This document shows, one piece after another, positions 1 to 64,000 of a stretch of DNA of 64,000 nt (positions are counted from its first letter, which is position 1; each line of letters starts with the position of its first letter). The translations under genes were made by a program, and so were the position numbers. The stretch is from Macrostomum lignano (Eukaryota). The notes under the pieces were generated by a model, which had not been told where the DNA came from, did not search any database, and worked only from the letters and a program-made list of their open reading frames with translations. The stretch spans positions 124,001 to 188,000 of the forward strand of contig NIVC01001205.1 of assembly GCA_002269645.1 (NCBI GenBank), in the 5' to 3' direction.

Positions 1-680
1 TCTGCATCGAAGGTGCCAGGTGGCGATAGTGCTATGGCTTGCGACGCCATGTAAGAGTTTAATGCATGATTTGGCAGTTGCACGAAGAAGTACGAAAGCC
101 ACAGTGGGCGAGACGATGTTATTTATTTAATATTTAGTCGGCTACTGCATTGCGTGGGGTGGTGGTCGTAAATGTACACTTTGCTTACTACGAGTACAGA
201 TAAGGGGGCGAGAGTTAAGAGAGAAAGCCGGCTGACGTACGGACCCGGAAAAATGGGGTGGGCGCTCTATAGCAAATCAATGGCTCACAAGAAAGTTTAT
301 GCTGCTCTTCATGAGTGTGAAAAACGATAAGTCGCAGACAACGTTGAGAGGGGTTGGCTGTGGTAGTTCAATTAGCGTCGTGAGATCACGTCACAAGATT
401 CAGAGCCCACCCACCCCAGCGGATTTAGTCTGGAAACGAAGAGATTGCAGACATGTGAGGGAGGGGTATCTGCATTCTGATTGGCTGTTTAGTGGTGTGG
501 GTTGACTGCTGGTGATTGAGGTGGGGGCTTGACTATTTAAATCGAAATGTACTGCAAATTGTGATTTTAACCTGCCATTTCTACTGAAGTATTTTGCACT
601 GCAACATTTCTAGAAGCTATTTCTATTTTTATTTTCTAAGTTTTGTTTATACTTTGTTAAAACTGAACAACTTAGCAACA

Positions 681-1827
681 ATGGCGTCTACAATCACCAA
701 GAAGATTAAGGCTAAAATCTCTGGCCTGAAACTGGGCTACATGAATACAGCGGTTACTGGCCTTGTAACCGAGTCGAAGGAGATCAGGTCCTACATGAAG
801 AACGATGTTCGAGGCGAAGTTTTTTCATTCGTATTGGTGGACGACTCGGCTGAGATGAGAGTCAGCGTTTTCGGCAAGGACCTGCGGTCTATTTGGGAAG
901 TTTGCAATACTTCCGATGCTGTTCGCATAGCCGGCGGTATGGTAAAGACTTCGGATCCGAGATACAACAGCACGAATAATCCTATGGAGGTGTCTCTTTC
1001 AGTCGAAGCAATGAAGTTCCGGCTGTTAGTGAACGGGCGTGTAACTATACGGGAATAAGCGACCTTCAAAACGTACGCCTGCAAGAGTGAGTTGCATTGT
1101 ATCTATCTACCTGTATGTATTGTATGGACAGACAGTATACAATATTATTATATGTACAATAGACATAATAGTATAGAAAATGTGAATTGTATAGGCAATT
1201 ATATAGCACTGTAGTGTATGTTCGGCTTTTATAAATTATTTTGTAAAATAATAGCAATCCATTCTATGTCTTCATCCCTTGATGTTGGCTAGACTAGCAG
1301 TCCATTATATTCATTCGTCTATTGATGTAGGTAGGATTCAAATGAACTTCAAAAAGCGTTTTGAGGTTTTAAAAGACTTTTAAAACTGTCTTCTCTTCAT
1401 TGCCTTATATTAGAAATGTCGATGTCCTTGGACATTTTTGGACATTAATCGACACACTGCAGCCGCCCGAGGAAGTCATGACGAAGGCTGGGAAGCGGAT
1501 AAACGTAGCCAAAGTGATTATTGTTGACCAGTCCTGTCGTTCTGTCTCCTGCACGTTTTAGGGGTCGTCCTCCGATCAAGCTGTCAATTGGAGTGTCGGC
1601 GACATTTTGTCGATACGACGAGCAAATTACAGGAGTACGCCGGCGCTGTTGTACTTGGATGTACTTGCTCTGAAGTTCGGCGCAACTCGGACGACACCGA
1701 GGTTACGACTTTGACTGACTGGTACACGAATGCTAAGCAGAGCGATACTGAGTTTCAACCGCTGGGTGCTCCGTGTCCATCAGGCGCGGTTGGCGGCTCT
1801 TCTGACCAAAGGGGAACAACAGGCTAG
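681..1827 (+). pseudogene. Decayed RPA70 (RPA1)-like ssDNA-binding gene, OB folds DBD-A and DBD-B, with one intron
   Basis: ATG 681. TAVTGLVTESKEIRSY...FSFVLVDDSAEMRVSVFG...MVKTSDPRYNSTNNPMEVSL resembles RPA1 DBD-A. After a frameshift near 1005, CNYTGISDLQNVRLQE splices via GTGAGT (1087) to TTAG (1413), restoring frame into NVDVLG...IIVDQSCRSVSCTF*G (TAG 1559-1561 in place of W of TLWG). A second frameshift near 1615 leads into KLQEYAG...TDWY, resembling DBD-B. Confidence 0.8.
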
Positions 1828-2454
1828 TTGTTATGCAACTACCGGTTTCGCACGAATCCTTCCGGGATGTAGACGAAATTGTCTTGGACTTTAGAGAAGG
1901 AATAAATGTGCGCGTGTTCATTGTACATGTAACTTATTTAATGTTTAGTATCTTTCTGTAGTACAGATCTATGCACTCTAACTTACTACAGTATTGTATA
2001 GTACTCGGTCAAGAATGTATAAAATTCTGTTTTAAGCAAACTTGTATATTTTTGTTCATTTATTTTACCTTTCTAAGAAGCTATACAGACTGGTGCCGTC
2101 TGGTGAGAGCCAACTCGAGTCAACACGAATCGACTGGAGTACGCAGGCTGATGAAAGAAGCAGAATGTCATGCGAAGATTTCTCTGGCAGTTCAAGAAAT
2201 CAGTGAGTTATTGAAGCACATGTGTTTAAAAGCCATCAGAAGTAAATTTAAGCATGGAAAAAGAATTGCTACCTTGGCCCTACATGCTAAAATTCCTGCT
2301 GCATTGGCATTGGCATGAATATGCCAATTGGGTGCGTAAGTCAAATTTGGAGACTAAAATTTAGGATATGGGCTATTTAAGATATAGATGGACTGATAAC
2401 TTGATTGCAGTTTTGGTACCCTAATAGCAAGCATCTAATTCTCCCTTCCCTTCT

Positions 2455-3222
2455 AGGAGTGTCTTCGACTTCTACTTTGTATTCTAAGAATGTCTTCTAC
2501 TTTCTATTCTAAGAATCTCTTCTACTTTGTATTCTAAGAATCTCTTATACTTTTTATTTTAAGAATGTCTTCTACTTTGCATTCTAAAAATGTCTTCCAC
2601 TTTGTATTCTAAGCATCTCTTCTGCTTTGTATTCTTAGAATGAATTCTACTTTGTATTCTAAGAATCTCTTCTACTTTGTATTCTAAGAAGCTCTTCTAC
2701 TTTGTATTCTAAGCATCTCTTCTGCTTTGTATTCTTAGAATGAATTCTACTTTGTATTCTAAGAATCTCTTCTACTTTATATTCTAAGAAGCTCTTCTAC
2801 TTTGTATTCTAAGAAGCTCTTCTACTTTGTATTCTAAGAAGCTCTTCTACTTTGTATTCTAAGAATCTCTTCTACTTTGTATTCTAAGAATCTCTTCTAC
2901 TTTTTATTTTAAGAATGTCTTCTACTTTGCATTCTAAAAATGTCTTCCACTTTGTATTCCAAGAATCTCTTCTGCTTTGTATTCTTAGAATGAATTCTAC
3001 TTTGTATTCTAAGAGTGTTTTCTACTTTGTATTCTAAGAAGCTCTTCTACTTTTTATTTTAAGAATGTCTTCTACTTTGCATTCTAAAAATGTCTTCCAC
3101 TTTGTATTCCAAGAATCTCTTCTGCTTTGTATTCTTAGAATGAATTCTACTTTGTATTCTAAGAATGTTTTCTACTTTGTATTCTAAGAATGTCTTTTAC
3201 TTTGTATTCTAAGAATCTCTTC
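2455..3222. repeat. 25-bp minisatellite (TTCTACTTTGTATTCTAAGAATCTC-type), about 30 copies, with higher-order blocks
   Basis: Period 25 read directly. A variant block recurs at 2531, 2881 and 3031 (offsets 350 and 150). Confidence 0.95.
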
Positions 3223-3861
3223 TGATACTGATACTGATCCTGATCGACTGAGAAATTGATTATGTCATAAACGCCTCGTGTGATTGGTATGCTACTACTT
3301 AAATGAAACTTTTTAAATTCATCATTAATTAAAAACAATGAGAGCTAGCCTAGAGGTGAACAGACAGGTGAACAGGTGACCAGTTCGAGTTTTCTGAGAG
3401 AAGAGTTTTTTATTAATTAAAGCTTTTTTCATTGTAAAATTGTATCAGCTTGCGCGCAGCGAGAGACTTTGCCGTTAATTTTTGTGATTGTGATTTCAGA
3501 GCTCTGTGCACCCCATTGGCAGCTAGATAATTACTCGTACTGCCAATATTATTGCACAGACCTGAGACTAATTAAATGTTGAAATTTGGGCTTGACTGTG
3601 CTGACCTTGACTCCTACCCCAAACCCTTACCCCCTCAATTTTGAGGCAGGCCAGTGTACATTTCTAGCCCTCTGCTTCCGAATGTACATACATGGACTGG
3701 AGAGCCCACACTGACTCTGTTGTATATGTCTTATCGATTTTTTAGTTTTTACAACAATAGCCTAGCCCAAGGACCTGATAAATAACTTGCTATTAAGTTT
3801 GGTTAGGCACTTACAAGCTCTGATTCTTCAGACATTCAACTCAATCTGCTAAAAACTCTCC

Positions 3862-4127
3862 TGTGGCGGACAAGTGCAAGCACACCTGAAGACGGCCGTT
3901 TAGATGCCCTCGCGCTCCCTGCTCATCACGCCGCGTCTATGCGCCACCAACCCCGGAGATTAGGGGTGGGGGTTCGCCCACCCAGCCTGAGCTACGTGGG
4001 GTTGGGGTTGACTGACTAACTAGCGCGTTGGCCTATTTAACCTGATTGTGCGCAGACGCTTGTAAGAACATTTTGCTCTCCGCAAATACAATTTCAAGTC
4101 TGCACGCAGTAGCTACTGCCCGCTTCA
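3862..4127 (+). repeat. 5' LTR of CsRn1-like element
   Basis: TG...CA ends with imperfect inverted repeat (TGtgGCGG/CCGCttCA), TATA-like CTATTTAA near 4033, and PBS starting 2 nt downstream. No second LTR is present to confirm the left boundary. Confidence 0.65.
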
Positions 4128-4163
4128 TTGGTGAGCCCGACAACCCGCCATTTCGTCTAACAC

Positions 4164-4868
4164 ATGGCGCCACCCACTGAGTCAACTGTTGCACTCAAGC
4201 TGCCCACGTTTTGGGCCATGCAGCCACGCGCGTGTTTCATCCAGGCAGAGGCCCAGTTCCAGCTGCGCGGCATCACCCAGGACGACACCAAGTATCACCA
4301 CTTGGTCGCCTCGCTAGATTAACAAACCGCCGAGCGCCTGCTGGACGTTCTGGAAAGCCCTCCGAGCGAGGACAAATACGGCAAACTGAAAGGGCGCCTG
4401 CTCGGCACTTTCAGTCTCACCCGGCAGCAGCGAGCTAGCCGTTTGCTCAGCATGTCCGGCCTGGGAGATCGCCGGCCGTCCGAGATGATGGACGAGATGC
4501 TGGCCCTGCTTGGTGATCACCGGCCTTGCCTGCTCTTTGAGGAGCTGTTCCGCCAGCAGCTGCCCGTGGACATCCGGATGGCGCTCGCATCCGCCGACTT
4601 CGAAGACCCCCGGGCAGTCGCGCAGCTCGCCGACCAGCTCTGGGCCAGCCGGCCCCAGCCAGTGGCCGCTTCCGACCAGTTGGCAGGTCCGCCGGAGGTT
4701 TGCGCTGCGCGTCAGGCTGCGCGTCCCCGCACCACGTCGCCCCGGCCTGGGCACCGCGGCACCCGCGCCCAGGAGCTGTGCTACTTCCACCGCAAGTTCG
4801 GCGCGAAGGCTAGGCAATGCGAGCAGCCCTGCAGCTTTCCGGGAAACGGGCCGGCCGGCCGCCAGTGA
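4164..4868 (+). pseudogene. gag: gag of CsRn1-like element with one premature stop
   Basis: MAPPTESTVALKLPTFW...QAEAQFQLRGITQDDTKY, in-frame TAA at 4320-4322, continuing in frame to the CHCC knuckle CYFHRKFGAKARQCEQPC characteristic of this clade. Confidence 0.9.
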
Positions 4869-6604
4869 CCATCGCGGCGGCCGGCAACCTGCTGCTCATC
4901 CCCGACGTCCCATCCGGCCGGCGGTTCCTGCCATTCCTGGTGGACACAGGCGCCGAGGTAAGCATTTTCCCAGCCTCTGCAGATGATGCCCGCGCCCGTT
5001 CAACTGGCCCGCCGCTGTTCGCGAACGGCACCCGCATCCGAACCTTCGGCGGCCGCAGCATCACACTGGACGTCGGCCTGAAGACCTGCACCTGGCCATT
5101 CGTGTTGGCCGAGGTCTCCCGGCCGTTGATCGGCGCCGACTTCCTGCGCCACCACGGCCTGCTGGTGGACCTGCCCAACCGCCGCCTTCTGGACGCCGCC
5201 TCCCTGGCCAGTGTGCAATTGCTGGCTGGCTCCGGTTCTGCGCCTCAGCTCGCCGCCGCGGTTGCCAGGGACCCGTACAGCCGGCTGCTGGCGGAGTTCC
5301 CCAGCATCACGGAGCCCAGCTTCAGCAAAGCCACGCCGCGGCACGGCGTGGAGCAGTACATCCCGACGACGGGCCCGCCGGTGCACGCTAGAGCGCGCCG
5401 CCTGCCGCCCGACAAGCTGGCCGCGGCCAAGGAAGAGTTTCGCAACCTGGAGCAGCTCGGCATTGTGCGGCGGTCCAGCAGCCCCTGGTCCTCGCCGCTG
5501 CACATGGTGCCCAAGACTTCCGGCGATTGGCGGCCCTGCGGCGATTTCCGGCGGCTCAATGACGCGCGGTGCCCGACCGCTACCCGTGCCGCATATCCAG
5601 GATTTCTCAGCGCGCCTGAGCGGCTGCACAGTGTTCTCGAAGATCGACCTGGTGCGGGGCTACCACCAGATCCCGGTCGCGCAAACGGACATCCCGAAGA
5701 CCGCCGTCATTACACCGTTTGGGTTGTTTGAGTTCCTCCGCATGCCGTTCGGGTTGAAAAATGCGGCACAGGCCTTCCAGTGGTTAGTAGATTCGATCTG
5801 CCAGGACCTGCCGGCCGTCTTCGCGTACATCGACGATTTCCTGGTCGCCAGCAGCAGCCCCGAGCAACACGAGGAGCACCTGCGGAAGCTGTTCCAGCAC
5901 CTTGCCGACAACGGCCTGTTGCTCAACCCAGCCAAGTGCCAGTTTGGCCGCAGCGAGATCGATTTCCTCGGCCACAGGATCAGCGCTGCAAGCGCCATGC
6001 CGTTGCCGGACAAGGTCGACGCAGTCGCCAGGTTCGCGCCGCCCACGACGGTGAAGGGTCTCCAGGAGTTTGCCGGCATGGTGAACTTCTATCACCGCTT
6101 CGTGCCCGCGCAGCCCGGTTGCTGCGCCCGATCTACCAGGCCATGGCCGGCAAGGAGAAGCTGGTGCGGTGGACGCCGGAGCTGACCGAGGCCTTCGACA
6201 AGACCAAGCAGGCGCTGGCCGACGCGACCATGCTGGCGCACCCCAGGCCCGACGCGCCGCTGGCCCTCACCGTAGATGCTTCTGACACCGCCGTGGGCGC
6301 CGTCCTCGAGCAGCGTGTCGGCCCCGCCTGGCAGCCGCTCGCATTGTTCAGCCGGCAGTTGCGACCTGCGGAGGTTAAGTACAGTGCCTTCGACCGCGAG
6401 CTCCTGGCACTGTACCTAGCGGTCCGCCACTTCCGTTACCTCCTTGAGGGGCGCCACTTCACAGCCTACACGGATCACAAGCCGTTGGCCGCCGCCATGG
6501 CCAAGCTGTCCGACCCGTGGTCCGCTCGCAGCAGCGCCACCTGGCGTACGTGAGCGAATTCACCACGGACGTCCAGCACATCGCCGGTAAAAACAATCCT
6601 GTCC
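4847..6604 (+). pseudogene. pol: pol (protease-RT-RNase H) of CsRn1-like element, frameshifted and truncated
   Basis: FLVDTGAEVS (protease); PWSSPLHMVPK, FSKIDL, PFGLKNA, YIDD (RT); DASDTAVGAVL, YSAFDRELLA, YTDHKPL (RNase H). Frameshifts near 5570, 6110 and 6535. Confidence 0.92.
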
Positions 6605-7358
6605 TATACAATACTGGCCTGTCATTGACGGCCCATTTGATTTGAATAGTTGATGGAAAATTGGCCGACAAAACATGACTATTCTTTGGAAAATTGACCG
6701 ACATAACATGACTATTACATTGATTATTCCTATCAGAGTCTAGGTTAATCCTATCGCTATTTCTATTTTCAGGTCGCCTCAACGGTTCGACTGTAGGAGG
6801 GGATGGAGCGTCGCAAGAATCATACGGCAGTGACTCAAGCTCAACTCCATAACTTCAGGTTCCTGGATGCGGACTTCGGTTGGACGCGCGCCTGGCTGAA
6901 CAGCTGATCGGAGTCGCCAGCGATAGGCGGGTCTCGTGTCCAGGTCATCTTCTTCTTCGTCAGAGTCTTCAGAGATGGCGGGAGTGTCGCAGCTCCCCGG
7001 CGTCAGCCTGTCGAACTCGGCGATGATTCTTCGGGTCCCTGGTCCTTCGAGATCTGCAATTGGATAGTCTGAAGTGGGCACAAGGAGGAGGTTCCGGCGA
7101 TGAACTACCATCTCGTCCGGTCGTTCTCGAGGGTGTCTAACCTTACTTACTTACTTACTACTGACGGGGGGCGCAGGCGCCGCGAATAGGCCGCGAGGCC
7201 CCTATCACAACCCCAAGGTAAAAGAGCACAAGGATTAACCCTGGGGGTGCCCCAGTCCCCGCCAGTAGTCGGCAGGTTCGCAGTGGAGGCATCAGCGACC
7301 CTCATCCGGCCGGAGTCCCGGACGAAGGCGCGCAGGTCACGGATATTGTCCGGGGTGG

Positions 7359-11818
<4,460 letters not shown>

Positions 11819-13704
11819 GTTGGAGGGTTGGGGGATTGACGGACCCCCGGCCGCGGGAATTGACGGCTCCCGAGCCGTGTTTGTTATGGACTTGTCAATG
11901 TAGAGTAGGCTGAAAAGGAAAAATTGAAATGTAGAAAAATGGGGGGGTAACCGCTCGGGGACTGGATATACACCCAGCCAGCTCCGTGGAGCTACCCTCT
12001 GCCACGATAAACAGCAGAGAAGCTTTGGGTTGCCGTCTTATCCCAGGATTGCTCCCAGGCGAAGCTCCGGCGGGCCCCCGGTCCACACTCTGCAAGATCA
12101 GGGGGCGGGAGGCCGGCTGCGGGCTTGGGACACAGTCGCCAGGTCTGGTTGACAGCCGACGCCCGAGCCCTCCCCCACAGTAGCGGCCCTCGAGAACCCG
12201 TGTGGTACCAGTTGCAACTATGGGCTGTCGATGGGTAGTTGGCGCTTAGCCAGCAGCCAACTACTTAGCAGCCACCTGCCCTGCAAAAAAGTAGCAGGGG
12301 GGATCCGTCCTCCACCAGCAGACCAAGACGAGGAAGCTAGCCGCTTCCGCACCAGGCCAAAGCGAAAAAGGAGGGGGAAAAGCCTCCACGAAAAACGAAA
12401 AGCTGGCGGATGTCACAGAGTCCCTCGGTTTAAGTTGCCTTCTGCCCCCCGGTGTCGAACCTTCCGTCGAATCTTGTAGACGACTTCTCCTTTGCTTTCC
12501 ACCACTTCATATACGATCTTCTTGGCCTGTGAAATTTGGGTGCTTCGTCTTCGTGTAGGACCGGATTGTTCAAGAAGACGAGATCTCCCGGCTGTAGCTT
12601 CTTAGCTGCTGGTCGGTTCTCGTAGTGTTCGTCTCGCGCTTGCTGATGCAGGCCTAGCCGTTCCTTGGCGAGGTCCGTGGCGTGCTTGAGGCGTTGCTGA
12701 AACTCTGCGACGTAATCAGGCAGGTTGGCATACTCCGGGAGTAGCTTCAATGAGTTGTCGAGAGGCATCCGGTATTCTCGGCCGTAGACTAAGAAGTAAG
12801 GCGTATAGCCTGTGACTGGATGAACGCTGGATCGAAGAGCAATCATGCACGCTGGCAGAAATGTGTCCCAATCGCGATGATCGTGCTCGAGGAGACATGT
12901 CAGAATGCTCTTGATCTACTTGTTCAAATTTTCCACGAGTCCATTGGATGCTGGATTGTACGGCGTCGTTGTCGTGTGCCTGATCGCGTAGAGATCACAG
13001 ATCTTCTTGAAGGTGTTTCCTGTAAAGTTCGTGCCCTGGTTTGTGTGTATCCAGGCTGGAACTCCGTATTCTGAAATGAATCGGTCCTGTAGTACTCGGA
13101 TATCGGTTTTAGCTTTCTGACTAGCTAAAGTTTTGCCCCCCTTCGGGGAGCAGAAATAATTAATATTCGTCTAATATAATATACCTTTTAGCAGGAGTAC
13201 TTTAAGTGTTTTTCTTAAGCTTAAGCTTAAAATAGGAATTTTTGGAGATCGTTAATAACGCATTTTAGGTAAAACAAAACTATCAACTTTTTACAGTTTT
13301 TAGTTTAGAGCCCTGTATATGTCAACGTGTTTGATAAAAATTATTTTTATCATTTTTGATAAAAAATGGCCTTCGGGGTGGCCAATAAGCAAGGGACGAA
13401 TCCTTTTAAATGAAAAAAAATTCTTAGGGAGGGGGGCTAGGAATCGAATTCTCATTTTAATTCCAGGCTTATGTACCAATAAAACATGTTTGTGCAGAAT
13501 TTTATAACAGACATTGAAATTCAACCATACTTGCCTTCTTTCAGAGCTACTTCTACCAGTATGCTTCAGTACGCTACCAGTACCCTTGTAAGCCTTGACA
13601 TGTCAGCAATCCCCCCCCCCACAAGCCTTAACATATCAACTCCCCCCTTGACATCTCAGCAATGCTCCCACAAGCCTTGAAATCTTAAAAAATCTGTCTA
13701 TTTT

Positions 13705-13738
13705 CTAACCCTAACCCTAACCCTAACCCTAACCCTAA
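13705..13738. repeat. Interstitial telomere-type (CCCTAA)5 inside the Helitron
   Basis: CTAA followed by five perfect CCCTAA. A degenerate copy lies at about 14121-14170. Confidence 0.85.
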
Positions 13739-14699
13739 GCATTAAAATTTCAGTAATTCTCTCTAAGAGTCTATAGCACTACTACAGCATTATAGCGATT
13801 CCCTGCAAGCCTCGACATCGTAGGGATTCCCAAATGAATCTCTTAACTTTGACATGAAGCTTCTTTTTTTTTTACATTACGCTTTTTCTATCAGCGATCC
13901 CTCCCGTGAGGAGCCAACAAATAATGTAATAACTTTTTTCCAATAAACTACATGTAGCTTCTGACATTAGCCTTGACATCTCATTTATTCCCCCGTGAGC
14001 CTTGACATCTCAGCTATAGATAGATAGATAGATTCCCCTCGTAAGCCTTGACATGTCAGCGATGCCCCCATAAACCTTGAAATCTAAAAAATCCCCTGTT
14101 AACCTTGAAACGCGCTAAAATCTAACCCTCAACCCAAACCTGACGTAAACCTAACTTTCACCCAACCTAAAGCCTTGAAATCACAGCAATTCTTCTTCCC
14201 TAAGCCTTGGCATTTAAGTGATTCCTTCTTTAAGAATCACAGCACTATAACGATTCCCTCCAAGCTTTGACATCGTAGCAATTCCCAAATGAATCTTTTA
14301 ACTTTGACATGACTTTTATTTTATGTATACATAGTGCTCCTTTTATTTTTACATGACTCTTCTTCTATCAGCGCCCCCCCCCACCGTGGCAAGCCAACAA
14401 AGAATGCAATAAAAAACTTAAGTAAAGTACATGTACTTTGAAGTAGCTTCTGACTTTTGCTTTAACATCTCAGAAACCCCCCTGTAATCTCAGTTACATG
14501 TATTCTCTGTGAGCCTTGACGTCTCAGTAATTCTCCCCAGCACAGCACTGTACTATAGCTTCATTTAATTTTTATATGACATTTCTTTCATGTCTGACAT
14601 GACGCTTCTTTTGATTTTTACGTTACGCTTCTTTTATTCTTCCATGATGCTTCTTAATTTTTTAAATGACACACTTTCATTAGTTTTTATATGAGGCTT

Positions 14700-15245
14700 C
14701 TATAATTTTTTCATGACGCTTCTATGCTTGTTTACATGACGCTTGTATGATTTTTACATGACGCTTCTATGATTGTTTACATGACGCTTGTATGATTGTT
14801 TACATGACGCTTGTATGATTTTTTACATGACGCTTTTATGATTTTTACATGACGCTTCTATGATTTTTTACATGACGCTTCTATGATTTTTACATGACGC
14901 TTCTATGATTTTTACATGACGCTTCTATGATTTTTACATGACGCTTCTATGATTTTTACATGACGCTTCTATGATTGTTTACATGACGCTTCTATGATTG
15001 TATACATGACGCTTCTATGATTGTTTACATGACGCTTCTATGATTGTATACATGACGCTTCTATGATTGTTTACATGACGCTTTTATGATTGTTTACATG
15101 ACGCTTCTATGATTGTATACATGACGCTTCTATGATTGTTTACATGACGCTTTTATGATTGTTTACATGACGCTTCTATGATTTTTACATGACGCTTCTA
15201 TGATTTTTACATGACGCTTCTATGATTGTTTACATGACGTTTACA
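14700..15245. repeat. 22/23-bp minisatellite (CATGACGCTTCTATGATTTTTA) inside the Helitron
   Basis: About 24 copies read directly, with degenerate copies from about 14570. A 46-bp repeat of about 2.5 copies follows at 15250-15380. Confidence 0.95.
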
Positions 15246-15449
15246 TGATAGCAATAATCCTTGGCTTATCGAGTGCAGTAATCCTTGGTTTGCCAAGAGC
15301 AATAATCCTTGGCTTATCGAGTGCAGTATTCCTTGGTTTGCCAAGAGCAATAATCCTTAGCTTATCGAGTGCAGTAATCTAAGTGTTTTTATTTAGTCCT
15401 TTAATAAAAGCTTTTAATAAAAAATTTTACACTACTACTTTTAAACTAC

Positions 15450-15512
15450 TTAGATTCGAACCCAGGTCGCTGCATTAGCAGTCTGGTCTGCTCAGCTCTA
15501 GGCTAGCTCTCA
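15450..15512 (-). other. tRNA-derived (Ser-like) SINE-head fragment inside the Helitron
   Basis: TAGCCTAGAGC (A-box-like), GACTGCTAAT (matches the tRNA-Ser GCT anticodon loop) and GGGTTCGAATC (B box). There is no acceptor stem, so this is not a tRNA gene. Confidence 0.45.
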
Positions 15513-18500
15513 TCGAAGTTATCAGTGAATTTGTACCACTTATATAATTCAACACTCACACCAAGTCAGGTAGAGTAAAAAGTCACGCGAAGCAGTTATG
15601 ACATAATCAATTTCTTAGGCAAGTCAGTACCAGTGTCTATGAAAGTTAACAATATGGTTACGTAATATAAATTCAGTACTGCACTATACTTTCACCCTCA
15701 AAGCTGTGACGCAATTCAATTGAGTGTCAAATTCAGCCAGTACACAGACGATAAATAAAGTGTATTGTGATGCAATCTATTTCAGAATCAGAATTCAACC
15801 AGTCAGTTTTTTCTCTAGCATTCTTACAATGCATTTCAGGTCGAAAGAGCTGCTTGACCTTTGCAAAAAATCATGTTTTTCGAATATTTAATCCCTTTAA
15901 CATTGAGCAATTTCTTAGCCAATATGCATGTACCGTCCCGGGAAAATTTCTGATCGAATGGTGCAAGTTTGAAGAAAATCGGTTGAGCCGTTCGGGAGAA
16001 AATCAATTACAAGCAAGCAACCAAGCATTTCATTTTTAGTATATTAGATTTCTCATCGGATAAGCTATCGGAAACTTTGATGTCGCACAGCAGAGTGTCA
16101 GAATGTATCGATGACCTCCTTTGGACGGTTGCGCAATCGGTCCGATCACATCCATGTAAAGTCTTCAAAAAACTTTGCAGACTGGAAAACTCTGCACTGG
16201 CACTTGCTGTTTTCGTCGTGACTTGCTCTCTAGGCAGGTTCGGCATTTGCTGACGTAGGTCTCAATGGCTCGGACTAAACCTGTTTGCCAGAATCTTTCG
16301 CGCACACGTTGGGCGGTCTTTCGCTGTCCTTGGTGTCCTGCTAAAGGCGAATTGTGGAGCTCGTTAAAAACTTCGTCGTCGAGTGCTTCCGGTAAGACAA
16401 TCTTCGGTGGAGTGTCTTTTTCCTTCATGTTGATCATGAGTATATCTCGCTCGAGGAATAGTAACTCGTAGTATTCTAGCAGATTCCGTTGCTCTCTGCT
16501 AAGTCGTAATCGATCGTCAAACGCTGGTTTCGGTTGATCCTCCTTGATCAACTTGTAAACGTAGCCAATAGCTGGGTCATCCTGTTGAGCTTTGATAAGC
16601 TTGTCGCGCGGCAATGGCGGATTCAGATGATCCGTAAGCAATGCTCGGCAGCGCGGCAGACTTTGAGAAGTTGCGAGCTGGGGAGATGCTTCAGCTGTAC
16701 GTACTCTGTCTTCCTCGTATGCAGACTTCGTCACCTCTGCATAGGAACGCCTCAGTTTCGGCGTAGGACGAAGGCGCGTCATGGCGCAAGACATATCGTC
16801 CACGTGTTGATAATGGGTGGTCGACTGCAGGCTCATGGAAGAGCAACGAGACGGCTCGACCTGCTGAGTCTGTCGGCTCATGGAAGAGCAGCGGGACTCT
16901 TCATCGGTAAATTTTCGACCGAGATCTGAGCAGTGGCGGTCGACTGGGAGGGCTGCTGGAGCGGTGGCCTCCGAATCTTCGTCCAAGTCAGTCTCCAAAC
17001 TCTGTAGGTAGACCTGATGGCTGTGGTTGGAGAGGGCTGAGGGTACAGTGGCCTCTTGAACTTCATCCAGGCTGGTCTCCTTGAAGTGACGGCGAGCGTG
17101 GGTGGCTGGGCACAGGGCTGCTGGTGCGGTGGCCTCTGCGTCTCCATCCAAGCTTACTGTTTCCTGGCGTTGGCGCGAGCAGTGGAGAACTCGGCAGAGG
17201 GCTGCTGGTGCGGTGGCCTCTGGTTCGTTGTCCAAGTCGGTCTCTGCCTCTGGATCGCGATTGTGGGTCTCGATTGAGAGGGCTGCTGGTGCGGTGGCCT
17301 CTGAATCGATGCCCGGATCAGTTTCCTTAATGCGGCGACACTCACGCTGAGTGGTGTCTCCTGTCTCCTCGCGGTGGCAAGCCAGGACAGCGTCGACGTC
17401 CTGGAGTACTCCGTAATCGCATTCTAACGGAGGCGTGTCCGGGCGTCTTGATAGCGCGTCGGCGTTGGTGTGGTCAGTACCCTTGCGATAGGAGATGGTA
17501 AACTTAAATTCGCTGATCCTCTGGACCCATCGACCTAGAAAATGCCTGTAGATTCAGTCTGACGTAACAGCCAGAGCAAGGCCTTATGGTCACTTCTTAC
17601 TTCAAACTTCTTTCCTATTAAGTATTCTAGAAAGTGTCGCATGGCATCGACAATAGCCAGTAGCTCCCGCTTGGTGACCGTGTAGCGAACTTCCGGGTCA
17701 CGGAGCTTTCGACTGAAAAATGCAATCGGTCGTTCTATTCCATCGGATTGTAGTTGTCCTAGACATGCACCGATTCGGGTGTCGGATGCATCGGTATCCA
17801 GGATAAACTTGACCTTCGGATCCTCATTGAACTCTGGGAGGGCGAGTACTTCAGTTGAGCATAGCTTGCTCTTCAGAGTCTAAAAGGCAGTCTGATGCTG
17901 CTGCGTCCAATGACGCTGGAATCCTTGCAGGTCCTTGAGTGTCAATGCGTGTAACGGGGCAGCAATGCCTGAGTAATCCTCGACGGACTTCTTGTAGTAA
18001 TTGGCTAGACCAAGAAAGCTTCGTAGTTTACGAAAAGTCCGAGGCATTGGCCAACTGCGTATCTGCTCAATCTTGTCTTCACTAGTTCGTAGGCCTTCCG
18101 GTGTAATCACGTGGCCTAGATAATGGAGCTCCTTCTTGAATAAATGGCATTTCTTCGGTTTTAGCTTCAAGTTGGCGGCTATAATTCGATTTAGGACTTA
18201 TCGGAGACGATCTAAGTGATCTTCGAATGTCACTGCGTGTACAACGATATCGTCCATGTAACCAAGAGCGGGCTGTGGTGCTATTCCATCAAGCAGTTGG
18301 TTGATACAACGCTGGAACGATCCGGGGCTGTCGGTGAGTCCCATTGGTAGCACCTTGAAGCAGAATTGTCCACGATCGAGCACGGAGAAGGCAGTGATGT
18401 CCTGGTCTTCCTCACGGAGAGGGATCTGGTAGAAGCCTTGTACCAGGTCGAGGCTTGAGTACCACTGCGCTCCTTTGAGTTTGGCGAAAGTTTCCTGAAT

Positions 18501-21097
18501 GTGCGGGATCGGGTACGGGTGCTTTAGCGTCACATCGTTGATCGCTCTGAAGTCGTGCACAATGCGAATCGTTCTGTCCTTCTTTGGTACTAGGATCATC
18601 GGCGAATTGTAACTGGAGTACGTTGGCCGAATGATGCCTTTCTTCAGCATATCGTCGAGCATCTGATCCAGTTGCGGTCGTAGATGCGGAAGTATCCGGC
18701 GAGGAAGAATCGCGATTGGCGTCGAGTCTTTGAGCACAATCTCATGAGTTACCAGGTGAGTCAATCCGTGGTCCAACGGAGTTAGGGAGAATGCCTTCTT
18801 GCATTCCTTGAGTAATTCTTGAACCTGGTTCCTCTGGTGGCTGTTCAGCTGGTCTCCAATGTCGACCTCATTGATCCAACTGTCAGTTGTTTCTTCTGTC
18901 GTTTTCACTCTACGGACTTCCGGCTCATTCGACTCGCTGAAGTACTCGAGGTCCTGGGTCTTGAGTGGCGTGGCTACTCCCAATAGCATGTTGCGACGCA
19001 AGCGAACCTGTGTCTGATGGGTTGAGTACTTCCATTACTCCTCGACCTTCTGTCATCGTATGCAGGACCGGGGCTGCGTCTAACTGGTGATGCTTCGCTC
19101 GCAGTCCTTATTTGAGCGGTTCGATAATCATCGGTGAACCGTAGTTCTGCTGATGACCTTCGGCTAGTTTAATGGCGACGAGGCAGGAACATTGAGGCGG
19201 CAGAGTGCATTTTTCAGCGACGTACACTCGGCGGGCCTTCAGTTCTCTCCTTGAATAGCGTACCGGAAGTCGGGTGCCTTGTCGGAATGTAAGCATTCCT
19301 TGCTGGAAGTCCAGTCCTTGGCAATGACTCCGCATAAAATCAATTCCTAAAAGATTTTCACAGTCTCCTTCGGCGACGAAGAATTCGGTTTCCGCGACAT
19401 AGTCCCCGAATTCGATTGATAGGATAACCTTAGCGGCGAGACTTAACTCAGTCCCGTCGTACATAGCGACTCGGTTAGGATAAGCAGGTGCGACTATACA
19501 ACGTAGTGAACGACGCCTAATGGCGGCCCAAGTGGACGCTCCGAGGAAGTTCTTCTGCTTCCGCTGTCTAGCAGAAAGGCGACCTCTCGTCGAGCCACTC
19601 GTCCTGTAATAAATGGATCGGCGTCACGCGCATGGACAGTATTTACAAAGGAGGTGTCCACGAAACCTCCATCCAACGTTTCCTCGTTTACTGACGACTC
19701 GGACGAGTCAGCTGCCGCGGCTGCGGGGCCATACTCTTCCGGGGTGTGTTCGGTGTCGGCTGCATAACCTGGGCTGGAGCTCGGGGGGCGTTGCCGTTTA
19801 CGTCCTCCGGCCGGCCGTTTCCCGTAAACTGCTGAGTTGATTGAGGTTTGTGCGGACAATCTCTCGCCTTGTGTCCTTCTTGATGACACTCGTAGCACGT
19901 GTAGTGCGGCGGTCGGTTCGCTTGACCGATCACTTGATTGGCTGTGACTTGCTGTGCCAATGTGTTGAGTAGATGCTGCTGCTGCTGCATCATTGCAGCT
20001 TGTTCAACGACTTTTTCCAACTTCGAGAGGGCGCTGTTGTTGGGCTCCTTTGAGGCTTGTCCCTCCCCGTCCAACATTCTGACCGGGGGCTCTTTCGAAC
20101 GATGAGCCAGGTCTTTGGCTAGTTCCATTCTCTTCAGTGCTCGCAAGGCTTCGCTGAGTGTCGTAGGTTGGATCCAGAAAAGTTTCTCGCGGCAGTCTGA
20201 TAACGTGCGGATCCCGCGCAGGAACTGGTCCATCAGTTCTTGCTCTAGATGGCGAGGCTCGAGCCAAGGGAAGGCTTGCTCTCCTAGCTCCTGCAGAGCA
20301 TCGGCGTAATCTTCCGTTGATTCGTTCCTGCGCTGGCTGCGGCCTCTGAATTCTTCTCGATATTCGTCTGGTCCAGAGAGTCGTGCAAATCTCTCTATTA
20401 GTCGTTGCTGAAGCTGTCGATAGCTGATGCGGTCGGGCAGCCTAATGCGAAGTACCGCGGCGTAGGCTGAATTTAAGTCTAAATTCGCCAGCAATTGGGC
20501 CTTTCTGTCGTCTTCATCCTGTAGATCTTCTGCCTCGCATCGCAGGTCGAAAGCCTTTAACCAAACGCGGATGTCCTGCAATGGCGTATAGCTCTTCATC
20601 TTGACTTGCTTCTTAGGCTGTAGATCGAGCTGACGTTGCATTGCCTGCAGCATCCTGCGGATCATGTCCGGGTTGGTGTCGCGTCCGAGGTTCTTGAGTC
20701 CTGATAATAGATCTTCTTCCTCTTCTCCTGAGTCATCCCTAAATTTAAATCCTCAACCGCATGGTACAGGTTTACCTGCAGCAGCTGCGGCGGAGTTTCC
20801 GTTGTCCTGACGCGTGTGCTGTTGATCACCGATGAAATCTTCTCGATCGCTGTCATGAGACATCTTGGTGGTGACCTAGTCGTTGTAGGCGTGACTGATG
20901 ACGTTGCCGAAAGGGTGATAGTTGAGTAACGTTGACGTCGATTCGGTGACGTTCTCCTGCTTGCTTGTTGTATCCCGAATCTCGAATCTCGTGTCTCGGA
21001 TCTCGAATCCTCTGTCTCGAATCTCGAATGTCGTATCCCGAATCTCGTATCCCAAATCTCGAATCTCACCGCTGTGCCACCATTGAAGTACTCCTTT

Positions 21098-21116
21098 AAT
21101 CCCACCGCTGCCACCA
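21098..21116 (-). promoter_or_regulatory. Primer-binding site complementary to tRNA-Leu 3' end
   Basis: TGGTGGCAGCGGTGGGATT is the exact complement of the metazoan tRNA-Leu(AAG/TAG) 3' end AATCCCACCGCTGCCACCA, recalled from established tRNA sequences. Confidence 0.85.
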
Positions 21117-21117
21117 G

Positions 21118-22062
21118 TGAATTACTACTCCTTCTCGGGTTCTTGAAGATGTTTCTAGAAATAGAACCCGCTGCTCCTGAAGTAGCTAGATAGCACCGTT
21201 GTACTACCTATCGATTTGCCTGATAATGAACCTAAAACGTTAGCCTTGACTTGGTAGGGTTGCTGCCACCTTGATGTGCGGACTCGACGCGTCGGCAGAG
21301 TTGTCTATCCGTCACCTGAAATAAAATAACGAAGTCGCTCGGAGCAAAGGCAAATCTGAAAAATGTCTCGACAGTCGATCGTCTTGGTAAATGCTGCTCG
21401 AACCTGAAAACCTGAAAAACCTGAAATGAGAGAGGAGAGCTCGGAAAAGGCTTTACGAGTCAGCCACGATGCTCCGCGAGACGACGCAGTCTGGAGAAAA
21501 ATGGCTCCCAGATGCTTCGTATTTATAGCCGAGCGGACCCCCAAAAGTCACGTGAGTTTCATGCGGTGAGCGCGTGAAACTTCCTTATTTGGTCACAAAA
21601 ATCATGCAAGCGACGCGTGATTCGAGGCCAACTTCCAAATAAGGCAACCCTGTCACGCAGCAGTGGCGGACTCAAGGTCAGTGGCCACGCACAGTGTGCG
21701 TGCACAGGCACGTGCTTTTCTGTGCTAAAAATAGAACATGGGCGGATGAGTCATCCTGTTTACTCCCTCTAGGCAGCCATTACACTCCGCGCAGGTGATG
21801 AGTCATGCTGCTACGCCTCCTTAGCGCGAGTGGGAAGACATTGAGTGTGGCTGCCCGCGCCTGCTCAGGCGATGAGTCATCGGGCAGTAAACACTTAGGC
21901 CCAGCACAGGGTATCTCTCTCACTAGATCAGGTGGACTGAGCTACTGTGCAGCGGACCACAGCACTCTTAGGGAAAGCTAGTGAATGCTGCTGAATAACC
22001 AGTTAGCAGCCAGTCACTACAAATACTTATAATCTTCCATAAATATCTAGGCCTATGTTACA
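21118..22062 (-). repeat. 5' LTR of second Gypsy element (distal boundary uncertain, about 22021 or 22062)
   Basis: Ends in CA one nt before the PBS, TATAAATA at 21527-21520, candidate TG starts at 22021 or 22062. No second LTR is available for confirmation. Confidence 0.55.
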
Positions 22063-22629
22063 AATATAACATAGTATAGGCCTAAGTAAGTAGACATAGA
22101 TAGTCTTCTTTAGTTAGGTAGGCCTAACCTTAGATAGCCTAGCCACTACAATTGATAAATTTATGATTTAACCAAATTAACCAACAAGCTGATAATAGGT
22201 AACAAGTCATGTCATTAATTTATAAATTTCATTCAGCCTACTATACGCGGCGCGGGTAGTTTAACGTGCAGTGAAACTTTCCTAACTTAGCTTTGTTCAA
22301 TACAAAGCTGCTTCTATGAGCATAACAAATAAAATATAAAAATGGTTAACTTCGTAATTTTTGTACTTTGTGCGCTTCAATTATAGTACAGTAGCTTCAT
22401 TATTTTTTTCTTGATAGTTTTCTTTACAAAATTGCTAAATTCAGTCGCCAAACCACACCACACTAAAATTGCAATTCCTGCAATCTAATGCTAAACATTT
22501 TCTACTTTTAGTAATGTAGACTGCTCCTTACGATAAATATAAAAATTGCAATAGTCTTGCGCAATCGTAATGCACTTCTTTCAATCACTTCATAAGAAAA
22601 TTACAATTGTCATAATTTAGTCAATCTAA

Positions 22630-23209
22630 TTGCAATTTCTCCCAATTTTCACGCAATCTGGGTGACTAGAGTGAAGCTGCGCCCGTTTGAAAAATTTGAT
22701 TTAAAGCAGACCAAACAGAAGCTACAGACCAGAAATCGGTTTTGCAAACTATTCCTAAGCCGACCAACAATGCTAAAGACAATTTATTCAAACGCTAAAA
22801 TCTAACTTTATCCAGCAGGAAAACTAACTAGAATGGCTGTAAATCAAATTCTTCGATAGTCTCAGTTTTACGATTTATCAACGACACTATTAATTGTGTA
22901 GATTTTGATTCAGTAAAAATTCAGAGCAGTACCTATGCCGGCTTTATTGGTCATCTTTGGCCAAAATTCGGTTTCTCTAGTCTAAAAAGATATGCAGGCT
23001 ACTATTCGAATTATCTGGTTGGATACGACGCAGAAAATTTCCCACAAGCAGTTTCTGTTAGATCAGCATCAGAACCAAGGCTTTTTTGTAACATATTTTT
23101 TTCGAAAAAGTTTGGTATTATGGGCGTTCAAAACACTCATGAATTGAATAATATTCTTAACCATGTCAAGGATTTTTTATCTCTGTTAATAACTAAACTT
23201 AACAAGTAA
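22630..23209 (+). pseudogene. TBP-fold (TATA-binding protein-like) gene with two nonsense codons and one frameshift
   Basis: Hand translation. Repeat 1: PNFHAIWVTRVKL..EKFDLKQTKQKL..RNRFCKLFLSRPTMLKTIYSNAKI*LYPAGK. Repeat 2: VDFDSVKIQSSTYAG...GYDAENFPQAV...RLFCNIFFSKKFGIMGVQNTHELNNILNHVKDFL. Compare TBP KLDLKTIA..KRFAAV..ALIFSSGK and FLDFKIQN..YEPELFPGL..LLIFVSGKVVLTG. Stops at 22803 and 22857, frameshift near 22870. Confidence 0.7.
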
Positions 23210-23405
23210 ACAATTGCTGTCTAATCGCAGTTGCGATGCATTATTTTACAAACATTTTGTCTTGTTTTTTCATTTATTTACCAATTGTTTTCTAATAGTA
23301 AACGTGTCAGCTATACCTATAACTCATTTTTCTTACAGCCGCAAATGACAAACCGGATCATCTATTAGTATTATGCTCGATACGCTCGTTGAGTGCACTA
23401 GCTAG

Positions 23406-24157
23406 GTGCACAAAATGCCGCGTGCACAATGCCAAATCTACAGAAAAAAGTTCAGTAATCAAGCCGAGCTGCATGCTCACTCGCATTGTGATTGTTTTTC
23501 GCCGCAACGGTTACTGACCGGATCGCTGCAAAATCTGATCGGAAAACCACCAGATGTGTGGTCCATCGCTTTTCGCGAGTCAGCTTATCTTGGTCGGGTA
23601 AATTTTGTCGAATTTACTCCCACTCTTAAACAACAAGACAACAGCTCTGGCGAGTTGATTGCGTCTTTAAGAGAACAATATTTTAAATATTAGAAAAAAT
23701 TGGTTCACGCAGTTTATTAATAAGACTCGGCTTTCACTTGAAAGTGAAACTATTTCGACCGAAAGCAGCAGCAGACGACTACAATGGCTCGAACAGCGAA
23801 GAGATCATTTCGGTCTATTTGAATACCAACATTGCGACAATATCATTTGATGAGACGATTGCAAACAGTGACATGCTGTTATCTCCCGAGGCCTACAATG
23901 ACTGGTTCGCACGCGTTATTAATCAGTTGTTAATAAAAATTGACAATTTTCAATCTCGAGGTAGTAATTGGCAATATAGAGCAATCAAGCAGCTAGACTT
24001 GATGCTCTGCGTTTATCGCAAAAGCCATGCAAGTAAACTGTCAACAAATACGTCCCACGGTGGTGTGGGGGCGAGCGGCGGCAGTGGTGGTGGTGGTGGC
24101 GGCGGCGGTGGCGGCGGCAGCGGTGGTGGCGGTGGCGGCGGCGGCGGCGGCGGCAGC

Positions 24158-24189
<32 letters not shown>

Positions 24190-25353
24190 GCGCGGGGAGT
24201 CCGGTCCTGTCCGATTAAACAGCGAGTGTTTAAAGTTCCAGTCTCAATCGGGCGCAAAGCTGGAGCAGTACTGCTTCTAAAGCCGCACAGAGCAAATCAG
24301 TACGACTGTTTTCGCTACTCAATATTGGCGAGTATATTTCATCCTTGTGTGCAATATGCGAAAAGGAAAGACATTTATGTGCAATGGATGAGAGAATTTA
24401 ATTTTGGTCGACATGCTAATGGGCCAGCTCGCCATTCAAGTAGATCGTACAAACTGCCGACGCAATCCGAGAGTTAGTTTACGAGTATTTGTGTGGGATC
24501 AAGAGACCAAGACGAGCACATTATTTTACTCGCACAAAAGCAAATATGATGGCGATCGTTATTTTGCAAGCTGCCTGTTTGTGCCGCGGTATGACGATTT
24601 TGAATTTGGTCATTTTTTACCAATTCGCAATTTGAACCGGTACTTATTGAGCAAGCGAGGAAAACAGCGACGATATTGTCCGGAGTGCGCGGCTTCGTTT
24701 CCTTGCTCAACTTCGTGGGACTATATTCTCAAGGAGCATTGATGTGAAGGTGGTAACGTGTCATCATCGTCAGCTTCTAATATTGAATGGAGTTCGGATT
24801 TTGTGCCTCAATTCCGCGAGATTCGCCATCAATCGCAAGAAGAAATGCCGAAACCAGAAAACGCAATTTTGAAATTTAAATCAGACGAGGCAAAACTGCC
24901 TTCGTTGTATGTCTTGTACGCAGACATGGAATGTCTATGTGCATCTGCAACTAATGAAGCAAATGTAAAGAAGACTTGTAATTCGAAGCCGCTTGAAGTC
25001 CACGTACCAATTTGTTTGGCCTATCGTCTGATAACTTGCCAAGGTTTGCAATTGACACAAGACTGGATGCAGCAGTTTGAATGAACGACAAAAAACCTTG
25101 TGGAGTAATTTACTCGCAAACACATGGTGAGAATTGTGTTCGACTGTTTTTACGCAAACTTCAAACCATTGCCAGCGAGATTTGTCTGCATGCTCAGACT
25201 GAGACGTTTACTCCCTTGCTACATGAATATCTCAATATTAAATCCAACAAGAAGCTTCAGCAGACTTGTCAACTATGCAAGCGAGTATTTGACAAGACTG
25301 AGAAAACTGTGCTGGACCATTGTATCATTTTGGAGGGGTTTTTAGGGGTATAG
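23406..25353 (+). pseudogene. 5' part of Polinton/Maverick-type protein-primed DNA polymerase B (Zn finger, GSGW-type domain, ExoI, Endonuclease VII insert), decayed and truncated
   Basis: C2H2-like finger; F..RGSNW..I..L.L; DCFRYSILA; GHFLPIRNLNRY..YCPECAASF; LYADMEC (ExoI, cf. YADFE); HVPICL; GENCVRLFLRKL; CQLCKRVF..VLDHC..GFLG (EndoVII-like). Several frameshifts; polymerase palm absent. Confidence 0.8.
24058..24190 (+). repeat. (GGC/GGT)n trinucleotide expansion, in frame as poly-Gly/Ser
   Basis: About 44 codons of Gly with interspersed Ser inside the pPolB fragment. Confidence 0.95.
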
Positions 25354-25551
25354 CAATCAAGCCAGATTGTTGCACGCTTTGAATGTCTATGGCCGAAGCC
25401 AACGTCTGAGCTAACTACTTAATGCTATATTTAGCAGCTGTAACATTATAAAAACTTAATATGAAAAAACAAGTTTGTAACATTATAAAAACCTAATATG
25501 AACAAAACAATCAACGGATTTAGTATAAATCGGTCCAAGCTGTACGCCGGA

Positions 25552-26841
25552 TCAAGTCACGTTCGAAATATGTACGTGGATTTGGCAGTTTTTGAATGTG
25601 CCCGATATAGCTGTAGCCAACGTTTGCATCTCCATTCCAGCCTTGGTGGCTGTAGATGATTGCTGTCGCACATCGGTCTGAGCACTGGTCTCCGGTAGCA
25701 ACGCATCAGCCGGTACCTCTGAGCCGGGCGTCGGCAGACGCACCTCTTCGTGCGGGCTCTCTATCCTTGCGCTCTTTTCCTCGCCGATGGAACTGATCCT
25801 TACAGACAGCCCAGCCATCTTTCCGTCACGCTTTCTGCTGTTCCGAATGTACCTTTGTGCAGCTGTTTCAGTTTTGTGTCCCGTTACAGCGCTGATATCC
25901 CTCAGGGACACTCCAGCTGCACTCAACTCGGTTGCCAGGGTGACTCTTAGACAGTGGCCAGTATAAATCTTGCTCAAATTAGCCGCTTTGGAGATGCCAC
26001 TCATCATGTTCCCAAGAGTGTTGACGCCTACAACCTGCTTAGCAAAATACCACGACTCTGCAAAGCCGCGTACTCGGGGACGTATGAACACAACGGAGCT
26101 TGACACTCCCTCTTTTCTGTTGGCCTCTTCGATCTTGCTCATGTAAAGCTCAACACACTCGTAGGGGCATCATATTTCAAAGGTTTCGACAATCACACTC
26201 TGCTTCCTATCTTCTGAGGTCCGCGCTTCTAAACTTCCTCGAACAGTCTTGGTTTCCATTGATGCCAGCCTGAATTCGCGTCGCCCATTGATGTTGCATC
26301 TCTCAATAGAATCCGTAGTTAGCTTACGGAACCATTCGCGTCCACGCAAGCCAAACTGCAAGGCTAATACATAGTAGACATCCTGCTGCAAAATGGTCGG
26401 GCTACTTCGATCGAAGTAGCGGCGCAGCTTTTCTAGATCCTTTGTCTCCAAGGCGCAGAACTGTCTGACGGTGCCGCCTGATCTGATGCACATGGCGGCT
26501 GTAGCCTTCAATTGCATGTTGGCCTTTGCAAAGCGCGGATCCTCGATAATATTAACGTCACGGACACGCAGCAAATAGCGGAAAACACCAGCTCGATTGG
26601 TAATCAACGAAGCAGGGGCATAGAAGCCATCGTCAATTTTACAAACAAAAGCATAGAAGAATCGCAAGCCAGTGACTAACTGTTCGATATCGGCTGTATT
26701 CAGATCGCAGGCGTAGTTCTTGCTTGAAAGCACCTCGTTGAACTTACGAAGTGCCCACTTTTCTTGCAACAGAGCTGACTTTTTTATTAGAGGCAGGGGG
26801 GTTGTGAGCACCCTGGCGCACTTTAAGCGACATAGGCACAC
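25552..26841 (-). pseudogene. Crypton-type (DUF3504/KCTD1-ZMYM-like) tyrosine recombinase with one in-frame stop
   Basis: KWALRKF, LRFFY..CKIDDGFY.PASL..RAG..RYL, F.KAN, GLRGRE (R), YTGHCLR (HxxR), TGHK (H), QRY (Y). The two ORF-track pieces are in one frame, separated only by TGA at 26172-26170. The 5' start is unresolved. Confidence 0.88.
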
Positions 26842-29800
26842 AACCGGCGAGAGGCATTACTGCCCATTCCGCCGACTCCCCCGAGCAGGCACACAAGCGC
26901 GCGGATACGTACGCAGGCACACACTCACACAGGAGTGTACAGCGGCCATAACTTTATATTATCGTTAGGCATGTACACTTCTATTAATATTAATATTAAA
27001 CTAAAAAGTCTATTTAAGACCTTATTAGTTTAACTATGCCTAGTATTCTTCTATTTTAATTATCCTATCTGACCTATACTAAATTTGTTTATTCGCTTCA
27101 GCTCAGTGAGTTTAGTAACACGAGAAGTCCTAAATTTCAATTTTAACTCAGACCAAGAATCAATTCCAAGGCTGCCATTGCATGTTTAATTTTGAAGAGC
27201 ATTCATGTCAAATTAGGCAAAATAAACAAGCAGTCACGTACACGCACACGACACATGCGTCCGCCACCATTTCCGCCACCATTTGGTGAACTTTTCACGA
27301 AAAATAAGCAAAATACACAAAACGCTACTGATATGGATACAAATAGCATGACACGACATTTATAAAATGAGCAAGCAAGAAATTAAGCACTTTGATTTGA
27401 CGCGCTTGCAAAATAATGACAACACAGAGATAAATACGCGGAAATAAATAGTAGCACAACATTGAATATAAATATAGAAACGCATTTTCAAAGCACCAGG
27501 GGGGGTATTTACAGGGGAATCAGGGGGGATACAAAAGATAATATGAGAAAGCAATAGTTCACGCAATAAGAGGATATATTTACAAGGGGCATAGCAGCAC
27601 AAAAAGAAAAGAATAGGGGGCTGAAATTTGCTTCGGCATGACAAAAATTCTCGGGGGCCTCGCCGACCGCCAAAAACAACACCGTCGACGCCAGGCAATC
27701 TTGCAGCGCCAGCTGCGCGGCCCACTCACCCGCTTGGTGAGGCGCGTAGATGAGCAGCGCTGGGGTAGGGTCGGTAGCTAACGCAAGCAAACCATCGTGG
27801 AAAACGATAGTGTCGGCGCTACGTAAGCCCAGCACTAGTCGGGCGTACATGGCCATCTGCAGAGCCGTCAGATGGACTTCGTGCCGGCTCAACATGGAGA
27901 TGATATTAGCAGTTGCCGCAGGAGTCAAGCCGCAATCGACCGCCGCCGGGCAGGGGAAGGTGAGCAGCTGAGCCAGGTACAGGACCGCCCGCCCTGGGTT
28001 GCTCAGCTGCAGCGGCGCCAGCCGCTAGATTTGGCCACCTCGTCGCCGTCGGCCACGGACCCGCACTTTCAGCCTCGCGGAAGTGTCGGCTCAGCGCTTC
28101 GTAGGCCTCGCCGAGAATTACGCGCCATAGGCTGTTATCGATGTCGGCCCAGGAGTAGGCCAGCTCCGTACCGTGCTCCGATGCGTGCTCCGATTTGGGA
28201 AAAAGTGCGTCCTCATCAATTTCATTTATGCTGCATGCTTGCGATTGTAGTTCTTTTCAAAACAGCGCACCTTGTAGTTCTATGAAAAACGTTATACCTC
28301 GTATAATGAATAACTTTGGCATCTACTCTTCAGTAATAAAATTTCTCTGTTCATTAATTTGTCTATTTATTCAATGAAATTCACCTCAAAAGGTTATTTT
28401 AATTGGTATTTTGTAGTAAAACTAGCCTTAAACTCCACAAACAGTAAGCCACCTCTGGTACGCTATAAAAACAGCTTTCCCGTCCAGTTCCTATTATCTA
28501 GAAGTCCTTGCATAAACACAGGTTTAAAAAATAATGATAATAGTAAGGTAGCAGTTTGGCAGGCTCCTTTTTACTAAAGTTATAATAGCAAAATAGATAA
28601 TGGGTTAGCGGCCAAAATATTTAAGCATAGATTATCCACAAAGAGCATTGTTTCCTTAGAATATATAATTTTCCTAGTCATCATAAGGCTCTGCTAGACT
28701 AAGAGTAGGCCCCTAGTTTTAGCTTCACTAAGCATGCTATATTATCTTATCAATGGCTTCTGCTTCTATTTCAGACACTGCTGCTCCAGATATAGTGCAT
28801 TAGTGCAAAGATGCCACAGTCGGTTTGCTACATGATGGAAAAGCTCATAACGTGGATCTCTAGGTTCAGTTCAAGACTGGGGAAAAGGATCTTGGAAGGG
28901 CTGACTGGCTGACAAGGATCAAAGATCAAATTGTCTTTCAATGCGTACTTTGGCGAGATCTTTAAAGGTATGTGTTCTTTGTGTTTTTTATTCTTATACG
29001 CTCGTAGTATATTCAAATTGCTTTTATACCAGTTCTAAAGAAGATCGCGAACATTTTTTCTTGCATTGCCTAAAGACAACTATTGTCTTTATTTTTTATT
29101 TACAAATCTTTCTGATGACAGTGCAGGTGCCCAACTGGTCTGCTGATCATGCCATTAACTCTTTAAATTACTCCATGCAGGACCCTATCCTCCGAGTTCT
29201 CTCTGGATTGCATCAAAAGGCCATCCAGAGCTTCTGAAAGTGCAAGAGCTTTAGACCAACAGAAATTGCATACTGTAATCTTTATAATTGCATAATATGC
29301 TATGCATTGAGTAAATTAAATAGCCGATCACTATTGTGCTTCACTCTTCAGGCATTATTATTTATACTATTTATACTATTTACTATTATTTATATAGTTT
29401 TGCCCCCCCCCACTGTGAGTTATTTCAAACAAACTGACTTGTTTTAATTTACGAGAATTATTCGTAATTTTTTTGGCCGTTGCGCAATAAACTGCAACTG
29501 CATTCTTTTTGGATTGCTATAAGTTTAGTTTTTCTAACAAATTCAATATAGTAGGTTGCTTTTAGATAACACTGGTATCTGACGGGTGGCCTAGTGCGGC
29601 TGCGTGTGTTGTATAGTTTAGTTTTATTACTCTCTTTGTCTAGCGTATCCCCATTTTCGATGCGGCCCGCATGCGCGCCTTCTCTCTTCCCCTGTTCAGT
29701 TCCGTTACTATTATCGATCGCTACTTCTCCTCCCTCTCTCTCTGGCCTCTCCATCTCTTCCGCTAAGCAAATTCGAAGCATTGGAAGTGGGTAATCCTTT

Positions 29801-31692
29801 AGTGGGACGCACAGTAGTCCCAAGAGCGGAATAAACAAAATAACAAAAATGATTAAATGCTTGATGCAGAAGGGGGATGCACACTCGGGGTTCCGGGAGC
29901 ACGGAATTCTTGTAGTGAAGTCCCAGAGTGCAAGCTGGGAAGGGAAAGCCGGCGACGGGTCCTCCAAGACGACAAAACATTTCGCCATCGCATATAACCG
30001 ATTAATTAAGTGACAAACCAGGAAAAGGGACACGGAAATGTACGTCATGCAAAATTTTCACGAAATTTAAAAATGTCAACAGTGATAGTCCCACTACTAC
30101 ATACATATATTTATCGTTTCTTACCTTTATAACAAAAATAAGTCTAAAACATACCGTTGGGTTTTTCAATTTGAAGCATTGAAGCATTCCAATCTGTACC
30201 CTCGTATAGTAATAAAAAAACTCGTAACAAACTGTCGCGATGAATTTAACAACTTTTTCTAAAATTTGTTACACGCAACGTTTTTTTTAGCCAGGAATGA
30301 AAGTTTGCGTCAAACTTAGTGTTAAAAAAGGGGCCAAAATCGTAAAAATAGGCAGCTTTAACTTTAACTTTAAGCTTTAACTTCAAATCAAGTAAGCCTT
30401 TATCCTAATGAAATCCCGTAGGATTTTCTACGAAAATTTTAAATGGATATCCCATGATCGTACATTCTTTTCAACCGCGGCTTACCAGACAACAGTTATG
30501 TGGAGTGGGCCAAGATAATAGTGGGCTAGCTTTAGCTTCAGAAGAACTTTTCCGCGGCTGGCTCCCTCTGTTTTCCTTTTTCCGTCATGCTCTCGAAACG
30601 AAATTCCTGAGTATAAGCAAAATTAGTTTTAATTTTCAACCTTTGGTTGCCATCCTTTTTTATGATGGACGCAAGTGCAAGACAGCTCGCCTGCTGAGAA
30701 TGTAAATGATCAAAAGACAGTTTGTTCTTATCTGCTAGCCTACAATTGTTACATAACTTCGTGGCTATCGGGCGGGCTGATATTTGATTATTGCGATTTC
30801 ATTGTTCATATCTTGATTGATATTTTTGTGTAGTTCAAACTACAAGAACAGAAGAAACAGACATAAAAGAATCAGAAACTAATATAGTCAGAGTCAGGAG
30901 CCATGCAAGCTCAAAATTGGCAAAGCGTCCTTTTCCAAGCTAAGAACTCAAATATCTTCGTAACATTTTGCCCCGTTTTTTACATGACTTAAGACAGCAG
31001 TTGGAACGCTGGATGGTTGTTCGTCTGACTCGTGTGCTTGATGACTGACCACTGACGTAGAAGCATGCAGACTGTCTGTGATAGCAGAAGAAAATGCTCC
31101 CGTCTGCGCCACTTGTCCCGTGAACTGAGAAACAGCTACATGTATGGGTCATATTGCATGTCAAATTTCGTTGTCTCTGGCTTGCTTTCTCAATTTACAA
31201 GTATATCCAACGCCTGGTTATAGAATTCTATAGGCCGTTCCATTTTGCATGCCCCTGTTCTACATAGCGCGACAAAAGCTATATTAAAAATATAACAATC
31301 GTTTATGGTCTAAAGTAAAGAATCCTTTGGAACTTGTCTTCGCTTTCTCCACCTCCCATTCCTACTCTCATATGAGAGGTAATACGAGTAATATACGATT
31401 AATTCAAGGCAGCCAGGGGCAGGAAAAGCATTTCACGTCCATCAAGACTGTGGTAAATTTTCACTGGGTGCTATGCTAACTACGAGTACAACTCTAATAT
31501 TTAAAACTGTTCGGAATAAAACAAGCTGAATCGTTTTATTTTTTCAGCCTATCAAATTAGCTCGTAGATGCACTGTCGCAATTTTTGTTAAAATAGTGAA
31601 CGTTGTAGATAAAAAATATCATCGAAGGGCAAAGCTATTCTAATAAATTTTTCACAGCAAAGTAGACATGAAATCACAGCTCATTCTGTCTG

Positions 31693-34600
31693 TCAAGTGA
31701 GCACACCGCTGGCAGCCAGTCTAGTTCCAGCCGGCGGCAGCATCATTGTAGTTCTGGCCCGGTGCAGCAGCGGCCTGCCGCCACCGCCGCCACTTCCAGA
31801 CACCAGAGGAGGCAGCTCGTTTGCCAGAGTGACGCTGAGGTTTGCAGCAATCACCTCAGCAGTCGAGGCCTTAGCCGAGTTTGGCTTTACTCGACGAAGC
31901 AGGCCGCGAATTGAGTCGCGAGTTCGCTTTAGCTGATAGGCTCTGATTCGGGCGCACACCTGATCGCTAAAATATCCGCAGGTGAGCCATTCGTCGAAAT
32001 CGGTTATGTGATCAAAGGCCGCTAAGCCGTTCTGCGCTCGGCATTTTGTGTCGGCTCCGCGTTCGATCAGCAAACTGGCTGAGAGCTGGTTGCCGCTTCT
32101 ATAGTGTGAAAAGCGAAAATTTTCAACTTCACTTGAATTTCCCTGCGAGACATTTCCGCTTTTGAATCCCTAGTCAGCCTCATTCAGTCAACTGATTGTG
32201 CTGCTATAGTCATACTCTCAAACTTAAGGTTTATCGTCAATCTTCACTCGTTTTTAGTGTTATGTGAACTAACTGAATAAACATCCAAAGTTAACGCAAC
32301 TTTGTATTGTACCGCAACTATATATTATATACCTTAATGAATTGCGGTTGCAGACGTACGAAATATTGATAATGACTCACAATGCAACCTCTAAACGTGT
32401 TCTGCGCATGCTTAAGAATTAAGAAATCTCTAAAATGACACCTCTATAAAGTTCATTTGATTCAATAATTCCCAGTTTAAACAAAAATAAAAAATCTGTT
32501 CAATTGTCTCAGACCTCATTTCGGACCAAGCTAGCAGAAATGAGTATGATGGAAAGAAAGGCCTGTGCCTTCGAACTTTATTTCTAAGATACTGCAACTT
32601 TCAGATCTTGCTTCAAATGTCGGTGCGTCGCTCACCTGCATGCGTAGAACAGAGGCGTCGCCATGTCTCCGGCTCGCGCGTCCGGGCAGCCTCCCTTGTC
32701 CAACAGCAGCAGCATCATGTCCGAGCCCTCCGATAGTCCGGCAGCCAAGTGCAAGGCGGTGGCCCCGTCAGGTGGAAACTGAGCGCTAGGATCGGCGCCG
32801 CACTTGTCTAGCAAGAATCCCAGAGTGAGGAAGCGCCTAGCGATCTGCAGCTCCCCGGACACCAGCTTGTACAGCATGCGCGAAGCTTCATCTTGTTTCA
32901 GATCGAATCCTTTGCCAAGCAGCCAGTCGGCGCATTCGACAAATCCACCAGTCAGAGACAGGCAGACCAGGCTAGGAGGATGAGTTGATGACTCCTGACC
33001 GAGGCTGCGCAGTATGGCGCCACCGCCGACTGAAGCGTCGTGCGTCAGCAGCAGATTGATCACGTCGGTGCGGCCTTGCAGAGCAGCACAGTGAATGGGC
33101 ATCAGGTCCTGTTCGAGTGGCGCCGATTGGAATGCGTGCTTAAGGGTACGAACAATTAGTTGCTTTAGAAACTATTTTGAGAAGTATGGGTAAAGAGAGA
33201 TTTAAATATTGCTATAATATAGGAGTGAGGAGAGGGAAGCAGGTAAATTACTGTCTTTCTAATCACATCATTTACAAAACAGAACATGTTTTCTCGCTAA
33301 TTTTGCTCACTGTTTTTCTACAAATACGAGCAATACAAAGTAAATTTAAACTAACTAATCATGTAAAAGCATAAAATTCATTAGCTCTTCACAATGAAAA
33401 AAAATGCCGAATTTTAAATTTTTCAAATTAAAAATAGCAGTGAATTCGAGATGTTGCCTGAGTACCACTCATTCGCATTGAGGATGACACGAACAGAAGT
33501 GAGATGGAAACTGCTGCGGAGTGCAGACGGCAGTTTATCTAAATCTATGAGCTTTTTAATAAAATGTCGAATCACCAGCGAGAACTTAGCTTTTGTATAC
33601 TTTTGAATAATTTTAGCGTTCAAGTGAAAATATCTAGGCTATAGCAAGCGATGGTTGTGCACGCTGCAAGAGAAATGGCTCGCGCGATTTTCAACAAGAG
33701 CGAGAGACATGGTTCTGCTTTTTTAGCACGTTGGCCTTGACGTTCTTCAACTTCGTCCGTTTTTTACAATAGGCGCTAAATTTAACGCTATGGTTCTTCA
33801 ATCGAACGCAAACTGCTATATCTTAGACTGTGTACAGAATTAAATGCACCTACGCTTGAAATTGGATCAACCTCAATTCCCTACCGCAGAACGATTGAAT
33901 TAGGTTAAGTTAAGAACGTAGAAGGATCAATGTTTTATGAGAGGGAAACCCTGAATTTTTGTCCACGTCGTTTGTCTATTTCTAACTGCCTATCAGGAAT
34001 TAGTGGATAGATTGCCCTGGGGCTGTAAATTGACATTGGCAATGATTGATGGAAAGACTTAGGATATTGCGGATATAAAGGTGTATGTAAGTGAAGAGGT
34101 ACATGGTACTATACTGGGAGGGGATGCTTATGGTATACGAGGTAAAAGGGACTTTAATGGGTTCGTAGCGGTGTACGGATTAGGGCTTGAAAATTCCAGA
34201 TTGTACGATGTCAAGTAAGCTATGCAAAATGTTAAGGCAAAATAGTTTGTGTCGAAAATGCTGCCAGTGCAATAAGACAAAGAGCAATATTCAGAGTTGA
34301 CAGCAATACAGTGCAAATTCAAACAGTTTGTGCCGTGATTGTAAAAAAATCTAAATGAAGAGTTTCTCTGTTCAAAGGAAGGAGCAAATTAAGCAATAGT
34401 TGATTTTTTTTATCTTGAATATTGTCTGAAATGAAATTTACCTTTTGAAGAAAAATACTGAAAATAAAATGACGCATGTGTTTAAACTTAGTAAGGAAAT
34501 AATTTTATTCTCTGATTAAAACCGATCCTAAACTTATTAATATTAAAATCTAAGTCATAAGTTTGCTTCAATCCCGTTCACAAAACGATGTCGTCGATTA

Positions 34601-37600
34601 CAGATATGTACTTTCATATTAAACCGACGTTCAGCCGATATATGAAGTCGTTATCCGTCAATCCGTCAACATTGAATTGCTGTACGAGAAAGTTTATTAA
34701 CCCGTGCAATCCTAGGCGATAAATCGAATCGATATAAATCGATATAATCGAAAAAAACTTTACTCTTAAGACGCCTGGAATAGTCACAACTGTTGGTTTC
34801 TTATCGAACAATGGGCCGTATGCAGAAAGCTTAGTCCAGACTAGCTAGTCCGGACTTAGGTAGTTCAGTCTATAGTCTATGGTCCAGCTACCCTAGTTCT
34901 GTCTATAGTAGACCGGTCTAACTTTGCGTTTCTGCATACCAAATCCAAGTCCAAACTAGCTTTTCAAGACCGGACTACCCTAGACAGAGTTTCTGCATAC
35001 GGCCCATTAGCTCGTAAGTGTTTACGTTAAAAGCAGAAAACGCCCGTCCCGAATAATTAGAAAATTTAGTTGATCTGTAGCAAGTATAATATCAACTGGC
35101 AGTGAATTGCAGTCGTACGATATTTAATTCTTTCACTCTAATTTAGTTGCAGCTCACACTAAAACTTGGGGACAAAACAGGTTAGTTATTAATTACTTTG
35201 TAGTAGGCTTGAGGCAGCCGAAAATCAAGGCGACCCGCATCCAGTGAGGGGACAAGCAGGTATGCTCATTCTGCTAGTGATATCTAGTGATATTGAGACG
35301 ATTTCGAGTGTAAATTGGGTCAGCTGGACCCTTGCTTACCTTGTCATTCTTGCTGGTGGGGCTAGCATCGTTGTCCAGTAGGAACCGGATAAGATCCAGT
35401 TGGGATTGTTTGCCGTCTTCACCGAAGCATTTGACGTGCAGCGCTTGGTTGCCTTCGCGATCGCGCAGCTGCACATCGGCCCCGGCCTCCAGCAGGATTC
35501 TAGCGCCGAGCACGCTGCCCGCGCGATGCAGGACGCCCGCGCCCTTGTAGTCTCGAATTGAGACGTCAATTTTGAGCTTGAGAAGTCTACGGATTAGCAG
35601 TAGATGGTCGAAGTAGGCGGCCGTGTGAAGCAGAGTGCTGCCGTTTAGACACCTACAGAGGACCGAGAAAGATCCGGATTTGTATTGTATATACATGTAT
35701 AGTAGTGCTTCTGAAGGTTCTGACTGTTATCAACAAATATGTTTGACACTGGCGGCTCAGACTGAAGACTGAATAATATTCACCTGCTCTGGATGCTAAC
35801 AAGCTCGTGTCGTTTAGTCACGTGATCTTCAATCATGTCGGAAAGGTGCTGCAGCTGGCCCGACACGACCAGCGGCACGGTGGTGGAGTAGTACTGGTAG
35901 TGCCGCATTAGATTACGGCGAAGCTCATCGCTTTTTGAAGCCTCCAATGCTGTTAGCTTCTGGATGTTCTTGGCGTGGATGTCGCAGCCCCATTCAATCA
36001 GAAGCTGGTGGAAGCGCGTGGGATAGGACGATATGGAGGAATTCGGCACTGAGGCGACAGTTAATAATTGAATCTATTGTAAATTTAACTATCAATTTTG
36101 ATACACCAAAAGGCTTTCCATGACCACCAACAGGACAAGTGTAACCTGACACCTTGACCATCGCTGAAGCCCTACATTTCCCTTGACAAACGACAGTGTC
36201 TCCTGACTGCCAACATTCCCAACTCACCCAGTCTCTTCTAACACTTCACATTCCCCCCCGAGACTCGATCCAGTCAACCCCTGACAACCCACCAGTCTTC
36301 CACCCCAACAGCCTACCTGGCAGACTCGCCGGTTCCCCGACTCCACGGCCAGGAACAATGGTGTGCACTTGTGCACATTCCTGGCATCAATGTCGGCAAA
36401 GTTCTGCAGCAGCTGCAGAGCCACCCGCAACTGCCCGTAGCGGCAGGCGTAGTGCAGCGCGGTATTGAGGCTGCCCGGCTCTCTATAGTTGATGAAGTCC
36501 GGGACAAAGCTAAAAAAGGTGATCAGCTTTTGAATGGCGTGGTAGTTGCCCTCTTTGGCGTGCTTCAGCAGACCGTTCTGCCAGATCTCCAGGGTGCCGG
36601 GAAACACCTGGTAGAGCACGGACTCGCCAACTCCAATTAGACTGTTTTTGCTCTGGCATTCCACGTATATGTCGAATTGGGGATGCTCGGCGGGGTCAAG
36701 CAGGATAGAGTCTCTGCTGGGCTGGCGAAGCATCTGGCGGACGGTCACTGGGATGGGAATCGTGGGAGATCGGTCTAGACTTCCATAGAGTTCGTAATTG
36801 CAATTGCAAGCATGTAAGTGTTCAATTTTCTCCCTTCTGTTTGCGCTTAATAACCTATAATTACAAATTCAAGCTTAACATGTAATAATAATCATTCTAG
36901 TTTGACTGTATCAAATTTATAAGACAATAGCACAAATTTAACGTTAAATTCATAAACTTTCAACAAACATTTCACCTTCAGTCTTCCTGGTAAAATCGTC
37001 GTAGAATTCGCCAGTTTTCTTGGACTGCAGCACAATGCGCCTGTTCTCGAGAATCAGCTCCGGGTCAAGCAGTTTGCAAAAAGCAGCTCCGTTGGACAGA
37101 CTCTGCAAATAAACGAACGAAGTGCAAATCAGCCTACTGTCTGAGTAGAAATGTGTGAATAGTGATCTCAAAAAGTTACCAAGTTGATCATCAGTGAAAT
37201 GCACATCTGATTGAGCGTCATGTCCCTGGGCGCTTGCACAATTTCAAAGCGATCCTTCAGTTTGTCGCGAATTTTTCCCTGCATCTGCAAGCGTAATTAA
37301 TGCGTCGAGATTATTTGATTGGCATTAATAGGGGAGACAAAAATGCAGACACCCGGCTATCACGAAATTGAGCTCTATTAAATTTCAATAAAAGTCTATC
37401 GTGTTGAGGTTTCCATGTAGTAACCTTCCGTACCTTATGCAGTAAACATTTCATTTTAGAAATTTCCAGCTAATCAATAAGTCAAGTTCTGTATTCATAA
37501 GTCAATTAACGGTACAGAGACCCACAACTGAAATTTACTTGAGTTGATGAACTTGTAAGCGCTTACGAGTATCATGCCAAACTATACTTGCCTCACTTGG

Positions 37601-40600
37601 AATTCACGAGTACACCACACGTATGTACAGTACATTCAAACAAACGCTTGTTATCAAACCCATCTCCATTAATTTTTTAAAGCTTCTTGCCTCTTTCAGC
37701 GTGTCCTGCGCGAAGTTAAGATTGTCTCGACATTCCGCAACATTGAATCGCGACTCGATAGCGGCCTTCTCTGAAAGTTTGTTTAGGAAAGTTGGGAAAG
37801 TTTTTTTGGATGATGCTTGATTTGATACTAAATTCCCGGACCTGAAGTTCTCACAGATTTCCAGCTATCTTATTTCCAATTATCCCCAACCCGCCTCAAT
37901 CCTAGACTGCCTGATCTCCCATTTCCCTGGGTCCCTGATCTCCAACACTTACATATTTTCAAACCTCTAATCCCAACCCACTTATCTCCCTAATTCAATT
38001 ACACATTAACTAGAATACAAAGCGTTCAAATTAACTTCTTAGTTATTTTTATCCAATTAATCAATTCATAAACTCCTAAAAACTCCTAATATCTTAATCC
38101 TTAAATATTCGTGTAATCTGCAATTTAACCAAAAAGTAACGCATTTTCAAGTAGACCGCAGGTTTACCAGCTTGAAAAGCTTGAATAAGTTTGTCCAATT
38201 TCTCTTTCTCAACAGAATCGCCGAGTCCCTGCTCGCACAAGAACTCAATATCGGTGTAGGCGTCTCTAGTCTGAGCCTTTAGCTGCTCCTAAAATTTAGC
38301 GTTGACAAAAATTATTGTATGAATATGAAAAATCAGCTAGCATTTTCTTATGCATCTACTAAAAGTAGGAAAAAGAAAAAGCGCCTACCAAACGAAGCAC
38401 CACCATTTGCTGCTGACGGAATTTGTAAGCGGCCATCAGGAAGCAGCAAAAATATGCGGCTATCGCTCGATTGTCCCCCTGAAAAGTTTCATCCACTTTT
38501 GCTAATTTTTTTTGCATACAAAGCCATTAAAATTTGCGTTCTTAATTGCACTTACCTCCACGAGATTCTTTGCCTTAAAGCAGCCTTCAAAATGAAAGAT
38601 TTTCTCCATTGTTTCTAGCACCAGATCGAGCGACCATCTAATTGATATTAACAAAAACTGCTATTGCAATTAAAGACGTAAAGGAAAAATTGCGATACAG
38701 TTTAATACCACTATACTCTTTTTATTCTGTAAGTTGGTACTCGTAAAACAACATTAGAACGCACCTGTCATTGAGAAGCACCTCAGAATTGAACTGATTA
38801 GGAAACAGAGCGTTACCAAGAGCGCAGATTACGCGAGTGTCGGCAAGGTCGCCCAGTTTCTAGAAAGTTTGCGTTGAAAATTATCTTTATGTATATTTTC
38901 TTTGTGGAACTTTGTGAAATATTAGTTTTACTGTTCAATTGCAATTTCTGATTGTAAATAATCTGTCATCTGCCAATAGTCCCAGAATGCCCTTTAAAAA
39001 GTTAAAATGCCCCTTTTAAGGACTTTGCAATACTGAAATCTGAAAATTTCAACGCATTAAAAGTAAAAAAAATTGGAAAATTATTACGTAAAATACTCTT
39101 ATGTACGAAAACAAGTTTTACCAGCCTCTTTAGTATTGTAATACGATTTAAATGTGTAAAAGTGCCTCTGACCCCTCTGACGGCTCTGAAGTAATATTAA
39201 ACAGTTTTCAATTTTTTATGTACTTGTTATAGCATTCTCTGTTATTTACCATCTAATTATATGCTTATTAGCTATTTAATTCTTTTCCCCAGTCGCACAG
39301 TACTACATTCGTACATGTCTAATATATATGAAAAGGTGATGAAATTAAAACGGCCCATAAAAAACTAATGAAAGCTTACACTAGCATACGCTATAACAGT
39401 ACTTACCCAAAGTCGCAATGCTCTACCTTCTGGAGTCATCTGCGTGATAAAAAAGGGATATCATACGTTACTTAATGCGTAATATACGAATCAACAAATT
39501 GATAAAACGCAATGACACTACTTAGATACATTAGATAAGTAGCTTACTCGCAAATGGCCTTTCACAATTTGAAACATGCAGTCGAGCGCTTTTGGAATTT
39601 TCGCACCCGGCGCAGCCCTGGACTTGTACTTCTTCATCAGCTCGGAACCCGGGAACGGCTCGTAGTCGTCTGGCTGGTCTGAGACCTGAGAAATCGGCAT
39701 TTATGGGGCGATTCTCATAATGTATTCACCTGGCTTTCTGTACTTTCAATGTCTAACAAGTCTGACAGATAACATGTAACACTCGGATATCTGACAAACA
39801 TCTGCTCACCTCGGCATTGGCCCCGGCTTCTTTCAGCATCTGCGACTTCATTGACGAAGCGCCGAAACCGCCAAGAACGTTCTTAGTGACTTTGAACTTT
39901 TTCTTCTGCTTGGTGACGTCAATTGGATCTGGGATCCACTGAAATGTCAGTTTTTGACTACAGGCGATTTGCTCCGGTTTAACTTAGAGTGACCATATGA
40001 AGTTTCACCTACATGTAGCCTATCGGCTTTTTAAAGACTTGATGAAATTGATAGAATGAATTGGGATTTGACCTCTTTGAAATTACAGAAAACCAATTAG
40101 TCGTAGCTTTAGGGCTAATAGGACGTTATAGGGTTAGGATTGAGCCAAATATATCTGGATCGAATATGTTGTGACCCCATGATGTAAGCGGACGAGGGGC
40201 AATCAACTCTAGTTTTATAAGTGAGAGGGATAGATTAGGAATAAGTAATATAAAGCAACAATAAAGTAATCCAAAACAATGTTGGTGACTCACCGTAAAG
40301 ACGCACTGCGTGAGCACGGCAGCCTCGGGATGCTGGAGGAACTCCATCCTCTCCCACAGAAACCAGATGTCGTGGCTAACCAGTTCCCACAGCAGTTCGA
40401 ACACTTCCTCAGAATTTCTTGCGGCGAACAGTTTAAAGTCCATCTGATAGCTGTCTGGTACGATGCGCCATCGCTTGAGCTCCTTGACGACCCATTCGGA
40501 CCTGGTGACCTTCTGCTGCTGGGTCAGGCGATCAAAGGTGTCGCCCAAGTTTTTAAACTCGCTGCCCGTGAGAGATTCGATCAGATTTCTCAGGTACATG

Positions 40601-40704
40601 CCGGACATGAGATCCATGAGCACGTTGCTGAGCATGAGATCGCTGTGCTGCAGGCGGAGATTCACCCAGGCCGTAAAGCCGCAGATCCTTGAGCTCAGCG
40701 ACAT
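31693..40704 (-). CDS. Multi-exon gene: N-terminal calponin-homology-like domain plus C-terminal ankyrin repeats (span includes introns)
   Basis: Exon 40704-40294 with FTAWVNLRL..VLMDLMSG..LIESLTG..LLWELV (CH-like) and a GTGAGT donor. Small exons near 39940-39810, 39690-39520, 37285-37205 and 37105-36965. Ankyrin exons 36750-36370, 36000-35785, 35655-35337, 33110-32635 and 32085-31693 with TALHYAC/TLLHTAA/PIHCAA/TALHLAA motifs. Internal exon boundaries are approximate. Confidence 0.8.
34811..35007. mobile_element. 197-bp MITE in an intron
   Basis: Perfect 18-bp TIR ATGGGCCGTATGCAGAAA / TTTCTGCATACGGCCCAT, with an extra TIR core at 34929. Flanks are CA and TA, so the TSD and superfamily are uncertain. 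Confidence 0.8.
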
Positions 40705-40899
40705 CTTTCACCTTCTTGTGTTGATTTTTGACAGCCAAAAGTTTTTTGGAAGCATGCAATGTTTTGAGGCGCTTTTCAAGTATTGTATCTTAAAGATTAA
40801 GGTGGTCACAATCTACTTATGGTAAGATTTGCTGCGCTTGTAATATTTCTTAGAAAATAATCTGTCAATTAATTTACGTACTTATCCAATTGTCTATCC

Positions 40900-40901
40900 A
40901 C

Positions 40902-40933
<32 letters not shown>

Positions 40934-40973
40934 TTATCTATCCATCTATCTATCTATCCATCTATCTATCTAC

Positions 40974-41064
<91 letters not shown>

Positions 41065-41180
41065 CCTATCTATCTATCTATCTATCTATCTACCTATTCA
41101 TCTATTTATCTATCTACCTATCTATCTATCTATCTAACTATCTACCTATTCATCTATTTATCTATCTACCTATTCATCTA
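40900..41180. repeat. (TATC)n microsatellite
   Basis: Read directly; lies between the two minus-strand genes. Confidence 0.97.
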
Positions 41181-41921
41181 GCAATCAAAATGTCAGCATA
41201 AGTTTTCTGTAAATAAATACGAGTAATTTCGAGCGGAAGAAAACAGCACAGCATCGGCTTTTTTAAATGAATTGTAACACAGGAAATCTAAAAAAACTGT
41301 TTGTTTCCGTGAATTACTGAGCAAAAATATGATAAACAATAAACAAATGTGATTAATTGAGCTAAAAAGTGATTCGAATAGTCGGAGGTGAAGCCACTGA
41401 AAATCAAATAAACGAAGCGCGTTGATGAATGAATAAACTGCTGCATTTGTTTTACAACTTTCCCGACGATTTTAAACGATGGCTTCAGTTCCAATTTTTC
41501 GACTGTCTGCTTCTATTCTTCTTTACTCTGAACTCAGAGTTTTGTAAACGGTTAAAAAACTAGCTTTGTTGAACTCAAACATTCTAACTCAAGACCGTGA
41601 GTTGTAATTGCAGCATTTATGAAATTGCATCCGAGCCAAGATGCCAATGGAATTGCGAAGTTGAAATTCAAAGAGGCTCAATACCACATACAATTCTGTC
41701 ATATTCCACATACTATTTTTACCCGCGACTTAAAAAGTAGTAGTATAATATATTTTTTGTCTAATATTTTATCTATAATCGTAAAAAAGTGTAGGTAAAT
41801 TAATTATAACTTCTACTGGCAGTAGAGCAGAATGGAAATGTTTTTTAAATAATAAACTAAGCTTTAACCCGTCTTGAAATTATCGATAGAAGGAAAATAT
41901 TGGCTACTCAACACTTCTACA

Positions 41922-57548
<15,627 letters not shown>

Positions 57549-57904
57549 TAAGCAATAAAAACATATAGAAAGAGATTTGAAGATGTGCCGACCAATTAGA
57601 ATTAATCAGGGCCGCTGCACCCTGTGTGAGCAGTGTGCATCAGTGCGTGGCCTGTGTACAGTATTGGCACGCTTGCATGCAGTCAGCGGAATGGTCAGAA
57701 TCGCTTCTGCGCTTGATGTAGAACGATATGTCATCAAAGGGCGTTGAGCTACGTGCCCTATCCTAGGTGCAATGGCTCGTACTATTATCATTTGAATATT
57801 TTCAGAGAACTGTAAAATTACGTAAATAATTATGGTAAATATTAATTGTGCGGTTCTGGCGCCCTGGTGCTGGCGCCCCTGGTGCTGGCGCCCCTGGTGC
57901 TAAA

Positions 57905-58410
57905 GCCCTTGATATTGAAATGGCACCCTTGATACTGAAATGGCGCCCTTGATACTGAAATGGCGCCCTTGATATTGAAATGGCGCCCTTGATACTGAAA
58001 TTGCGCCCTTGATATGAAATGGCACCCTTGATACTGAAATGGCGCCCTTGATACTGAAATTGCGCCCTTGATATGAAATGGCGCCCTTGATACTGAAATT
58101 GCGCCCTTGATATGAAATGGCGCCCTTGATATGAAATGGCGCCCTTGATATTGAAATGGCACCCTTGATATTGAAATGGCACCCTTGATATTGAAATGGC
58201 ACCCTTGATATTGAAATGGCACCCTTGATATTGAAATGGCGCCCTTGATATTGAAATGGCACCCTTGATATTGAAATGGCACCCTTGATATTGAAATGGC
58301 ACCCTTGATATTGAAATGGCACCCTTGATATTGAAATGGCGCCCTTGATATTGAAATGGCACCCTTGATATTGAAATGGCACCCTTGATATTAAAATGGC
58401 GCCCTTGATA
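57905..58410. repeat. 21/19-bp minisatellite (CCCTTGATATTGAAATGGC(A/G)C), about 24 copies
   Basis: Read directly; lies in the divergent intergenic region. Confidence 0.96.
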
Positions 58411-58838
58411 ATGAAATTTAGTCGACTCAAAAGGTGCTCTTACCCCTCCAATGAAATGAAACGAATCGAGTCAGTTCTATTTTCAGCTTAATCGTTTTAA
58501 TCACCCAGAAAACATGACAAACTCCATAATATGAATCATTTACATCGATTACGCTTTTAGTACCCTCTTAGACAGTGCATTGTCACCCTTATAGTACCGT
58601 GATATACGTACATACCGCTTAGTTGCAAGCATATAAATCCCATAAATAGTACATACAGTGATGTAGTTGAGGTTTAGTAAATTGCAATTACTACAATGTT
58701 CCTTATTAAACGCCATAGGAGCCCACGTGAACCCTAGGGGCCATTATAGGCTCCAGTTCAATTGTCCCAGTAAACACACGGGAGAGACACCACTTATCTA
58801 CAGAGGCAGCTGAATTGCGCAGAATATAGTTATTGATA

Positions 58839-63649
<4,811 letters not shown>

Positions 63650-63689
63650 GTAAGTCGATAAGTTACTTTTATCGTATAAAATCTCCCTG

Positions 63690-63880
63690 TACAGAAGTTA
63701 GGGACTCCTAGAACTTCCACAGGACTGGGAGCCAGGGACTCTTAAAACTCCCACAGGACTGGGAGCCAGGGACTCTTAAAACTCCCACTGGACTGGGAGC
63801 CAGGGACTCTTAGAACTCACACTGGACTAGGAGCCAGGGACACCTAGAACTTCCACTGGACTGGGAGCTAAGGGACTCCT
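63690..63880. repeat. 34-bp minisatellite (GGACTGGGAGCCAGGGACTCTTAAAACTCCCACA)
   Basis: Read directly; related to the 60665-60925 array. Confidence 0.9.
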
Positions 63881-64000
63881 AGAAACTTTCTGAGATTCTC
63901 ATAGATTCCCAAAGATTCCCAACTGACCCCCCATAGATTCCCATGGATCCCCATTGATTATTCCCATAGATTGTTATTGATTATTTCCATAGATTCCAAT

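Follow-up and report, generated by a model that had tools for sequence, protein, structure and literature searches.

A TBP-like gene in Polintons of Macrostomum lignano: a candidate late-promoter factor

Does a Polinton in the genome of Macrostomum lignano carry a TBP gene of its own, and what might such a gene do for the element? The question is raised by a locus within a stretch of 64,000 nucleotides (assembly GCA_002269645.1, contig NIVC01001205.1, positions 124,001 to 188,000, forward strand), referred to here as the window. An initial annotation had described a broken, two-repeat frame with the fold of TBP directly upstream of a Polinton-type polymerase (pPolB).

A decayed Polinton fragment and its natural copies

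The locus is an orphan internal fragment of a young Polinton of family A (Table 1). The fragment is decayed and lacks terminal repeats, upstream exons and structural genes; across 2,693 alignment columns it is 92% identical to its counterparts at C84 and C2373. A twin of the insertion, including its flank, is found at G000:C255 (99.85% identity over 3,375 nt). The stretch 22150-22690 occurs at two places in the genome only, the window and C255; this identifies the window fragment as an orphan internal piece of an element.

Homology with the natural copy opens at 22672, so the start proposed at 22630 lies in unique flank. Within the TBP-like exon, the acceptor and the first ten codons are gone, and a premature stop is present at 22803. 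The second stop that had been proposed (22857) falls in a shifted frame. The single frameshift placed at about 22870 does exist as a single-base frameshift near 22832; a further single-base indel near 23178 had been missed. By three-frame translation, the 5' TBP-like piece lies in one frame and the 3' piece of 125 codons, which retains D-x-E-x-F-P and the fourth Phe, lies in another. The window copy of TBP is dead. The co-orientation with pPolB, about 200 bp downstream, is borne out: an ATG homologous to the pPolB start stands 205 nt past the TBP stop. The pPolB pieces correspond to approximately residues 1-639 of a natural frame of 1,415 codons (DNA_pol_B_2, E 4e-20). In many family-A copies, frames shift at or near the poly-glycine tract of this region.

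Other mobile elements and open frames are found in the window. A broken retrotransposon is the upstream neighbour of the fragment, and a tyrosine recombinase frame lies directly downstream. The 882-codon frame listed with the ankyrin-repeat frames carries a Mab-21 C-terminal domain (E 1e-11; cGAS-like family).

Table 1. Features of the window, by position
Feature	Position	Strand	Basis or content
LTR-type RT/RNase H, another	4814-6553	+	
LINE-like element	7359-10594	-	endonuclease, RT, RNase H
Ty3/gypsy-type retrotransposon, broken	16165-20752	-	gag, zinc knuckle, RT, RNase H, integrase zinc domain
Flank outside element (unique)	22630-22671	.	alignment to natural copy; start in initial annotation falls here
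Internal fragment of family-A Polinton	22672-25323	+	
Broken TBP-like exon	22672-23209	+	96% identity to unbroken natural copy
Open 125-codon piece: end of repeat 1 and whole repeat 2	22832-23209	+	three-frame translation
pPolB N-terminal part, five frame pieces	23415-25323	+	tblastn 75-93%
GGC/GGT-rich tract (poly-glycine run, pPolB N-terminal region)	24059-24204		
Tyrosine recombinase frame	25552-26169	-	Phage_integrase, E 8e-10
Ankyrin-repeat frames and one 882-codon frame	32632-36868 / 58830-59726 / 61013-63661	- / + / +	
443-codon frame	44218-45549	-	DUF6944, E 3e-10

The family-A element at C84 is 19.6 kb long, with all genes on one strand. Between the terminal repeats the order is exon 1, ORF-A, TBP, pPolB, dUTPase, PLA2-like, ATPase, minor-capsid-like, pX-like, a conserved ORF, integrase, a small ORF, major-capsid-like and protease. 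The terminal repeats are about 108 bp in family A and end in AGTAGT..ACTACT; ends of the AGTAGT type have been described for Mavericks (PMC8097293). A 6-bp target duplication is present in six of nine two-ended copies (C593, C889, C2529, C209, C114 and C96) and absent from the other three (C84, C362 and C297). The left flank of the C2373 copy (121652-121657) and the right flank of the C84 copy (1079527-1079532) share a 6-bp word. The C84 copy is 99.65% identical to the C2373 copy and its own flanks differ, possibly through chimeric assembly or recombination.

Support for gene identity varies across the element. The integrase has an rve match (E 5e-8) plus a chromodomain. ATPase and protease matches in family A are weak (Pox_A32, E 0.046; Peptidase_C5, E 0.11); a Walker A motif is visible in the ATPase sequence, and proteases of relatives pass the cut-off (Peptidase_C5, 22.6 bits; Peptidase_C48, 21.3 bits). 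The capsid-like proteins match no Pfam or PHROGs family, and the capsid profile matches adenovirus hexon at E 0.027. We take the names ATPase, protease and capsid in family A from weak matches, gene order and characteristic motifs. A segment of 3.16 kb inside pPolB is absent from three of the five family-A copies compared, and the same skip is seen in two sequencing runs.

A search of the M. lignano genome with the 3' piece gives 75 matches among 81 candidates: two at 100% (the window and its C255 twin), another 28 at 95-96%, and the remainder in groups that reach down to 27%. Among the 30 best loci, 26 have an unbroken frame of 185 codons, two are broken near the start and two are the window and its twin. 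pPolB starts 205-228 nt behind the TBP stop in 30/30 copies. Intact copies linked to pPolB, for which a search had been proposed, are therefore present, in an element that also has an integrase gene, putative ATPase and protease genes and capsid-like genes. Related families (TBP identity 36-46%) keep the order ORF-A, TBP, (deoxynucleoside kinase), pPolB. At C362:549871-551289 (-) and C297:261439-262845 (-), the TBP domain and the deoxynucleoside kinase share one open frame; elsewhere among the families the kinase overlaps TBP or comes after it in another frame.

A divergent TBP fold, its conservation and its distribution

Two unbroken natural copies of family A score 31.0 and 31.2 bits against PF00352 (cut-off 22.9). 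Other families score 31.6 and 24.3 bits in two cases, and two more give no match. Broken pieces from the window, including 22832-23206, match no Pfam family (E 0.05); this 3' piece matches archaeal TBP in the PDB (E 0.005) and TBP clusters in the Atlas (0.93-0.94). An AlphaFold model built on eight natural rows (pLDDT 89, pTM 0.62) has two strand-helix repeats. In Foldseek, the first 39 rows listed are all TBP chains (best E 6e-8, TM 0.46). In VIA, 38 TBP entries reach Z 10.4-12.6, against 8.0 for the entry ranked after them; the best (Z 12.6) aligns 159 residues at rmsd 7.9, within a range of 7-8 A. Since Z is high and rmsd is 7-8 A, each lobe fits TBP singly and the inter-lobe angle is not fixed by the model; the lobe arrangement modelled from this eight-row alignment differs from that of TBP. 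In a viral library, giant-virus TBP-like proteins are the top matches. A two-repeat TBP-fold frame is thus present at the site, as judged by the profile and structure matches of its natural unbroken copies.

In canonical TBP, E186 and E188 form an acidic C-terminal stirrup that contacts TFIIB, and the basic patch of helix 2 is contacted by Mot1, NC2, TFIIA and TAF1. The Polinton protein shares with cellular TBP/TRF and with giant-virus and mirusvirus TBP-like proteins the two-repeat fold, the C-terminal E-x-F-P and the fourth Phe. It differs from them in several respects: identity is approximately 20% (24% over 127 residues to host TBP), the first intercalating Phe is lost, and the second is replaced by Tyr. 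The initial annotation had read the four Phe positions as RF, IY, NFP and IFF. Alignment to host TBP gives P (an R-P motif, no aromatic), Y, F and F, so the first two readings were wrong. F99 is among the changed positions, and the central Asn residues N69 and N159 are replaced by L/Q and S/T. E188, F190, P191 and F207 are kept, and E186 is kept as D; the corresponding D130 and E132 are invariant in 8/8 rows of alignment A1. Basic helix 2 is shortened and mostly non-basic in clade I. The protein thus has the TFIIB-side acidic stirrup of a canonical TBP, and lacks the set of four Phe and the two Asn. Residue numbers are those of yeast TBP, in part from Table 1 of PMC12529657.

Substitution patterns point to selection on the protein. 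dN/dS is approximately 0.17 between C889 and C2529 (pS 0.60, pN 0.18). Subfamilies of family A, compared over 6 synonymous and 3 replacement changes, give 0.15, and other unsaturated between-family pairs give 0.17-0.34; one close pair with few changes gives 0.54. pN is lower than pS in 20/20 between-family clade-I pairs. Judged by these ratios, purifying selection acts on the TBP-like gene, with synonymous sites near saturation.

Searching 1.84 billion representatives with a profile gives 127 matches, of which four (P0002-P0005) have E < 1e-30 and are unnamed. Quick trees (LG model) were built with 131 rows, including 120 of the 127 matches after a length filter, and with 44 rows. Clade I joins the four closest relatives (three in the 44-row tree) among 'RP-type' environmental proteins, and is placed apart from eukaryotic TBP in both. 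AU tests reject clade I with host TBP (p-AU 1e-5), weakly reject clade I with clade II (0.029), and do not reject clade II with host TBP (0.28). Because branches are long and the model is LG, only the rejection of clade I with host TBP is firm. On this evidence, the clade-I TBP is not a host retrocopy. Given the pPolB linkage, purifying selection and lack of grouping with host TBP, neither of the contrary outcomes that had been envisaged (a protein without a TBP match, or unlinked recent retrocopies of host TBP) was found, and the proposal that this Polinton lineage encodes a highly divergent TBP of its own is supported.

A word-based protein search with a single TBP protein gave no match, and the same search with A2 gave 5 unnamed matches. 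Viral contigs held no relatives for A1, P0006, the clade-II TBP or two capsid queries; with A5 they gave 4 weak TBP loci, which lack Polinton genes. A metagenome scan with A1 gave no match.

The gene extends beyond clade I. PF00352 gives 150 scored matches of 330 candidates in the M. lignano genome; host TBP and a TRF-like gene are found at three places each, and the rest are multi-copy. Twelve multi-copy loci were mapped. Ten are accompanied by genes of a second Polinton lineage and C38 by some of these genes, and C860 is a lone fragment. The TBP gene of lineage II stands alone, starts at an ATG of its own and adjoins structural genes. Seven of seven further loci, chosen by capsid similarity (29-33%), have a TBP-like frame and add lineages III and IV; each of the four Polinton lineages sampled from this genome thus has TBP-like genes.

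Searching with 12 aligned RP-type database proteins leads to 51 metagenome loci, of which 30 have at least one Polinton core gene and 21 have at least two. Among the 19 metagenome contigs of at least 4 kb, 15 have two or more core genes and one has six, including pPolB. The metagenome TBP-like gene is stand-alone with its own ATG, and 4/4 proteins tested pass Pfam TBP.

Several features of these lineages were recorded alongside. Lineage II loci are G000:C114:460183-476982 (L146, L126, L127), C96, C130, C84:667696-679831 and C529. Their TBP overlaps an upstream ORF, pPolB is on the opposite strand, and a PC4-like gene (PF02229, 31.8 bits) stands behind a canonical TATA box. Lineage III loci are L159:20-7621, L162, L165, L171 and L174 (capsid 29-31% alike); a TTGCAG acceptor precedes the TBP-like frame, and TATAAAT precedes structural genes. 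No pPolB-sized frame was found in the 20-30 kb listed around the lineage III copies. In L201, a metagenome Polinton, TBP adjoins a PLA2-like gene, and TATAAA stands before 11/12 genes (3.9 expected), often as TATAAACA.

Predicted splicing and promoter motifs

The initial annotation had noted an absence of introns. This holds inside the domain; at its 5' end the frame has no ATG before codon 44, which lies within repeat 1, and begins right after a splice acceptor. A pyrimidine tract and a YAG acceptor (phase 0) stand directly before the homologous Arg codon 1 at 10/12 loci, in families 36-46% alike, and the other two loci are broken at the acceptor; the background of acceptor-like sites is 0.16-0.32% of positions. 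In 6/6 ORF-A frames there is a single phase-0 GTRAGY donor; the peptide at this site is homologous between frames, and 42-50 codons separate it from the stop. The distance from ORF-A donor to TBP acceptor is 341-353 nt in family A (motif starts). Upstream, an exon 1 of about 100 codons is present in every family examined. The TBP frame is predicted to be the last exon, fused to ORF-A (about 332 + 185 residues). In lineage III, an acceptor precedes the TBP frame in 2/2 copies, with a matching consensus donor in one of the two.

The joint between exon 1 and ORF-A (GT..AG, in frame) is seen in two of four runs, from two studies. The joint between ORF-A and TBP is absent from the joints listed in the four runs. 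No run that contains the sequence is catalogued as RNA; the four used are only surmised to be RNA, and their contigs lose rare forms. Contigs of X6 and X1 run from the intron into the TBP exon, and those of X7 and X14 run through the donor. As the joint is unseen and contigs cross both sites, the fusion stays a prediction. A word-based search found no fused form among longer proteins, which is weak evidence.

Other gene structures were considered. Translation from Met44 would drop strands 1-2 and helix 1, and was rejected: pN is lower than pS in 10/10 pairs for codons 1-43, which are thus under selection. A second phase-0 donor in family-A exon 1 was set aside as it is missing from other families. 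A search for a conserved acceptor ahead of pPolB gave no consistent site. In the left accessory region of family A (L068:404-491), runs X6 and X7 skip 86 nt between CT..AC ends, as for an intron on the minus strand.

ORF-A resembles giant-virus clusters, one of which has DUF2738 on 10% of its members (0.93). DUF2738 is presumably a single-strand-binding family, and ORF-A is possibly a single-strand DNA-binding protein. The model of the ORF-A domain has pLDDT 51, no fold match above Z 3.0 and no PDB or PHROGs match. Comparison of ORF-A with the upstream ORF of lineage III gives no significant match (probability 0.6%).

A canonical or near-canonical TATA box lies 54-102 nt upstream of exon 1 in 5/5 clade-I subfamilies. 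In the family-A element at C84, all 8 plus-strand TATAAG sites fall within the structural block, 50-230 nt ahead of an ORF start in each case, and none occurs in the first 12 kb. TATAAG lies 20-250 nt before structural-block genes in 7/10, 6/10, 5/10, 5/9 and 3/8 cases; protein-preserving shuffles give null means of 0.7-1.1, and 0, 0, 0, 1 and 16 of 1000 shuffles reach these counts. The sites fall outside coding sequence or, from one family to the next, in differing codon phases. TATAAG was first chosen by eye, before the de novo test.

In a pooled test of all hexamers, TATAAG is top in clade I (23/39 genes; 3.9 expected). The corresponding words are CTTAAG in lineage II (8/18 genes; 1.1), TATAAA in lineage III (12/18; 1.5) and ATGCAA in five metagenome loci (16/41; 3.1). 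Each has a family-wise p of 0.005 (200 shuffles), with pooled elements being kin. Words of the other groups are unenriched in each group tested; between clades I and II, TATAAG counts are 23 and 0 and TTAAGA counts are 0 and 11. CTTAAGA also precedes lineage II's own TBP gene. When four clade-I elements are tested singly, TATAAG ranks first in one and third in another; in the remaining two it is not among the top three. No hexamer reaches significance in lineage IV or in four metagenome loci when each is taken alone. The comparison covers TBP-bearing Polintons only.

The lineage III motif TATAAAT[AG] is a canonical TATA box, readable by host TBP. The metagenome group motif TATGCAAA is far from a TATA box; to our knowledge, host TBP would not bind it.

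Candidate functions and known systems

We favour, as somewhat the more probable account, a role for the Polinton TBP as the element's own late-promoter factor, similar to herpesviral ORF24; the Polinton protein would bind TATAAG and be made as the spliced C-terminal domain of an early protein. Host TBP and Pol II would begin the early transcript at the canonical TATA box before exon 1. Splicing would give either the ORF-A protein or the ORF-A part joined to the TBP domain, and this domain would read TATAAG(C/T). In TBP, it is the C-terminal repeat whose Pro constrains the first TATA position (PMC12529657), so the C-terminal repeat faces the 5' half. In the Polinton protein this repeat, with both Phe and the Pro kept, would read the 5' TATA half; the N-terminal repeat, with one Phe lost, would lie over the 3' half, where the motif deviates. 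The kept acidic stirrup would recruit host TFIIB and Pol II, giving an early-to-late cascade in which virion genes are late. The broader claim, of an overlooked and widespread TBP gene in invertebrate-type Polintons whose lineage-specific TBP variants, each paired with its own TATA variant (TATAAGC, CTTAAGA, TATAAAT or TATGCAAA), run such a cascade with host Pol II, here through a spliced fusion, is evenly balanced.

The motifs might instead be ordinary weak TATA boxes for host TBP, with the Polinton TBP acting as a decoy or modulator, whether through binding to host TFIIB, TAFs, Mot1 or NC2 or through repression of the element's early promoter, and not reading late promoters itself. The canonical form of the lineage III motif, the TATA-like shape of all motifs, and the change of F99, N69 and N159 with TFIIB-side acids kept are consistent with this. 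It is nevertheless unlikely: the motifs vary by lineage inside one host genome, hence under one host TBP; TATGCAAA departs strongly from a TATA box; and a clade-I helix-2 patch that is mostly gone makes a poor sponge. The initial annotation had offered both redirection and decoying of host initiation. Redirection appears to fit better, given the retained acidic residues that contact TFIIB and the lineage-specific TATA variant ahead of the structural genes.

A role in replication or integration, where the protein fused to an SSB-like partner binds single-stranded or terminal DNA during protein-primed replication, is distinctly improbable. The gene does sit in a replication unit, with ORF-A on one side and pPolB on the other, and in other families deoxynucleoside kinase is a neighbour; the resemblance of ORF-A to DUF2738-bearing clusters agrees with such a role, as does the preference of the Phe-less Giardia TBP for single-stranded DNA (PMC12209930). 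However, the clade II and metagenome TBP genes are stand-alone and adjoin structural genes, the TFIIB-side acids are kept, and the lineage-specific motifs would be left unexplained. That the gene is a captured host TBP retrocopy or a functionless passenger is scarcely credible, even with the window copy broken and intronless inside the domain, and with clade II and host TBP not separated by the AU test. Low identity to host TBP, the same position in all clade-I families and relatives in metagenome Polintons speak against it; for clade I, selection and the AU test refute it.

Like Polintons/Mavericks (adintoviruses), the elements measure 15-21 kb, have (AGT)2 at the ends of their terminal inverted repeats and have a 6-bp target duplication. 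They also share pPolB, a chromodomain integrase, a putative A32-like ATPase, a putative adenain-like protease, and capsid-like, PLA2-like and adenovirus-pX-like ORFs. What sets them apart from described Polintons is a TBP-like gene under selection, for which splicing to the gene before it is predicted, together with an upstream motif that differs by lineage. The view that TBP was undescribed in Polintons was nearly right: the Fig. 5 legend of Starrett et al. 2021 (PMC8502044; preprint 10.1101/697771) defines a TBP label on such an element. The one supplement of that paper searched has no TBP match. The accessible text of vertebrate and nematode Polinton surveys (PMC8097293, PMC10748475) has neither 'TATA' nor 'transcription factor', and in the literature outside subscription papers and Repbase, TBP was found with Polintons only in Starrett et al. 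A widespread Polinton TBP, its predicted spliced fusion and the lineage-matched motifs appear to be new; the precedent in the literature covered is one legend, in passing.

The herpesvirus comparison concerns a working principle rather than membership. KSHV ORF24 reads TATT late promoters (PMC12529657). Both systems have a TBP-fold domain in a larger protein (here a predicted one), and early genes on host-type promoters with late genes behind a short TATA variant, although the timing in Polintons is inferred. ORF24 of beta- and gammaherpesviruses has all four Phe, lacks the TFIIB acids, binds Pol II directly and has five partner proteins (PMC12529657); the Polinton TBP keeps the acids and has lost the first Phe.

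If the broader claim is true, the Polinton system would be a one-protein version of the herpesvirus late-transcription system. This bears on how Polintons time their capsid genes without an RNA polymerase of their own. Polinton virion formation is still debated; a TBP-like factor with a matching motif before structural genes is a testable switch and argues for a true viral cycle. Together, motif and gene provide a simple marker for late promoters in many unannotated Polintons. Such elements add more than 100 TBP-domain matches to this genome and can distort counts of TBP paralogues. Natural pairs of TBP and TATA variants would show how TBP specificity is rewired.
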